This document shows positions 1 to 64,000 of a stretch of 64,000 nt of DNA, piece by piece. Both the position numbers and the translations under genes were made by a program. Each line of letters begins with the position of its first letter. The stretch's first letter is position 1. The stretch covers positions 14,548 through 78,547 of the forward strand of contig JACQWO010000025.1 of the NCBI GenBank assembly GCA_016209225.1, given 5' to 3'. The notes under the pieces were generated by a model. It was not told where the DNA came from and did not search any database. It saw only the letters and a program-made list of their open reading frames with translations. This stretch comes from Desulfobacterales bacterium. GTDB lineage: Bacteria; Desulfobacterota; UBA8473.

Positions 1-206
1 CACATGGTACCATAATTCTCCGGATAGATTGGGAATACATCCATCGTATAGCAAACTTCAACAGGTGCTACAGACGAAAGCCATGCCACAGGCTTTTTTT
101 GCGCCTTTACCATAGCGGATTCCGTGTAGTAATCGGCCATCAGTTTACCCAATTTTTCAGCTGTCTTCAGCCTCTTCTTTTTTTCAGGTTTTTTATCGCT
201 CATTTT
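1..206 (-). CDS. 2-hydroxyacyl-CoA dehydratase / benzoyl-CoA reductase family subunit (HGD-D family), N-terminal fragment; the gene runs off the window start
   Basis: Minus-strand ATG near 204-206 reads MSDKKPEKKKRLKTAEKLGKLMADYYTESAMVKAQKKPVAWLSSVAPVEVCYTMDVFPIYPENYGTM. This resembles the N-termini of HgdA/BcrC-type subunits. It lies directly upstream of, and on the same strand as, the HGD-D gene 265-1371. Confidence 0.45.
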
Positions 207-264
207 ATAATCCTTTCTTCTTTAAAAGGTTATAAGAGATTACCGTATCTCGTCAGTTAAATAC

Positions 265-1371
265 CTACCTCAACATCTCGATAAATGCTTGAACCCTGGT
301 CTTGAATTGTCCCTCTTCGCCCAACCTGTCTTCTGTTTCCAGGTACAGGAAGGGTATGTCGTTTTTCTGTAGGACATCCTTCATATATGGATATTCGAAC
401 AAATGGGTGTCACAGTACTTCTGTACGATAGAGATTACTCCCTCTACTCGGTGTTTTTTGACCTCTTCCAGTATCCTTTCCATCCTCTCCTCGGATGGAT
501 GTTTGCAGGGGCAGGCTATTCTCATCTGGTAACGGTCTGCCAAAGACCTTATAGGATCGGAAGCAGGCTCCACAAGATCCCAGAAATAACGGCTGCCAAT
601 GCAAAGGTCATCAGCAACAATGCTTCCACCTACCTCTTCTATCATTTTAAGTATATTTACATCCTCAAAGGTTGAACCAGAAACCAGAAAACGTACCTTC
701 CCATCCTTGGAAGACTTAGAAGAGATCAATTCACTCTTGAGAGAGGAAAGCATTTTATTGTATTCTTTTTTAGGTGTCACAAAACCGGCCCTGACAACAT
801 GATAGAAATCACTGCCAGATAAAGGAGAGTTGTCTTTTCCCCTTATCTCATAAAGTTCCTTAAGCAGCTTGCGGCTTTCATTATATGTTTCTATAGACTG
901 ATTTATCGAGTCATCGTCTATAGACTTCCCAATGAATTCCTCTAATTTCGATCGTAGAACCTTAAACTCCTCTATTAAACACTCCCTGGCCGCTTTAGTC
1001 CTTTTTGCCGGCGCACCAATGTAGCCAACAAAAGGAATCTCAATATTCCTTGACCATATCCCTGGCATATTCCTCATAATATCACAGGTCTTAGAGGTTA
1101 CCATTCCATCCAGATAGTTATAAGTGCCTTTCAGTCCCTGATCCAGGCAGCTTCTGCCAAACGCACATATGAAGCTCTGGAGATGTGAATCCGCGAGAGT
1201 AACTTTATCCAGCGAGCCCAATATCCTGACAGGTATAATGCCGGCAGCATCTATTAACTCCTCCGGGGCATAACCACAGAAATAACCGAAAATCCTTTTA
1301 CCTTCTTTCTTCCACCTTTTCGCCAACTCGTGACGTTTTGCGTATCGTTCTTGGAAATCTGCAATCATCAT
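265..1371 (-). CDS. 2-hydroxyacyl-CoA dehydratase / benzoyl-CoA reductase D-component family subunit (HgdB/BcrB-like)
   Basis: 368-aa ORF. The N-terminus FGYFCGYAPEELIDAAGIIPVRILG, the cysteine pattern and the length are typical of the HGD-D family (PF06050). It is paired with the partial upstream paralog at 1-206. Confidence 0.7.
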   Translation of the reverse strand: MMIADFQERYAKRHELAKRWKKEGKRIFGYFCGYAPEELIDAAGIIPVRILGSLDKVTLADSHLQSFICAFGRSCLDQGLKGTYNYLDGMVTSKTCDIMRNMPGIWSRNIEIPFVGYIGAPAKRTKAARECLIEEFKVLRSKLEEFIGKSIDDDSINQSIETYNESRKLLKELYEIRGKDNSPLSGSDFYHVVRAGFVTPKKEYNKMLSSLKSELISSKSSKDGKVRFLVSGSTFEDVNILKMIEEVGGSIVADDLCIGSRYFWDLVEPASDPIRSLADRYQMRIACPCKHPSEERMERILEEVKKHRVEGVISIVQKYCDTHLFEYPYMKDVLQKNDIPFLYLETEDRLGEEGQFKTRVQAFIEMLR

Positions 1372-1436
1372 GGTTCAGTCCTTTCTTCATAATTAATAAT
1401 TAACCCATAGAGTAGGGGTAGGCTTAAAACCTGCCC

Positions 1437-3299
1437 CTACGATGCAAACGACTCCTCAGCTATCTCGACTACACTCTTATCCCCTGATTTTATCGCCCTG
1501 ACCTTACTGATCACCGTAGGAAGAACCGTATTAGCATAGAACTTGGCAGCAGCGATCTTACCGCTGTAAAAAGCGGCATCTTTGTTGCCAGATATGAGTT
1601 TTCTTATGCTCTCCTGATCCAAAGCCCCCTCTTTTGCCATAATCTCCTTGAGTTTCTTATCTGCTATAGTTGCCTGCCAGAGTAGCATCCATCCAAGGGC
1701 AACCATGCCGAAGACTTCCAGATATGGGTACGCGTTGATAATGGGGATAATGAAATCCGGGCCTCTGGCGATCTGGCCAAAGTGCATGCTCACTTCTGCC
1801 AGTGAATTCTTGGCCTTTTCAAACCCCTCTATATAACTCTTGAGTGTTTCGTTTGATTTATTAGCTTCAATGAAACTATTCATGTCAGTCAAGAAATTCA
1901 TTAAGACGCCGCCTTTTTTCATCCCCAACTTCCTGGCCACGAGATCCAGCGCCTGGATACCATTTGCCCCTTCGTAGAGAGATGCAATCTTATTGTCCCT
2001 GAGGAGTTGCTCCACCGGATATTCGGAGCAGTAACCGTATCCACCGTACACCTGGATGGCCTCCTTTATTATATAAAAGGACATATCACTGAAGAATGCC
2101 TTGCACACAGGGGTAAACAGGGCTATGTAATCCGCGTATTTTTCCCTTTCGTTCTCATCTTTTGCCGTAACCTCTTTATCCTCACAATAGGCTATATAGT
2201 ATGCAAACGCCCTCATGCCTTCCACGTAACTCTTCATCCATAGAAGCATTCTTCGGACATCCGGATGATTGATTATGGGAACCTGGGGTGCGTTGGGGTC
2301 CTTCATGCTCATAATACTGGCCCCTTGAAGCCTCTCTTTTGCATAGGCAACGGCATTGAGGTATGCGGAGCTGGCCTGTCCCAAGGATTGGAGTCCCACT
2401 CCCAATCTGGCCTCGTTCATCATGTGGAACATGATCTTCATGCCTTCGTTCTCTCCCCCTAAAAGCTCACCGATGCATCTGCCATTGTCTCCAAAATTCA
2501 GGGTAGTCGTTGCCGAACCGTTAATCCCAAGCTTATGCTCTATACCGCTGCAGAAGACGTCATTGTCTTCACCAAGACTTCCATCTTCATTAACCCTGAT
2601 CTTTGGAACCAAAAACAGGGATATCCCTTTTGTTCCCGGGGGTGCCCCCTGAATCCTGGCGAGAACAGGATGTATTATGTTTTTCGTCAGATTATGTTCC
2701 CCTGCCGTGATAAAGGATTTGGTGCCCATTATAGTATACGTGCCATCTTCGTTCTTTTTTGCAATTGTCTTGGTAGCGCCCACATCGCTTCCTGCACCCG
2801 GCTCAGTAAGGCACATGGTGCCTGCCCATTCACCGGAATACATCCTCTCCATGTATTTCTTCTTCTGCTCTTCCGTACCATATATCTCTATGAGCTTGGC
2901 CGCTCCATGAGTAAGCATTGCATACCCTCCCAGTGCACCATTTGCCGCGGCACAGTATTCTTCTATCGGTGCAAATATGGTAAAAGGCAACCCCTGTCCG
3001 CCTATCTCAGGATCCTCGGTAGGGGTAATCCACCCTCCTTCTTTATAGAGTCTGAATGCCTCATGAAAACATTCAGGCACCGTCACCTTGCCATTTTCAT
3101 ACTTGCAGCCTTCCCTGTCCCCTTTTTCTCTTGTAGGCAGTAACACATTTACCGCCAGCTTCCTCGCCTCCTCAATAACCATATCAAAGTCCTGTTTTGT
3201 AAAATCCTTATATTTCTCAGTCTTACACAGATCCTCAACGCATAACTGTTCGTGCAATACAAACTCTACATCTCTCTCATCGACTAATAGATTTCCCAT
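1437..3299 (-). CDS. Acyl-CoA dehydrogenase, long form with C-terminal extension domain
   Basis: 620 aa. The ACAD N-terminal, middle and C-terminal regions are all recognisable (YEGANGIQALDLV, GGYGY motifs). The roughly 200-aa C-terminal extension is as in FadE/AcdA-type long ACADs. Confidence 0.85.
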   Translation of the reverse strand: MGNLLVDERDVEFVLHEQLCVEDLCKTEKYKDFTKQDFDMVIEEARKLAVNVLLPTREKGDREGCKYENGKVTVPECFHEAFRLYKEGGWITPTEDPEIGGQGLPFTIFAPIEEYCAAANGALGGYAMLTHGAAKLIEIYGTEEQKKKYMERMYSGEWAGTMCLTEPGAGSDVGATKTIAKKNEDGTYTIMGTKSFITAGEHNLTKNIIHPVLARIQGAPPGTKGISLFLVPKIRVNEDGSLGEDNDVFCSGIEHKLGINGSATTTLNFGDNGRCIGELLGGENEGMKIMFHMMNEARLGVGLQSLGQASSAYLNAVAYAKERLQGASIMSMKDPNAPQVPIINHPDVRRMLLWMKSYVEGMRAFAYYIAYCEDKEVTAKDENEREKYADYIALFTPVCKAFFSDMSFYIIKEAIQVYGGYGYCSEYPVEQLLRDNKIASLYEGANGIQALDLVARKLGMKKGGVLMNFLTDMNSFIEANKSNETLKSYIEGFEKAKNSLAEVSMHFGQIARGPDFIIPIINAYPYLEVFGMVALGWMLLWQATIADKKLKEIMAKEGALDQESIRKLISGNKDAAFYSGKIAAAKFYANTVLPTVISKVRAIKSGDKSVVEIAEESFAS

Positions 3300-3328
3300 T
3301 TGTAACCCCCTAATCCTTGTTTAAAAGT

Positions 3329-4432
3329 TTACAGGCTTCCAAGACGAATAAAATCCTCTGCTTGTAAAAAACTATATTCACTAATTCCTAAACCCTCTTC
3401 GATTAGATCCAGGACGACTCCTTTTTCTTCAGGGAGTTTATAACCATCATAGTCCTGTTTTAATAGATGGATAAGATTTCCAGTCCCTGTCCGATAAGCA
3501 GGGTTCCTGAAGTGGTCGAAACAAATCCTGCTGGTTACATCCAACCCCTCTACCATTATTTTCATCTCTTCCAGAATCTCATGGGGAGAAAGAAGCTCCA
3601 TTTTATTTTTTTCGTATTCATCCAGCATGGGTGTTCCAGGCAAAGGGGTAAAGGGTCTTGATCGTATGAAATCAGGATTTATCTCGTTTAACACATTTGC
3701 AGTATTCACGGCATGCTGTTTAGACATCGCCCTTCCACCCAGACCAGGCATTATATATTCTGAAAGTTCTATACCGGCTTCCATCATCTTTTTTCCTGCA
3801 AGGATATGTTCCTCTGCCGTTACCCCTTTCTTGATCTTCCATAATAATTCATCGTCTCCTGTCTCCAATCCTATATGCAATCTCGACAGACCTGCCTTGC
3901 CCAGTTGTTTTAGTTCCCCCGGTTTCTTTTTAAATATGGTCTTCGCCCTGGCATAAGAGGTTATCCTGTTCAGGGCAGGAAACTTCTCCTTTAAATATAC
4001 GATAATTTCAACCAATTGGGGAGTGGGAATTACAATAGAATCAGCATCCTGCAAAAACACCGTCCTTGCCCCAGAATGCAGCCAGTTAAATACATTGACA
4101 AAACTGTGATTGTTGTTGAGTTGGGGGATACTTCTTATAAGGGCGGCACCTACTGCATTGTTTATATCACCGGCATAGCCCAAATCCCAGGACAACTTTC
4201 TTGTCTCATCACTGATAGCGCTCACCGTATCGATATCGGCTTTAACATCATCTACGGACCTCTTCTTGAATTTCTCGTGATTATATGGTCTGCCATAGCA
4301 AAAGGCGCAGTGATTCCAGGGGCAATTCCTCGTAACCCTTATCAGCAAGGAATAGCTTCCACCTTCACTTGGTGGGCGTATGGGCCCCATCTCAAAGGAA
4401 AGTTCGTTAAGTTTGCTGTGATGAATTAGCAT
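3329..4432 (-). CDS. Radical SAM protein with non-canonical CX4CX2C cluster motif
   Basis: 367 aa. The sequence RVTRNCPWNHCAFCYG sits near the N-terminus, where radical-SAM proteins carry their Fe-S cysteine triad. Here the first gap is 4 residues rather than 3. Function unknown. Confidence 0.65.
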   Translation of the reverse strand: MLIHHSKLNELSFEMGPIRPPSEGGSYSLLIRVTRNCPWNHCAFCYGRPYNHEKFKKRSVDDVKADIDTVSAISDETRKLSWDLGYAGDINNAVGAALIRSIPQLNNNHSFVNVFNWLHSGARTVFLQDADSIVIPTPQLVEIIVYLKEKFPALNRITSYARAKTIFKKKPGELKQLGKAGLSRLHIGLETGDDELLWKIKKGVTAEEHILAGKKMMEAGIELSEYIMPGLGGRAMSKQHAVNTANVLNEINPDFIRSRPFTPLPGTPMLDEYEKNKMELLSPHEILEEMKIMVEGLDVTSRICFDHFRNPAYRTGTGNLIHLLKQDYDGYKLPEEKGVVLDLIEEGLGISEYSFLQAEDFIRLGSL

Positions 4433-4468
4433 CTCCTATACCACCATTGACGAGATTTCCGAACCCTT

Positions 4469-4984
4469 TCAAAATTCCTCATCCATCATCTTCTTTGATG
4501 CCTCCTGGCCAATTATTCCATCGGCACTGCCGGTTAAGCTAAAGTAATCTCCAAACTTTTTATCTTGAGGCCATCCCACAAAACAATCAACCTTATCCCT
4601 ATCGGGGTTTACAAGCCACATCATAAAAGAGTGATCCTTAACTGTAAACCACCATTCTTCTTCCCTTATTAGGAATGCAAGGAAAAAATACTCGCTCACC
4701 GGAGGAAGTATCAAGGCATAATCTACCTTGCTGCCCAAAACACACTTAGCAGCGGCCAGCTCTCTGAATCCTTCTATTGCCTCGCTAATATCTTTCTTTA
4801 TCACCCCTATTACTTCGTGTTTCTTGTTCCCTTCTTTTCTCTCCACATGAATATCAGGCAAGGCAAAACCGATGTACTTAGTCTCCAAGATAGTATAGCC
4901 TACATACTTCAGAAAATCCTCTACCCCCTTCTTAATCTCTTCTTTTGTAAACCTCTCTTCTTTTTCCTCATACATATTCAACAT
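4469..4984 (-). CDS. Hypothetical protein (171 aa)
   Basis: Clean ORF with no recognisable motif. It lies downstream of the conserved leader-like element at 5222-5332. Confidence 0.35.
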   Translation of the reverse strand: MLNMYEEKEERFTKEEIKKGVEDFLKYVGYTILETKYIGFALPDIHVERKEGNKKHEVIGVIKKDISEAIEGFRELAAAKCVLGSKVDYALILPPVSEYFFLAFLIREEEWWFTVKDHSFMMWLVNPDRDKVDCFVGWPQDKKFGDYFSLTGSADGIIGQEASKKMMDEEF

Positions 4985-5221
4985 CCTCCCACAACTGTAT
5001 GAAATACAAATTATATCCAGTGTCTTTTATCTTATTTAAACTAACCTCGTCAGATAAGTCAAACAAAAAAATTTTTTTGTATTCCTAGTTTTTCAGGCGT
5101 TTCAAGGACGTGAGATATCGATTGGCCCAATAGGTCCAGAAGGTTAAGCTTTTTTTCGGTACGAGCTTTCGTGAAAGCAGATATTACTGAAAATCGGGAA
5201 GTGTTTGTAAAGGTAATGTTT

Positions 5222-5332
5222 TCTCTCATATAAGCTCCTGCCTGCGACATAGGGATTCTGCATAATATGATATTATGAACTATTTACGGCAGTTAAGAAG
5301 ATTTTTCTTCAAAAATTATTGTTGTCAACAAA
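5222..5332 (-). repeat. Conserved promoter/leader-like block, copy 1 of 2 (roughly 110 nt, reads on the minus strand), ending in an RBS and an ATG (MREN...)
   Basis: Near-identical to 51228-51338 on the opposite strand. The shared core is TTTACGGCAGTTAAGAAGATTTTTCT...ATAATATGATATTA...GGATTCTG...CCTGCC..AGGAGCTTATATGAGAGA. Conservation stops 2-3 codons after the ATG. Confidence 0.5.
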
Positions 5333-6159
5333 TAGAATTGTCCGATTTTGTAGCAAATGAATTGTCCATTTTTTACTATTCCGGTAGAGCATTGTGAGAA
5401 ATGTTCTTAAGGTTCTTTTCTGGAATAGATGGCGAGCGGTGGACTTACGCTGCTTTTTCTTTTTTGGTATTTCTCAAGTTTCCTTGTGCATTATAGTCAG
5501 CCAACTTGCGCGGGCTATGAAAAACTGCGAGAGATCCATCCTCCATATGCCTCTTCAAATCTCATCTTCTGAACTTCCTGTTAATGTCTACTGTCCGTCT
5601 CATACATCATCCCCATTGGTGACCATTGTAAACCGGACAGTTTATGTGCTACAACACCGGACAGTTTACTTGCTTCTAATACTATATGACAATTTATATC
5701 AATAAATAATATCATATGATATTACATTATATCCATCAAGAAGGTCTATGCTGACAAGGGATATTATTCAGGGGATCAAAGATCATTCCAGCAACATAAA
5801 CCAAGGGAGAGGTGTGCCTGGATAGCAAAACCAGGGTAAAACACCTCATAATAATCAACTTTAAGGCACAAAATGCTTCAAAAAAAGAGATTCCGATCAT
5901 ATTAAGATACGATTGACAGAAACAAACCCCTCTGATTTCTAAAAGTTTGATAGAAAACATGAACTTTAAACAGTTAAAGGAAAATTCAAAGGTCTCAGGG
6001 GGCATTGGATGCCCTCTAGATACTGACGTCTCTGTTGGTGATGTTTTGCAGGTTAGATTTGATATAGGGAAAACAAAGGTTGCACAAAAATGTAGAGTAA
6101 GGTGGATTAGGCTTAAATTTGATCAGATGGGCTTAGAATTGTTAGATTTGTCATGCTCA

Positions 6160-6948
6160 TTACCCTCCCTGAAACTTGGCTTTTCTCTTTTTCATAAAGG
6201 CAGCTACACCTTCCCTGTAATCCTCACTCTCAACACAACGGACAGCCAAAGTCCGAACCTTTTCCATGTTCCGCTGCGAGGGAGGTTTCAGAATCTCACG
6301 AATAGAGACCTTGTGGGCAGCTAGACTTAGAGGCACGTTTTTGGCCAGTTCAAGAGCATATTCTCTAGTGTAACTTTCCAGCTTGGCCTTGGGGATTATC
6401 CGATTGATAAGGCCCATGTGATAGGTTTCTTCGGAATTGTAGGTCCGAGCTGTAAGCAGAATCTCAGCAGCGTTGGCTGGACCAACGAGATGAACCAGTC
6501 TTTCTGCCCCTCGCTCCAGAGAATAGGCAATGCCCAGGTGGGCAGCAGGGATGCCGAACTTAGCATCATCCGCAGCCAGACGTATATCACACATCATGGC
6601 TACTGAGCACCCACCACCCATACAAAAGCCATGGATCATAACAATCACGGGCTTTTCCATCTGACTCAAGCTAACCAGCGCCCTCTCGGCGGCTTGGTCA
6701 TATTCACCGCATGAGACCCCAAATCGCACTTTTTCAAACCGGGATATGTCAGCCCCTGAGACAAACGCTTCCTCTCCCGCCCCCCGTATGAGAAGAACCC
6801 TCAGAGTGGTATTCTTCACCACCTCCTCGACTAGCTTGGGCAGGGCCTGCCACATCTCCAGGCTGACAGCATTACGCATCTTGGGTCTGTTAAAAACGGT
6901 CCATGCCAAAGGGGGTTCCTTCTGAAGGTAAATGGGTTGATCTATCAT
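6160..6948 (-). CDS. Enoyl-CoA hydratase/isomerase (crotonase family)
   Basis: 262 aa. FVSGADI, the GGG oxyanion-hole region and MMCDIRLAA are canonical crotonase-fold motifs. Confidence 0.85.
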   Translation of the reverse strand: MIDQPIYLQKEPPLAWTVFNRPKMRNAVSLEMWQALPKLVEEVVKNTTLRVLLIRGAGEEAFVSGADISRFEKVRFGVSCGEYDQAAERALVSLSQMEKPVIVMIHGFCMGGGCSVAMMCDIRLAADDAKFGIPAAHLGIAYSLERGAERLVHLVGPANAAEILLTARTYNSEETYHMGLINRIIPKAKLESYTREYALELAKNVPLSLAAHKVSIREILKPPSQRNMEKVRTLAVRCVESEDYREGVAAFMKKRKAKFQGG

Positions 6949-7073
6949 TACATCACTCCTTTAACAGATCGATACAAGTCTGATGGACTTTTTGCGAAGC
7001 CATAAAGTTTCGGTAAACAACCATTGTAACTTCTGCTATAACTTCAGAAAACATAATACTACTTTTATTGAAG

Positions 7074-7112
7074 ATATGCCATCTATATGTCCCTTTGGTA
7101 ACATTGTCAATA
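7074..7112 (-). promoter_or_regulatory. Candidate sigma70 promoter for the crotonase gene
   Basis: Minus strand reads TTGACA (complement of 7107-7112), a 17-nt spacer, then TATAGAT (complement of 7083-7089). It lies about 125 nt upstream of the ATG at 6948. Confidence 0.3.
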
Positions 7113-7245
7113 ATTGCTTGTAATTGCATGATAATTTGAGAACCGTTTCTACTACGTAACCTATTACGTCAAGAATAGGCAAAGCTCCTTTATTCGTTTG
7201 AAAGAGAGACAGCAGGGAGTCAGAGAGAATTACTAAAAAATTTTC

Positions 7246-8514
7246 TCATACACACTCCTTCATCTCCCACCCGCCATTTTTTCTAACCAGTAAAATCAAC
7301 AAAAGCCCAACAGCAGCCATAGCGGCACTAATCACGAAGGCATAATCATAGGTACCTGTCCTGTCCCGAAGTATACCGGTAACCCAGTGAACCAGGATGG
7401 CCCCCAGGCCATAAAAGGGCGTCCATGCCCCTATAACGGTACCCATCATTTTCCTTGGGAAATAGTCCCCTGCACAAGCCCCATAGATGGGAAATGTTGC
7501 TCCGTAAAAAATTGCCACCCCTCCCACAAGGGCATACAGCATTACCCATGAATCTCCGGTGAAGAGGATTCCCGACATAAAGGCAGCGATAAAGGAGTTG
7601 GAAATAATGATAGTCCTTTTTCGACCGACATAGTCGGACAGGGGTAAGATCGTTAAAACTCCTGCCACCTGACAAATACCGTGCACTGTTGCCAGAAAGC
7701 TTGCCTTTTCCAGAGACAGTCCAATCTGGTATTTAGCATAGTCCACCATAAAAGTAGTAAGGCCGTAGAGGCTGTAAGATATGCAAAAATAGGAGAACCC
7801 AATAAGCCAGAACCTGCTATCCTTTAAAACTATAGAGAGAGAACCGCCCCTGGATTGTGCCAACACGTCTATGGTGTTGACTTGGGATGTTTCCCTCTGT
7901 CCCCAGGGCAAGTGCCCGCAGTTCTCGGGGTCACTTCTAAGTAACAGACCGTTGATAATCACCATCACCAGCGCCCCGGCTCCTAAAAAATACCAGCCAT
8001 AACGCCAGTTGAAGTTGAGCACTATCCATGGAAAGGATACTCCCATGGTTGCGAACCCAAACCCGTATCCTGTGGAGAGTATGCCCAGAGCCAGCCCTCT
8101 GCGGTTTGGAGAGAACCATCGCTGAACTACGGTAATTACCGGTGTCCACATCCCCGTGGCACCAAGGCCGGCTATGGCGTAAAAGAGGCAGGCCTCCCAG
8201 AGGGTTTTTGCCGTTCCCATCAGGAGGACGCCAAGGCTGAGGATGAGACAGCAGGCTGTAATCACACGACGTGCTCCAAGTCTGTCGGTCAGATAACCGG
8301 TAAGGGGGGTCAGGGCGATATAGGAGAAGAGGTAGGAATTATAGATAGATCCGCCGGCAGTTCGATCGAAACCAAGAGTGCGAATCATCTCTGGAAGAAC
8401 AACTCCGTATCCGAGGCGGACAGAATAGTTGATAAAAAGATTGACAAAGCAGGTTGCCAGGATGATCCATGCCCAGTGAAAAGTTTCTCCTTTTTCTACA
8501 ACTTTTTTCAACAT
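7246..8514 (-). CDS. MFS transporter
   Basis: 422 aa with about 12 predicted TM segments. The MFS signature region GYLTDRLGARRV sits between TM2 and TM3. Confidence 0.8.
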   Translation of the reverse strand: MLKKVVEKGETFHWAWIILATCFVNLFINYSVRLGYGVVLPEMIRTLGFDRTAGGSIYNSYLFSYIALTPLTGYLTDRLGARRVITACCLILSLGVLLMGTAKTLWEACLFYAIAGLGATGMWTPVITVVQRWFSPNRRGLALGILSTGYGFGFATMGVSFPWIVLNFNWRYGWYFLGAGALVMVIINGLLLRSDPENCGHLPWGQRETSQVNTIDVLAQSRGGSLSIVLKDSRFWLIGFSYFCISYSLYGLTTFMVDYAKYQIGLSLEKASFLATVHGICQVAGVLTILPLSDYVGRKRTIIISNSFIAAFMSGILFTGDSWVMLYALVGGVAIFYGATFPIYGACAGDYFPRKMMGTVIGAWTPFYGLGAILVHWVTGILRDRTGTYDYAFVISAAMAAVGLLLILLVRKNGGWEMKECV

Positions 8515-8547
8515 TTTATATTACCTGATTGGATAGTTGGCACATCT

Positions 8548-8595
8548 TAGAATTCAGAAGTCAGGAGTCAGAATCCAGATTGGTTAATTCGCTCC
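8548..8595. repeat. Heptanucleotide-periodic repeat element (AGTCAGG/AGTCAGA/ATCCAGA family), short copy
   Basis: cagaagtcaggagtcagaatccagattggttaa is near-identical to 52500-52550, except that the latter carries two extra heptads. Confidence 0.4.
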
Positions 8596-8813
8596 CAGGG
8601 GACTTCTTCAAAGCTCTCGGCAGGTTGTGCAAAGATCTCATTTTAAACAATATTACTGTGGAATTGAGTTTATCACAAGAAAAAAGGGAAGATGATCGGG
8701 AACATCGTTAAAAATATGATCTGAGATGAAAAAGAACTGGATTTAAGTTGATAATTAAGGTATAGATAACTGAGTAGTTAAATGATAGTCCTGAGTTTGC
8801 AAACCCAAATCAA

Positions 8814-9284
8814 GTGGGGGGTAATTTGATTGATCTGGTAAAAAAATTTTTCGGGAAAAGCGCACAGGTTGATACTGGGAATCAAAAAAGAGAAAATTAT
8901 CATGATATCAGGGTGGCAACCTGTGCCATTCTCCTGGAGATGGCTAATATAGACGGTGAGTTTAGTGACGCAGAGCGAGAAGATATTATCTCTATTTTGA
9001 AAAAAGACTATCAATTGTCTGATGAATATACTGCCGAGCTTCTTGAAGCTTCAAATAAGGAGTTGAAACAGAGTATAGACCTATGGCAGTTTACAAACCT
9101 TATCAATCAGAATTATTCAACGGAGGAGAGAATCCATATTATTGAGATGATATGGAAGATTGTTTATGCCGATGGAAAGCTTGATAAACATGAGGATTAC
9201 TTAGTTCACAAACTTGCCAATCTGCTACGTCTTAACCACAAACAACTCATTGATGCCAAAGTAAAGATACCCCACATTGGTTAA
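8814..9284 (+). CDS. TerB-like (tellurite resistance / DjlA N-terminal domain) family protein
   Basis: 156 aa. ATCAILLEMANIDGEFSDAEREDI and a second IHIIEMIWKIVYADGKLDKHEDYLVHKLANLL repeat match the two-lobed TerB fold pattern. Confidence 0.55.
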   Translation: MGGNLIDLVKKFFGKSAQVDTGNQKRENYHDIRVATCAILLEMANIDGEFSDAEREDIISILKKDYQLSDEYTAELLEASNKELKQSIDLWQFTNLINQNYSTEERIHIIEMIWKIVYADGKLDKHEDYLVHKLANLLRLNHKQLIDAKVKIPHIG

Positions 9285-9595
9285 AATCTCCGAGAGCTAA
9301 GGCGGTGTGCCTAATATGATCAATCTGGTAAAAAAGTACCGTGAAACTATACCGTGACTTTTGAAATCCGAAGCACGAAATTTAAAACAAATTCAAATCC
9401 CAAAATTCTAATGTTCTAAACTGTGTTTTGAATTATGGTCATTCGATATTAGGATTTGTTTAGGATCTCGATATTTTATATTCGAATTTATCAATTCTGA
9501 ATATCGAATAATAACTGTTATCGATTAATTGTAAGTATCTTACTGAAACGATATCCTAGAATGATAGATATAGACAAAGGAAAGGAGGAGGGGAG

Positions 9596-10777
9596 ATGAA
9601 CTTCAGATTTACGCCTGAGCAGGAAGCATTAAGGGTAGAGTTTATGGAGTTTTGTAAAGAAGAGGCAGAAAGAGCTCCCACAGGTTGGATAGGTGGCCTG
9701 GCAGCCGAGGAAACAGATGAAGGGTGGGCATATCACCAATCCGTAGTAAAGAGGGTAGCAGCAAAGGGATGGCTATGCTTGCCCTGGCCAAAAGAATATG
9801 GAGGGAAGGGGCATGGACCTGTTGAGCAGCTCATCTTCAACGAGGTAATGGCATACTATAGGGTGCCCGCTATCCCTTTCCACTTTATGACAGTAGCCGC
9901 GGGCATTATGGTGTACGGAACCGAGGAGCAGAAGAAAGAGTGGCTGCCGAAGATAGCCGGAGCAGAAATAAATTGGGCTGAAGGTTTGAGCGAGCCTAAT
10001 GCCGGTTCAGACCTTGCCTCCCTTACTACCACAGCAGTGGCAGATGGTGCTCATTATGTCATCAACGGGCAGAAGGTGTGGACCAGCGGTGCCCACCGTG
10101 CCGACCATATTTTTATCCTGGCAAGAACAGACCCTAACGAGCCAAGGCACAAGGGACTGACCTTCTTCATCAATAAGATTGGGCCTGGCATAGAGTTTCG
10201 TCCCTTAATCTTTATGAATGGAAGCCATTTCTACAATGAGACATTCATAGATGATTTCCGTGTACCCAAGGAAAATGTAGTGGGAAAGGTAAATCAAGGG
10301 TGGTATGTTATGATGGCAGGAAGAAACTTTGCCCGTGCCAATATAGCTTTTGCCGCCGGAGGAAAGCGAGACTTAGAGGATCTGATCTTATATTGCAAGG
10401 AGACACAAGAAGGTGGTGAAATCCTGGCGAAAAAAGCCTTGGTTCGCCACAGGCTTGTCGAACTGGCCATTGATTTTGAAGCGGCCCAAAGATTCGCTTA
10501 CTATGTAGGCTGGCTTCAAAGCAAGGGTAAGGATGTTGCAGTCGAGGCTGCTGCTTGCGGTTATTACGCCAGCGAGCTTAACCTGCGCCTTGCCAACACC
10601 GCGATAGAGATCATGGGGCTCTACGGTACGGTAACAAGAGAATCCAAGTGGGCTCCCCTCTGCGGTAAGTTTCAAGATCTTTGCCAGTGGGGCTCAGGTT
10701 TCACTATCGCCGGGGGTACTACAGAAATAAGGAAAAATATAATCGCCTGGCAGGGGCTCAAACTGCCCAGGAATTAG
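9596..10777 (+). CDS. Acyl-CoA dehydrogenase
   Basis: 393 aa with ACAD N/M/C domains. The RBS GGAGGAGGGG precedes the ATG. Confidence 0.85.
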   Translation: MNFRFTPEQEALRVEFMEFCKEEAERAPTGWIGGLAAEETDEGWAYHQSVVKRVAAKGWLCLPWPKEYGGKGHGPVEQLIFNEVMAYYRVPAIPFHFMTVAAGIMVYGTEEQKKEWLPKIAGAEINWAEGLSEPNAGSDLASLTTTAVADGAHYVINGQKVWTSGAHRADHIFILARTDPNEPRHKGLTFFINKIGPGIEFRPLIFMNGSHFYNETFIDDFRVPKENVVGKVNQGWYVMMAGRNFARANIAFAAGGKRDLEDLILYCKETQEGGEILAKKALVRHRLVELAIDFEAAQRFAYYVGWLQSKGKDVAVEAAACGYYASELNLRLANTAIEIMGLYGTVTRESKWAPLCGKFQDLCQWGSGFTIAGGTTEIRKNIIAWQGLKLPRN

Positions 10778-10821
10778 AAGAGTGGAGGCGTATTTAATGA
10801 CTTCCATTGAAAGGGGGAAAT

Positions 10822-11952
10822 ATGGAGTTAGCTTTTACAGAAGAGCAGGAAATATTAAGAAAGATGGCTCATGACTTCTTGGCAAGGGAATTTCCCAAGA
10901 CATTGGTGAGGGAAATGGAGGAGGATCCGATCGGATTTCGCCCCGACATCTGGAAGAAAATGGCGGAGTTGGGATGGATGGGGTTAATTATCCCGGAGGA
11001 GTATGGCGGCAGCAGTTGCGGCTTAGTGGATTTGATTGTCCTTCTGGAAGAGATGGGACGGGCTTGCCTTGCCTCCCCGTTTTTTTCAACCGCTATCTGC
11101 AGCTTCCTTCTTTTGGATGCCGGTAGTGAAGATCAGAAGAAGGAATGGTTGTCAAAGATAGCATCCGGGGAAAAGGTATTTACCCTGGCTTTAACCGAAC
11201 CCAGTGCCAGCTATGATGCCGGCGGTGTCTCCACAAAGGCTACAGAGGATAAAGACGGATATATTATCAATGGTACCAAGCTATTCGTTCATGATGCCCA
11301 GGTGGCTGATTATTTTCTCTGCGTAGCCAGGACGAATCTCTGGTCGCCGTCAGAGGAAGGCATTACCATCTTTCTGGTGGATGCTAAGAGCCAGGGGATA
11401 AAGATCACCCCTCTGCCTACCATTGCGGATGATAAGCAAAATGAAATTTTATTTGAGGGAGTGATGGTACCAAAAGGGAATATGGTCGGTGGATTAAATG
11501 CTGGATGGCCGGCAGTAAAGAAAACCCTTGACAGGGCTGCCGTAGCAAAATGCGCTGAGATGATTGGTGGTGCCGATTGGACGGTAGAGAACTGTGTGGC
11601 TTATGCTAAGGAGAGGACGCAGTTTTATAAGCCAATTGGCAGCTTTGGGATTATTCAGCACTACCTGGCTGAGATGTGGGCAGAAATCGGCCATGCCAAG
11701 AGACTGGTCTATTACGCAGGTTGGCTTGCAGAACAAGAACTCCCCTGTGCCAAGGAGGCAGCCATGGCAAAGGCACGAATGAGCGAGGTATACAGGCACT
11801 GCACCCGCATGGGTGTTCAAATCTTTGGTGGCATTGGCACCACCAGAGAGCATGATATGGGGCTTTATTACCGTCGTGCCAGACAGTCACTGCCCCTTTT
11901 TGGATCTCCCGATTTTTGTCGGGAGAGGGTGGCTTGTGAGATGGGGCTTTAA
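10822..11952 (+). CDS. Acyl-CoA dehydrogenase (paralog, same operon)
   Basis: The ACAD fold is recognisable. Start set at MELAFTEEQ, with the RBS AAAGGGGGAAAT just upstream. The track ORF begins 15 nt earlier. Confidence 0.85.
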
Positions 11953-11954
11953 GT

Positions 11955-13631
11955 ATGATCAACTTCATTCGCAATATCATAGCGGAGGATTTGAAGGCAA
12001 ACAAGAATGGCGGTCGGGTCCATACTCGATTTCCACCGGAACCAAACGGCTATCTGCATATCGGACATGCCAAGTCTATCTGCCTTAATTTTGGTCTTGC
12101 CGCTGAAAGCCACGGTCTTTGCAATTTACGATTCGATGATACCAACCCCAGTAAAGAAAGCACTGAATACATTGAATCAATAAAATCGGATATCAAATGG
12201 CTTGGTTTCGATTGGGGTGATGGACTCTTTTACACATCTGACTATTTTGAGAAGCTATACCGGTATGCTGTACAGTTAATCAAAAAGGGGAAGGCGTACG
12301 TTTGCGACTTGAGTCCAGAGGAGATTAGAGAGTACCGTGGCACCTTGACCGAGCCTGGCAAAGACAGTCCTTATTGTAAGCGTTCCGCAGAAGAGAACCT
12401 TGACCTGTTCGAACGCATGCGGGCAGGAGAATTCGAGGAAGGCTCCCGGGTGCTTCGAGCAAAAATCGATATGTCATCCCCAAATTTAAATATGCGTGAT
12501 CCGGTACTTTACCGTATCCTTCGCATACCACATCACCGAACGGGCGACAAGTGGTGCATATATCCCATGTATGATTATGCCCATTGCCTTTCTGATTCCA
12601 TTGAAGGGATTACACATTCTATTTGTACGCTGGAATTTGAAGATCATCGTCCGTTATACGATTGGGTGCTTGACCAACTGAACGTCGATTGCCATCCGCA
12701 GCAAATCGAATTCGCTCGTCTCAATCTGAACTACACAGTGATGAGTAAACGTAAGCTTCTGGAATTGGTGGAAAACGGACATGTCAGCGGATGGGACGAT
12801 CCACGGATGCCTACACTATCGGGTCTGCGGAGACGCGGATACACACCAGAGTCAATCCGAAACTTCTGTGAACGCATCGGAGTAGCAAAGAGGGATAGTG
12901 TGGTTGATGTGGCATTACTCGAGCACTGTATTCGTGAAGACCTAAATCAAAGCGCCCCACGGGTTATGGCCGTGTTGCGTCCACTCCGGGTAGTCATTGA
13001 TAATTATCCGGAAGGTAAAATAGAAGAGCTGGATGCACCTTATCATCCGGATGACCCAAGTATGGGGTCACGGAAGATTCCGTTCTCACACGTGCTGTAT
13101 ATAGAACAAGAGGATTTTCTTGAGGATCCGCCGAAAAAGTTCTTCCGTTTGGCCCCTGGCCGTGAAGTGCGCCTACGATATGCTTATTACATCACGTGTG
13201 TAGATGTGGTAAAGGATAAACGAACCGGAGAAGTGGTCGAATTGCACTGTACTTATGATCCTGAGACACGCGGCGGTTGGTCTCGAGATGGACGCAAGGT
13301 TAAGGCTACGCTGCACTGGGTTTCTGGATTCCACTCTATCCCGGCTGAGGTACGCCTCTATGATCATCTGTTCACGAAAGAAAACCCAAACGAAGAAAAG
13401 GACAACATTGACTTCAAGACTTATTTAAATCCGAACTCGCTTGAGATTTTGACTTCGTGCCGTGTTGAACCAGTCCTTGCAAATGCCACACCGGGGAGTC
13501 GGTACCAGTTTGAAAGGATCGGCTATTTCAGCGTCGATTCAGTTGATTCATCCGATGGAGCGCTGGTGTTTAACCGGACTGTGACGTTACGTGATTCGTG
13601 GACAAAGATCGCTAAAAGGGAGAAGTTTTAG
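11955..13631 (+). CDS. glnS: Glutamine--tRNA ligase
   Basis: 558 aa. Contains the HIGH motif ([12 protein letters not shown]), KMSKS motif (VMSKRK), and colinear similarity to E. coli GlnRS throughout ([36 protein letters not shown]). Confidence 0.95.
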
Positions 13632-13651
13632 AATGGCTGGGAGATTTTTAA

Positions 13652-13725
13652 TGGCTGGGAGACCAGGATTCGAACCTGGGTTGACGGAGTCAGAGTCCGT
13701 AGTCCTGCCGCTGGACGATCTCCCA
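13652..13725 (-). tRNA. tRNA-Gln (anticodon CUG), CCA encoded
   Basis: The reverse complement folds as a cloverleaf. It has a U1-A72 acceptor pair, a GGTTCGAATCC T-arm, the anticodon loop CTCTGAC (anticodon CTG), discriminator G and a 3' CCA. It closely resembles E. coli tRNA-Gln and sits next to glnS. Confidence 0.85.
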
Positions 13726-13870
13726 GTAAGATATGTTTACTGCATCTTTGCTTCTTAATTTATATACAAAGGCATAAAAAAGTCAACAAAAAAAACCTGC
13801 CCCTTTGTTTCAGTTTCCAATAAGATTTATACCTATTCTGTTAGATGCAATAATTATAATAGGGGGAAAC

Positions 13871-14452
13871 ATGAGAGGAAAAAATATAATTATCAGCATG
13901 GCAATCGTTTTTTTCTTGTTTTCCTTGCTGTTAAAGCCCACCGTTGCGTCCGAAGAAAATATTTCTAGCTATCATGAAACAATTTCTGTCCTTCGAGAAC
14001 TATATAAAGATGAGACTACTGCCTACAAGACTTATTCAGTATTTGCAAAGAAGGCCATGGAAGAAAAATATGATAGCGTTGCTCGACTTTTTAGTGCATT
14101 AAGCGAATCTGAATCAGTTCACGCACGTAATTTCAAAAGTATTTTGGAGGAAATAGGTGTTACATTAGAAGAATTTCCAGAACCCGATATTAAAGTAAAG
14201 ACCACGAAAAAAAATCTAAAATTTTCTCTAAACACGGAACTTTCCGAGATTGACACTACGTATCCAGGATTTATTGAAAGAATAAAGCCAGAGGGCAATG
14301 AAAGGGCTTTGGTAGATATAACTTATGCATGGAAAGCAGAGATGCAGCACCGGGATTTGATAAAAGGGGGAAAGTCAGCCATTTGGCTTTTATTTGGGAA
14401 GATTGCCGAGGACGATTTGGGGACGTTGTTACTTACGTTGCAAAACTCTTGA
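13871..14452 (+). CDS. Secreted ferritin-like / rubrerythrin-family diiron protein
   Basis: Signal peptide MRGKNIIISMAIVFFLFSLLL. Two E..H-type ferritin-like motifs (ALSESESVHARNF and AEMQHRD). Start chosen at the ATG with the RBS GGGGGAAAC. Confidence 0.5.
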   Translation: MRGKNIIISMAIVFFLFSLLLKPTVASEENISSYHETISVLRELYKDETTAYKTYSVFAKKAMEEKYDSVARLFSALSESESVHARNFKSILEEIGVTLEEFPEPDIKVKTTKKNLKFSLNTELSEIDTTYPGFIERIKPEGNERALVDITYAWKAEMQHRDLIKGGKSAIWLLFGKIAEDDLGTLLLTLQNS

Positions 14453-14483
14453 CAGCGCTGTCAGAAGTTGGTAGAATTACGTT

Positions 14484-15455
14484 ATGCCACGCCAAGCCCG
14501 CTTAGATATCCCCGGCGCCCTGCACCATATCATGGTACGGGGGATCGACAAATCAAACATCTTCCGCGATACTCAGGACAAAGCCCGGTTCCTTGAATGT
14601 CTCGGGCAGAACGTCCAGGACGCCAAATGTTCTGTTTACGCATGGGTGCTCATGGACAACCATGTTCATATACTGTTCCGGAGCGGACAAGGCGGCATCT
14701 CATCTGTCATGAGAAAGCTCCTTACCTGGTACGCCCAATACTTCAACCGCAGGCACGGCCGAAAAGGACATCTCTTTGAAAACCGTTATAAATCCATCCT
14801 GTGCGACGAAGATAATTACCTCCTTGCCCTTGTCCGTTACATCCATCTCAACCCCGTTCGGGCAGAGATCATTCAGACCATGACAGAGATGGACAAATAC
14901 CCATGGAGCGGCCATCCAGCTATTATTGAAAAGGCAAAATACCCATGGATGGATACTGCAACGGTATTGGCGCAATTCGGAGGCATGAAAAGAAAAGCCA
15001 CTGCAGAATACCGGCGGTTTATGCAGGAAGGCATGAATCAGGGACATGAGCCCCAATATTCCGGTGGCGGGCTTGTACGGAGCCTCGGAGGGTGGTCCAA
15101 TGTCCTCTCTATGAGACGGAAAGGCCGGAAGGAAGAGACAGACGAGCGGATCCTTGGGAGTGGTGATTTCGTGCAGCAAGTAATAACGGAGGCAGAAGAC
15201 AAGTCGCTTCGGCAGATGAAGCTCAAAAGATCAGGATTGACGCTGATAAAAATCATCGAACAAGAATGCAAGAAAGGGCAGATCAGCCGGATAGAGCTGG
15301 AGAGCGGCAGTCGCCGGTCAAAGGTAAGCTGGACGCGTGGACAGATCGCCCGACGCGGCATTGAAGAGATCGGCCTCTCAGCGGCTGAGATTGCGCGACA
15401 TCTCGGCGTAGCCACGTCAAGCATAACGCGGGCGATTGCAAAGATGGAAGTCTGA
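14484..15455 (+). CDS. IS200-like Y1 (HUH) transposase domain fused to a DnaA domain-IV-like HTH; RayT/REP-associated tyrosine transposase-like
   Basis: The N-terminus PGALHHIMVRG...AWVLMDNHVHIL (HuH motif)...RYIHLNPVRA matches the Y1 transposase fold. The C-terminus GLSAAEIARHLGVATSSITRAI resembles the DnaA C-terminal HTH. It is the first gene of the GC-rich island. Confidence 0.7.
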   Translation: MPRQARLDIPGALHHIMVRGIDKSNIFRDTQDKARFLECLGQNVQDAKCSVYAWVLMDNHVHILFRSGQGGISSVMRKLLTWYAQYFNRRHGRKGHLFENRYKSILCDEDNYLLALVRYIHLNPVRAEIIQTMTEMDKYPWSGHPAIIEKAKYPWMDTATVLAQFGGMKRKATAEYRRFMQEGMNQGHEPQYSGGGLVRSLGGWSNVLSMRRKGRKEETDERILGSGDFVQQVITEAEDKSLRQMKLKRSGLTLIKIIEQECKKGQISRIELESGSRRSKVSWTRGQIARRGIEEIGLSAAEIARHLGVATSSITRAIAKMEV

Positions 15456-15506
15456 ACTACAACGCAACGCAACGTAAGTAACAACGTCCCCAAAGTCCTT
15501 ATTTAA

Positions 15507-15659
15507 GCGGCGGTAGATGCGGATTGGTTCCTTTCGCAAGAGAAAGCGATTACAGCCGTTCCAACATTTGTGATGAATCATGATAAGTTGGTTGGTGCGC
15601 AGCCCTACGAGATGCTGGAAAGACTTATGGAAGCTCATGGGGTTAAAAAAAGGAAATAA
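15507..15659 (+). pseudogene. DsbA-family (FrnE-like) thiol-disulfide oxidoreductase, C-terminal roughly 50-aa remnant
   Basis: The open frame reads ...AITAVPTFVMNHDKLVGAQPYEMLERLMEAHGVKKRK* with no start codon or N-terminal domain. It follows the Y1/DnaA-IV gene directly. Confidence 0.45.
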
Positions 15660-15732
15660 ACATAGATCAGAAACTAAAAAGCAATCCATTTTTTTGACAT
15701 AGCCATCTGCCACACCAGACAGGACAGGGCTG

Positions 15733-15766
15733 CTCTCTGGTGAGCAGCAGGTTTTTTCTGATTGGA
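15733..15766 (+). terminator. Rho-independent terminator-like hairpin followed by a T-run
   Basis: GCTGCTC-tctggt-GAGCAGC followed by aggTTTTTTct. It sits just downstream of the DsbA remnant. Confidence 0.45.
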
Positions 15767-16056
15767 TATTCCCTGTGCTCTGCATCACATCATGTGGTGC
15801 GGGGGGATCAATAAAGCCAACATCTTTTCATAAATCCGGCCTTCTCTCCATGAACCGAATTCCTTCCTGCTTCCCACCTGCCCGGCGCTCGGTGCGGACA
15901 GGTGTCCCCAAACCCTTGTCATGACGGGTGTCGAAAACGGCGGCTTGTTTGGCTCGCTTCTTGCGTTAAATACTTTCCGCGCCTCCGTGCCTCTCTCTGT
16001 GGAAAGAGCCGATGCCTTTCCACTGCCTGAGAATTGCGGCGCAAAAGGAGTTTCCT

Positions 16057-16851
16057 ATGTGGAAAGGTCTGATGACCTCAGTACTGCTTGCTTTTATCTT
16101 CCTCGCCCTTCCCCCTGCGCAAGGGGCGATGCAGCAAGTGACGGCGAATAGTGGACGGTACAAAGTCCCGATTCTACTCTATCACCGCTTCGGACCCGCT
16201 GTGGCTGACGGGATGACCTTGACCACGCAGGTGTTCGCGTCCCATCTGGAATACCTCGCTAAAAACGGCTACACCATTATCCCTCTGAGGAAACTGATTG
16301 ATTTCTATCTCAGGAAAGTCCCTGATCTCCCTCCCAAATCAGTGGTGATCGTTGTTGACGACGCTCACAAATCGGTCTATACCGATATGTTGCCGCTGGT
16401 CAGGAAATATTCCATTCCGGTCACGCTCTTCATCTACCCGTCGGCGATCTCGAACGCGACCTACGCCATGACCTGGGATGAGTTGAGAGCGTTGAAGAAG
16501 ACCGGATTCTTCGATTTTCAGTCGCACACCTATTGGCACCCAAACTTTCTGAAGGAGCGCCGAAAGCTGGGGCCGGCGGATTTTGAAAAGTTCGTGGATA
16601 CGCAGATGAAAAAACCACTCATCAAGATCGAGAAGGAACTGGGCATCAGACCCGACATGCTCGCCTGGCCCTTCGGCATCTATGACGACTATCTCATCGG
16701 AAAGGCCAGGGAGGCGGGATATATCGCCGCCTTCACCATCGAACGCCGGCGCGTGTGCAACCGCGACGGCCTTCTGAAGCTCCCGCGCTACCTCTTGATC
16801 AATGCGGACACGGGGAAAAAATTCGAGAACATTCTCGCAGGGAAAGGATAA
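16057..16851 (+). CDS. Polysaccharide deacetylase (NodB-homology, PgaB/IcaB-like), secreted
   Basis: Signal peptide MWKGLMTSVLLAFIFLALPPAQG. IVVDDAHKSVY and WPFG are NodB-homology motifs. Confidence 0.8.
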   Translation: MWKGLMTSVLLAFIFLALPPAQGAMQQVTANSGRYKVPILLYHRFGPAVADGMTLTTQVFASHLEYLAKNGYTIIPLRKLIDFYLRKVPDLPPKSVVIVVDDAHKSVYTDMLPLVRKYSIPVTLFIYPSAISNATYAMTWDELRALKKTGFFDFQSHTYWHPNFLKERRKLGPADFEKFVDTQMKKPLIKIEKELGIRPDMLAWPFGIYDDYLIGKAREAGYIAAFTIERRRVCNRDGLLKLPRYLLINADTGKKFENILAGKG

Positions 16852-16858
16852 TTGCAAC

Positions 16859-18178
16859 ATGAAACTTCATAATCACCGGGCAGCCATGTTTCTTGTATTT
16901 CTAGGCTTTTTGTTTGCCGTCCCGTTCCCGGCCTTTGCGGACGGATATGCCACGGGAAGGGTGGTCGATTTCGAGACGAAAAGACCGATCGCTGGGGCAA
17001 TCTTGACACTCCCGAACGAGGTGGTCCGCACGGATGAACAGGGCATGTTCACCATGAAATCCCCTGCGGCAAAGGTCGGCGTGCGGGCATGCGGGTATCG
17101 ACGGGGAGAGGTCACGCTTCCCGCTCTTGCACCGAAGAGCCCCTTGCAGATCGCTCTCCTGGCATTCACTCCCAAGGCACTCTATCTCACCTATTACGGG
17201 ATCGGGGACAGGAAACTGAGAAACTCGGCGCTCAAGCTCATCGACGAGACGGAGCTCAATGCGCTTGTGATCGATGTGAAGGGCGACAGGGGCGTGGTCA
17301 CCTATAAGACGGAAGTCCCTTTCGCTAATCAGATCGGCGCGCAGAAGCTGATCATCGTGAAGGACATAAGAGAACTGATCCGTTCCCTGAGAGAGAGGGG
17401 GGTTTACACCATCGCCCGGATCGTCGTCTTCAAGGACAATGTGCTTGGAACGGCGCGTCCCGACCTTACCATCCGGACCCAGGACGGAAGTGTCTGGCGC
17501 GACCGGGAAAATCTCGTCTGGGTTGATCCTTCGAAACAGGAAGTCTGGGAGTACAACATCAGCCTCGCGGTAGAGGCCGCCAGAAACGGTTTCGACGAAA
17601 TCCAGTTCGACTATGTGAGATTCCCGGACAGGAAGGGATTGAAATTCGCGGTACAGAACTCTGAAGAGAACAGGGTGAAGTACATATCAGGTTTCCTCAA
17701 GGAAGCAAAAAGGCGGCTTGCCCCCTACAATGTTTTTCTCGCCGCCGATATCTTCGGGTATGTGTCATGGAACCTCGACGACACCCAAATCGGGCAGAGG
17801 CTCGATGCGGTCGAGCCGCATGTCGATTACATCTCTCTCATGCTCTACCCATCGGGGTTCCAGTTCGGGATCCCCGGTTACCGGAATCCCTTGGCTCATC
17901 CCTACGAAATCGTCTCGCTTTCGCTGAAGAAGGCACAGGAAAGGACTGCTATTCCAGCGGTCCGTTTTAGGCCGTGGCTGCAAGCCTTCAGGGATTATGC
18001 CTTTGATCGGAGGCATTTCACGGGAACCGAGATCAAAATGCAGATAAATGCCTCCAAGGACTTCGGTTCCGGAGGATGGATGCTCTGGAATCCGCGGAAC
18101 GTCTATCTCGCCGACGGACTGAAGCCGCGTGAGAAGGTCATGCGAATGGGGGCCAGGATTCATGATCCTCAGGGGTAA
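16859..18178 (+). CDS. Secreted putative glycoside hydrolase (DUF4015/GHL-type TIM barrel)
   Basis: Signal peptide followed by ALYLTYYGIGDRKL...ALVIDVKGDRG...DEIQFDYVRFP, which is typical of the DUF4015 (YngK-like) family. Confidence 0.5.
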   Translation: MKLHNHRAAMFLVFLGFLFAVPFPAFADGYATGRVVDFETKRPIAGAILTLPNEVVRTDEQGMFTMKSPAAKVGVRACGYRRGEVTLPALAPKSPLQIALLAFTPKALYLTYYGIGDRKLRNSALKLIDETELNALVIDVKGDRGVVTYKTEVPFANQIGAQKLIIVKDIRELIRSLRERGVYTIARIVVFKDNVLGTARPDLTIRTQDGSVWRDRENLVWVDPSKQEVWEYNISLAVEAARNGFDEIQFDYVRFPDRKGLKFAVQNSEENRVKYISGFLKEAKRRLAPYNVFLAADIFGYVSWNLDDTQIGQRLDAVEPHVDYISLMLYPSGFQFGIPGYRNPLAHPYEIVSLSLKKAQERTAIPAVRFRPWLQAFRDYAFDRRHFTGTEIKMQINASKDFGSGGWMLWNPRNVYLADGLKPREKVMRMGARIHDPQG

Positions 18179-18182
18179 GGCA

Positions 18183-20573
18183 ATGCAGTGCCCGGCGAAA
18201 CCGCTCCATTCTGTGCTCCTGTCTGTGCTGGTCGTGCTTGCGTTCCTCCTGTGCGGGGCGGCCTCCCAGCCGATCTATAAACCCCTCTCTTTACCCTCCC
18301 TGAGCGGGGAACAGCTTACGGGTCTCGACTCCCTCGTGGAAACCGCGATCAGGGAAGGAAAAACCCCGGGCGCCGTTGTCCTTATCGGCAACCGGGAGGA
18401 AATCCTTTACTCCCGCGCCTTAGGTTTCCGGTCACTTGATCCGGAGAAGGTAGCCATGAGCGAGGACACCATTTTCGATCTTGCCTCGCTTACCAAGGTG
18501 ATTGCTACCTCGACCGCGGTCATGCAACTAGCCGAGAAAGGAATCCTCAATATTGACGCTCCGGCAGCGAGGTACTGGCCCGCCTTCGGTAAGAACGGCA
18601 AGAAGCGGATCACGATTCGCCAGCTCCTTACCCATTATTCCGGTCTCCGGGCCAACCTGAAGCTGAAACCGGGCTGGTCCGGATATGAAGCCGCCATGAG
18701 GAAAATCATAGCGGAAAAGCCCTTGCGTCCTCCTGGATCGGGTTTTATCTACAGCGATATGAATTTCGAGGCCTTGGGAGAGATCGTACGCCATGTATCG
18801 GGATTGCCGCTCGATCAGTACTGCGCGCGGCATATCTTCACGCCGCTCGGGATGAAGGAAACGGGATTTAAGATTTCTGCCGACCTCAGGAACCGCATCG
18901 CACCCACGGAGTATCGGAAAAACAGGCTTATCTGTGGAGAGGCACACGATCCCGTATGTTACTTAATGGGAGGGATCGCCGGGCATGCCGGCCTGTTCTC
19001 CAGCGCCGCCGATCTCTCGATCTTCGCGCGTATGCTCCTGCAGGGAGGCGAATACGGAGGTGCCAGAATTCTCTCCCCCCATACCATCGAGACGATGACC
19101 ATCCCCCAGTCTCCGGGAGTCAGGAACGCACGGGGGCTGGGATGGAATATCGAGGCGCCCTTTGCCTCGAACAGGAACGAGCTTCCCTCGGCGGGCGCGT
19201 TCGGACATCTGGGGCACACCGGGACCTCGCTCTGGATTGATCCGGTGACGGGAGTCTACGTGATTTTGCTCACCAACCGGGTACATCCCGACGGCAAGGG
19301 GGACGTGAAGGAGCTCAGGGTGCAGATCAGAGGCCTGATCTCCAGTGCCCTCGGGCCGCTCTCGGAGACGCAGATCCTTGCCAAAAGACCTACCCTTTCC
19401 CGATACTTCGAAAAGATTGGTCACGGGACCTCCGGCCGGCGGGCAGAGATGGTTGCTACGGGTATCGATGTCCTCAAAGAGAGCGGATTTCCCCTCTTGA
19501 AGGGAAAACGTATCGGGCTCATCACGAACCACACGGGTCTTGATTCCTCAGGGACCCGCACGCTCGACCTGCTGCGCAGGGCAAAAGGGATAAGACTAGC
19601 GGCAGTCTTCAGTCCTGAGCACGGCCTGTACGGAGATGCCGACGCAAAGATTGCCTCGCAGCGGGATCCGGCAACGAACCTCACTGTCTACAGTCTTTAC
19701 GGAGACCAGCGGCGGCCCACGCCGAAAATGTTCGCGGGGCTAGACGCCATTGTCTTTGATATTCAGGATGTGGGGGTCCGCTTCTACACCTATATCACCA
19801 CCATGGGATATGCGTTGGAAGCCGCGGCCAAGGCGCGGATTCCTTTCTATGTCCTCGACCGGCCCAACCCCCTTACCGCCATCCGGGTACAGGGGCCGGT
19901 GATGGACAGGGAGATGAAGTCCTTTACCGGATATTTTCCCATGCCGGTGCGCCACGGTATGACCGTAGGAGAGCTGGCAGGACTCTTCAACGGCGAGTAC
20001 GATATTGGGGCGGAGCTGCATGTCGTGAAGATGAAGGGATACCGCCGGGATGCCTGGTTTGACGAGACGGGACTGATGTGGGTAAACCCTTCGCCCAACC
20101 TTAGGAGTATCACGGAAGCCGCTCTCTATCCCGGGGTCGCCATGGTAGAGGGCGCGAATGTGAGCGTCGGCCGGGGGACCAGCACCCCCTTCGAGCTTTT
20201 CGGCGCGCCATGGGTCCGCGGACGGGAGCTTGCGGATTACCTCAATCTCCGGAAAATTGAGGGCGTCGAGTTTCTTCCCGTCGAATTCACACCCGAGAGT
20301 TCCCTCTACAAAGGAAGTACCTGCCGCGGCACGCGCATCCTCCTGAAAGATCGCGGCACACTGGACTCTGGGCTTCTCGGGATCGAGATCATAAGCGCGC
20401 TTTACCGGCTCTTTCCGCAGGATTTCAAGATCGACGAGACGCTCGCCTCGATAGGCTCGCAGCAGATTCTGGAGGCAATCAAGGACGGAGTGAATCCGCG
20501 GACGATTGCGCTCCTGTGGAAGGAGCCGCTCAAACATTTCCTCGGGCTGAGGGAAAAGTACCTGCTTTATTGA
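18183..20573 (+). CDS. Serine hydrolase (beta-lactamase/PBP4-like fold) fused to DUF1343 (NamZ-like exo-beta-N-acetylmuramidase) domain
   Basis: Signal peptide, then the SxxK motif ASLTKVIATS and the YSDMNF region. The C-terminal about 400 aa carry the conserved DUF1343 sequence (GLITNHTGLD, VFDIQDVGVRFYTY, GEYDIG). Start set at 18183 to avoid overlap. Confidence 0.7.
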   Translation: MQCPAKPLHSVLLSVLVVLAFLLCGAASQPIYKPLSLPSLSGEQLTGLDSLVETAIREGKTPGAVVLIGNREEILYSRALGFRSLDPEKVAMSEDTIFDLASLTKVIATSTAVMQLAEKGILNIDAPAARYWPAFGKNGKKRITIRQLLTHYSGLRANLKLKPGWSGYEAAMRKIIAEKPLRPPGSGFIYSDMNFEALGEIVRHVSGLPLDQYCARHIFTPLGMKETGFKISADLRNRIAPTEYRKNRLICGEAHDPVCYLMGGIAGHAGLFSSAADLSIFARMLLQGGEYGGARILSPHTIETMTIPQSPGVRNARGLGWNIEAPFASNRNELPSAGAFGHLGHTGTSLWIDPVTGVYVILLTNRVHPDGKGDVKELRVQIRGLISSALGPLSETQILAKRPTLSRYFEKIGHGTSGRRAEMVATGIDVLKESGFPLLKGKRIGLITNHTGLDSSGTRTLDLLRRAKGIRLAAVFSPEHGLYGDADAKIASQRDPATNLTVYSLYGDQRRPTPKMFAGLDAIVFDIQDVGVRFYTYITTMGYALEAAAKARIPFYVLDRPNPLTAIRVQGPVMDREMKSFTGYFPMPVRHGMTVGELAGLFNGEYDIGAELHVVKMKGYRRDAWFDETGLMWVNPSPNLRSITEAALYPGVAMVEGANVSVGRGTSTPFELFGAPWVRGRELADYLNLRKIEGVEFLPVEFTPESSLYKGSTCRGTRILLKDRGTLDSGLLGIEIISALYRLFPQDFKIDETLASIGSQQILEAIKDGVNPRTIALLWKEPLKHFLGLREKYLLY

Positions 20574-20731
20574 ACCCGGCAGCCACCGGTTCCTTCATCG
20601 GCGAGATACTGCACCAGTGCTTTTTCTTTTGTCCTTGCAATTTATGGCTCAGGGTGTATACTTATCCAAAAGAGGAAGGCAGGTTTATAATGCCATGACC
20701 TTTTTAAATTTACAGTTAATGAAAGTGAAAA

Positions 20732-21154
20732 ATGAAAAGTCTTAGACGTGGTGGTAAGTTTGGCAAAAAGGATTCAAATATGTCCGATAGAGGGGTTTCA
20801 AAAAGGCCTTCTCGGGGAGGTTTTAGCAGGGGCGGAGGAAGGGATTCGGAAAGGCCTGCTTTTGACAAGCAGATGTACAAGGCTACCTGCCAAAAATGCG
20901 GGGACAACTGCGAGGTTCCGTTTAAGCCTACCGGAGGTAGACCCATCTACTGCCGGGATTGTTTTAGGACAATGGAAGGTTCCGAATCGCCAAGACCAAA
21001 ACAGTTTGGAAAACGCGAATATCCCAGATCAAGGCGTCCCGACAATTTTAAGAAAAGTGAATACTCCGAATCAGCAAGGCCCGATCAATTCAAGAGGGAA
21101 CTGGACCAGATAAACTCAAAGCTGGATAAGATTTTAAGAGCACTGGAAGATTAA
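20732..21154 (+). CDS. Arg/Gly-rich zinc-ribbon protein (CxxC-x16-CxxC) with a C-terminal coiled coil
   Basis: RGGFSRGGGRDSERPAFD...CQKCGDNCEVPFKPTGGRPIYCRDCF, then low-complexity RP/K-rich repeats. Confidence 0.5.
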   Translation: MKSLRRGGKFGKKDSNMSDRGVSKRPSRGGFSRGGGRDSERPAFDKQMYKATCQKCGDNCEVPFKPTGGRPIYCRDCFRTMEGSESPRPKQFGKREYPRSRRPDNFKKSEYSESARPDQFKRELDQINSKLDKILRALED

Positions 21155-21322
21155 TAAATCTTATTTTATGACCAAAAAGAAAAGCTTGACGGCTTGTTGC
21201 CCAAACCCATTCATAGCCATATATCTGTTGCACCAGACAGGCCAGAACCGCTCGCTGATGAGTAGCAGGTTGGGCCTAAAATATATTTAATTAATGCCCA
21301 AAATAACATATAATACACATAC

Positions 21323-21571
21323 ATGGTTAAAACCGGATACAAATTCACCGAATACTTTGAGAAAGAGGTTCTGAGAAAACGGCCGTATATAAAAAAAGAA
21401 TGGTGTGTCAGCGTGATAGAACGACCGCTCAGAGTTGAGCCGCAAGAACATAACCGCTTCCGGTTCTGGGGTGTGATTCCAGAACTTGAGGGCCGAATAA
21501 TACGAGTTATTACGTTAAGCGACAAGAAAACCATTCACAATGCATTTCCAGATAGGGGGTTCAAATCATGA
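21323..21571 (+). CDS. DUF4258-family small toxin-like protein
   Basis: 82 aa, overlapping the DUF2283 gene by 4 nt. The family assignment rests on size and gene arrangement. Confidence 0.45.
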   Translation: MVKTGYKFTEYFEKEVLRKRPYIKKEWCVSVIERPLRVEPQEHNRFRFWGVIPELEGRIIRVITLSDKKTIHNAFPDRGFKS

Positions 21572-21783
21572 AATTAAACTACTATCCGGAGACCGATTCT
21601 CTATATATAGACCTATCAGAAAAATCAAGTGTAGAGAGTCGCGAGATTTCCGAAGGTGTTGTCCTTGACTATGATGCAGAAGGTATTCTGGTGGGTATCG
21701 ATATCGACAATGCCAGCACAAAAGTCCAGCTAAAAGAGTTAAGCCTTCGAAAACTGCCAGCAGATATAAAGGCAGTGGCATAG
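21568..21783 (+). CDS. DUF2283-family protein (antitoxin-like partner)
   Basis: MKLNYYPETDSLYIDL...GVVLDYDAEGILVGIDIDNAS is the canonical DUF2283 signature. Confidence 0.6.
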   Translation: MKLNYYPETDSLYIDLSEKSSVESREISEGVVLDYDAEGILVGIDIDNASTKVQLKELSLRKLPADIKAVA

Positions 21784-21829
21784 CCAATCAATCCAGCGAA
21801 TCGGCCTTAAATCCGGCCTCCCGCTGATT

Positions 21830-21925
21830 GCTTCGTTTCCCCCCTCGCTCCGCTCGGGGGGAATGCGGCGCTGAGCGGTTGTGCCTGCCCTCCGCTTCGC
21901 TCCGGGAGAACCAGGCACAGGAGAC
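21830..21925 (-). repeat. REP-like structured element, 5'-truncated copy in inverted orientation
   Basis: The reverse complement equals the right two-thirds of the 125-bp unit: GTCTCCTGTGCCTGGTTCTCCCGGAGCGAAGCGGAGGGCAGGCACAACCGCTCAGCGCCGCATTCCCCCCGAGCGGAGCGAGGGGGGAA. Confidence 0.6.
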
Positions 21926-21929
21926 AAAG

Positions 21930-22304
21930 ATGAAAGTTTCGGAACTGTTCGATCCTGCCATCAAGGGAAAGAAATCGGGAACGGAACGGCATCACCTTTT
22001 CCCCAAGAATTATCTGAAGAAAATGAATATAACCGAAATCCGCGATACGAATCAGATCGCCAACTATGCCTTAGTCGAATGGTCCGATAATATCGAAATC
22101 TCCGACAGCTCGCCTGAAGAGTACTTGCCGCAGTATATTGACCGCTTCAGCCTGGATGAACTGAAAGACATGTACTACTGGCACGCTCTGTCGGATGGTT
22201 GGGAAAACATGGCCTATGAGAAATTTCTTAAAACCCGTCGAAATGGGATGGCAAAGGTAATTCGTGACGGATTCCAGAAGTTATGCGACTTGTCCGATCA
22301 ATGA
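21930..22304 (+). CDS. Stand-alone DUF1524-like (GmrSD C-terminal HNH-type nuclease) domain protein, probably a truncated remnant
   Basis: ERHHLFPKNYL...IANYALVEWSDNIEIS resembles the DUF1524 H..P and N motifs. No DUF262 half is present. The RBS AGGAGA and ATG sit immediately after the REP-like fragment. Confidence 0.4.
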   Translation: MKVSELFDPAIKGKKSGTERHHLFPKNYLKKMNITEIRDTNQIANYALVEWSDNIEISDSSPEEYLPQYIDRFSLDELKDMYYWHALSDGWENMAYEKFLKTRRNGMAKVIRDGFQKLCDLSDQ

Positions 22305-22419
22305 GGAGGTAAAACATGGAAACCAAGACGTACTTGGGGCCGTTGTTCCTATTTGATCTTTTTCTTGTGTGAGAGGTGGCATATACGAACGCAGAGATCG
22401 GAGAGATTTTTGGAAATAA

Positions 22420-22824
22420 TCAAAACTTTGTAAAGGCTCCTGATATGCTTATCTCTTTCTGTATTCCGTATTTCTCCATCCTCCGACGGAGGCTGTTTCT
22501 GTTTATACCCAGTAATGTAGCTGCTTTAACCTGATTCCCTTTTGTTTTTTCCAGTGCCTTTATTACCAGTATCTTTTCCAGATAAGAGAACGTGTCTAAA
22601 TCTTCTTTTGTCGAGAGGGAAGATGCCACTTTGAGAAGTCTATCTAAAATCCCATTCAACCCATAGTCCAGATTCTCCTCTTCCCTTAAGGAATAAACTC
22701 CGTTCGTATCCTCCTCAAAAGAGATGTCTTCAGGGATGATAATATTACTCTTACATCTAATAATAGCCTTCTTGACAACATTCTCAAGCTCTCTGACATT
22801 GCCGGGCCAATGATAACCCATCAA
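22420..22824 (-). pseudogene. Sigma54-dependent activator, C-terminal fragment (134 aa): end of the AAA+ domain plus the Fis-type HTH
   Basis: About 80% identical to the C-terminus of the intact regulator gene 27840-29285 (YHWPGNVRELENVVKKAIIRCKS...LLGINRNSLRRRMEKYG). There is no receiver or Walker region, so I call it a remnant. Confidence 0.6.
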
Positions 22825-22893
22825 CAGTATTTGGGGTCAGGCTTCGGTAATTAGGTATTGACATTCTTATCGTTCTTTGATAGACAGTTATTT

Positions 22894-23868
22894 ATGGCTC
22901 GTAGACCTCGAATTCATTTTCCAGGAGCTTTGTATCATGTCATCACTAGAGGGAATCGAAGACAGGGGATATTCCTTGATGAAAAAGATTTGGAGAAGTT
23001 CCTTGCCTATATTGTGGATTATAAGTCCAGACACTCTTTCCATCTTTATGCTTACGCTTTGATGAAAAATCATCTCCACCTTCTTGTGGAGGTTGAAGAG
23101 ACACCTTTGAGCAAAATCATGCAATCTCTCTTGTTTCGTTATACGCGTTATTTTAATAGGCGATATGGTGAGGTGGGGCATCTTTTTCAGGGACGATATA
23201 AGGCGATTGTGTGTGACAAGGATGCTTATCTTTTAGAATTGGTTCGCTATATTCATTTGAACCCCGTTCGGGCAAAAATTGTGAATATGCCTGAAGATTA
23301 TGGGTGGACTGGTCACCTCAGTTATTTGGGAAGAGGTAGGAATGATTTAATTGATGAGGGTTTTATGTTAGATCAATTGAGCAGGGACATATCTTTGGCG
23401 AGGCGGAGATACCGTCAATTTGTATGGGAAGGGATTGCAAGTGGGCACCAGGAGAAATACTACGAGGTCAAAGATCAGCGGTATCTTGGAGAGGACAGTT
23501 TCATTAATCAGATCGAAGTGGGAAGGAACAAGCCTGAAAGCTGGGTTTATGATGTTCCACTGGAAGCTATATCTCAGGAGGTGAGCAGAGTTACAGGGAT
23601 TACGGAAGAGAGGTTGTACTCTGGGACGAGAGATCGCGAAGGGGCGCGTGGGAGGGGCTTAGTGGCATACTTGGCCAAGACGGTATCGAATTATATGGTG
23701 AAAGATATAGCCAGCCATTTCAAGCGGAGTCCTGTTACTATAGGAGAGGCAATCATCAAGGTTGAAGATATTCTGAAGAGTGATAGTTCATTCGAGAAGG
23801 AGCTAACACGCATGGGGGAGAATCTGATCCAGGGGAGGAAGAGAAAATACCGTATTTCCGTTGCCTGA
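22894..23868 (+). CDS. IS200-like Y1 (HUH) transposase domain fused to a DnaA domain-IV-like HTH (second, low-GC copy)
   Basis: MARRPRIHFPGALYHVITRGNRRQ...YALMKNHLHLL...RYIHLNPVRA. The C-terminus LVAYLAKTVSNYMVKDIASHFKRSPVTIGEAIIKVEDIL resembles DnaA domain IV. The track ORF starts at a TTG at 22858. Confidence 0.7.
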   Translation: MARRPRIHFPGALYHVITRGNRRQGIFLDEKDLEKFLAYIVDYKSRHSFHLYAYALMKNHLHLLVEVEETPLSKIMQSLLFRYTRYFNRRYGEVGHLFQGRYKAIVCDKDAYLLELVRYIHLNPVRAKIVNMPEDYGWTGHLSYLGRGRNDLIDEGFMLDQLSRDISLARRRYRQFVWEGIASGHQEKYYEVKDQRYLGEDSFINQIEVGRNKPESWVYDVPLEAISQEVSRVTGITEERLYSGTRDREGARGRGLVAYLAKTVSNYMVKDIASHFKRSPVTIGEAIIKVEDILKSDSSFEKELTRMGENLIQGRKRKYRISVA

Positions 23869-23932
23869 CCCCATTCTTCTGGACCCCATTCTTCTGCATT
23901 CTTCCTTGACCCCATTCTTCCTAAATTTTTCA
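23869..23932 (+). repeat. Three direct repeats of GACCCCATTCTTC immediately 3' of the Y1/DnaA-IV gene
   Basis: tgACCCCATTCTTCtggACCCCATTCTTCtgcattcttccttgACCCCATTCTTCc. Confidence 0.5.
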
Positions 23933-24029
23933 ATATGTTATGATTCCTCTTTGGCTAACTTTAATAAAGTCCAAAAATCCTTTAAAAATGTGGGGTTACG
24001 TTATTACTTAACGTAGTAGTATTAGTTAA

Positions 24030-24233
24030 TTGCCCGATTCCAGTAAAATGACAAGAAGAGAAACAAAGAATATAACAGGTCTTACCAGGATTGAAGGCAT
24101 TCCCTATCACGATGCGTGGGTAGGTTTTATCTGTCTTTCTTGCGGCTTACTCAATAACATTCGAATCGGGCTTCAGCTTTTAGACCCTAAAACCACATAC
24201 GAAACTGCTGAAATCATACTGGAAGCAATGTAA
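24030..24233 (+). CDS. Small ORF with a CxxC pair; possibly the frameshifted N-terminal part of the HNH endonuclease
   Basis: ...GFICLSCGLL... The +1 frame stays open across the ORF's stop codon and encodes further CxxC pairs (CNACGRILP...CRSCKG) that lead into the HNH ORF. Confidence 0.25.
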   Translation: MPDSSKMTRRETKNITGLTRIEGIPYHDAWVGFICLSCGLLNNIRIGLQLLDPKTTYETAEIILEAM

Positions 24234-24249
24234 TGCTTGCGGCCGAATT

Positions 24250-24879
24250 TTGCCCTTTGCTGCATTTAGCAAACATTCAGGGTGGGGGCCACTTGAACGG
24301 CAAATGGAATGCAGGAGCTGTAAAGGCGCAATAAATGCAGTGCTGAATCCGAAACGAACCAGAGAGCAATTACACGAATCATCGGTCAGGAGAAGGATTG
24401 CGGATTTATTGCTGGAAGGGGAAAACGAAACAGTTGATATAGCGGATTTGTTTAAAAGATTTGGCAGTCGTTGCTTTAAGACAAAGCAACTGCTTGATAT
24501 TAAGAAAAGAGATTCTTGGGCGATTGACCATATCTTGCCTTCAAGATGGCTCTATCCCTTGACAAAAGAAAATGCAGCATTGTTATCAACTGAAGCGAAC
24601 AACAATAAACGAGATAAATGGCCAAGTGAGTTTTATACCAACAACGAATTGATTGAACTTGCCAAAATAACTGGAGCAGATTTAGGATTGTTATCCAGCA
24701 AAACCCCTATCATCAATACCGATATCAATGTCGGTAAATGTGTTGAACGGTATTTGCAAGTCAGGGAAAGGTCTCATTTGCCAAAAAGAATTAATGAGTT
24801 GAAGAAAATTCTGAAAGATTACAATCTTGTTGATAAACTCTCTCGAAGGAATAAAAAATTGTTGGGATTTACTAAGTAA
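24250..24879 (+). CDS. HNH endonuclease (putative restriction nuclease), probably disrupted at its 5' end
   Basis: WAIDHILPSRW...STEANNNKRDKWP is an HNH motif. Zinc-ribbon CxxC pairs lie upstream. There is no in-frame ATG until residue 18; the track start is a TTG. It converges on the methyltransferase gene with a 3-nt gap. Confidence 0.5.
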   Translation: MPFAAFSKHSGWGPLERQMECRSCKGAINAVLNPKRTREQLHESSVRRRIADLLLEGENETVDIADLFKRFGSRCFKTKQLLDIKKRDSWAIDHILPSRWLYPLTKENAALLSTEANNNKRDKWPSEFYTNNELIELAKITGADLGLLSSKTPIINTDINVGKCVERYLQVRERSHLPKRINELKKILKDYNLVDKLSRRNKKLLGFTK

Positions 24880-24882
24880 ATT

Positions 24883-27543
24883 TTACTGCAAAACTAAATA
24901 CTGGTGTGAAGTAACGGTTCCCTTATCACGTATTCCGTGCGATTCGCAATGCTCCACATTTTCCACAAACAAATCAACGATATTGAACCAGCGTTTGCTT
25001 ACCTTTTTTAATTCTTCTGCCATATCGCATTTAATGCTTTTTCCTAAATGCAAAACGCAAACGCCGCCTCGTTTCAGCCGCTCTCTGGATTGTCTGAAGA
25101 TACCTTCATAAATTGCAAAGTCCTTTTTCTGCTTTTCCTCAATATATGAGTTTATCTGATATTTAAAATCATTTTCTGACCATCCGCTAAACCAAATTCT
25201 TATCCAGTTTGCAAGATAAAACCTTGTGCTGTCAAAGAATGGAGGAGAAGTAATAACCGCGTCAAGATTATTTATCTCTTGCGGCCAGATAGATGTTGAA
25301 TCTTGATTATAGATTTTCCCTGGAATAAAATTCAAAGGCAATTCCACTTTCAATGTTCTTTCAACTTTGTCGGTGAGATTTTTGATTAAGTTTTTATAAA
25401 CAAATTCTCCTTGCGGTGCATAAGGGACAATCGGGTGCGACCGTCTGCTCAAGGCATACGGCCTGTTGCCGTGTAGAATATGAAGCAGAGAAGATATTAC
25501 AAGCATTTGGCTTGGATTTTCAGGATAATTAAGTTTTAAAAACCTCCTTGCCAGCAAAATTTCTTTAAGTGTTTTTTCCTCATAATATTCAGCAAGTGTT
25601 TTGTTAAAGCCAAAATGCTTTGCTTCATTCAATTCTTCTTTTGTGCATTTATTTTGCTCTATGAATTCTGCCATCTGCTGAATGTAATTTAAACACTCGT
25701 TTTTTTTATGTATGCTAACCTTAGCAGTTGAAATATAGTAAGCGGGTATGCTGATGTCAAACCCATAAGATCTCCTTCCGTTTAATGCTGCCTCAAAAGG
25801 AACCGTCCCTACTCCCGAAAATGGGTCAAGAACACTGCCGTTTTCCGGGACAAATGTTTTGACAAGGTGATGGGCGATAGATGCCTTTAATTTCCCTTGA
25901 TAAGAGCAAAGGGAATGAAGCGGATTGCCCCAGTTTCTTTTGGAGTATGGGAGTTTTTGGTAGGGCAGGTTATCTTTAAAATGCTCCCAATTCCCCGGAT
26001 TGAAGATTTTTATCTTCTGTTTTTCCTCTGGCATGTATGTTGATTTATTAAATTCTAACACCAGCAGCGTTTGGCTCAATACTTCCTTATTTCTTGACCT
26101 CCGTTTTCTTAAAAGTTTTTTCTCCTTTAATTCATATCCAAGTGCAGCCAATATTTCAATCAGAATATCATCGGTCTTAATGTGAACATCAGCAAAAATA
26201 GAGTCGCCAATATCAATCAAAATTTTTGCTCGGTCTCTTAAGTGTTCTCGCAGATTGGAAAAAATGGCATACATTTCTTCAAAATAACTTTTCGCCATTA
26301 TCGGAATACGTTGGTCATACGATTTTTTATACAGTTTTACAATGGTGTCCTTTAGTAATTTATTTTTAATCATTATGTCCGTTCCGCTGCTGCCCGAAGC
26401 TGCTTTTTTCACATCGTTAATTCCGCTGGTAAGTGCTTGGTCGCGGAAAAGTCGCAAGTCGTCTCCAGACTGGATGTATCGCAGAAACCACAACTCCAGT
26501 TTGGTGTTTCTAAAATAATTTGTCCCGTTAAGATAGGGCGGGCTTGTAATAATAGCGTCAATATTTAAATCATTTACCATATCAATATATTTTGCATTGG
26601 AAAGAATCATCTCCGGTGCCGCCTTTAACACAAATTCCAAATTGAGAATGTCATTGGCTATCTCTTTCAATTTATTTGGTAAAAATTTTCCCAATTCAAC
26701 CTTTGCTTTTTCCAGTTCATTTTTGGTCTTAAACCTAACATCACCCGCCTTTTTCAGAAATGAAACAGGAATTAAGGCAGCCAAAATAGCGATGGTAATA
26801 GTATCCGCCAAAAGTTCATCTTCCAATTTTACAATGTCAATAAATGAGCGTAGACGGAGAATCCGGGTAAAAACATCGTCCTCAAAATATCTGCTGTTGC
26901 CGAAAATGAGACCGTAACTTTTTTTCAAATACTTGTCTTCCTCAAAGTTTTCAATCTTCTCAACGAGTTGCCCTGCAATTTGGGTTACCTTCTCTGCTAA
27001 CTGTTTTCGTATTGTAAAACTTGATTTCAGAATTTTGATTTTTGTATGTATAAGAAATTGAAGAAGTGGATTGATTTCTGAATAAACAGTCTTTATATTT
27101 AATTGGGAGGCGGCAAAAATGGTGGTTCCGGTTCCAATAAATGGATCGTAAATGCAAGCTGCTTTTTTACAATAATTGTTAATAAGAGATTTTACAAACT
27201 CGGGAGAATAACCTTCAATGAAAGGATACCATCTCTGAAAAGGAATTGACTTGCTGCCAATAAAGGTTACATCACGGGGATTAATGATAGAAAATCCGTT
27301 AAGGTTCTTTTTGATTAAGCGTTTGACAACCTGGTTGAGCGACCTTTCCTCTTTCTCAGAAAACAGTGCTAATTGCTTATAACTTTTAATGCCGATTAAT
27401 TCTCTTAACTCCTCGCTGCTCAATTCTTTTATTTTCGTGTAATAGGGCGCTTCCGGCTCGTTGAATGCCAATGTGATTGATTTTTCTTTTGAGTCATCTG
27501 ACGGATAGTCGTCAAAGTAAATGGATTTGAAGTATTGTCCCAT
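24883..27543 (-). CDS. Tandem two-domain DNA methyltransferase (amino-MTase; two FxGxG ... SPP[YF] modules), Type IIS-like
   Basis: 886 aa. The first half carries DPFIGTGTT and ITSPPYLNGTNYF. The second half carries LDPFSGVGTV and ITSPPFFDST. The SPPY/SPPF catalytic motif is the N4-C/N6-A amino-methyltransferase type. Confidence 0.75.
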   Translation of the reverse strand: MGQYFKSIYFDDYPSDDSKEKSITLAFNEPEAPYYTKIKELSSEELRELIGIKSYKQLALFSEKEERSLNQVVKRLIKKNLNGFSIINPRDVTFIGSKSIPFQRWYPFIEGYSPEFVKSLINNYCKKAACIYDPFIGTGTTIFAASQLNIKTVYSEINPLLQFLIHTKIKILKSSFTIRKQLAEKVTQIAGQLVEKIENFEEDKYLKKSYGLIFGNSRYFEDDVFTRILRLRSFIDIVKLEDELLADTITIAILAALIPVSFLKKAGDVRFKTKNELEKAKVELGKFLPNKLKEIANDILNLEFVLKAAPEMILSNAKYIDMVNDLNIDAIITSPPYLNGTNYFRNTKLELWFLRYIQSGDDLRLFRDQALTSGINDVKKAASGSSGTDIMIKNKLLKDTIVKLYKKSYDQRIPIMAKSYFEEMYAIFSNLREHLRDRAKILIDIGDSIFADVHIKTDDILIEILAALGYELKEKKLLRKRRSRNKEVLSQTLLVLEFNKSTYMPEEKQKIKIFNPGNWEHFKDNLPYQKLPYSKRNWGNPLHSLCSYQGKLKASIAHHLVKTFVPENGSVLDPFSGVGTVPFEAALNGRRSYGFDISIPAYYISTAKVSIHKKNECLNYIQQMAEFIEQNKCTKEELNEAKHFGFNKTLAEYYEEKTLKEILLARRFLKLNYPENPSQMLVISSLLHILHGNRPYALSRRSHPIVPYAPQGEFVYKNLIKNLTDKVERTLKVELPLNFIPGKIYNQDSTSIWPQEINNLDAVITSPPFFDSTRFYLANWIRIWFSGWSENDFKYQINSYIEEKQKKDFAIYEGIFRQSRERLKRGGVCVLHLGKSIKCDMAEELKKVSKRWFNIVDLFVENVEHCESHGIRDKGTVTSHQYLVLQ

Positions 27544-27746
27544 AGAAGATTTTCTCTCTGTAATTATGAAAAAACTGATATATTATGATAGTTGTTTCAT
27601 AAAATTTTGTCAACAGTTTTTATTCTTATTCTTGGTGGTGAAAAAAATGGGGGGGTAGAGTGGGGGGTCGCATCTTAGAAAGTTTAGGGACGGTGTCCAA
27701 AATTATCACTTAACAAAACACTTAATTGAGATAAAAAGGTATTATT

Positions 27747-27839
27747 ATGCCCCGACAAGCAAGATTGGATGCGCAGGGAACCCTTCACCATGTGATGATC
27801 CGCGGTATTGAGAGAGGCACGATATTTTGTAATAAATAA
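27747..27839 (+). pseudogene. Y1/IS200-like transposase-like gene, N-terminal 30-aa remnant
   Basis: MPRQARLDAQGTLHHVMIRGIERGTIFCNK*. The first 20 aa are homologous to the N-terminus of the 14484 gene. The stop abuts the stop codon of the sigma54 regulator. Confidence 0.5.
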
Positions 27840-29285
27840 TCAAAACTTTGTGAAAGCTCCTAATATGCTTATCTCTTTCTGTACTCCGTATTTCTCCATC
27901 CTCCTACGGAGACTGTTCCTGTTTATACCCAAAAGCTTTGCTGCCTTCACCTGATTGCCTTTTGTTCTCATAAGCGCCTTTATTACAAGCATTTTCTCCA
28001 GAAATGAGAACACATCCTTATCCCCGGTTAGCGATAAGGGGATTTCTTCAAGAAGTCTATCTAAGATTCCATTCAACCCTGAAACCAGCCCCCCTTCTTT
28101 TTCCAGGGTATGAGCCCTATTTGTTTCCTCCTCAAAAGAGAGGTCTTCCTGGACAATGACTTCCGACTTACATCTAATAATAGCCTTCTTGACAACATTC
28201 TCAAGCTCTCTGACATTGCCGGGCCAATGATAACCCATCAATACCTTGATCGCCGATGGAGCAATATCTTTTATTTCTTTATTCAACTCCGGGCTTGACT
28301 TTTTTATGAAATACCTCACTAAATCCGGTATGTCGCCCTTCCTTTCCCTTAAGGGGGGGAGGTAAATAGAGACTACGTTCAAACGGTAATAGAGGTCTTC
28401 CCTGAACCTTCCCTCAGCGACTTCCTTTCTCAGATCCTTATTGGTGGCGGCTATTACCCTGATGTCAACCTTTATTGTTTCATTTCCTCCCAATCTTTCA
28501 AACTCCATCTCCTGTAATACACGAAGCATCTTGGCTTGAAGAAGAAGGGACATGTCCCCTATTTCATCCAAAAGTATGGTGCCCCCACTTAACTGTTCAA
28601 GCTTCCCGATCTTTCTTAGCCGGGCGTCGGTAAATGCCCCTTTTTCATAACCAAAAAGCTCCGACTCCAGTAGATTGTCGGGTATGGCAGCACAGTTTAT
28701 TGCCATGAAGGGTTTGTCCCTTCTTGTGCTGTGTTTATATATAGCCCTGGCAACCAGCTCTTTTCCAGTGCCACTTTCTCCAGTTAAAAGAACCGTTATA
28801 TCTTTCCCGGCCACCTGCCCTATGTACTTATATACCTTCTGCATTTCAGGCGAGTTTCCAACCATGATGTCCCCGTTTAGTTCCCCCTCTTGGGAAGGGG
28901 ACAGGGCAACCTTTCTCTTCATCATCTCTGTTACGGATAAGGCGCTGGATATGGTTGCCTTCATCCAATCGATATCAAAGGGTTTCAGGGTGTAGTCGTA
29001 TGCTCCTAACCTCATGGCCTCCACCGCGGTTTCCATAGTTCCATACGCCGTCATAATTATAATATGGAGTTTGGGATCTATATTCTTGATTTTTCTCAGG
29101 GTGGTGATTCCATCTATCCCGGGCATCCTGATATCCATTATTACCAGGTCTGGGGTATCCCTGCTGATGATGTCTACGGCCTCTTCTCCGGACGAGGCAG
29201 AAAGGACAACATAACTCTTGGAGAAGACCTTTTTAAAAGAGTAATGAACATTGGGCTCATCATCAACGATCAGTATCTTTTTCAT
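27840..29285 (-). CDS. Sigma54-dependent Fis-family response regulator (NtrC-like)
   Basis: Receiver domain (DDEPNV...DLVIMDIRMPGIDG). AAA+ sigma54-interaction domain with Walker A GESGTGKE and a GAFTDA variant of GAFTGA. C-terminal Fis HTH. Confidence 0.85.
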   Translation of the reverse strand: MKKILIVDDEPNVHYSFKKVFSKSYVVLSASSGEEAVDIISRDTPDLVIMDIRMPGIDGITTLRKIKNIDPKLHIIIMTAYGTMETAVEAMRLGAYDYTLKPFDIDWMKATISSALSVTEMMKRKVALSPSQEGELNGDIMVGNSPEMQKVYKYIGQVAGKDITVLLTGESGTGKELVARAIYKHSTRRDKPFMAINCAAIPDNLLESELFGYEKGAFTDARLRKIGKLEQLSGGTILLDEIGDMSLLLQAKMLRVLQEMEFERLGGNETIKVDIRVIAATNKDLRKEVAEGRFREDLYYRLNVVSIYLPPLRERKGDIPDLVRYFIKKSSPELNKEIKDIAPSAIKVLMGYHWPGNVRELENVVKKAIIRCKSEVIVQEDLSFEEETNRAHTLEKEGGLVSGLNGILDRLLEEIPLSLTGDKDVFSFLEKMLVIKALMRTKGNQVKAAKLLGINRNSLRRRMEKYGVQKEISILGAFTKF

Positions 29286-30952
29286 TGTACTGCCTCTATG
29301 GGCAGACTTACAGTAAATGTAGTGCCAATATCCGGGGTACTCTCCACTTCGATCGTCCCTCTATGTTCTTCAACAACCCGATGGACTATGGCCAGCCCCA
29401 ACCCCAGTCCTTTGGCCTTTGTGGTTACAAAAGGCTGAAATATCCTTTCCTTTATTGACTCCGGGATGCCAGAACCGCTATCCTTTATCTTGACCTGGAT
29501 AAAACCTCCGATAGCCCCTGAGGAGACTTCCAGCTCTCCGCCATCTTCCATAGCGTCTATGGCATTAAGAAACAGGTTGAGAAATAGCTGAGCTGCCTTC
29601 TCAGGATAACAGGATATATAGGGGAGTGGTAAAAGTGTCTTTTTGAGTTTCATCCTCTGTTGAGAAAGACGGTGCTCTATGAGAAGAAGGGTGTTTTCTA
29701 AGACCTGGTTTATATCCATTTTCTGCCGCTCTGGCTTTTCTCCCCGGGCGTAGTTCAAAAACTGGGTCACTATTCTATTCATGCGATCCAGTTCATTCTC
29801 GATTATAGTCGCATCCTTTTTGTCGGGGATAGACAGGGAGTGGAAAAGCATCTTGACTATGGTAAGGGGGTTTCTAATCTCGTGGGCCACCTCGATTGCC
29901 ATCTCTCCCAATACCCCGAGTTTCTCTGTCTCACGTATTCTCTCTTCCAGGCCTATCATCTGTTCATACAACCTGGCATTCTCAATAGCAATGGCAGATT
30001 GGTCGGCAAGGCTGGAAAGGAGCTGGATTTCTTCTGAGGTAAACCTGTGTTGTGCAGCCGTATAGGTGTTAATAACGCCTATTATTCTCTCTTTCACCAT
30101 CATGGGAACAGAAAGGAGGGAACAGAGGCCCACTTTTTTTGCCAGATCAAGATGTCTGTATCCCTTCTCTTTTCGAACATCCAGGATCATCAGAGGTTTT
30201 TTAGTCCTGACCACCTGACCTATTAAGCTCTCATCCACTTTAAGGTTGGGCTTCAATGTATAGTCCATACCCCCTCCATGGACGGCTTTAATCACTAATT
30301 CGTCTCTATCCGGATTCAGCAGCATGAGTGAAGAGACTTTGGTGTTCATCAGATGTGAGGCTTTCTCCACGATTGTCTCAAGAACCTTCTCTAAGTTCAG
30401 TGTCCCGGTAATGACCTTTCCTATGTCAAATAAGGCTGAAAGCTCTTCTACTCTCCATTTCAGGGTCTCATAGAGCTTGGCGTTCTGAATGATTTTAGCC
30501 GATTGGCCGGCCAGGGTGAAGATCAGTTCCATATCTTCCTGGGTGAAGGCGGATGTCCTTGTGCTGTCCACATTCACCACCCCGATAACCTGGTCTTCCA
30601 ATATCAGGGGAACTGCCAGCTCTGATTTTACGTCTTTATCTATCTTTACGTATCTTTCATCTTTTGTCACATCAGGCACCAGGACCGGTTTCCCCTCTTT
30701 TGCCACCCAGCCTGTAATGCCTTCACCTATCTTGAGTTTGGTGTCACTAACCACCCGGGGAGAGAATCCACGGGCTACCTCGATATTCAAGACCCCGGAA
30801 TCCCTGTCAATCAACATCAACGAGCCTGTTGTGGCCTTGGTAATCTTTACTGCGGCATCTATAATCAGATTCAGAACCTCTTGGGGCTCCAGGGTTGAAC
30901 TGATGACCCTCGACAGGTTGTAAAGTTCGGTCAGTCTGGAATTCTTAAGCAT
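29282..30952 (-). CDS. Cytoplasmic sensor histidine kinase with two GAF domains (NtrB-like partner)
   Basis: Two GAF regions, a HisKA H-box (AHEIRNPL), and HATPase_c G-boxes (DSGSGIP, GLGLGL). No TM segment. Overlaps the regulator gene by 4 nt. Confidence 0.85.
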   Translation of the reverse strand: MLKNSRLTELYNLSRVISSTLEPQEVLNLIIDAAVKITKATTGSLMLIDRDSGVLNIEVARGFSPRVVSDTKLKIGEGITGWVAKEGKPVLVPDVTKDERYVKIDKDVKSELAVPLILEDQVIGVVNVDSTRTSAFTQEDMELIFTLAGQSAKIIQNAKLYETLKWRVEELSALFDIGKVITGTLNLEKVLETIVEKASHLMNTKVSSLMLLNPDRDELVIKAVHGGGMDYTLKPNLKVDESLIGQVVRTKKPLMILDVRKEKGYRHLDLAKKVGLCSLLSVPMMVKERIIGVINTYTAAQHRFTSEEIQLLSSLADQSAIAIENARLYEQMIGLEERIRETEKLGVLGEMAIEVAHEIRNPLTIVKMLFHSLSIPDKKDATIIENELDRMNRIVTQFLNYARGEKPERQKMDINQVLENTLLLIEHRLSQQRMKLKKTLLPLPYISCYPEKAAQLFLNLFLNAIDAMEDGGELEVSSGAIGGFIQVKIKDSGSGIPESIKERIFQPFVTTKAKGLGLGLAIVHRVVEEHRGTIEVESTPDIGTTFTVSLPIEAVQ

Positions 30953-33605
30953 TCCACTCTTCCAGCCCGTCTTCCGCTATGGTCTCTCCCCTTTTGGGCT
31001 GTACCTTTCTGTAGACTTCGATAGGGTCTTTCCTCTCTCCGCTAACCTTTAAGAGGTCATCTTCGATTGAAATCCCAAACAACCGTTCATTCTCTTGCAG
31101 GTAAGGAAGGATCAGCTCCCAGTCTCTCCGTTCCAGAGGCACGATTTCTCCTCCATTTAACTGCTGATCGTCCACCGTACGGTGAGGATCACGAACATAA
31201 ATCGCACCGCCCGATGCCAGGGAAAAGAGGTTGGAACCCGGATACGAAACAGATTGAGGTATGACGGTTCCGTCATTGTTGAATTCCATACCGTTCAACA
31301 CTACAAAGCCGCCTCCGTTATGAGGGTCGCCGGCCATAAACGATTCGGCAAGGTAATCGAGGCAAGTCCCGTTTATGACCACCCGTGGCCGGCCCACTGC
31401 ATTGATAAGCGGCCGGCCGGCTGCGTTGCCCATAACATAGACTTCGCCTCCCTTAGCACCATACATGAAGGTCTGACCGGTGTCCCCGTAAATGACCATC
31501 TTCCCTGATTTCATAATCTGTCCAACCTGGTCTTGTGCATTACCATGGACATAGATGGAGAGCCCGTCAATCCCGGAGCCAAGATAATCTCCCGAACTGC
31601 CGTAGATATCGATCCGCACATCCCCGGAGTCGGGGCCGATACCGCATCCGTGAAAACGCTGCCCCTTCAGCCCAAATACGATAAACCGGCGCCAACCCAT
31701 ACAATAGGCATCTACAATCAGGCGGCTTTCACAGTCCTCTCCTTCCGGCGGGAAGAGAGAACCGTCAATAATCAAGGTGTCTTCCCCTTCAACCGGCCCC
31801 CTGAGAAGATCTCTGCTATCCCAATCTATCAGTCTGCATGACACTCCATTGTTTTCCCTGTTCCTGCTGCTATCCGGTGTCTCAAGAGAAGGGAAACTGC
31901 GGAATATACTATCAAGTGTACGGTCTATCATTTGAAGGATAGACCGTCGCTTCTTGTTATATGTTGGGTAACGCCTGTCTATCAGTCTGCTCAGAGCATC
32001 GAGTGCCGTCTCAAAGCAGTCATTTCCCCTTGATGCCCATGTCTTCACCTCCATCAGGGAATCAAAGAAGTCTTCGTAGCTAAAGTCCTTGATTCTGTCT
32101 TTCAGATATTCATACAGGAGATCAGGCTGCTTTTTATGGAAAAAAACGGACAGATCAGCCCCTGATTTCTCCTCCTTATCTCTTAGGGAATATCCCTTAT
32201 CGGTTATATAGGCGGATTGATTGGTCGGAATAGTAATCTCATTCCCGAACTTGTCAGCGCAGGTCAATTTGCGCTCAAGATAGTTGCCATCGCTTTCTTC
32301 TAGATTGAATACAAATGCCCCTCCATCGGTATAGCTTCCCCCGCGTGCATTCCAGTATCGATCCGCCACCGTACCAACCCTTGGATCTTCCTCTGCCAGG
32401 CTCTTCAATGTAGCATCGATAGCCTGTTTCTCAGAACATACCAGCCCTATCTGAACTTCCCCGTCATGCAGGGCAAAGACCTGGGGTCTGAGCATCGAGG
32501 TATCGGTAATACCAATGAGCTGTAAACGCTTATTCTCCGTGTCATTCCTCGCAATAATAAAAAACCAGGGGCCGTCCGGGGATCCGTGAATATGGGTCGC
32601 CTGAATAGCCCGGTAGATCTTCTGTTTTTCTATAGGCAACTGATCAAAATCCCTCTCCATGGTGGGAGCGAGCGCTTCAATAACATATTCCAGAGGATAA
32701 TCGTAGGTTCTGCTATATAAATCGAAAAGAAGAGCAGATACCTCCGTATCGGTCAAAAAGAGAGGGTAGATATTCCTCTGTCTCAAATATTCCGCAACTG
32801 AGCGGTAGTTTGCAAAATCTCCGTTGTGGACAAGTGCCTCATTAAGACCGACAAAGGGATGGGCGCCACCCGGATGCCAGACCCTTCCTTTGGTGGGATA
32901 GCGTTGATGAGCGATCCAGACATGTGCCCTGAAATCTTCGAGTTTGTAGTATTGCACCACTTCCTCAGCATAGCCGACAATCTTAAGTATAATGAAGTTC
33001 CTGCCATGGGAAACAACAAAGGCATGCTGCTTTCCAAAGGCATCATAAAATGTCTTGTTTATATTAAAGCTGTTTCTGTAAACAAACTCATCCTCGGCCT
33101 TCCTTCTGTCCAGACCCTTTAAGCCTGTTTCATTTACAAAAGCATCGAGGACATTGGACTTTACACGGACAAAATAACGCCGGATTTCCGGAGGGCGCAC
33201 TATCATACCGGGAATGTCCCTGTAATCATCTATATGAGACAAACGTTCCGAAAAATCTACCCTGAAGCATGGCTTTATAAAACGATTCTCAAGGTCACTC
33301 ATAACCCCTTCTTCCAGCACAGCGATCTGAAGGATATAATCCTCTTCCAGTACCTCCTTAGTCACCCCCAGAGCGTTGTGGTCGAACCCCATAGCCGCGA
33401 TTCCTCCTCCGCGGCCGTTCCCCCTGTTGTGCATCTGTTTTGAAGGCTCAAAGATATGCTTCCCCCTGACCGGCACGCTACAGGCAAATCCGGTAACGCC
33501 GCAGCCGCCTTCGGCTTCTATCTCATAATTTATCCTTCCGGGCAGATCCTGCACCAGCGGCTTTCTCGATTCTATAATCCTTGAAATGACTTCCTTTCTT
33601 TCCAT
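30945..33605 (-). CDS. Glutamate-synthase-like fusion: class II glutamine amidotransferase (Ntn) domain plus GXGXG (GltB C-terminal) domain, lacking the FMN/synthase domain
   Basis: An N-terminal region with Cys in EGGCGVTGF is preceded by a 34-aa extension. The C-terminal roughly 250 aa carry GXGXG-domain repeats (IVFGLKGQRFHGCGIG...VMGNAAGRP...). Confidence 0.75.
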   Translation of the reverse strand: MERKEVISRIIESRKPLVQDLPGRINYEIEAEGGCGVTGFACSVPVRGKHIFEPSKQMHNRGNGRGGGIAAMGFDHNALGVTKEVLEEDYILQIAVLEEGVMSDLENRFIKPCFRVDFSERLSHIDDYRDIPGMIVRPPEIRRYFVRVKSNVLDAFVNETGLKGLDRRKAEDEFVYRNSFNINKTFYDAFGKQHAFVVSHGRNFIILKIVGYAEEVVQYYKLEDFRAHVWIAHQRYPTKGRVWHPGGAHPFVGLNEALVHNGDFANYRSVAEYLRQRNIYPLFLTDTEVSALLFDLYSRTYDYPLEYVIEALAPTMERDFDQLPIEKQKIYRAIQATHIHGSPDGPWFFIIARNDTENKRLQLIGITDTSMLRPQVFALHDGEVQIGLVCSEKQAIDATLKSLAEEDPRVGTVADRYWNARGGSYTDGGAFVFNLEESDGNYLERKLTCADKFGNEITIPTNQSAYITDKGYSLRDKEEKSGADLSVFFHKKQPDLLYEYLKDRIKDFSYEDFFDSLMEVKTWASRGNDCFETALDALSRLIDRRYPTYNKKRRSILQMIDRTLDSIFRSFPSLETPDSSRNRENNGVSCRLIDWDSRDLLRGPVEGEDTLIIDGSLFPPEGEDCESRLIVDAYCMGWRRFIVFGLKGQRFHGCGIGPDSGDVRIDIYGSSGDYLGSGIDGLSIYVHGNAQDQVGQIMKSGKMVIYGDTGQTFMYGAKGGEVYVMGNAAGRPLINAVGRPRVVINGTCLDYLAESFMAGDPHNGGGFVVLNGMEFNNDGTVIPQSVSYPGSNLFSLASGGAIYVRDPHRTVDDQQLNGGEIVPLERRDWELILPYLQENERLFGISIEDDLLKVSGERKDPIEVYRKVQPKRGETIAEDGLEEWNA

Positions 33606-33620
33606 GACTTCAGCACTTCC

Positions 33621-35108
33621 TTACATATAGTCTAGGTGTATCAGACAATCTGTCCTTCCTACAAGCTCTTTTATGCTTTTCATACCCAGTTTCTTGAGTA
33701 TCCTGATCAGTTCTCTTAGCCAGGCCAGGTACATATTGATTATCCGCTGAGTTCCCCACTCAATATTCATCAATTCTGACAATTCAGGATCTGTTGTGGC
33801 AATTCCACGGGCACACCCTCTCCCGCTTTCGCAATTCTGACATCGCACACACTCCAATGCCACCAGATCCGCCGTGCCTATACAGACCCCATCGGCCCCC
33901 AGGGCTATAATCTTTGCTACATCATGAGGTGTCCTTATACCGCCACTGGCAATAACTGTCATCTTGTCCCTTACGCCTTCTTCCTGTAAGAACCGGTGAA
34001 CCTTGGGTACCGCATATTCAATAGGCATGGCAATATTCTTCTTGGCAATATCAGGGGCAGCGCCAGTGCCTCCATAGCTCCCGTCGAGATGTATGATATG
34101 AGCACCGGCGTAATAGCTCCCTACAGCCACCATATCAACGTCGGTGGGCGTAGATACCTTTACCGATACGAGCGCTTTTGGATTTATCGCTTTAATCCAG
34201 TCAACATGTTTCTTGTGATCCTCTACGGAATATACGCTGTGAAAGGGAAAAGGCGAAAAAAGAGGATATCCGACCACAGCCTCCCGCATACGCGCAACGC
34301 CTGGGGTCACCTTATCCCCCAGGAGATGTCCGCCAAGACCCGGTTTTGCACCTTGGGCATATTTAAATTCAACAATCTTGACCCGCTGTATGGTCTCCTC
34401 TTTTACCCCGAAAAGGCCTGTTGCAACCTGGGTGATCATATGGTCATCATAAGGCTTCAACTCATCCGGATATCCGCCCTCACCTGTACATGAAAAAGTG
34501 CCGAGTGCCGCGGCTGCCCTGGCCCTGCTCACCATAGTTGTAACGCTAACAGAGCCATAGGACATCCCTCCTCCGTAGACAGGTATCTCAATCCTTATCC
34601 TGTGAGCGTTATCATCCCTCCTGTTCAATTCAAGGCTCACATCAATATCATCATCCGTAATATCCTCCAAGCATGACCTGGTGCCCTTAAAAATCAGACG
34701 GAGTTTATCGAAGCCTCCTCCGGAGTTTCCCACCTTGTATTCTAAGCCCGCAAGAGGTCTCTCCCCAAATTCTGCCATATACCAGGTACCGGCAAGTAGT
34801 TCATTTGTCCATCTAAAATCCCCCAGTGTATCGAAAACAGGGTTCCTCCGGACAGAAAGGGCCTGCACCGGACAGGCTTTGTAACACGGTTCAGGGCACC
34901 CGGTTCCTAAACACAGGTAATTATTCTCAACAAAAACCTGCCCCCTTCTTTTCACGTGTACTCCATAAGGACATATCTCCACACATTTTCCACAGGCTAT
35001 GCAGTCACCTGTCCTGTTTACCCTGAATTTTCCAATAGGGTTTCTAAAACGAGACCGCGTCCGCACAGCTTCCGGAAATTGAAAAACATTCGGATTACTC
35101 AAGCTCAC
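33621..35108 (-). CDS. Fe-S plus FMN glutamate-synthase central-domain-like protein (archaeal-type GltB domain 2), paralog 2
   Basis: N-terminal ferredoxin-like cysteines (CIACGKCVEICP). Glu_synthase FMN-domain motifs follow (GEGGYP, ASGGIRT). Start set at a GTG with RBS GGAGGG just after the upstream stop; the track ORF would otherwise overlap by 68 nt. Confidence 0.7.
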   Translation of the reverse strand: MSLSNPNVFQFPEAVRTRSRFRNPIGKFRVNRTGDCIACGKCVEICPYGVHVKRRGQVFVENNYLCLGTGCPEPCYKACPVQALSVRRNPVFDTLGDFRWTNELLAGTWYMAEFGERPLAGLEYKVGNSGGGFDKLRLIFKGTRSCLEDITDDDIDVSLELNRRDDNAHRIRIEIPVYGGGMSYGSVSVTTMVSRARAAAALGTFSCTGEGGYPDELKPYDDHMITQVATGLFGVKEETIQRVKIVEFKYAQGAKPGLGGHLLGDKVTPGVARMREAVVGYPLFSPFPFHSVYSVEDHKKHVDWIKAINPKALVSVKVSTPTDVDMVAVGSYYAGAHIIHLDGSYGGTGAAPDIAKKNIAMPIEYAVPKVHRFLQEEGVRDKMTVIASGGIRTPHDVAKIIALGADGVCIGTADLVALECVRCQNCESGRGCARGIATTDPELSELMNIEWGTQRIINMYLAWLRELIRILKKLGMKSIKELVGRTDCLIHLDYM

Positions 35109-36492
35109 ATCCCTCCTCGACCTGTCCCATAGATTCAAAGGCGGCTCTATCCATATCCTCAAAAAACATGGCGCGTCCTACCTCTCCCCTCAATCGGCGG
35201 GCATCCCTGATACCCATTGCTCCCATCACTTCGATTAGTTGATTGTGCCATGCCCCGATCAGGTTTACGACACGGGAGGCAACCCAGCCAGGTGAGGCTG
35301 TATCTATCTCTACAGGACACGAGAGCCCTTTGGTGCATCTGCGACACATACGGCATTCCAGGGCTATGAGAATAGGGAAGTCTACAAAGACAGTGTCTGC
35401 CCCGCATATTATTGCCTTAGCCACATGCTCTGCCATGGCCAGTCCACCGCTGGCAAGGAGAGTAACCCCATCCCGGATGTTCTCTTCAACAAGTTTCATA
35501 TGGACCAATCTAATCCCATCTTTAAGATTACGGGTGTTATCATCCATAAACCGAGACATCGAGCTTCCTTCCAGATGGATAATGGATATACCGCCTCTTG
35601 CCAGAGAAAGCGCCTTCTCCTCCATCCCTTCAGCCATAGGTATCCTTACCGACACAAAGAGGTTCGGGATGTATCCTTTGATATCCTCAACAACTCCCTG
35701 CCATTCTTCTGTCCAGGGAATCTCTATAATTTTTGCATTCTTCGGGATATTGCCAATTGAAGTTCCTCTGGGCAAAACCAGCGGCATCAAGCAGCCGCCC
35801 ATGTCCTCCAATGCTGAATCGATCTTCTCCATGGGAAGGGCTATAAGAGTCCCAAGACGCCGCGCACCCATTGCCCATCCTTTTATTGTGTTTGGGCTGA
35901 TTGTGCCAAAGGAAGGCATCTTCAAGATTATAGGCAGAGGAATGTCAATAATGGAAGGGACCTCCCCTTCAAGTGTATCGCTGCCATTGAACATCAAATG
36001 TTCCGGAGTTTTACCCATGTCCACTGCAGTGCTTATATATTCACGACCGTGGATACCGTCCCTCGTCGGACGGACTATCTCTGACATATCCGTCCACATG
36101 GAATCAAACCCGGGGCCGCTGAAAGGACCGGGATATCCGGCGCCTGAAACCGGTATCTTTCCCGTTTGAGACTGGTTCCACAACCTCACAATAATCGGCG
36201 GTGACCAATGAGAATCCCCCATGGCATTAAACTCGGGATTCAAGGATTTATGTATCAGCTCCTTAGGGCAATTCTGAACGCACCTGTAACAGTTCATACA
36301 GAGGTTGTCAATGGATTCGATCATGTGACGGGAATCAATGCCCCTTTTATCATAGACGTTGTAAACACACCTCTTCTTCACGCAGACGGCGCACTTCAAA
36401 CAACCCTCTTCCCATGCAATAATCCCCGATTTGCTTACAGGCTGGAAGCGATTAGTCACGGTTTTTGTGTGTATCATGTATTTGGACGGCAT
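35095..36492 (-). CDS. Fe-S plus FMN glutamate-synthase central-domain-like protein, paralog 1
   Basis: CAVCVKKRC, CMNCYRCVQNCP, then LASGGLAMAEHVAKAIICGADTV, an FMN-domain signature. Confidence 0.75.
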   Translation of the reverse strand: MPSKYMIHTKTVTNRFQPVSKSGIIAWEEGCLKCAVCVKKRCVYNVYDKRGIDSRHMIESIDNLCMNCYRCVQNCPKELIHKSLNPEFNAMGDSHWSPPIIVRLWNQSQTGKIPVSGAGYPGPFSGPGFDSMWTDMSEIVRPTRDGIHGREYISTAVDMGKTPEHLMFNGSDTLEGEVPSIIDIPLPIILKMPSFGTISPNTIKGWAMGARRLGTLIALPMEKIDSALEDMGGCLMPLVLPRGTSIGNIPKNAKIIEIPWTEEWQGVVEDIKGYIPNLFVSVRIPMAEGMEEKALSLARGGISIIHLEGSSMSRFMDDNTRNLKDGIRLVHMKLVEENIRDGVTLLASGGLAMAEHVAKAIICGADTVFVDFPILIALECRMCRRCTKGLSCPVEIDTASPGWVASRVVNLIGAWHNQLIEVMGAMGIRDARRLRGEVGRAMFFEDMDRAAFESMGQVEEGCELE

Positions 36493-36514
36493 ACGTTTAC
36501 CCCTTGTAACTACG

Positions 36515-36592
36515 CAGGTGTTTAGGCTGAAGGCTGAAGGCTGAAGTGTCCTAACAGTCTTCCACCTTCAGTCTATCCACCTGAGGTGTTAC
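36515..36592. repeat. Heptad-repeat element (GCTGAAG x3) with conserved terminus GGTGTTTAGGCTG
   Basis: caggtgtttaGGCTGAAGGCTGAAGGCTGAAGtgtcctaacagtcttcCACCTTCAGtc. Lies between metF and the gltB-like operon. Confidence 0.4.
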
Positions 36593-36604
36593 CCCCCCTT
36601 ATTT

Positions 36605-37531
36605 CTAATCGAAGACAGGTCTCGGCAGAAGCCCGGCCCTCTCCACGATTTCACCAACCACCTCTTCCCACTCGATGGCCATGATATGAACCCCTTTTAT
36701 ACCAGGTACCTCTCTCAACCTCCGGATTGTCTCTACACAAATATTAATACCTTCCTCCCGTTGTTTGTACTTAGGTACCCCCTCCATCCTCTTTATAATT
36801 TCATCCGGTATATCCATCCCTGACACCTTGTTCTTCATGTATTTCGCCATGCCGGGCGACTTTAGAGGTGTGACCCCACCAAGGATGTAGGCCTTGTCGG
36901 TAAGCCCCCTGTCTCCGGCCATTCCCATCCACCTTTCGAACCTATCAAGGTTGTAGATACACTGGGTTTGGATAAAATCAGCGCCTGCCCTTATCTTCTT
37001 GGCAAGGCGTATCACTCTGAAATCGAACGGATCGGCAAAGGGATTAGCAGCTGCCCCGATAAAAAGATCCGGGGGCTGACTCAGGTCATCGCCTCCGAGA
37101 ATCTTCCCCTCATCCCGCATCGTTCTCACCACCTGAACAAATTGTATGGAGTCCAGGTCAAAGACGCCCATCGCCTGGGGCTGATTTCCAAAGATGTGAT
37201 GATCACCTGAGAGACATAAAACATTCCTTATGCCAAGTGCAGATGCACCCAGAATGTCAGACTGCAAGGCGATTCTATTACGATCCCGCACCACCATCTG
37301 GAGCACAGGGTCAAGCCCCGCTGTTTTCAACAGGCTGCAAGCCGCAATACTCGACATCCTGACTATGGCAGTCTGATTGTCTGTAACATTAACGGCATCC
37401 ACATTGTTTCGCAACATTTCAGCTTTCTTTAGCACAACATCGGAGTTTGCCCCTCTGGGGGGACCACACTCTGCTGTAACTGCAAAACCGCCTCCCTCAA
37501 GCACTCTTTTTAACTTGCTGCTATTGTTCAC
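36605..37531 (-). CDS. metF: Methylenetetrahydrofolate reductase
   Basis: 308 aa. FAVTAECGPPRG and LCLSGDH are MTHFR motifs. Overlaps metV by 4 nt. Confidence 0.8.
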   Translation of the reverse strand: MNNSSKLKRVLEGGGFAVTAECGPPRGANSDVVLKKAEMLRNNVDAVNVTDNQTAIVRMSSIAACSLLKTAGLDPVLQMVVRDRNRIALQSDILGASALGIRNVLCLSGDHHIFGNQPQAMGVFDLDSIQFVQVVRTMRDEGKILGGDDLSQPPDLFIGAAANPFADPFDFRVIRLAKKIRAGADFIQTQCIYNLDRFERWMGMAGDRGLTDKAYILGGVTPLKSPGMAKYMKNKVSGMDIPDEIIKRMEGVPKYKQREEGINICVETIRRLREVPGIKGVHIMAIEWEEVVGEIVERAGLLPRPVFD

Positions 37532-38196
37532 TTTTGTTGGTCCTCCCTGACTATCTTTCTCGGTCCCCCGCCCTGCTTTCTCGACCAGTCCTTAGGCGGG
37601 TAGATATTTTCAAGCCTGTCAAGTGCCCCGAACTTTGTTAAACGATCAACAATCAGATGCCAGGCGCACTTGACATCAGGATTGATCTCACACCTGCCGT
37701 CCATCGAACCCCCACACGGTCCGTTTAAAAGCTGTTTAGAACATCGAGCCACAGGGCAAATGCCCCCGAAGTGGTGAAGCATGCAGTCACCACATCCCAG
37801 ACAGCTCTCTACCCAATAGCCTTGATCCCTTGTCTCACCTAGAAACTCGGTGTTTATTGCAGGTATTATAGGCACTTCCGTAAACATCTCGGCAACAGCC
37901 TGAACTCCTGCCCCGCATCCCAGAGAAAGTACTGCATCATATTTCTCGATTATGTCATCGAGAAGGATGACAAAGTCCCTCACACATTGGCGGTCAAGGG
38001 TTTTTTCTTCAATAAGCACATCTTCTCCCTTCATCTTGGCTGCCATACGTAAAGTAGACGCAAGCATTGCCGTCTCTTTTTCCCCTCCGGCCGCACATTC
38101 GGCTACACAAGAGGCACAGCCAAGGACGAGGATTCGTTTGTAAGGGGCGATCATCTCCCTGATCTCGTCTATGGGCTTTTGTTCTCCGGTAATCAT
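37528..38196 (-). CDS. metV: MTHFR-associated Fe-S/zinc subunit MetV (MTHFR_C domain)
   Basis: 222 aa. CASCVAECAAGG ... CLGCGDCMLHHFGGICPVARCSKQLLNGPCGG is the typical MetV cysteine pattern. Confidence 0.7.
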   Translation of the reverse strand: MITGEQKPIDEIREMIAPYKRILVLGCASCVAECAAGGEKETAMLASTLRMAAKMKGEDVLIEEKTLDRQCVRDFVILLDDIIEKYDAVLSLGCGAGVQAVAEMFTEVPIIPAINTEFLGETRDQGYWVESCLGCGDCMLHHFGGICPVARCSKQLLNGPCGGSMDGRCEINPDVKCAWHLIVDRLTKFGALDRLENIYPPKDWSRKQGGGPRKIVREDQQK

Positions 38197-38422
38197 AGGT
38201 TGTCTCCTCTCTCCAATTCAGATACTGAACTCCAGACGTCAGACACCAGACTTTTCTGTAACTGTTCACGGTTTACGGTAATTACAACAGCAGGCTTAAG
38301 CCCGCTGTTATATAAAGCTTGGAGCATTTTTGCCAACTGTTAACTGCAAATCGTAAACTGTAAACAGATACCCCAAGTCTAATGTCTTAGGTCTATAGTC
38401 TTACTGTCTGAATCACGGTTAC

Positions 38423-38836
38423 TTAATTGTGTACAGGGGATGGAGGTAATTTCAAAGTTCTTTCCATTGCGGCCCTGGCATGATCGGCTAATGATATTGG
38501 GTTCTCTTTTGAACCGATTATCATACCTATCCGTTCTACCTCCAGCCCGATGCTTGCAATGATTGCCCTGGTCTTCTCCACCCGCTTTTTTGCCCTTTTA
38601 TTTCCTTCAGAATATCTACATACCCCTTCAGGGCATGTAATTATAAAGACAACGTCAGCAAATTCCTCCAGCGCCAGCAGCAGATGAATAGGTTCCAGCC
38701 TTCCACTGCAAGGAACAGTAAAAAGCCTTATGCCTCTCCCATACTTCTCCTCCAAATCCTGTCTTTCCCTTTCGCCACTTGCGGGAACATTCTGACAATA
38801 ATAAAGAGCAAGTGTCCGTTTCTGTTCGCTGGTCAT
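38423..38836 (-). CDS. MvhD/FlpD-like hydrogenase iron-sulfur subunit family protein
   Basis: 137 aa. LFTVPCSGRLEP...FIITCPEGVCRY is the MvhD-family cysteine pattern. Confidence 0.65.
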   Translation of the reverse strand: MTSEQKRTLALYYCQNVPASGERERQDLEEKYGRGIRLFTVPCSGRLEPIHLLLALEEFADVVFIITCPEGVCRYSEGNKRAKKRVEKTRAIIASIGLEVERIGMIIGSKENPISLADHARAAMERTLKLPPSPVHN

Positions 38837-38849
38837 TTGTAATAAACCC

Positions 38850-39010
38850 CTTTCAGTGACTGCTTAGGTTGTTTAGACTGTAGGCTGTTAGTCTACAGTC
38901 TACAGGCTACAGGCTAACAGTCTACAGGCTACAGGCTATCCGTTCAGGTCGCACATGATTTCCTCCCACAGGCTAACTGCCTACAGCCTAAACACCCGAG
39001 TAGTTACCAT
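38850..39010. repeat. Heptad-repeat element (CTACAGG family) flanked by inverted termini (GGTTGTTTAGACTGTAGGCTGTTAG and CTAACTGCCTACAGCCTAAACACC)
   Basis: ctacaggctacaggctaacagtctacaggctacaggcta between roughly 24-bp inverted arms. The terminus resembles that of element 36515-36592. Confidence 0.45.
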
Positions 39011-39166
39011 CCTGAACCCAAAAAAAAAGGTGCCCTCTTTGATCAGACACCTTTGTCCCTTTTTAGTATTACAGTACCCCATCGTACTGTACTAACTTTT
39101 CACTGCGCTAAAGTTCCCATAGTATTTGGGCAATAGCCTTTGTCATCTTTTACGAGTTTTTTGACA

Positions 39167-39361
39167 TTAGACTTTATAATAAAGTAATTCTAATATCCTG
39201 GCAGTCTCAAGTTGATTGCCTTTGTTTTTCTCCATTACTTTTTCTGCCAGAGGCCTTCCCAAAACTTCTTGAATAAAGGTATACAAGTCCTTGTCTGTCC
39301 TGCTCAAAAAAAAGTCTTCGACTATTTTTACCGCCTGTTCTTGAATATTCAAGCTTTCCAA
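39167..39361 (-). pseudogene. Third, degenerate copy of the sigma54-activator C-terminal (Fis-HTH) segment, 64 aa
   Basis: DKDLYTFIQEVL...KNKGNQLETARILEL aligns with DKDVFSFLEKML...RTKGNQVKAAKLLGI of gene 27840-29285. It lacks the end of the HTH. Confidence 0.4.
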
Positions 39362-39399
39362 AATTCTACAACCTTCCGTTATTCCCTACCCCCCTAAAA

Positions 39400-39760
39400 C
39401 AAATTTAAGGAACTTTCCACAAGAAGGGTGGAATTAGCGTTTAGGGTTAAATTAATATGAAATATGTTAAATATTGCTTAACTTAATCCTTGTTTAGAAA
39501 AATAAATAAATCGCTTATGCTTTAGCAATGATTAATATTTTAATCATGCTTAAATTAAATGTCAAGATAAAAATTGCGCCCAATAAAAATATTTACATAC
39601 TAATTAAGCACTGCTTAATTAGTTGAATTTGCAAAACTTATGAATTAAATTATTAAAAACAAATTGTTTTGACTTTTCCCTGTATTTAGTTACACTGAAT
39701 AAATTAATAAAAGAACCTTAGAAAAGTATCCCTTTTTAGCTTAAGCATCCATTTTTTGAG
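39400..39760. promoter_or_regulatory. AT-rich region with TTAAGCA-type palindromes upstream of the KaiC-like/HTH gene
   Basis: Perfect palindrome TTAAGCAcTGCTTAA. Related sites: ATTGCTTAA, ATGCTTTAGCAAT, ATGCTTAAATTAAAT, AGCTTAAGCAT. Confidence 0.3.
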
Positions 39761-39769
39761 GTGGGTCTT

Positions 39770-40846
39770 ATGAAAGAATTTTATAGCAGCGGAATTCCGT
39801 ATTTAGATGATCTCATGGGAGGGGTTTTACTTGGGGATAATGTAGTTTGGGTATTGGGGCCAGGGACGTATTATGATTATTTTTTGGAATGTTTTTTGAC
39901 TGTAAGGGAGGATAACCCTTTCAAGAATATCTATGTGAGCTTTGATTTCCCTCCTCAAAAGATATACACACGTTATAAGGAGTTTTTCGATAAAGAGGAT
40001 TTTATACTTGTGGATGCCTTTACATTCGGAAAGGCAAAGGGCGATGAGTTCTTTCAATCCTTTTACAAAAGTGAAACTACCGGATCCGAGTCGTTTCGTG
40101 TACACTGCATAAAAGACCTGTCTGACCCTATCGAATTTATAAAAGTCATTCGTGAATTGCAAAATGAATTTAAAGAGGGTAGCTTGTGTAAATATGCCTT
40201 TGATAGCCTGACGGGAATGCAAGAACTATGGGGTGAAAAAGAGACCCTTCATTTCTTTACATATACCTGTCCCAAACTTTTTGAGCTAAAGGCATTGGCT
40301 TACTGGCCCCTGGCTAAGGATGCTCATTCTAAAGCGTTCTTGGCAAATATAAGCCATATAACCCAATTGGTAATTCATTTAGATTCTCAGGGAGACAGTA
40401 CCTGTACGGCAGGATTTTTAAAGATGGATGGCAGGCCTTCTCAGTTGTTGAACGGCGTTCATTACTATAATTTTCAAGACAATGAGATAAATTTTCTAGA
40501 ACCCTCTGAACAGGCAGATGAACGAAGATTTAAAACATATGGATTGTCTTATCAAGGGAGAGATTCGGAAAGAATTCCGAGTTTTTTACGCAATAAAGAC
40601 CGGATAAATATAGGAGGCCGTATCAAGGATTTTCGACTGAAAAAAAACATTTCACAGGTAGAATTAGCCAGAATATTGGATATTACACCAAGTGCGTTAT
40701 CTCAAATAGAGAGCAATCAGAGCCTTCCATCACTTAAACTCTTCGTGGATATTGCCCGATGTCTTGAAAAATCCCTGGATTCTTTCTTTATCGATTCTCA
40801 TGCTCCCCTTAAAAATCAAAGGCAAAACAGAAGAGAACGAGGGTAG
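39770..40846 (+). CDS. KaiC/RecA-superfamily-like domain with degenerate Walker A, fused to a C-terminal XRE-type HTH
   Basis: GIPYLDDLMGGVLLGDNVVWVLGPGTYYDYF, with no GKT/S. The C-terminus LKKNISQVELARILDITPSALSQIESNQSLPSLKLFVDIARCL is the HTH_XRE pattern. RBS GAGGTGGG before the ATG at 39770. Confidence 0.55.
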   Translation: MKEFYSSGIPYLDDLMGGVLLGDNVVWVLGPGTYYDYFLECFLTVREDNPFKNIYVSFDFPPQKIYTRYKEFFDKEDFILVDAFTFGKAKGDEFFQSFYKSETTGSESFRVHCIKDLSDPIEFIKVIRELQNEFKEGSLCKYAFDSLTGMQELWGEKETLHFFTYTCPKLFELKALAYWPLAKDAHSKAFLANISHITQLVIHLDSQGDSTCTAGFLKMDGRPSQLLNGVHYYNFQDNEINFLEPSEQADERRFKTYGLSYQGRDSERIPSFLRNKDRINIGGRIKDFRLKKNISQVELARILDITPSALSQIESNQSLPSLKLFVDIARCLEKSLDSFFIDSHAPLKNQRQNRRERG

Positions 40847-40859
40847 GTTCTTAGTGTTC

Positions 40860-42053
40860 TCAGTACATCTCGTATTTAACCAGCCTGCCGTCAAGCCCGC
40901 CGGCTTTGATCGGTTTTTTCCATGATGCTTTAAGCCCGATTTTTTTGATATACTTCCGTTCTCCGAAATAAACAAAAGCGGCCGAGCCTTTGCATTTCTG
41001 TTTCAGAAAATCGCCGAGATTTTTATAAAACATTTCAAGGTTCTCATTTCCCCCCATCCGAATGCCATAAGACGGATTGGTCACAATTACATGCTCTTCA
41101 AGGGCAGGCAGCTTTCTGAAGTCCGCCCTTTCAACGCTTACGTTATTTCCGAAATGGAGCCCCATCAGGTTTGTCCTCGACGCCCTAACAGCCTCCGCGG
41201 ACACATCACTACCTGCAATCAGCCCTTTCGGGAGTTCCCGGATGTGTCCGTCGGCCTCTTTTTTTACCTGCTTCCAGACAGCGCCATCAAAGTCGGGCAG
41301 AAATTCAAAACCGAATTGATTCCTGAAAACACCCGCAGGAATATTGCTATACCGCATGAGCGCTTCACACAAAAGGGTTCCCGAACCGCACAAAGGATCA
41401 TATAAAGGAACAGAACCGTCCCATTCGCTGAATCGAATAATCGCGGCGGCGACGGTTTCCTGCATCGGTGCCGAAACGGTCTCTTCTCTGTATCCTCTCC
41501 GGTGAAGCGCGCCGCCTGAGGTATCGAGGCTTATCACTGCCTCATTGTTCCTGATATGAAGGTTCAGCAGGATATCCGGATTCCTTACCGACACATTTGG
41601 ACGCCGACCGGTTTTTTCTTTAAAATAGTCTGCAACCGCATCTTTAAGTCGGAGGGCAGCGTACTTTGAATGCGAAATCGAACTGTTGGAAACATTCCCC
41701 GATACGGCAAAGGTATTGCCTTTTGCAAAAAAATCTTCCCAGGAGATTTGTTTGGCCTTCTGATACAGAGTATCGGGATCATGACAAGGGTATGATATTA
41801 ACGGCGCCAGGCACCGTGAAAGAAGCCTGGTCAAATAATTAATTCGATACAGGGTTGATTTGTCCGCCCTGAAATGAATTCCGCTGAATTCCGGCCTTAC
41901 ATCTTCAGCGCCGAGTTCAGCAAGTTCCTCCGCACCGGCTTCTTTTAAACCGTCGGCTATCTGGGCAAAATAACGGCAATCCTTCTGATACTGATATACC
42001 GCCGTTTGCCGCTTTTCTCTTCTAAGGCATTTGACCCTATCGGCTGATGCCAT
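40860..42053 (-). CDS. THUMP-domain class I SAM methyltransferase (RlmL/YpsC-like)
   Basis: 397 aa. The N-terminus is THUMP-like. DPLCGSGTLL (motif I) and VTNPSYGIRM (an NPPY-type motif) are typical of RlmL-family RNA methyltransferases. Confidence 0.7.
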   Translation of the reverse strand: MASADRVKCLRREKRQTAVYQYQKDCRYFAQIADGLKEAGAEELAELGAEDVRPEFSGIHFRADKSTLYRINYLTRLLSRCLAPLISYPCHDPDTLYQKAKQISWEDFFAKGNTFAVSGNVSNSSISHSKYAALRLKDAVADYFKEKTGRRPNVSVRNPDILLNLHIRNNEAVISLDTSGGALHRRGYREETVSAPMQETVAAAIIRFSEWDGSVPLYDPLCGSGTLLCEALMRYSNIPAGVFRNQFGFEFLPDFDGAVWKQVKKEADGHIRELPKGLIAGSDVSAEAVRASRTNLMGLHFGNNVSVERADFRKLPALEEHVIVTNPSYGIRMGGNENLEMFYKNLGDFLKQKCKGSAAFVYFGERKYIKKIGLKASWKKPIKAGGLDGRLVKYEMY

Positions 42054-42317
42054 TTATCACCGCTTTCGTTTCAATCGGAGCAGGAAAGAACGGTCGAGAT
42101 ATTGCTTGACCATTTCAAACCTTTTGCAGTATTAGTTGTAACACGCCTGAATGAACTCTTTCGTTGCCGCATCAGGGTATATTGCAAGAGTTTGGGTATA
42201 AAATCAACTGAATTGTGCGTAAGTCCGTTCTTTGGTGGGAAGAATGCGAGCGCGCAGCCGGAGGAAAATTTTTACGGGTATTGATGTTGGGTAAACAGGA
42301 AGGGGGAGGCCTGCAAA

Positions 42318-42593
42318 ATGGATACGGATTATAAAAGCAGAACCCGGAAAAAAAATGAAGACAAGGCACTACAGCGCCTGGGCGAACAGTTGGTCGCCCT
42401 GCCGTTAGGCCAGCTTGAGACCATGGGGCTGCCGGATGAGCTTCTGACTGCCATCGAATTAGCACGCAGAATAAGGAGCCATAGCGCCAAGCGCAGGCAG
42501 ATTCAGTACATCGGCGTCCTCATGCGGCATATCGACCCGCAACCCATCGAAACCGCCCTCGATCGCATCCGGTCAGGAAACTTACGGAAATAA
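42318..42593 (+). CDS. YjgA/DarP-family (DUF615) ribosome-associated protein, short form (N-terminal half only)
   Basis: ALQRLGEQLVALPLGQLETMGLPDELLTAIELARRIRSHSAKRRQIQYIGVLMR is colinear with E. coli YjgA residues about 20-90. It stops at 91 aa. Confidence 0.5.
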   Translation: MDTDYKSRTRKKNEDKALQRLGEQLVALPLGQLETMGLPDELLTAIELARRIRSHSAKRRQIQYIGVLMRHIDPQPIETALDRIRSGNLRK

Positions 42594-42768
42594 CCCGGCG
42601 CCCGCCGAAAACGCGGAATTTTAACCCCGTACCCTTATAACGGTGCAATTTTCGGGTTAACTCTGCCTTCAGTGGCCCAATATCCGAGATAAGCCGCCGC
42701 GCGGCGGGAACAAGGTCGAATGCAACGTGTGTGGTCAGGGGATTCATTTGCTTCAGCGCATCGGCTGG

Positions 42769-43839
42769 TTATTCATTCAGTTTCACATTGCCGAGAAACA
42801 CGATAAACTTCTTGAGCAGATCTCTGTCGAAGCATCGTCTCATGCCCATATCGCGATCATCCTGCTTCGGATCCTCATCCTCTTCTTTATCTTCAGGCAT
42901 TCCGATCATGATCTGCGCTGCCTTCATGGGGGGCATGGGATCTTTGTAGGACCGGCGGGACGTCATGGCGTCAAACACGTCGATAATCCTCAATACACGG
43001 GCCAAGATGTTTATGTTCTGTCCTTCCAGGCTCATGGGATATCCTCCACCTTCGAAATCCTCATGATGATGCAACACCGCTTTTTTCACGAACGTGGGGA
43101 TTTCCGTATCGATAAGCATCGCCATACCGTTGAGCGGATGGCGTTTCATGATTTCCCACTCTACCTCGTTGAGGGGTTCGTTTTTTGTGAGTATATCTTG
43201 CGAAACAAAGGCTTTGCCGATGTCGTGCAGCAGGGCACCGATGCCGCATTGTTTCATCATATCCATTCTCCGGGTTTCATCGAGTAGCTGATACCCCGGC
43301 TCGATCTGTTCCATGATGTACGGGTTAAGTTGGAGAAACGCCACGGTAAACCAGAGGACCTTGGTTGAATGTTCATATGTCCGGTAGTCATGGCCGATCA
43401 TTTTCGCCAGCGCCTGAAGGGATTTTGCTTCCTTTATGAATATCAGGGCATTTTCAATAAATTGCTGCGTCCGCTGGATAGCTGCGGTGCCCATAGTGCC
43501 CAGCCCGTAGGACGTTTCAAAGGCTACCTTGAGGACATTGGTGGAAACTTTACTGAATACCTCTGCTTTATGGTCGTCCGCCATCGATTGATTACCCAGG
43601 ATATTCCCCAGATTGCTCTCAAGATAAAGTTCGTATTTGAACTGTTCTTCGAGGGCGATAAATACCTCGATGGTTCCGCTCTCGGAAAGTTTGGCGAGTT
43701 GTTCTGTAGTGACTTTTTTGCCTTCCAACGCCCAGAGGACATGTTTCCCCTGCGGCGTGACGACATAAATTCTAAAATCTGGTAAGGCCCCTGGTATAAT
43801 CGCACCAGGTGGGACGGCTATGTACCTGCTGTCTGTCAT
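42769..43839 (-). CDS. HD-GYP domain protein (candidate c-di-GMP phosphodiesterase)
   Basis: HDIGK and HHHEDFEGGGYP motifs. The N-terminal roughly 150 aa are unassigned. Confidence 0.75.
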   Translation of the reverse strand: MTDSRYIAVPPGAIIPGALPDFRIYVVTPQGKHVLWALEGKKVTTEQLAKLSESGTIEVFIALEEQFKYELYLESNLGNILGNQSMADDHKAEVFSKVSTNVLKVAFETSYGLGTMGTAAIQRTQQFIENALIFIKEAKSLQALAKMIGHDYRTYEHSTKVLWFTVAFLQLNPYIMEQIEPGYQLLDETRRMDMMKQCGIGALLHDIGKAFVSQDILTKNEPLNEVEWEIMKRHPLNGMAMLIDTEIPTFVKKAVLHHHEDFEGGGYPMSLEGQNINILARVLRIIDVFDAMTSRRSYKDPMPPMKAAQIMIGMPEDKEEDEDPKQDDRDMGMRRCFDRDLLKKFIVFLGNVKLNE

Positions 43840-43971
43840 CCGATATGCTCTCTACTGTTCGATTTTCTCCCGCGTAAAAGGAGCCGGTTATATTAGCTCA
43901 ATAATTTGGTAACTTTTTGGAGTTTATCAAAAGGTGTTTCATAATTCAACCCTCCACGACAGGATTAAATT

Positions 43972-44334
43972 CTATGTACCTTGCAGCAACCGGAAGATAG
44001 GTTTCATCCAATAGGGCATGATGAAAACCTCCCCTGCCAAAGATAACCGCCATCCCTTGAGAAAGTTTATGTATCGGGTATATCGGTGTGCCTCTCCAAT
44101 TGCCCTTCTCAAGTCATCTTCCGAAGCCGGAATGGCAATAAGATGAACGTGGTTGGGCATCAGGCAGTAAGCCCATATCTCCACATTACACCGTTTGCAC
44201 CATTCAGACATGAGGGCTATATATTCCCTGTAATCTTCCTCTCTGAAAAAGGTCCGCTGTCTTCGATTGCCACGTTGTGTTATATGGTGGGGAAGCCCAG
44301 GTGAAACTACACGACCTATTCTCGCCATAGTCAA
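43972..44334 (-). CDS. IS200-like Y1 (HUH) transposase, short stand-alone form (RayT-like)
   Basis: PGLPHHITQRGNRRQ...AYCLMPNHVHLI...HRYTRYIN. It lacks the DnaA-like tail. About 350 nt from REP-like copy A. Confidence 0.6.
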   Translation of the reverse strand: MTMARIGRVVSPGLPHHITQRGNRRQRTFFREEDYREYIALMSEWCKRCNVEIWAYCLMPNHVHLIAIPASEDDLRRAIGEAHRYTRYINFLKGWRLSLAGEVFIMPYWMKPIFRLLQGT

Positions 44335-44442
44335 ATAATACTATCGCAAATCTCTCTTGTCAATAATTAGGTATTGAGTCCCCGGAATTCTGTTAAGGAC
44401 CGAGTCCCGAGATCGGATACAGTTCCCGGATCAATCCGTGCT

Positions 44443-44652
44443 TTACGAAGTTTTTTTCGGTTGATTATCCGACTTCTTTTTATCCTTTTGATCCTGTTTG
44501 CTTTTTTTCTGTTTTTGACTCTTGTCCTTATCCTTCTTTCCGCCTTTGTCTCCCATTGTGCACTCCTTTCCTTTTATCAATCCCGTTCTTGCCGCAAAGG
44601 GCGCTCTGTCGTAAGTTATAGCTTTTCGTGTCTTCATTGACCTTTCGGTCAA
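44443..44652 (-). CDS. Small hypothetical protein with an extremely Lys-rich tail
   Basis: TTG start. GDKGGKKDKDKSQKQKKSKQDQKDKKKSDNQPKK. Low-complexity; coding status uncertain. Confidence 0.25.
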   Translation of the reverse strand: MTERSMKTRKAITYDRAPFAARTGLIKGKECTMGDKGGKKDKDKSQKQKKSKQDQKDKKKSDNQPKKTS

Positions 44653-44688
44653 TTATACTACACACTGAAATAATGTTTTATAATGTAT

Positions 44689-44800
44689 AATGCGGCGCTG
44701 AGCGGTGTCCCGAAGGGACATCCGTCTCCTGTGCCTGGTTCTCCCTGAGAGAAGCGGAGGGCAGGCACAACCGCTCAGCGCCGCATTCCCCCTGAGGGTT
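44689..44800 (+). repeat. REP-like structured element, copy A
   Basis: AATGCGGCGCTGAGCGGTGTCCCGAAGGGACATCCGTCTCCTGTGCCTGGTTCTCCC...GAGGGCAGGCACAACCGCTCAGCGCCGCATT, with a variant 3' hairpin. Confidence 0.6.
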
Positions 44801-44874
44801 GAGCCGCCGAGTTTACGAGGTAGGCTCCACCCTCTTGTTGGGCCGGAGCGCTAGCGATCGGCTGTATTGATTTG

Positions 44875-45048
44875 TTATGCCAATTCTTTTATTATATGCT
44901 TTGCAAGGTTCTCATCAATCTCGCCATGTCTTGGAACAGGTTGTTTCTTGCCTGTTTTAGGATTCGCATAAAGATCGTGGCGGCCGCCGTGCCTCACAAG
45001 CACACACCCTACAGACAATATTCTCTTCAGCAATTCTTTTCTTTTCAT
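44875..45048 (-). CDS. hicA: HicA-family mRNA interferase toxin (57 aa)
   Basis: Hand translation of the minus strand gives MKRKELLKRILSVGCVLVRHGGRHDLYANPKTGKKQPVPRHGEIDENLAKHIIKELA. It forms an ATGA start/stop overlap with hicB. It is not in the ORF track because it is under 60 aa. Coordinates may be off by about 1 nt. Confidence 0.65.
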   Translation of the reverse strand: MKRKELLKRILSVGCVLVRHGGRHDLYANPKTGKKQPVPRHGEIDENLAKHIIKELA

Positions 45049-45242
45049 ACATTTATGGCAAGTTCTTTGATTTCGTGCTGCTCCGGGACATCTTCCAGTG
45101 TCATCATCGCGTAAGCGTCCTTCATGTTATCTTCAAGTTCTTCCAACGTCCCGCCTTGCGTCATTATTTCTGGATGTTCTAGGAGTTTCCCCACCCAAAA
45201 CTTTTCGCCTTTCCAATAGATCATTTTTAGCTTTGTTTCCAT
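45045..45242 (-). CDS. hicB: HicB-family antitoxin, short form
   Basis: KMIYWKGEKFWVGKLLEHPEIMTQGGTLEELEDNMKDAYAMM matches the HicB N-domain. Confidence 0.6.
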   Translation of the reverse strand: METKLKMIYWKGEKFWVGKLLEHPEIMTQGGTLEELEDNMKDAYAMMTLEDVPEQHEIKELAINV

Positions 45243-45529
45243 GCTGCAACCTCCTAAGCTTGGTATTTCTTTATCAATATAATATCACATGAAGTGAGGA
45301 TAGGAAATATCTTTTATAATCCTTGCCCAACGAGTCTGTAGAAAAAGTCCTTTTACAGGGGAGTAGTTTCCTGACCAAGACCGATTTTTTTTAGACTTTT
45401 AACTTAGCATAGACGATGCATTTTCCCGGCGGAGCATTATTGCCCTTCCTTCAATCTGTGAAGATATCGAGTGGCGTTGCTTTGTTAAGCTTCATCCCTG
45501 CTTTATCCGGTCTTCATCCTTTGGGTATA

Positions 45530-46137
45530 TCAGGCAAATCCCAAACCATACCTGTGTATCTTCTTCACATTGTGAATAATACAGAACAGATTCCACTGCA
45601 TGTTTACCTTTTTTTTACCCCGCAATGTGAAACGGTTAAGGCCAATAGCTGATGCGATATGGTCAAACGGCGGCTCACTTATTGCCGGCCGCATCCCGTA
45701 AAGAACTCTACCTGAAGCAGAGTCAATCTTCCGCTTCATTCTCTCTGTAAAGGTAATCTCGCCTTTTGCCGACCTTCCCACAAAATAAGCAACCTGCCGT
45801 ATCTCTGTACGCTCCGGATACCGCAGGCATTGGGAACGAAGGGCACATGGAAGGCAGACCGACTTGGGTCCCTTAAACTTATATGCCCGAAAGTTCTTCA
45901 CTACAACGTTGGCGCCGCTGCGGTAGAGTCGTTTACCTGCCGGGCATAAACAATAACGCAACTCTTTGTCAAAGATGAAGTCTTTGGTACTAAAAAGTGG
46001 AGTGTGTCCCTTCCGACCAGCTCGTTATCGATGAGATGATTCAGAGAGTATTCAAAGGTGCAGGGAAGGATTTGTTTCTCGAAATGGATGGGGATGAATT
46101 TACCTTGTTCGTATGAATAGGGTTTGTAACGTGCCAT
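45530..46137 (-). pseudogene. IS1182-family transposase remnant (N- and C-terminal pieces, frameshifted and internally deleted)
   Basis: The N-terminal piece MARYKPYSYEQGKFIPIHFEKQILPCTFEY and the C-terminal piece ...FTLRGKKKVNMQWNLFCIIHNVKKIHRYGLGFA match IS1182 transposase ends. Total coding is about 220 aa versus about 450 expected. Confidence 0.6.
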
Positions 46138-46253
46138 GCAACACCTCGGTAAATGGTTAAGCGGTTACCAACTCCAATGTTGCAGCAATATTACAATAAA
46201 ATGCTCATGGTTACAATCATTTTACCTCTATATCACCCTTTTCCTACAGATTC

Positions 46254-46380
46254 AACGCGGCGCTGAGCGGTGTCCCGAAGGGACATCCGTCTTCCTGTGC
46301 CTGGTTCTCCCGGAGCGAAGCGGAGGGCAGGCACAACCGCTCAGCGCCGCGTTCCCCCTGAGCGAAGCGAAGGGGGAATG
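46254..46380 (+). repeat. REP-like structured element, copy B
   Basis: AACGCGGCGCTGAGCGGTGTCCCGAAGGGACATCCGTCTTCCTGTGCCTGG...CAGGCACAACCGCTCAGCGCCGCGTTCCCCCTGAGCGAAGCGAAGGGGGAA. Confidence 0.65.
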
Positions 46381-46447
46381 ATAAAGTCACCTGCCAGTGT
46401 GAAGCGTAGCGAAACACCGGTCAGGTGGACTGACAGGTTGGGCGGGC

Positions 46448-46777
46448 TCAAAATGCAAATAGCCGTTGTAAGAGAGAAATAACCTCCAACTGAGTTTCTG
46501 AATCAATAGAACCAAGCTTTTTTATGAGTCGTGTTTTATCTATTGTTCGAATCTGATCCAAGACGATTTGCCCTTTTTTCTTTTTAAATTTGCATGATAT
46601 CCTTGTGGGATAGTCCTTGCCGGCAGTAGTCATCGGGGCAACTATAACGGTGCGGATATGCCGGTTCATTTCATCTGGCGAAATAATCACGCAAGGTCGC
46701 GTTTTCTGTATTTCAGAACCAACAGTAGGATCAAGATTGATCAAATACACATCGAATCGATTCACTACCATTGCCAT
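46448..46777 (-). CDS. mazF: MazF/PemK-family endoribonuclease toxin
   Basis: FDVYLINLDPTVGSEIQKTRPCVIIS is the canonical PemK/MazF motif. Confidence 0.8.
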   Translation of the reverse strand: MAMVVNRFDVYLINLDPTVGSEIQKTRPCVIISPDEMNRHIRTVIVAPMTTAGKDYPTRISCKFKKKKGQIVLDQIRTIDKTRLIKKLGSIDSETQLEVISLLQRLFAF

Positions 46778-47019
46778 TCCTCTTCATCCCAGGAATTTGA
46801 AATATTATCGTTTCCGTCTATCAATGTGTCATGACCGTTTTGAGCCATTGTTCTAAAAGCATTATCCCAACCTGGCCTTGGATTTGAGATCGGGCGAATA
46901 ATGATTTGGTTTTTCTCTACTTCAAGCTCAACGTCCTCGATAATTCCTGTTTGCTCAAGTATAGGTTTTGGAATACGGACACCTTGGGAATTGCCAATTT
47001 TTACAACACGTACTCTCAT
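46765..47019 (-). CDS. mazE: MazE/AbrB-SpoVT-family antitoxin
   Basis: VKIGNSQGVRIPKPILEQ is a swapped-hairpin AbrB/MazE motif. Overlaps mazF by 13 nt. Confidence 0.7.
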   Translation of the reverse strand: MRVRVVKIGNSQGVRIPKPILEQTGIIEDVELEVEKNQIIIRPISNPRPGWDNAFRTMAQNGHDTLIDGNDNISNSWDEEEWQW

Positions 47020-47050
47020 GGTTTACCTCCTTGACTTGATAGGTGTCTAC

Positions 47051-47079
47051 ATTGTAATTACATCGGGATTGAATGTCAA
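47051..47079 (-). promoter_or_regulatory. Candidate sigma70 promoter for mazEF with an operator-like palindrome TGTAATTACA overlapping the -10
   Basis: Minus strand reads TTGACA, a 17-nt spacer, TACAAT, then RBS AGGAGG and ATG. Confidence 0.5.
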
Positions 47080-47360
47080 GGATTTATTGTATTTTTCCCC
47101 AGTTTTTGCCGCCCAACGGGCAGCGAGATGAGCCGCCCCCCAACCGACCAAGCGGAGTAATTACTCAAAAATTTCCTCTTTACCTAAAAGAAATGGAATT
47201 TCGTTACAATAATAGGCATCGTTCGATATTTATGTTTAGCCATTCGGAATTCTCCTTATATTATTGTTAAGTAAAAATTGTAAAAATGAAAGCAATGGGG
47301 ATCAAGTCTGCGTTTGACTCTTAATGGGAATATTCAAAGGTCAAACGTAGACCTGAGCCT

Positions 47361-47663
47361 TTATCCCACTTTGTGGAATTGCTCAAAGTGATGCACCCAA
47401 CATTCCTTAACATATTTTTCCATTCCATGTGGTATTAGGGCTCGTTCCCAAGCCTCACCACAAAATGCAACCAATGCGTCTTGATTTTCCCATGTGGTTA
47501 TTAAAACATACTCATCTTTATCTTGATCCATTACCTTACCAGCCGACAAGGAAACTAATCCTTTTTGTGCTTTTACTAACGGGATAGAAATTTGGTTAAA
47601 ATCATTTTCGAAATCTTCTTTCAATCCTTTATTAATCCTAACTCTAAAAATCCTTACTATCAT
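47361..47663 (-). CDS. Hypothetical protein, ABM (antibiotic biosynthesis monooxygenase / Dabb)-like fold
   Basis: 100 aa. EYVLITTWENQDALVAF is ABM-like. The N-terminus MIVRIFRVRI could alternatively be a displaced ParE C-terminal piece. Confidence 0.35.
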   Translation of the reverse strand: MIVRIFRVRINKGLKEDFENDFNQISIPLVKAQKGLVSLSAGKVMDQDKDEYVLITTWENQDALVAFCGEAWERALIPHGMEKYVKECWVHHFEQFHKVG

Positions 47664-47691
47664 TTAATGTCTCCAATCTTGATTGGTGAAT

Positions 47692-47856
47692 TCATCCTAT
47701 ATTTCCAATGAATGGAAAATCCTTAACACTTCTCGCTACATCAAGAATTTTCGTAACAACTGCACGTGCATAAAACTCAGAATCCCTTGTAATATAATCT
47801 GAAATTGATTCAATATCTTCAATGGCTTCTGGGGACCAGACTACTTTATAGGTCAT
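47692..47856 (-). pseudogene. RelE/ParE-family toxin, truncated at 54 aa
   Basis: MTYKVVWSPEAIEDIESISDYITRDSEFYARAVVTKILDVARSVKDFPFIGNIG* matches ParE/RelE N-terminal halves. The C-terminal catalytic half is missing. An 11-codon ORF follows (MNSPIKIGDIK), joined through ATGA overlaps. Confidence 0.45.
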
Positions 47857-48029
47857 CTGCTGAATCTCTTCTCTACTTCTTCTTGGCTCATCGTTCCCTC
47901 TTTCTCTGCCCTATCGATTCCACGTTGAATCTTCTCGATTACATATAGGTGGTATTGGATATCTTCAAACGTGCAACTATCTGGCAGCTTATCTATTAAT
48001 GATACGGCTTCTTCTTTCGCAGTGTTCAT
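47853..48029 (-). CDS. ParD/RelB-like antitoxin partner (58 aa)
   Basis: Hand-translated as MNTAKEEAVSLIDKLPDSCTFEDIQYHLYVIEKIQRGIDRAEKEGTMSQEEVEKRFSR. It forms an ATGA overlap with the toxin ORF. Confidence 0.5.
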   Translation of the reverse strand: MNTAKEEAVSLIDKLPDSCTFEDIQYHLYVIEKIQRGIDRAEKEGTMSQEEVEKRFSR

Positions 48030-48058
48030 ACTTGTCTCCTTTCTATGATTTTACACAT

Positions 48059-48184
48059 AATGCGGCGCTGAGCGGTGTCCCGAAGGGACATCCGTCTCCT
48101 GTGCCTGGTTCTCCCGGAGCGAAGCGGAGGGCAGGCACAACCGCTCAGCGCCGCATTCCCCCCGAGCGGAGCGAGGGGGGAATG
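48059..48184 (+). repeat. REP-like structured element, copy C (most complete consensus-like copy)
   Basis: AATGCGGCGCTGAGCGGTGTCCCGAAGGGACATCCGTCTCCTGTGCCTGGTTCTCCCGGAGCGAAGCGGAGGGCAGGCACAACCGCTCAGCGCCGCATTCCCCCCGAGCGGAGCGAGGGGGGAATG. The outer 18-bp inverted repeat is perfect. Inner hairpins: GTCCCgaaGGGAC and TGTGCCTG...CAGGCACA. A 3' hairpin follows: CCCCCC...GGGGGG. Confidence 0.65.
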
Positions 48185-48253
48185 TTTTGCATAACTGGCT
48201 GGCAATGGAGCACAGCGGAATTGCCAGCCCGAGTTGATGCGGTTGTTATGCTT

Positions 48254-49450
48254 TTATTTTAACAAGTTTCTAATTGCATTTCCCAGTTTCCGGATTCCAA
48301 TCTGAATGGTTCCTTCATCTACGCATGAGAAATTAAGTCGCAAAGTTCGTGTTCTCATCTTCTTGACATAAAAAGGATCACCCGGCACGAATACAACATT
48401 GTCTTTCACTGCCAGATCAAATAAATCAAGTGATGCTACATTTTGCGGTAATTCAGCCCATAAAAACATTCCACCCTCTGGTTTGGTATAAGTTACACTT
48501 GGGGGGAAATAATTTTGTATACTATTCAACATGGCCCGGCATTGATTCCCATATGCCTCTCTGATTCTGCTTATATGTTTATCAATATCATTATCTTTTA
48601 AGTACTGATAAATAATACTCTGCGTAAAATGGCTTGTGTGGAGGTCAGCTGCCTGTTTTGCAATAATAAGTTTCTCCATGATGTGTTTTGGAGTAACAAT
48701 CCACCCTAACCGGAATCCGGGAATAATAGTTTTGGAAAAAGAACCCAACAGTACAGTATTATCCGGTAATAAATCCTTGAAGGACTGTTTGCTTTCACCA
48801 GTAAATCGTAAATCACCATATGCATCATCTTCAATTAATATTATATTGGTTTCTTGGAGTATTTCCGAAACCTCAAGTCTGTTTTCTTGGGAATAGGAAA
48901 TGCCGGACGGATTTTGGAAATTTGGAACTGTATACATCAGTTTTGGTTTATGAGAGGATATTATTTTCCGCAGTCTCTGTGTATCCATTCCTTCTTCGGA
49001 GACCGGAACAGGGAAAAACTCCGGTCTGTATATTGAAAATGCCTGGATAGCTCCCAAATAGCCGGGTTCTTCTATTATCACACCATTGCCGTCGTTAAGA
49101 AGAATTTTTCCCAGAAGATCTAATCCTTGCTGAGAACCGCTTGTAATCAGTATGTTTTCTACAGGTATATCAAGATTTTTCGTTTGATGATACCGCTCTG
49201 CGATATATTCTCTCAATTTCAGATAACCTTCTGAATTGCTATATTGGAAAATATCCTTCCCATGCATACTAAATACCTTATTTGTCGCCTTCTTAATTTC
49301 CTCAGCGGGGAAAAGCTCTCTGTTGGGAAGTCCGCCAGCAAAAGAAATCACTGCAGGATCCAAAGCAACCTTGAGTATTTCACGAATGAATGAACGTGGA
49401 ACGTCCGTAATTCTATCAGAAAATATGCTATCCATATTATTTTCCTTCAT
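48254..49450 (-). CDS. PLP-dependent aminotransferase (class I/II; LysN/2-aminoadipate aminotransferase-like)
   Basis: DVPRSFIREILKV N-terminal motif and the SFSKT PLP-lysine region. Start set at MKENNMDS with RBS AGGAAAC. The track ORF extends into REP-like copy D. Confidence 0.8.
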   Translation of the reverse strand: MKENNMDSIFSDRITDVPRSFIREILKVALDPAVISFAGGLPNRELFPAEEIKKATNKVFSMHGKDIFQYSNSEGYLKLREYIAERYHQTKNLDIPVENILITSGSQQGLDLLGKILLNDGNGVIIEEPGYLGAIQAFSIYRPEFFPVPVSEEGMDTQRLRKIISSHKPKLMYTVPNFQNPSGISYSQENRLEVSEILQETNIILIEDDAYGDLRFTGESKQSFKDLLPDNTVLLGSFSKTIIPGFRLGWIVTPKHIMEKLIIAKQAADLHTSHFTQSIIYQYLKDNDIDKHISRIREAYGNQCRAMLNSIQNYFPPSVTYTKPEGGMFLWAELPQNVASLDLFDLAVKDNVVFVPGDPFYVKKMRTRTLRLNFSCVDEGTIQIGIRKLGNAIRNLLK

Positions 49451-49465
49451 GTTTCCTATTTGCAT

Positions 49466-49596
49466 AATGCGGCAGTTGAGCAGTGCCCGAAGGGCATCTG
49501 TCTCGAACTCCTGGTTCTCCCCGCAGCGGAGCGAAGGGGAAATCAGGAGTTCGCTGCTCAACTGCCGCATTCTCCCCGAGCGAAGCGAGGGGAGAA
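49466..49596 (+). repeat. REP-like structured element, copy D (divergent, with compensatory stem changes), plus an extra GC hairpin to about 49650
   Basis: AATGCGGCAGTTGAGCAGTGCCCGAAGGGCATCTGTCTCGAACTCCTGG...CAGGAGTTCGCTGCTCAACTGCCGCATTCTCCCCGAGCGAAGCGAGGGGAGAA. Every stem retains complementarity despite substitutions. Confidence 0.55.
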
Positions 49597-49787
49597 CGCC
49601 TGAATTAAGCCGCGCCGCGAAGCGGCGTCGGCTTGAATGAATTGTTAGGCCTGCCTGAGACAGGCCTTTCTGTTGATTGCACGGATAACCAGACCATAAG
49701 AAATGAATTCAGGCGCAATCACATCTTGACGAGCCACCAGCTGTTGCGCGGCACAGCCGTTGACGATCCGCCGGATGCGCCAACGCA

Positions 49788-50534
49788 TCACCGCGGCATC
49801 AGCGCGAACACACCCCAGCCCAGGTATTCACGCGTGTAAGCGGCGTAGCGCTCGGGTTCCGAGGTCAGTTTGGCTCGAACATCTTTCGCGAACTCGTCGT
49901 CAGGATTGGCTTCAAGCCATCGGCGCATGGTGAGCCATTTGGTCGCCTCGTATCTGTCCCAGCCGTCTTGGTCAGCCAGAACCATTTCAACGACGTCGTA
50001 GCCAAGGTGGCCGAAAGACGCGAGAAGTTCTGGAAGCATGAGAAAATCGGAGATTGAGTTGGCAAGACACCCCTTGGCAACATCTTCCGTCGGCGGTAAC
50101 TGCCGCCAGTAGGGCTCGCCGATGAGGATGATCCCTCCGGTGCGCAGGCTCCGCGTCAGAAGCTCGATAGTGCCGATGACTCCCCCGGCGATCCAAGTGG
50201 CACCGACACAGGCTGCCACACTGGCCTTCTCGTCAGAGACATAGCCGGAAGCATCGCCATGGATGAACTTGACTTGATCGGCGACGCCGAGTTCTACAGC
50301 ACGGAGTTTCGCTTGCTCGGTGAACAACTGGCTCATGTCGATGCCGGTGCCGATGACGCCGTGATCGCGTGCCCAGGTGCACAGCATCTCCCCCGAACCG
50401 CTGCCGAGGTCGAGCACTCGGGCCCCCGATTCCAGACGCAGCGCCGCGCCGAGAGTGGCGAGCTTTTCGGGTGTGATCGGGTTGTGGATGCGGTGAGCAC
50501 TTTCAGTGATGTTGAATATCCGTGGGATGTCCAT
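49788..50534 (-). CDS. Class I SAM-dependent methyltransferase (GC-rich, likely acquired)
   Basis: VLDLGSGSGEM is motif I. This single gene is about 60% GC, against about 45% background. Confidence 0.75.
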   Translation of the reverse strand: MDIPRIFNITESAHRIHNPITPEKLATLGAALRLESGARVLDLGSGSGEMLCTWARDHGVIGTGIDMSQLFTEQAKLRAVELGVADQVKFIHGDASGYVSDEKASVAACVGATWIAGGVIGTIELLTRSLRTGGIILIGEPYWRQLPPTEDVAKGCLANSISDFLMLPELLASFGHLGYDVVEMVLADQDGWDRYEATKWLTMRRWLEANPDDEFAKDVRAKLTSEPERYAAYTREYLGWGVFALMPR

Positions 50535-50642
50535 TGTGAAAAATTTCCTTACGGGTGTGAATAGATTCGGTCATGGCCTAACGATTTGAACTCACTGGTG
50601 GCGGGTAGCCATCCAGTGGAGTGATTGGTTGTGTGAGGTGTT

Positions 50643-51083
50643 TCATTTATGTTTAGCAACTTTAAGCAATTTCTCAATATTTGCAATAGCCATATCCGTA
50701 CATTCTTTTACTGTGTTGTTTCCCAAATAGGGGGAATATTTAAAAAGAAACTCTGTCGTCTCCTCTCCTTCATAATCATCTTGTGCATAATAGTTGCGCC
50801 ATGCTTGGTTAAATTCTCTTTTGCGGGGTTCTTCCAAAAAATGTCGGAAGGTAGTTGCGGCAGTCCTATGTTTATTGAAAGCATCGGTGAGCAATTTATG
50901 GGGGTCAACAGTTTTGTTGTAAGTGGGGTTTTCGAGGGTAGAGAGTTCAGAAGCAAAGGCTTCATGCAAGGTATTATAAGCGATATTAAAGCGTTCTTTG
51001 TCTTTATATTTTCTAGTGACGATGCTAGTGATCAATACACCAATCAAGACAGGAAAAATGCCGAGGAGGATTTTTTCAATCAT
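50643..51083 (-). CDS. Hypothetical membrane-anchored protein
   Basis: An N-terminal TM segment (ILLGIFPVLIGVLITSIV), then a soluble domain. Confidence 0.4.
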   Translation of the reverse strand: MIEKILLGIFPVLIGVLITSIVTRKYKDKERFNIAYNTLHEAFASELSTLENPTYNKTVDPHKLLTDAFNKHRTAATTFRHFLEEPRKREFNQAWRNYYAQDDYEGEETTEFLFKYSPYLGNNTVKECTDMAIANIEKLLKVAKHK

Positions 51084-51227
51084 ATGTTTTACCCCATTTG
51101 TGCATTTGTTACTATATGGCTGGTGGTAGGATTACCATTTTATTTATTATTCTTCACACAACGATGATTATACTGAACCGGTTTATTCCTTCGATTTATG
51201 CTTAACCATAGTATAGTTTAACCAAAG

Positions 51228-51338
51228 AAACAAATATTTTTGTAGAAAAATCTTCTTAACTGCCGTAAATTATCCATTAATATCATATTATACAGAATCC
51301 GTATATCGTAGGCAGGAACTTTATATGAGAGAGAATTT
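51228..51338 (+). repeat. Conserved promoter/leader-like block, copy 2 of 2 (reads on the plus strand, ends in an RBS and ATG that point antisense into the 3' end of fba)
   Basis: TTTACGGCAGTTAAGAAGATTTTTCT shared with 5222-5332. Then ...ATAATATGATATTAATGG..GGATTCTGTAT..CGTAGGCAGGAACTTTATATGAGAGAGAAT. Confidence 0.5.
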
Positions 51339-51339
51339 A

Positions 51340-52335
51340 TTAGTATCGATCTGCGCTGCCCAGCACATTTTTGTTCTTTTCAATGATCATCTTCATAAGC
51401 TCATCGCGGGCAGGACCTAAGTATTTGCGCGGGTCAAATTCAGCCGGCTTTTCTTTGAATATTTTCCGGATCATGGCTGTAATAACCAAACGCCCATCGG
51501 AATCTATGTTGATCTTGCAGACAGCAGATCTTGCCGCCTTTCTCAACTGATCCTCGGGAATGCCAACAGCGTCTGCCAGAGCTCCACCATTACTATTGAT
51601 AAGGTCAACGTATTTGAGCAGGACGGAACTGGCTCCGTGCAAAACAATGGGGAAGCCGGGAATTCGCTTTTCGATTTCCTCAAGGATGTCAAAGCGCAGT
51701 GGCGGAGGAGTAAGGATGCATTCTTTGCTGAGGGTGCACTGCTCTGGCTTGAATTTATAAGCGCCATGAGAGGTGCCTATTGAAATTGCAAGAGAGTCAA
51801 CGCCGGTCTTCTTTACAAAGTCTTCAACCTCTTCAGGCTGAGTATAAGTAGACCTGGCTGCAGCTACGTCGTCTTCGATGCCTGCCAGTATACCGAGTTC
51901 TCCCTCAACAGTGACATCGTGCCTGTGGGAGTACTCGACGACCTTCCTGGTCAGTTCGACGTTTTCCTGATAGGACAGGTGGGAGCCGTCGATCATTATT
52001 GAAGAGAATCCGCTTTCAATACAGGAAACACAAAGTTCATAGCTGTCGCCATGGTCCAGGTGAAGAGCGATGGGAATACTGTAGCCAAGCTCACGGGCCA
52101 TTTCCACAGCGCCTTTTCCCATGTTGAGGAGAAGGGTGGCGTTAGCGTAATTGCGGGCGCCCTTAGAGACCTGAAGGATTACCGGGGATCTGGATTGACC
52201 ACACCCGTTGATAATGGCCTGAATCTGCTCCATATTGTTAAAGTTATAAGCAGGGACGGCATATCCGCCATCCATGGCTTTTTTGAACATTTCACGCGTG
52301 TTGACAAAGCCTAGTTCTTTATAGCTGATAGCCAT
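51340..52335 (-). CDS. fba: Fructose-bisphosphate aldolase, class II
   Basis: MAISYKELGFVNTREMFKKA...AYNFNNMEQIQAI and the metal-binding His regions are typical of class II FBA. Start set at MAIS with RBS GGAGG. The track ORF begins 19 codons upstream. Confidence 0.9.
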   Translation of the reverse strand: MAISYKELGFVNTREMFKKAMDGGYAVPAYNFNNMEQIQAIINGCGQSRSPVILQVSKGARNYANATLLLNMGKGAVEMARELGYSIPIALHLDHGDSYELCVSCIESGFSSIMIDGSHLSYQENVELTRKVVEYSHRHDVTVEGELGILAGIEDDVAAARSTYTQPEEVEDFVKKTGVDSLAISIGTSHGAYKFKPEQCTLSKECILTPPPLRFDILEEIEKRIPGFPIVLHGASSVLLKYVDLINSNGGALADAVGIPEDQLRKAARSAVCKINIDSDGRLVITAMIRKIFKEKPAEFDPRKYLGPARDELMKMIIEKNKNVLGSADRY

Positions 52336-52496
52336 GATAACCCTCCTCTCTTTTTTCTGCGTATTATCAAATAAATTTCTTAAAAAATACAATATAACAC
52401 CAAAAATATCAAGGAATTTTACCTGTTTCTGTCAAAAAATTTCCGCTACCAAAAGTTCCTTGACAAAAATGCAATCTATAAGATAAAACATAACTA

Positions 52497-52625
52497 AGTC
52501 AGGAGTCAGAATCCAGAATTCAGAATAGAGATTGGTTAACCTTATGCCTTGAGTCCCAAACAAAACAAGGAAGGATTGTCTTTTTATTCTGACTTCTGAC
52601 TCCTGACTTCTGACTCCTAGATTAT
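52497..52625. repeat. Heptad-repeat element (AGTCAGG family), long copy, with a partially complementary right arm (TTCTGACTTCTGACTCCTGACTTCTGACTCC)
   Basis: aAGTCAGGAGTCAGAATCCAGAATTCAGAATAGAGATTGGTTAA ... attctgacttctgactcctgacttctgactcct. Lies between the divergent fba and GGDEF-like genes. Confidence 0.45.
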
Positions 52626-52638
52626 TGAGGTCTATCGG

Positions 52639-53964
52639 ATGAAGCTGACCATAAAGCGAAAGCTGCTCTTTAGTTATATGGCTATGGTTCTATTGACTGT
52701 TCTGGCCAGCACCTATGCTGTAATCAGTTTGCAGAACCTCAATAAGCTGGCATACACCATAATCAATCAGGATTTTATGGCACTTGAAACCAGCAAGGCG
52801 ATGATGGATGCCCTGCTTGCCCAGGAAAGCGCCGAAAAAAAATATCTGATCCTTAAAGACCCATCCCTTGCAGAGATATTCTGGACACGAAGCCAGGGAT
52901 TCAGTAACAGAATGAAGAATCTCAAAAAAAATCGTCTTTACGGTATGACTATTATGCTTTCAAAACTATCATCGCTCCATACTCAATATGATGATCTCTT
53001 CCATCAGGAAATAGCGCTGGTCCAAGAAAATCGTGTTGAGGATGCGTTAAATGTCTCTGAGGGGAATGGCAAAAAATTGATAGATGATATGGCATCGTAT
53101 CTGCGTGGTATCCAGAATAAGGCTGAAAAGGACATTGATACGCGGATGAACCTGATTAAGTCACGGGGCATCGAGGCATCCAGGATGACAGCCATTCTCA
53201 GCGGTATAAGTCTTATTGCAGGATTGTCTCTTGCCTTTCTGATTACCCATAATATTTCCATGCCCCTCAAGAAGCTCGAAAAAGGGACAGGCATGATTGC
53301 CGAAGGACGGTTCGATTATGACCTTACCATTAACCGCCGTGACGAAATAGGCAGCTTAGCCAGCGCCTTTACTTTCATGGCTGGGCGTCTCAAGATACTC
53401 GAGGCACTCAATCTCGATGCGTCTCCTCTGACCCGGCTTCCCGGTAATATAGCGATAGAGAAAGAGATTGAAAAACGACTGTCAGAGAAAAAAAGTTTTT
53501 CCCTCTGCCATGTGGATCTTGATAACTTTAAGCCCTTTGCGGATAAATACGGTTATGCCTGGGCCAGTGAGGTTATCAAAGAAGTCGCCGATATCCTGAC
53601 GAATCAGACAAAGACATCAGTCCAGGAAGATGACTTCATCGGGCATATCGGGGGTGATGATTTTGTTTTTATTTCCGAACCTAAGAGGTCAGAACAGATA
53701 TGTAAACAAGTTGTCTTAGAGTTTGATCGGCATATCTCGAGATTTTACAGCGATAAAGACAGAGAGAAAGGTTTCATTGTCGGGAAGGACAGAAAAGGTG
53801 CTCAGCAAAAATTTCCTCTCCTCACTGTGACGATTGCTATTGTGACCGATGACGGGACCCGTTTTAAAAACCCCCTTGACATGGCAAAGATGGCTGCAGA
53901 GTTAAAGGAATATGGAAAAACATTACCTGGCAGCAACTATGTGAAACTCCCAGAACATGCCTGA
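52639..53964 (+). CDS. Membrane sensor with HAMP domain and a GGDEF-like domain (degenerate GGDDF motif)
   Basis: N-terminal TM plus a 4-helix sensory region, a second TM, HAMP, then LTRLPGN...CHVDLDNFKPFADKYGYAWASEVIKE...IGHIGGDDFVFI. Confidence 0.65.
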   Translation: MKLTIKRKLLFSYMAMVLLTVLASTYAVISLQNLNKLAYTIINQDFMALETSKAMMDALLAQESAEKKYLILKDPSLAEIFWTRSQGFSNRMKNLKKNRLYGMTIMLSKLSSLHTQYDDLFHQEIALVQENRVEDALNVSEGNGKKLIDDMASYLRGIQNKAEKDIDTRMNLIKSRGIEASRMTAILSGISLIAGLSLAFLITHNISMPLKKLEKGTGMIAEGRFDYDLTINRRDEIGSLASAFTFMAGRLKILEALNLDASPLTRLPGNIAIEKEIEKRLSEKKSFSLCHVDLDNFKPFADKYGYAWASEVIKEVADILTNQTKTSVQEDDFIGHIGGDDFVFISEPKRSEQICKQVVLEFDRHISRFYSDKDREKGFIVGKDRKGAQQKFPLLTVTIAIVTDDGTRFKNPLDMAKMAAELKEYGKTLPGSNYVKLPEHA

Positions 53965-53980
53965 TACAAGGAACCATGAT

Positions 53981-54496
53981 ATGGATAGAAAAAGATGGTT
54001 TGTCCTTTTCCTAGCAGTTATGTTTTTAACGGCATGCGCTTCTGCTGTGCCAACCTTTCCCGACAGAGATATTCACCCTCCGAAGGGGGTTCCGATAACT
54101 AAAGATAAGACCGTAGTCAAAGATAAGGCCATAGTCGATAGATCGATGTCAGACACGGATCTTTTTCATGACGCTGTTTCATATCTGGGCAACCCTGAGG
54201 TAACGGTTGACTATTTAAGAGCGAGATCGGCATTTGAACTATTAGTAAAAACCTATCCTAAGAGCAAATGGCGCAACCTTTCTGAAACATTTATCAGGAT
54301 CATTGATGACATAAAGGCATACCAGGCAAAGAGTATATCTGATCAATTGTTGCTTGATAAAGCCCAGGCAGATAAGGGCAGGCTTTTTCAGGAGAATGAG
54401 CAGTTAAAGAAAGATAGCGAGCAGTTAAAGAAAGATATCCAGCTTTTGAAGAATCTGGAGATTCAATTAGAAAAAAGGGAGAGGACGCTCCGATAA
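53981..54496 (+). CDS. Lipoprotein with a C-terminal coiled coil
   Basis: MDRKRWFVLFLAVMFLTAC is a lipobox. The C-terminus QENEQLKKDSEQLKKDIQLLKNLEIQLEKRE shows heptad periodicity. The track ORF begins 8 codons upstream, overlapping the previous gene. Confidence 0.45.
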   Translation: MDRKRWFVLFLAVMFLTACASAVPTFPDRDIHPPKGVPITKDKTVVKDKAIVDRSMSDTDLFHDAVSYLGNPEVTVDYLRARSAFELLVKTYPKSKWRNLSETFIRIIDDIKAYQAKSISDQLLLDKAQADKGRLFQENEQLKKDSEQLKKDIQLLKNLEIQLEKRERTLR

Positions 54497-54531
54497 ATAG
54501 TTTATCCATGTACCTCGTTCATCTGTACACA

Positions 54532-57105
54532 CTATCTCTCCCTGGGTGGACTAACCACAGCAAGGGAATACCGATCCAGATCAATGTATTTCCTCGCTAC
54601 CCTTAGAACATCATCAGCCGTTACCTCGGATATCTTTCCCGGATACTCCATAAAATTAGAGAATCCCAGACCATATCTTTCACCAAATGCCATAGTGGAT
54701 GCCTTGGCAGAGTTTGTCTGTAAACCGATCTCGAAACTGCCTAGAAGATATCTCCTTGCTCGTTCTAACTCCGCAGAGTCTATTTTCTCCTCTCTAACCT
54801 TTTTAAGCTCCTTTTTTATGCCATCGATGGCCGTATCTAGTTTTTCAGGGCTGGTACCGATATAAACCCCCATAAAACCAGGATCTATACCATCCTGGAA
54901 GAAAGAGGTGACGGCATACGCCAGACTCAGTTTATCCCGGAGCTCCATAAAGAGCCTTCCTCCCTGTCCTGACAAGACTGTGTTCAGAACTTCCAGAGGG
55001 TACCTATCAGGGCTATATATTGTTGTTCCCAAAAATCCCAGGACAATATGTGCCTGTTTTTTATCCTTGTATGCCTCCACATTTTTGATGGACTCTGGGG
55101 GAACCTCCTTCAAGATTTTTGGGATTTTAAAGTTAGTGGCTGCAAAATCCTGAAAGGACTGTTTCACCTTTTTAATTGTGTCTTCTGCCCTGACATCGCC
55201 TACTATACTTAAAACCAGGTTTTTTGGACTGGCATAAGTTCTATAATAATCTGTCAAATCATCCCTGGCCATATTGATTATGGATTTCCTGTTGCCCAGT
55301 ATATTCATCCCATAAGGGTGATAATTGTATAGAGTTTTGGCAAAGATGTTAAAGGTGTAGGAGGCAAGATTGTCTTCTTGCTGCTTCAGGGCTGCGAGTA
55401 TATCCGCCCTCTCCTTCTCTAATTCATCCTTATCAAAGGTGGGATTGATTATGATGTCTGCGAAGAGTTTTAACCCCCTGTCAAAGAATCTGCTCAAAAT
55501 TTCAGAGGTTAACCCAAAACTGTTCCTGCCTGAAAATCCATGGATACCCCCGGCCATGGATTCAATCCTTTGGGCGATCTCAAGGGCATTATGACCCTTG
55601 GTTCCCTTGGTAATCATCTCTGCTATGAAGTTATTTACCCCGTTCAATTTCTTCTTTTCAAATCGCAGCCCTCCTAAAAAAACTGCTCTCATTGCAACAA
55701 TGGGGGTAGAATGATCTTCCTTAATCAAAAGGGTCATACCGTTTTCCATAGTTATTTTTTCTATCTGTTCTACCCCTTTTGTGCAGGGTTTTGAATAGTG
55801 ATGCCTCAATCTACTCTCTTCTTTTGCGGCGATATCCTTGATTGCGTCTTTGTTTATGTCGTCTCCATCTCCATCAGGCAGTAGAAACACGGCCGTTAGG
55901 TTTTTATTGTTTAGATACCTTTTTGCCACTCTCATAATGTCCTGGCTTTTAACCTTAGATATCAGGCTGATATATTCCTTTTCAAAATCTATGTTCTCTG
56001 CAACTACGTCAAAATGCCCTAATTGTCTGGCCTGCCCCTGGACTGTTTCCTTGCCATATAGAAATTCACTCTCGATATTTAATTTGGCCTTTTCTAATTC
56101 ATCATCGTTTATCTTTTCGGATTTTAATCTATATGTCTCTTCTAATATAGCTGCCAGGGCATCCCTGGATTTCTCCCTTTCCAGTACGCCGGTTATAGCT
56201 AAAAGCCCCGGTTCTCTAGGGATAAAACTATAGGAATATATGGTATATACAAGACCCCGTTGGTCTTTTACCTTCCTGAATAACCGTGAAGAGTCACCAT
56301 TGCCCAGTATAAAGGAGAGGACATCGAGGGCTGGCGTATCTTTGTGGTTGATGCCGGGGATATGGAATGCCGCGCTCATGTAACCTTCCATTACGTTATC
56401 AATCATAACGCTGCTTCTTATGGTTTTCTGAGGCAATTCCTGAACTCTGCTCTGACTGGCTCCTTGATTTGATGTAAAATCTTTAAATGCCAGTTCTATT
56501 TTAGGAGAGATAGCAGTATTGTCAATATCTCCAACTACTATAAGGGTAATATTGCTCGGGGTATACCATCTTTTATAAAAATCCAGAAGATTGTCTCTGG
56601 TGAAACTCTTTAATGTATTTTCGAAACCGATTATAGGGCGACGATATGTATGTAACTTATAACTGGTGGAGAAGAGGGCTTGCGTCAACTTTACCATAGG
56701 CTGGTCCTCGCACCGCTTAATCTCTTCCAGGATTACTTCCTTCTCCTTTTCCAGCTCTATCGCGTCAAAAGAAGGATGCATCACAGCATCGGAGAGTACG
56801 TCAAGCCCCATGTCGAAGAATCTGCTGGCTATTACTATATGATAGACCGTTTCATCAAATGATGTGTAGGCATTGATCTCTCCACCCGATGCCTCTATCT
56901 CATAGGCAATTTCTCCCACTCCCCTCTTCTCTGTACCCTTAAAGAGCATGTGCTCTATTACATGGCAGATACCGGCTTCCTCATCCGTCTCATCACTACT
57001 GCCAACCTTTATCCAGACCTGGATGGCAACTACAGGGGCCGAACGGTTTTCTTTCAAGATAACCGTCATACCGTTTTCCAATTTGGATTTTTGATAATCT
57101 TTCAA
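54532..57105 (-). CDS. M16-family zinc peptidase, duplicated (two-unit, PqqL-like)
   Basis: 857 aa. HVIEHMLFKGT is the inverted zincin HxxEH motif in the first half. The second M16 unit is inactive-type. Confidence 0.8.
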   Translation of the reverse strand: MKDYQKSKLENGMTVILKENRSAPVVAIQVWIKVGSSDETDEEAGICHVIEHMLFKGTEKRGVGEIAYEIEASGGEINAYTSFDETVYHIVIASRFFDMGLDVLSDAVMHPSFDAIELEKEKEVILEEIKRCEDQPMVKLTQALFSTSYKLHTYRRPIIGFENTLKSFTRDNLLDFYKRWYTPSNITLIVVGDIDNTAISPKIELAFKDFTSNQGASQSRVQELPQKTIRSSVMIDNVMEGYMSAAFHIPGINHKDTPALDVLSFILGNGDSSRLFRKVKDQRGLVYTIYSYSFIPREPGLLAITGVLEREKSRDALAAILEETYRLKSEKINDDELEKAKLNIESEFLYGKETVQGQARQLGHFDVVAENIDFEKEYISLISKVKSQDIMRVAKRYLNNKNLTAVFLLPDGDGDDINKDAIKDIAAKEESRLRHHYSKPCTKGVEQIEKITMENGMTLLIKEDHSTPIVAMRAVFLGGLRFEKKKLNGVNNFIAEMITKGTKGHNALEIAQRIESMAGGIHGFSGRNSFGLTSEILSRFFDRGLKLFADIIINPTFDKDELEKERADILAALKQQEDNLASYTFNIFAKTLYNYHPYGMNILGNRKSIINMARDDLTDYYRTYASPKNLVLSIVGDVRAEDTIKKVKQSFQDFAATNFKIPKILKEVPPESIKNVEAYKDKKQAHIVLGFLGTTIYSPDRYPLEVLNTVLSGQGGRLFMELRDKLSLAYAVTSFFQDGIDPGFMGVYIGTSPEKLDTAIDGIKKELKKVREEKIDSAELERARRYLLGSFEIGLQTNSAKASTMAFGERYGLGFSNFMEYPGKISEVTADDVLRVARKYIDLDRYSLAVVSPPRER

Positions 57106-57108
57106 GTT

Positions 57109-57975
57109 CTATAACCTCAACAGTCTTTTGGCGTTCTCACCATATATCTTGTCAATCTCCTCCTTGGAAAGACCGCAGTTCTCTATCTGTTTCCTGTATC
57201 TCCTCTGGTCTATCAGAGGATAGTCAGTGCCAAATAGGATTTTATCGGGACCGATTGTCTTTACCGCAACAGGATATATTTTGTGAGTGTATAAAAATAT
57301 AGACGCTGCAGTATCGTAATAGACCCTTTCTGCAGCCTTTGCTACCTCTGGCATCAATTCATAAAAGAGGAATCCACCTCCCCAGTGGGCCATAATAATA
57401 TCTATGTCAGGATAAGAAAGGATAAAATCATAATACTGCCTGATCTCTGTTTTCGCCTTTCCCACATAGTAATGACCTACGGTCTCATTGGTATGCAGCA
57501 TGATTGGGACATTGAGACCCTTTACAACCTCTACAATCGGACGCATAACCTTTTCGTCATCTATCGCTACCCTGTGAGCCTCTGTAACTATCTCACCAAC
57601 GCCTTTCAAGCCCAATCCAACACACCGCTCAATCTCTTTAATCGTTTTGCCCCTATCCTTTAATTGAATAGAAGCGAAACCTATAAGTCTGTCAGGGTAT
57701 CTCTTAATAGATTCCAGGAGGTAGTCATTCCCATCCCTACAGAGTCCTTGATCTGACCATGTAAACCCACACACTACACTTTTATCCACCCCTGATTGGT
57801 CCATTGCGGCTATCAATTCTTCAGCACCTATCATGCCGGCATTCTTTGATTCTCCCAGCATATTGGACCGCTGTCCGCCAAATAACAAGCGGAAAAGAGG
57901 GTCCTTTTTCCGATACTTATCCAGATTGTTCCTCACCTCTTTGGAGAATATATGGGTATGGAAGTCTATTATCAT
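57109..57975 (-). CDS. Amidohydrolase-2 family metal-dependent hydrolase (TIM barrel)
   Basis: MIIDFHTHIF is the N-terminal metal-binding motif. The rest matches the Amidohydro_2 pattern. Confidence 0.7.
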   Translation of the reverse strand: MIIDFHTHIFSKEVRNNLDKYRKKDPLFRLLFGGQRSNMLGESKNAGMIGAEELIAAMDQSGVDKSVVCGFTWSDQGLCRDGNDYLLESIKRYPDRLIGFASIQLKDRGKTIKEIERCVGLGLKGVGEIVTEAHRVAIDDEKVMRPIVEVVKGLNVPIMLHTNETVGHYYVGKAKTEIRQYYDFILSYPDIDIIMAHWGGGFLFYELMPEVAKAAERVYYDTAASIFLYTHKIYPVAVKTIGPDKILFGTDYPLIDQRRYRKQIENCGLSKEEIDKIYGENAKRLLRL

Positions 57976-58502
57976 ATACCCCCTCCATCCGGTGATTCTT
58001 CATAGCGGGCCAAAGTGAATATCAAATCTGCCGATCTATTAAGGTATGCCAGTATCTTATCGTTGAGCAAAATATTATCTTCCTTTAACCCTACAGCCCT
58101 CCTTTCTCCCCTTCTGATTATGGTACGGGCCATATCCAAAGAAGCAGAGACCATGGATGCCCCTGGAATGATAAAGCTTTTAGGGAGCTTTACCTTGTCT
58201 TCTATCTCTTCAATAAGGTTTTGCAATTCCTGAACGTCATCTTCTTCAATCTTCTTCTTTAATTTTCCATAATCCTTCGGATCGGTGGCCAGTTCTCCCC
58301 CTATCACAAAGAGCATTTCCTGAACCTTATAGATAATCTCCTTAACTCTCTCATTCTTGGAAAGGGCTCTGGCAAAACCCAGTGTAGAATTGGCCTCGTC
58401 CAGGGTGCCGTAGGTTTCAGGTCTCGGATCGGATTTGCGTATTCTCTGACCATACAGCATACTGGTGTATCCTTCATCGCCTTTTTTATTAAACAGCTTC
58501 AT
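57972..58502 (-). CDS. PduO-type ATP:cob(I)alamin adenosyltransferase
   Basis: KKGDEGYTSMLYGQRIRKSDPRPETYGTLDEANSTLGFARA matches the Cob_adeno_trans N-terminal signature. Confidence 0.75.
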   Translation of the reverse strand: MKLFNKKGDEGYTSMLYGQRIRKSDPRPETYGTLDEANSTLGFARALSKNERVKEIIYKVQEMLFVIGGELATDPKDYGKLKKKIEEDDVQELQNLIEEIEDKVKLPKSFIIPGASMVSASLDMARTIIRRGERRAVGLKEDNILLNDKILAYLNRSADLIFTLARYEESPDGGGI

Positions 58503-58582
58503 AAATCCTCCCTATTTTACACTTAAATACGGAAGTCGTAAATCGTAAATCGTGAATGAGTTTTTTATTTTCGACTCACGAC

Positions 58583-59797
58583 TCACGAGTTCTTCCCTTG
58601 CATACTGATCTTTCCATAAACACCATCATACCCTGGTGTAATATCCAATTTTCCTTCTCTTACCTTCATGATTCCCTCTAAGATATTTGGTTGGGTAAGC
58701 CCGACCAGTTCATCCCTGGATATATCTAAGAGGATGTTAAACTCATTTCCCCCCTTTGCTATCATCTTTCCATACTCTCTTCTCACTTTGGCTGTATTTA
58801 CACCGCATCCCAGCACTTCAGCGATAATTTCCTCCAGTGGAACCAGATGCCTGGCAGGGATCGCCCCCTCTGGCACAAAACCCTCAGTGCGATCCGAGAG
58901 GGCCTCTACGCGGTGCATTACCCCGATAGTAAGCCTTTTTTTGCACACCGGACATATATTATCGTTGTTTCTGCTCTCAGATGGAGAAAAGAGAATACCA
59001 CAGTTTCTGTGTCCATCATAGTGATATTTCCCCTCTTCAGGAAAGAATTCAACAGTAAAGAGCAGCTTACTGCGATCCTTTTCTCTCAGACACTTCATGA
59101 TTTGATTATAGTTCAAATCACAATTAAAGACATTTGCCTCCCTGCCTATTTTGGCGGGTGAATGAGCATCGGAGTTGGAAATAAGGGCGATTCTGTCCAA
59201 GGCAGAAAGCCTCCAGTTCATTGCCGGGTCCGAAGATAAGCCGGTTTCAATAGCATGTATATGCTCAGATTGATCCCCGAAACACTCCTCCAGGGAATCA
59301 AAACCTGAGTTAGCCCCGAAGAGAGAGAACCAGGGAGTCCATGCGTGTGCAGGTACTAGAAAACACTCTTCTGATGTATCCAATACCAGCTTGACCAGAT
59401 CTTTGACATGGAATCCGAAGGTGGGTCTGCCGTCGGAACCAAGCTTGCCTCTTCTCCCCAATTTTGCGTTTACCTTCTCCACTACCTCTAAAGTAGGGGC
59501 AAAGATAAGTGTATGAACCTTATGGAGCTTCCCCGCCTGAGAGAAGATATTGCTTACCTCGGCAGTCAAGACAAAGCGAACGTTTTTGCTTCCGTTCTTT
59601 AAGGTTAGAAGGTTACCATCAGAAGGTTCAAGTTTCGTTTTAAGTTCAGCAAAGTATAGGGGATGGGTAAAGTCTCCTGTTCCCAACAGGGTGATTCCCT
59701 TAATCTCTGCCCATTTGCTCAGGGTTTCAACTTCCATATCCTTGCTTGTTGCCCTGCTATATCTGGAATGGACATGGAAATCTGCTATGAATCTCAT
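58583..59797 (-). CDS. PHP-domain protein, endonuclease Q (EndoQ/TIGR00375)-like
   Basis: ADFHVHSRYSRATSKDM...LLGTGDFTHP, PAHAWTPWFSLFG and SNSDAHSP follow the EndoQ PHP motif order. The zinc finger CPVCKK is in the C-terminal half. Confidence 0.55.
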   Translation of the reverse strand: MRFIADFHVHSRYSRATSKDMEVETLSKWAEIKGITLLGTGDFTHPLYFAELKTKLEPSDGNLLTLKNGSKNVRFVLTAEVSNIFSQAGKLHKVHTLIFAPTLEVVEKVNAKLGRRGKLGSDGRPTFGFHVKDLVKLVLDTSEECFLVPAHAWTPWFSLFGANSGFDSLEECFGDQSEHIHAIETGLSSDPAMNWRLSALDRIALISNSDAHSPAKIGREANVFNCDLNYNQIMKCLREKDRSKLLFTVEFFPEEGKYHYDGHRNCGILFSPSESRNNDNICPVCKKRLTIGVMHRVEALSDRTEGFVPEGAIPARHLVPLEEIIAEVLGCGVNTAKVRREYGKMIAKGGNEFNILLDISRDELVGLTQPNILEGIMKVREGKLDITPGYDGVYGKISMQGKNS

Positions 59798-59819
59798 ACA
59801 CCTTTTCCCAGGGTTACTG

Positions 59820-60215
59820 TTATATAATCTTCACCAAAAACTTTCTGTTTCTTGGGCCATCGAACTCGCAGAAGAATACCGACTGCCATGTTCCTAAAAC
59901 CAGCCTTCCGTCCTCTACAATGATAGTTTCGGAAGACCCCACAAGGCTGGCCTTTATATGGGCGTCTGAGTTTCCTTCGGTATGGCGATAGTTATCATCA
60001 AAGGGGATAACCTTTCCAAGCCCCATAATGATATCCCTTGGAACATTGGGATCAGCATTCTCATTTATAGTGACAGCCGCTGTGGTATGGGGAACAAAGA
60101 CACAACAGATTCCATTTCTCACCTTACTTTCAGTAACTGCCTTTTGAATCTGATGGGTAATGTCCAGCATCTCTGTCCGTTGGCCGGTTTTAACTGAAAA
60201 TGTCTGCATTTCCAA
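59820..60215 (-). CDS. YjbQ/UPF0047-family protein (secondary thiamine-phosphate synthase-like)
   Basis: VPHTTAAVTINENADP...HTEGNSDAHIKASLVGSS matches YjbQ throughout. Confidence 0.75.
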   Translation of the reverse strand: MEMQTFSVKTGQRTEMLDITHQIQKAVTESKVRNGICCVFVPHTTAAVTINENADPNVPRDIIMGLGKVIPFDDNYRHTEGNSDAHIKASLVGSSETIIVEDGRLVLGTWQSVFFCEFDGPRNRKFLVKII

Positions 60216-60610
60216 TAATCTCCACTTATTCTACTTTCTGCCATTTAACTCAAGGCTATTTTTCAGCATAACTTTTAGACAAGGGTTAGTCAAACCTTTT
60301 TTGATTGTGTCAAGTTTAACCATATGCATTCTTATACTGCCTGATGTCCAACCCCCCTATATTTTTGGGCTATTTGACTCTTGACATACAAGCCCCTTTC
60401 CACTATATTAATGTCCTTCCTTCTAAGGGAGGAGTTTAAGGGGAATTCAGAAGGGCTTATGAAAAAAATTATTGTTTGAGATTCTTGTTCCCATGCTCTG
60501 CATAGGAATGCAGAGCATCGCTGGTTATTGCAGATGAAAAGCCCCAGATTTTTGTGCAGATGGGAACCAAAAGTGATATAATACAAACAAATTTAAAACT
60601 GGAGTTTATT

Positions 60611-60802
60611 ATGAAGGTGGTTATAGAAGTTGAAAACGAGGAGGAAATAAAGAGGGTTAGAGGGATTCTAAAAGGGGAACATATTACAGTAGTTAAGACA
60701 CGAAAAGAGAGAGATATGATATTGGAAGATATTTTCAATAAGTTTAATATAAGACTGCCTAAAGACTTCAAACTTGACAGGGAAGAATTACATGCAAGAT
60801 AG
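60611..60802 (+). CDS. VapB-like antitoxin (small; partner of the PIN gene)
   Basis: MKVVIEVENEEEIKRVRGILK..., with RBS GGAG. Its end overlaps the PIN gene start by 11 nt. An extended -10 (TGATATAAT) lies about 30 nt upstream. Confidence 0.45.
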   Translation: MKVVIEVENEEEIKRVRGILKGEHITVVKTRKERDMILEDIFNKFNIRLPKDFKLDREELHAR

Positions 60803-61156
60803 GGTCTTTATAGATACAAATGTTCTCATCTATTTTATAAGCGATGACATAAAAAAGAAGATAAAGGCAAAAGAAATACTATTTTTAAGAGGCGAACCTG
60901 TCATCAGTTCTCAAGTTATAAGTGAATTTGTTAATGCCTGCCTGACAAAATTATGGATGCTCTGGAATTTTCTTTAATAGAGGAAACCACCATAAAGAAA
61001 TCCCTTCAAATAAAGAAAACCTATAACTACTCCTATTGGGATTGCCTGATAATAGCCTCTGCCTTAGAAAACAACTGCACGATTTTATACACCGAAGATA
61101 TGCAGGATGGACATACCATTGAAAATAGATTAAAGATTGTTAATCCATTTGTTTAA
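60792..61156 (+). pseudogene. VapC PIN-domain toxin, split by a frameshift in an A4 run around 60950
   Basis: MQDRVFIDTNVLIYF...SSQVISEFVNACLTK shifts frame into ...SLIEETTIKK...YWDCLIIASALENNCTILYTEDMQDG. Together these give a complete roughly 121-aa PIN domain with the conserved D, E, D and D positions. Confidence 0.6.
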
Positions 61157-61212
61157 GGTGATTTTGTATGCCTTAACGGGTAATATAGAAATCGCTGTTA
61201 GGAGGCTTATAA

Positions 61213-61425
61213 ATGCCTGTTTTAAAGTATAAGACGTTTGAGGCTGCAGAGAAGAGTCTCTGGAATTTTATGCCTGATGATAATTATTTTAAGATGGTTC
61301 TGTCTTTAAACAACACGATGTTTAAGAAAACAATAGTCAAAGATTTTCCTCACGGCGTTCACAAATATAAATCTCTGAAAGACGCTCAAAAGGACATAGA
61401 AAATTGGCTGATGAAAAGAGCATAG
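61213..61425 (+). CDS. Small hypothetical protein (70 aa) preceding and overlapping the NTase-fold gene
   Basis: No recognisable motif. Overlaps the next ORF by 22 nt, suggesting translational coupling. Confidence 0.3.
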   Translation: MPVLKYKTFEAAEKSLWNFMPDDNYFKMVLSLNNTMFKKTIVKDFPHGVHKYKSLKDAQKDIENWLMKRA

Positions 61426-61886
61426 ATGAAATTCTGCTTAATATCTGCAAGGCATTCAATTCCGAAGGCGTTTCATACGTCCTTATTGGCGGATGGGCAG
61501 TAATAATTCACGGATTTCCCCGCCTTACAAACGATATAGATTTTCTGATAGACAGTTCTGAAGAGAATATATCAAAGATAAAACTCGCACTGAATAAGGT
61601 GTTTAATGATAAATCTATTGATGAAATCGGGCTGAAGGATGTCGCTGAATATTCTGTTATAAGATACGTTTCTCCTGATTGGGTAACAATAGACTTAATG
61701 GCGAAGATCGGCGAGGTTGCAGAATATAAGAGCGTAACCGGGCATATAGTTGTATTTGAGATTCTTGGGAATGAGATTCCTGTTTTAGATGTGGAGGCTT
61801 TAATTAAGCTAAAAGATACAGTCAGAGATAAAGACAAAATGGACTTGGGTTTTCTGAAAGAAAAACTCAAAAAGGGAAAAACGTAA
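61404..61886 (+). CDS. Nucleotidyltransferase-fold protein (AbiEii/NTP_transf_5-like minimal NTase)
   Basis: VLIGGWAVIIHGFPRLTNDIDFLID matches the G[GS]x9-13Dh[DE]h NTase signature. 160 aa. Confidence 0.5.
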   Translation: MADEKSIDEILLNICKAFNSEGVSYVLIGGWAVIIHGFPRLTNDIDFLIDSSEENISKIKLALNKVFNDKSIDEIGLKDVAEYSVIRYVSPDWVTIDLMAKIGEVAEYKSVTGHIVVFEILGNEIPVLDVEALIKLKDTVRDKDKMDLGFLKEKLKKGKT

Positions 61887-61928
61887 TATCAAAAGTTGAT
61901 GCAAACCCCCGAATTAAGGAGGGTGAGA

Positions 61929-64000
61929 ATGAAAATATTCAATAAAATAACCCTGCCGGGAATTTTGATTATTTTTGCAATCCTATTTCTTGCATCATGT
62001 ACGACAACACCTAAACTTAATCTTATTAAAAGCTCCGGGGTTTCCATGGAGTTAACAAAACCAGCATCTTATGTTTTTTCTGTACTTTTTTCTCCAGATG
62101 GCAAATATGCGTTATCAGGAAGTTTGGATAACAACGTCACCATTTGGGACATTAAAACAGGGAACAAAAGCAGAACTTTAAACTTACTATCTGGTGACGT
62201 TCCCGGCGTTTCCGCTCTGTCGATGTCCCATGATGGTAAATATCTGCTTGCCGGGATGAAAGGCGGCGGATGGGTCAAACTGTGGAACGTTGAAACAGGG
62301 AAAGAAATAAGGAGTCTGCCTGGGCATTCTTTTACCGAGGCAATGGAAGCGCTGGCTTTTTCTCCGGACGGCAAGTATGCAGTCACAGGAGGATCATATC
62401 TCATTAAACAGTGGAATGTGACAACAGGAAAAGAGTTGGGAACCATCGAACATGCAACTTTTTTCGAGAGGAACCAGCCTTATGCCATGGCTTTTTCCCC
62501 TGATAGAAGATATGCATTCGCCAAGGGGTTAGCTGGTTTTATCAGTCTTTGGGATATCCAGGCCAGAAAAAGGCTTTGGATCTACGGCGCAAACACCGGG
62601 CACTACCCACGGGGCGGCCTTTTTAACACTTCTGTACAATTTTCCCCTGACGGAGAATATATTCTGTCGGGGGAGGGAGAAAAACTGAAGCTCCGGGATG
62701 CCGCTTCCGGGCAAACCATCAGGACTTTTGTCGATGAAGCTTCCGGCCGAATAGATGCCGTGGCATTTTCCTCCGATGGGAAATATGCCCTTTCAGGTTC
62801 TATGGATGGAAACATAAGACTCTGGGATGTTCAGACAGGAGTAAAGTTAAAGAAATTTGCCGGGCACTCGGACGAGGTATCTTCCGTTGCTTTTTCCCCT
62901 GATGGGAAGTACGTTCTTTCCGGTGGAGACGCATCAACAAGGTTGTGGGATGCATCAACTGGTGCAGAGATAGCAACAATGATGCAATTTGACGAAAGAG
63001 AATGGCTTGTAATCACATCGGAAGGTTATTACAACTCATCTGAGAAGGGCGCACAGTATCTGAATGTTAAATTTGAGGGGAAAGACTACACTGTAGAGCA
63101 ATTTTACGACGTTTTTTACCGCCCAGACATAGTAGCAGCAAAGCTAAGGGGAGAAGACATAAGCGGTTTGATAACTATTACGATGAAAGACGCAATAAAA
63201 AGTCCACCACCTGTTGTTGAGATAAGCCCAGTCACACCATCCCCAACCTCTCCAAAGGCAAAGGTCTGCTATAACATAAAAAGCACAGGAGGAGGCATTG
63301 GAGAGATAAGGCTATTCCATAACGGAAAACTCATAGAATCAGACGGATACTACAAAGAGGCGGCAAAAACATCTGATAAGATGCAATTAGCTTCCCTTAC
63401 AAGCAATAAAATCTATGAAGATATGAGAAGCGTGAAGATTAAAGGTGTTGGTGAAATAAGCCCAATAACAAGCAAAACAAAGGGAGAGGTTTTTGAAGAC
63501 TGCAAAGAGGTGGATGCGATACACGGGGAAAACGAGATAAGTATAACAGCCTTTAACAAAGACAACACAGTGCAGGGCTACATGCAGACAGCAAAATTCA
63601 ACTCAACAATAAAACGAGAAGAACCGCATCTCTACATTCTTTCTGTAGGCATTGATAAATATAATGACAGCACCGTAACGCTCAAATATGCCACTAAAGA
63701 CGCAACCGATATCGAGCAGAAACTACTCAAGCAAACGGCTACAGTGTATAAGCCCCAGAACATTCATTATGAACTCTTGACAGATGATAAAGCCAGTAAA
63801 GGAAGCATCATCAACAAGATCAACGAGCTTTCCCGTGTTGTTAAGCCGAATGACGGTTTTATCTTCTTTGTGGCAGGTCACGGCGTGCTTCTCCAGAGCC
63901 AGTATTACATGCTTACCCATGAGTATAACGGCACGGCCAATGAAAACGCCATGATCAGCTCCAACGAGATAGTGGAGATGTCAAAAAAGATAAAGTCCTT
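61929..64000 (+). CDS. Lipoprotein with WD40 repeats and a C-terminal caspase-like (peptidase C14) domain; partial, runs off the window end
   Basis: Not in the ORF track because there is no stop in the window. MKIFNKITLPGILIIFAILFLASC is a lipobox. At least 7 WD repeats of the form FSPDGKY..SGS.D..I.LWD follow. The C-terminus HLYILSVGIDKYNDSTVTLKYATKDATD...DGFIFFVAGHGV carries the caspase H and G dyad region. Confidence 0.75.
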   Translation, partial: MKIFNKITLPGILIIFAILFLASCTTTPKLNLIKSSGVSMELTKPASYVFSVLFSPDGKYALSGSLDNNVTIWDIKTGNKSRTLNLLSGDVPGVSALSMSHDGKYLLAGMKGGGWVKLWNVETGKEIRSLPGHSFTEAMEALAFSPDGKYAVTGGSYLIKQWNVTTGKELGTIEHATFFERNQPYAMAFSPDRRYAFAKGLAGFISLWDIQARKRLWIYGANTGHYPRGGLFNTSVQFSPDGEYILSGEGEKLKLRDAASGQTIRTFVDEASGRIDAVAFSSDGKYALSGSMDGNIRLWDVQTGVKLKKFAGHSDEVSSVAFSPDGKYVLSGGDASTRLWDASTGAEIATMMQFDEREWLVITSEGYYNSSEKGAQYLNVKFEGKDYTVEQFYDVFYRPDIVAAKLRGEDISGLITITMKDAIKSPPPVVEISPVTPSPTSPKAKVCYNIKSTGGGIGEIRLFHNGKLIESDGYYKEAAKTSDKMQLASLTSNKIYEDMRSVKIKGVGEISPITSKTKGEVFEDCKEVDAIHGENEISITAFNKDNTVQGYMQTAKFNSTIKREEPHLYILSVGIDKYNDSTVTLKYATKDATDIEQKLLKQTATVYKPQNIHYELLTDDKASKGSIINKINELSRVVKPNDGFIFFVAGHGVLLQSQYYMLTHEYNGTANENAMISSNEIVEMSKKIKS

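Follow-up and report, generated by a model that had tools for sequence, protein, structure and literature searches.

The last 3.4 kb of the window, as we call the whole 64,000-nt stretch of DNA that was analysed, consists of three units side by side on the plus strand: a vapBC module, a small gene (orf70) paired with a nucleotidyltransferase (NTase) gene, and a gene for a WD40-caspase lipoprotein. Drawing on anatomy, homology, conservation, selection and synteny, we judge it likely that this patch is a low-GC accessory stretch in which a decayed vapBC, a live pair of the MenAT kind and an exported caspase gene stand as independent neighbours. All three units are of known kinds; the orf70 protein alone is modestly new.

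The composition of the window drops to 33–36% GC over 60400–62000, compared with 40–49% in the flanks, and the genes upstream of the patch are housekeeping genes. Elsewhere, the vapBC, NTase and caspase units are found apart from one another. PADLOC gave no gene-set match to a defined anti-phage system and only weak single-protein matches (AbiEii, 7e-4; caspase, 1.1e-8). The first-pass annotation had described a defence-like patch. Its three units are all present where it placed them, but in view of the weak PADLOC matches, the housekeeping genes upstream and the separate occurrence of the units elsewhere, the term is too strong. In our reading, the patch is a variable low-GC site occupied by selfish and accessory genes that are independent of one another, rather than a single defence system.

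The orf70–NTase pair

The central unit consists of two overlapping genes:

61213–61425, plus strand: orf70, a gene for a small helical protein, putative NTase antitoxin or partner (AGGAGG ribosome-binding site 7 nt upstream; homologue alignments)
61404–61886, plus strand: minimal AbiEii/MenT-type nucleotidyltransferase of 160 aa with a TTG start (22-nt overlap with orf70; Pfam, motifs and AF2 model)

The 22-nt overlap between a 70-aa and a 160-aa ORF had been noted in the first-pass annotation and is confirmed at these positions. Judged from sequence comparisons, the two genes form a genuine module that is conserved and under purifying selection. Of 70 informative metagenome loci, 59 have an orf70-family gene adjoining the NTase gene in the same orientation, a count that takes in seven overlapping downstream matches that our script had put under 'other'. 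Both gene orders occur, with the small gene downstream of the NTase in most family members, and the pair is also present in KSB1 and Bacteroidota genomes. The dN/dS ratio is 0.06–0.23 for orf70 and 0.07–0.16 for the NTase, except in the near-identical pair from loci L038 and L059 (0.70 at a dS of 0.022).

The NTase has the hallmarks of the AbiEii/MenT group. The AbiEii profile, a check that the first-pass annotation had suggested, gave a marginal match (PF08843, 24.3 bits against a cutoff of 22.5) in which only residues 23–87 were aligned. DUF2204 (22.8 bits, cutoff 20.3) and DUF6036 matched as well, the latter also being matched by distant family members. Among 25–30 aligned homologues, G29, G30, R40, T42, D44, D46, K137, R141, D144 and D147 are invariant. 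The motifs of pol-beta NTases have been defined previously, with a C-terminal motif IV (K...R..D..D) that is unique to DUF1814 (PMC10435456). Here, motifs I and II (GG...D-x-D) comprise the invariant G29, G30, D44 and D46, motif III is represented by the nearly invariant D97, and motif IV, formed by K137, R141, D144 and D147, aligns with the motif-IV region of MenT1, K137 included. The functional residues of MenT1, T39, D41, K137 and D152 (PMC10435456, PMC11375011), line up with T42, D44, K137 and D144/D147 of the NTase; T42 occupies the phospho-acceptor position, two residues ahead of the first catalytic Asp. In the PDB, the NTase profile finds its best sequence match in MenT1 (8AN4, E 7.3e-10, profile positions 10–152). 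The AF2 model (pLDDT 88.9) matched TM1012 and MenT1 in Foldseek (TMq 0.69), with TM1012 at the top (2EWR, E 8.4e-6). A signal peptide is absent from the NTase.

The small partner is less familiar. Its family comprises 62 cluster representatives and 188 homologues, every one of them unnamed. The AF2 model consists of three helices (pLDDT 80.7), and the sequence contains two copies of an internal repeat, [YF]K[YF]KT[FI]EEA. Searches of Pfam and NCBIfam gave no match, HEPN included, and neither an Rx4-6H motif nor an invariant Arg or His was seen in alignments of 38–41 homologues. With the orf70 profile, the MenA1 chain of 8AN5 was not recovered at E values up to 10, and in Foldseek the model matched neither MenA1 nor any other solved structure. 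By these comparisons the orf70 protein is a member of an unannotated helical family, and is not a HEPN, AbiEi or MenA1 protein.

The nearest characterised system is MenAT1 of Mycobacterium tuberculosis (Rv0078B–Rv0078A; PDB 8AN4, 8AN5, 8RR5). Its toxin is a short DUF1814/AbiEii NTase that is the best solved sequence relative of our protein and a good fold match to it. At the positions that correspond to T39, D41 and K137 the NTase family is invariant, and D152 falls within the invariant D144/D147 motif. Its partner, like orf70, is a helical protein of about 68–70 aa without a DNA-binding domain, encoded just upstream. There are also differences: the MenAT1 toxin has 196 aa, so that the NTase of the window is about 35 residues shorter; orf70 does not detectably resemble MenA1 in sequence or fold and carries the internal repeat; and in most relatives the small gene is downstream of the NTase.

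Two other families invite comparison. Like AbiE, the pair has an NTase that passes the Pfam AbiEii threshold, gives weak AbiEii matches in PADLOC and contains motifs I to IV. In contrast to AbiE, no AbiEi/COG5340 winged-helix antitoxin gene was found in 60150–62100, the partner is a 70-aa protein and the NTase is roughly half as large as AbiEii. The canonical AbiE reading was rejected on the missing AbiEi/COG5340 antitoxin. The TM1012/DUF2204/DUF6036 families share the top Foldseek match and the DUF2204 match with the NTase, and have no assigned function or partner; among the papers we searched, we found nothing on the function of DUF2204 or DUF6036, with DUF6036 not mentioned at all and DUF2204 only in an unrelated paper on DolP.

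By analogy, we take the pair to be a live MenAT-type module with putative toxin and antitoxin roles. The NTase would add nucleotides to the 3' ends of tRNAs and so block translation, and the translationally coupled orf70 would neutralise it by binding, possibly triggering auto-phosphorylation of the invariant Thr42.

Could the NTase instead be a small-molecule enzyme of the LnuA/ANT(2'')/TM1012 type, acting in resistance or metabolism with orf70 as an accessory or regulatory protein? TM1012, LnuA and ANT(2'')-Ia fit the NTase fold about as well as MenT1 and rank near it in Foldseek, the Pfam Aminoglyc_resit model scored 20.3 bits, below its cutoff of 21, and many members of the NTase family are surrounded by housekeeping genes. 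At the level of sequence, however, LnuA (E 2e-3) trails MenT1 by a wide margin, and the residues of the invariant K-x3-R-x2-D-x2-D, together with the equally invariant Thr at position −2 from the first Asp, are those that matter in MenT1. Moreover, an obligate small overlapping partner in both gene orders, a patchy distribution and low GC are typical toxin–antitoxin traits. We consider a small-molecule enzyme unlikely and retain the MenAT-kind module.

A pair of the MNT/HepT kind, with the NTase as antitoxin and orf70 as toxin, is very improbable: its gene sizes and overlap resemble those of minimal NTase modules, but orf70 lacks the Rx4-6H motif of HEPN proteins, any invariant Arg or His and any HEPN match, its three-helix model has no catalytic signature, and the NTase matches AbiEii/MenT rather than MNT families. 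That reading was rejected on the motif and the residues. The earlier suggestion of an MNT/HepT- or AbiE-like arrangement therefore survives as a two-gene module of the AbiEii kind, shorn of HEPN and AbiEi.

The WD40-caspase lipoprotein gene

Downstream of the pair, the window runs into a long gene whose recognisable parts are the following:

61929–64000, plus strand: 5' part of the WD40-caspase lipoprotein gene, 690 codons without a stop up to the end of the window (by comparison with relatives, about 127 codons are missing)
61929–62000, plus strand: predicted signal peptide with LASC lipobox, Cys24
62061–62963, plus strand: seven-bladed WD40 propeller (PF00400, 8.9e-48)
63618–64000, plus strand: N-terminal part of the caspase (Peptidase_C14) domain, with the His651 codon at 63879–63881

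The protein begins with MKIFNKITLPGILIIFAILFLASC, in which the lipobox occupies aa 21–24; an L[AS][AS]C lipobox is kept in most full-length relatives. The blades are marked by seven [FM]S[PHS]D[GR]xY motifs between aa 54 and 322, spaced 42–49 residues apart. The catalytic His651 lies in FFVAGHG, and this His is kept in 23 of 23 relatives (as AGHG in 22 and as ASHG in L021). The window ends about eight residues before the position of the catalytic Cys; in each of the 23 aligned full-length relatives this residue is present, within FDTCHAGG. The truncated fragment scored 21.0 bits against PF00656 (cutoff 21.4), and complete relatives scored about 59 (L003, L042 and L023), 64 (L031b) and 53 (L038). 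With lipobox, blades and AGHG His all present, the WD40-orthocaspase lipoprotein proposed earlier is borne out.

Prokaryotic orthocaspases have been reviewed (PMC5756287, PMC7475262). The protein shares with WD40 orthocaspases a p20-type caspase domain, a His/Cys dyad (the Cys being seen in relatives) and a WD40 propeller. It differs in its N-terminal lipoprotein signal, which makes it probably extracytoplasmic, in having the propeller N-terminal to the caspase domain, and in that the window copy is truncated. The gene product would be an exported, lipid-anchored protease made up of the propeller, a linker and beta-rich middle, and the caspase domain. Its variable propeller may recruit protein substrates, on which the protease would act outside the cytoplasm. 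In uncultivated Nitrospirota, Syntrophales and Nitrospinota-labelled MAGs, the family has multiple copies and a mosaic make-up. Genes of the family are often near a DUF4384 lipoprotein gene.

Relationship between the pair and the caspase gene

The pair, at 78% identity or more, lies directly upstream of WD40-caspase genes in seven contexts (the window, L015, L007/L060, L031, L038, L042 and L058). In the closest clade this is the usual position of the pair. Such linkage exceeds pure chance and so leaves room for a functional tie. One could imagine that orf70, the NTase and the WD40-caspase form a single three-gene system whose linkage is selected, the pair perhaps controlling, stabilising or being co-expressed with the caspase. 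The outer flanks of the seven contexts differ, and all have the pair on the same strand as the caspase gene. The gap between NTase and caspase genes is 42 nt in the window, where no terminator is predicted, and mostly 10–50 nt in relatives. The NTases hold 78–89% identity while their partner caspases are 33–76% identical, with values as low as 33% in the C-terminal halves, and at L003 an NTase of only 44% identity occupies the same kind of caspase junction.

The wider distribution argues against a single system. The pair persists without a caspase gene at L059, which is the same LigT locus as L038, and beside an internally deleted caspase gene at L058. No caspase gene adjoins the pair in L040/L041, L057, L032–37 or L049–55 either, and relatives at 70–75% identity, as well as the majority of distant ones, have no caspase neighbour. 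Conversely, an NTase is missing from 20 of the 23 caspase loci. Direct contact is unlikely between an NTase without a signal peptide and an exported lipoprotein. Finally, other toxin–antitoxin types lie next to these caspase genes (vapB in L006, DUF433–DUF5615 in L004 and vapBC in L044), which suggests a general toxin–antitoxin-rich variable region. A three-gene system is in our view quite unlikely; the adjacency most likely reflects common descent of the junction in a recombining, paralogue-rich region rather than a joint mechanism.

An intact vapB beside a broken vapC

The first unit of the patch and its upstream region contain four features:

60381–60409, plus strand: sigma-70-like promoter candidate upstream of vapB, TTGACA-17-TATATT (consensus match only, 11 of 12 positions)
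60482–60572, plus strand: nested inverted repeats in the vapB leader, 13-nt arms around a perfect 11-bp hairpin at 60493–60518
60611–60802, plus strand: vapB-like antitoxin gene, 63 aa, intact (conserved position beside PIN genes)
60792–61156, plus strand: vapC (PIN) pseudogene, 5' part in frame 1 (60792–60977) and 3' part in frame 3 (60953–61156)

The inverted repeats have a fold z-score of −2.0, occur once in the window and had no Rfam match. The vapBC-type module of the first-pass annotation is supported. The vapB-like ORF shares its last 11 nt with the PIN gene, whose start codon is at 60792, and in L044–L048 a 63-aa vapB homologue precedes intact PIN genes with the identical 11-nt overlap. 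Like VapBC systems, then, the unit has a small upstream gene that overlaps the PIN gene; the PIN sequence retains its signature residues, and its intact relatives come with the same 63-aa partner. Two things set this copy apart: its toxin gene is inactivated, and its antitoxin matches no named VapB family. Searches of Pfam, NCBIfam and the PDB gave no match for the 63-aa protein, DNA-binding antitoxin folds (RHH, AbrB, Phd or HTH) included.

From the alignments, vapC is a deletion pseudogene next to the intact 63-aa vapB. The reading frame breaks at 60947–60955, and DNA alignment with the intact genes of L044 and L045 places a deletion junction at 60947–60952 and shows that vapC, in the single assembly on which the deletion rests, lacks 43 nt (14–15 codons) encoding NLLKLDKVISLANKF. 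Protein alignment with relatives P0065 and P0067 has a matching 15-aa gap. When the two frames were joined by a 1-nt repair, the product had 121 aa, compared with 135–136 aa in at least 100 intact relatives; it scored 48.7 bits against Pfam PIN (PF01850, cutoff 23.6, 1.4e-12) and 14.3 against NCBIfam VapC (cutoff 80). The NCBI annotation has only a 67-aa fragment (P0149). The frameshift reported near 60950 is real as a break in frame, but it reflects the deletion and not a slip in an A-run, and the PIN gene, with 15 residues absent relative to its 135-aa relatives, lacks the complete domain content that had been ascribed to it.

The 43 nt were probably lost by deletion between short ATAAA-type microhomologies. 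The event would have removed a helix of 14–15 residues and shifted the frame, leaving the toxin dead and vapB as an orphan antitoxin. To the contrary idea, that a homopolymer sequencing error or programmed −1 slippage on A4 yields a full-length active toxin, we give almost no credence: a −1 shift at AAAA (60947–60950) would connect both frames and the joined product still scores as PIN, but that product remains too short, the alignment has a clean 43-nt gap rather than a 1-nt difference, and there is neither a slippery heptamer nor a downstream structure at the break.

Implications

A bolder proposal, and a long shot, is that the orf70 family is a new, widespread class of antitoxins for minimal MenT1-like tRNA NTase toxins, and that in one clade the pair has acquired a functional tie to hypervariable exported WD40-caspase lipoproteins. 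If true, the three-gene unit would join a cytoplasmic translation toxin to the locus of an extracytoplasmic protease, and might, for instance, guard a diversifying recognition system or serve it as an addiction element.

Gene content at the end of the window

Inspection of ORFs at 60611-64000 identified five reading frames, all on the + strand; vapC, the PIN-domain gene, is listed as its two parts.

Features at the end of the window and in the vapB leader
60381-60409: strong promoter-like site (consensus match) upstream of vapB
60482-60572: nested inverted repeats between the promoter-like site and the vapB start, with a perfect 11-bp hairpin within 13-nt arms
60611-60802, + strand: vapB-like ORF, 63 aa, 3' end overlapping the PIN ATG (60792) by 11 nt
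60792-60977, + strand: PIN-like frame, 5' part, ATG at 60792 and stop at 60977
60953-61156, + strand: PIN sequence, 3' part, in another frame
61213-61425, + strand: orf70, 70 aa, AGGAGG upstream
61404-61886, + strand: nucleotidyltransferase (NTase), 160 aa, TTG start, 22-nt overlap with orf70
61929-64000, + strand: WD40-caspase ORF, 690 codons, open at the window end, AAGGAGG site, 42 nt after the NTase

The genes upstream are ordinary: an M16 peptidase, an amidohydrolase, a cobalamin adenosyltransferase, a PHP-like protein, a UPF0047 protein, a GGDEF protein and an aldolase. One of the upstream proteins, of 404 aa (58583-59797, - strand; N-terminus MRFIADFHVHSRYS), gave a weak PHP_C match (0.003, below threshold) and may belong to the PHP enzymes as a member that the model captures poorly. 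GC content is 33-36% over 60400-62000, which covers both toxin-antitoxin modules, compared with 40-49% in the upstream housekeeping genes and the downstream caspase gene; the low value is consistent with acquired DNA. The inverted-repeat element in the vapB leader has a fold z-score of -2.0 and may be an operator or leader structure. It occurs once in the window and so is not a repeated element, and an Rfam scan of 60100-62100 gave no credible match.

The first-pass annotation had read this region as a defence-like patch. Its three units are real, as Pfam matches to PIN, NTase-fold and WD40 families attest, but its account of the vapC lesion did not survive, and its interpretation was right only in part. 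PADLOC recognised no defence system for the gene set, and comparison with PHROGs returned only weak matches to which no function is assigned. Every unit at 60611-64000 belongs to known kinds, and the practical gains from analysing this end of the window are modest.

A deletion in vapC

The joined PIN frames match Pfam PIN at 1.4e-12. The frame break proposed earlier is present, at 60947-60955, but a homopolymer error or slippage in an A-run is not its cause. We found 860 relatives of the joined PIN sequence; the best 120 of these 860 are almost all 135-136 aa long, against 121 aa for the joined product of the window. In the protein alignment with relatives, 15 residues (NLLKLDKVISLANKF) are absent from the window sequence exactly at the frame break. 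Aligning the DNA to two intact PIN relatives of 77% amino acid identity (loci L044 and L045) gave a single clean 43-nt gap, ...CTGACAAAA / TTATGGATG..., and the junction in the window reads ACAAAATTATGG. A loss of 43 nt, which three does not divide, explains the change of frame. Similar short A-rich words flank both edges of the gap in the two intact genes. The gap rules out programmed slippage as well as homopolymer error, and slippage could not in any case regain the missing helix. On this alignment, and from one assembly, we read the window vapC as a plain deletion pseudogene, and its 'frameshift' gives no basis for a claim of recoding. The NCBI annotation of the window PIN is a 67-aa fragment only (P0149). 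The vapB gene is intact, and a 63-aa homologue with an equal overlap lies beside the intact PIN genes of relatives; searches of Pfam, NCBIfam and the PDB matched the window vapB to no named antitoxin family.

The NTase resembles MenT1

The 160-aa ORF matches AbiEii, DUF2204 and DUF6036 in Pfam, in agreement with its first reading as an NTase-fold protein. We found 64 close-to-moderate homologues, and over 500 in metagenomes. Across the homologue alignments G29, G30, R40, T42, D44, D46, K137, R141, D144 and D147 are invariant, and D97 is nearly so; these residues make up the pol-beta motifs and a C-terminal motif characteristic of DUF1814/AbiEii. When the family profile was compared with solved structures, MenT1 of M. 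tuberculosis (8AN4, 8AN5, 8RR5) was far ahead (E 7.3e-10, positions 10-152), followed by LnuA and TM1012 at ~1e-2 to 1e-3. The high-confidence AlphaFold model (pLDDT 88.9) matched the folds of TM1012, MenT1 (TMq 0.69), LnuA and ANT(2'')-Ia. An exact look-up of the NTase protein returned 2-kb Logan contigs alone, and in the literature searched for the two DUF families DUF6036 was not mentioned and DUF2204 was named in unrelated work only.

MenT1 adds CMP to tRNA 3' ends, and its residues T39, D41, K137 and D152 are functionally important; its antitoxin MenA1, a 68-aa helical protein, sequesters MenT1 and induces its auto-phosphorylation at T39 (PMC10435456, PMC11375011). Aligned by HMM, MenT1 T39, D41 and K137 fall on T42, D44 and K137 of the NTase, and D152 lies within its D144/D147 motif.

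A conserved pair of orf70 and NTase

The two-gene NTase module recognised at first pass, with its 70-aa and 160-aa ORFs, recurs across loci. Of 80 metagenome loci retrieved with the NTase alignment or profile, 10 were too short to judge. Among the 70 informative loci, automated scoring found the NTase immediately preceded by a same-strand orf70-family gene in 19 and immediately followed by one in 33; 7 more, scored as 'other' because their stop-to-stop segments start within the NTase gene, were counted as downstream. The partner thus stands beside the NTase in 59 of 70, in both gene orders, and the pairing also occurs in KSB1 and Bacteroidota genomes. In two loci (L035 and L003) the small partner is a variant in which the C-terminal half alone is conserved. 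Purifying selection acts on both genes, with dN/dS of 0.06-0.23 in orf70 and 0.07-0.16 in the NTase; the one exception, 0.70 for the L038-L059 NTases at a dS of 0.022, comes from a nearly identical pair and carries little information. In three loci (L032-L034) a distant pair, NTase first, has bAvd / 23S_rRNA_IVP four-helix-bundle genes on either side.

The orf70 family (HY739_05415 in the window) is real: exhaustive HMMER searching gave 62 cluster representatives and a profile search 188 homologues, every one of them annotated 'hypothetical' and lacking a Pfam domain. Its consensus is MPVxKYKTFEEAExALWxFxPDxxYxK...PxGxFKYKTxEEA...W. Within the window protein a motif is repeated, as KYKTFEAAEKSLW and KYKSLKDAQKDIENW; this internal repeat is clearer in the family consensus, as two copies of [YF]K[YF]KT[FI]EEA, and in the model each copy is an extended stretch that leads into a helix. 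The predicted structure has three helices (9-16, 23-44 and 55-69; pLDDT 80.7, pTM 0.39), and neither the sequence nor the model fold found a match in the PDB. The small ORF is preceded by a shared promoter-like block, GATTTTGT.T.CCTAACGGGTA(T)AATATAG...AGGAGG, in the window (61157-61212), in L042 and L015, and even in the divergent module of L003; in the other close relatives the sequence is unrelated right up to the small-ORF ATG.

The two genes are tightly paired and overlap, they occur in either order, their distribution is patchy and their GC is low; together these traits give the pair the look of a toxin-antitoxin module. It was initially likened to MNT/HepT or AbiE modules, and neither comparison holds for the small partner: orf70 lacks the Rx4-6H motif of a HEPN protein, and it has neither a winged helix nor the COG5340 match of an AbiEi partner. 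Nor is it MenA1, to which it has no similarity. We consider it probable that the NTase is a MenT-like toxin acting as a tRNA 3'-end nucleotidyltransferase, with orf70 as a proteinaceous antitoxin of a new type. The antitoxin would act by binding the NTase and possibly also through phosphorylation of its Thr42. The main rival, that the NTase is a small-molecule nucleotidyltransferase, seems to us unlikely. Of the elements at this end of the window, only the orf70 family, in its role as regular companion of minimal MenT1-like NTases, is new, and modestly so.

The WD40-caspase lipoprotein

The last protein was taken at first pass for a WD40-caspase lipoprotein with at least seven repeats and a caspase His, and this was correct: it has a WD40 match of 8.9e-48, seven regularly spaced blade motifs, a signal peptide ending in LASC, and AGHG with His651. 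The truncated tail holds the start of a caspase domain (PF00656, 21.0 bits; PADLOC caspase, 1.1e-8). Because the window ends at ...SKKIKS, about 8 residues short of the catalytic Cys of relatives, the His/Cys dyad can only be inferred for this copy; judging by relatives, the last ~127 codons of the gene would lie beyond the window. WD40 with a p20-type caspase is the architecture of known orthocaspases (PMC5756287, PMC7475262), and from its lipoprotein signal sequence the protein is predicted to be exported.

With the non-WD40 half as query, a scan of genomes found 28 caspase loci, none a 100% match, with several genomes carrying multiple copies. By label, the MAGs that host them are Nitrospirae/Thermodesulfovibrionales, Syntrophaceae/Syntrophales/Thermodesulfobacteriota, Nitrospinota and Deltaproteobacteria. 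Most complete relatives have a length of 810-890 aa. The catalytic His (AGHG in 22, ASHG in L021) and FDTCHAGG are present in each of the 23 full-length relatives that were aligned, and PF00656 scores ~59 bits in the three scanned (L003, L042, L023). Identity to the window protein (L003-L028, L031, L038, L042) ranges from 27 to 71% in the WD40 half and from 58 to 78% in the C-terminal half, and the two rankings disagree (L023, 71% and 64%; L003, 34% and 77%). Multiple copies and mosaic genes suggest recombination or diversification of the propeller.

A secreted or lipoprotein-like DUF4384 protein of ~284 aa (PF14326, 1.6e-23 in L015) recurs beside these caspase genes and may be their true functional partner.

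DUF4384 protein genes beside caspase genes, by locus
L004, 975-1826
L005, 2791-3645
L006, 5706-6584
L007, 416-1228
L015, 6417-7271
L031, 10158-11024

The pair and the caspase gene as neighbours

The caspase gene lies directly downstream of the pair in the window and in L015, L007/L060, L031, L038, L042 and L058, with differing outer flanks, as would suit a three-gene system of orf70, NTase and caspase. The adjoining caspases diverge to 33-35% identity in their C-terminal halves (L038, L031b); the NTases stay 78-89% identical. At one orthologous locus running from a response regulator to a histidine kinase (L003 7347-12762, L058 2507-6024; flanks 77% identical), the junction holds very different modules, with NTases 44% (L003) and 85% (L058) identical to that of the window. 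However, L058 keeps the pair despite a large internal deletion that reduces its caspase gene to 66-aa N-terminal and 137-aa C-terminal pieces, and in L059, where PgpA-LigT lies upstream as in L038, the downstream gene is RecA and not a caspase. There is no caspase neighbour at 70-75% identity (L040/L041, L057) or for nearly all distant relatives of the pair, and the pair is absent from 20 of 23 caspase loci.

Other toxin-antitoxin types likewise abut caspase genes. A DUF433-DUF5615 module lies beside a paralogue in L004 (1908-2519); a vapB homologue that stands alone, with 59% identity to that of the window, overlaps a caspase start in L006 (2985-3188); in L044 (637-1225) an intact vapBC lies near a caspase gene disrupted by an IS; and a small-ORF pair, RelE/ParE-like in appearance, adjoins a paralogue in L011 (12323-12792).

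DNA homology of the module sets in 3 to ~53 nt before the orf70 ATG; in some loci it stops within 3-13 nt past the NTase stop, and in others it extends slightly into the lipoprotein gene. These limits fit a junction that was inherited and then reshaped by recombination between paralogues, which are themselves mosaic. Because pair and caspase occur apart, other modules adjoin, the limits of homology fit such a history and the paralogues are mosaic, we think it likely that the units are independent neighbours at a variable site rich in toxin-antitoxin genes, and a three-gene system appears quite improbable.

Implications

Predicted to be exported, and encoded by mosaic, multi-copy genes, the WD40-caspase lipoproteins constitute an under-described branch of orthocaspases in uncultivated anaerobes. 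Minimal NTases until now filed under DUF2204, DUF6036 or weak AbiEii matches gain a concrete, testable assignment: they carry every MenT1 functional residue and, in several phyla, an unnamed partner of ~70-85 aa in either order. If the orf70 protein is an antitoxin, a new family would join the already diverse MenA set, and antitoxin-induced auto-phosphorylation of the conserved Thr could be examined well beyond mycobacteria.
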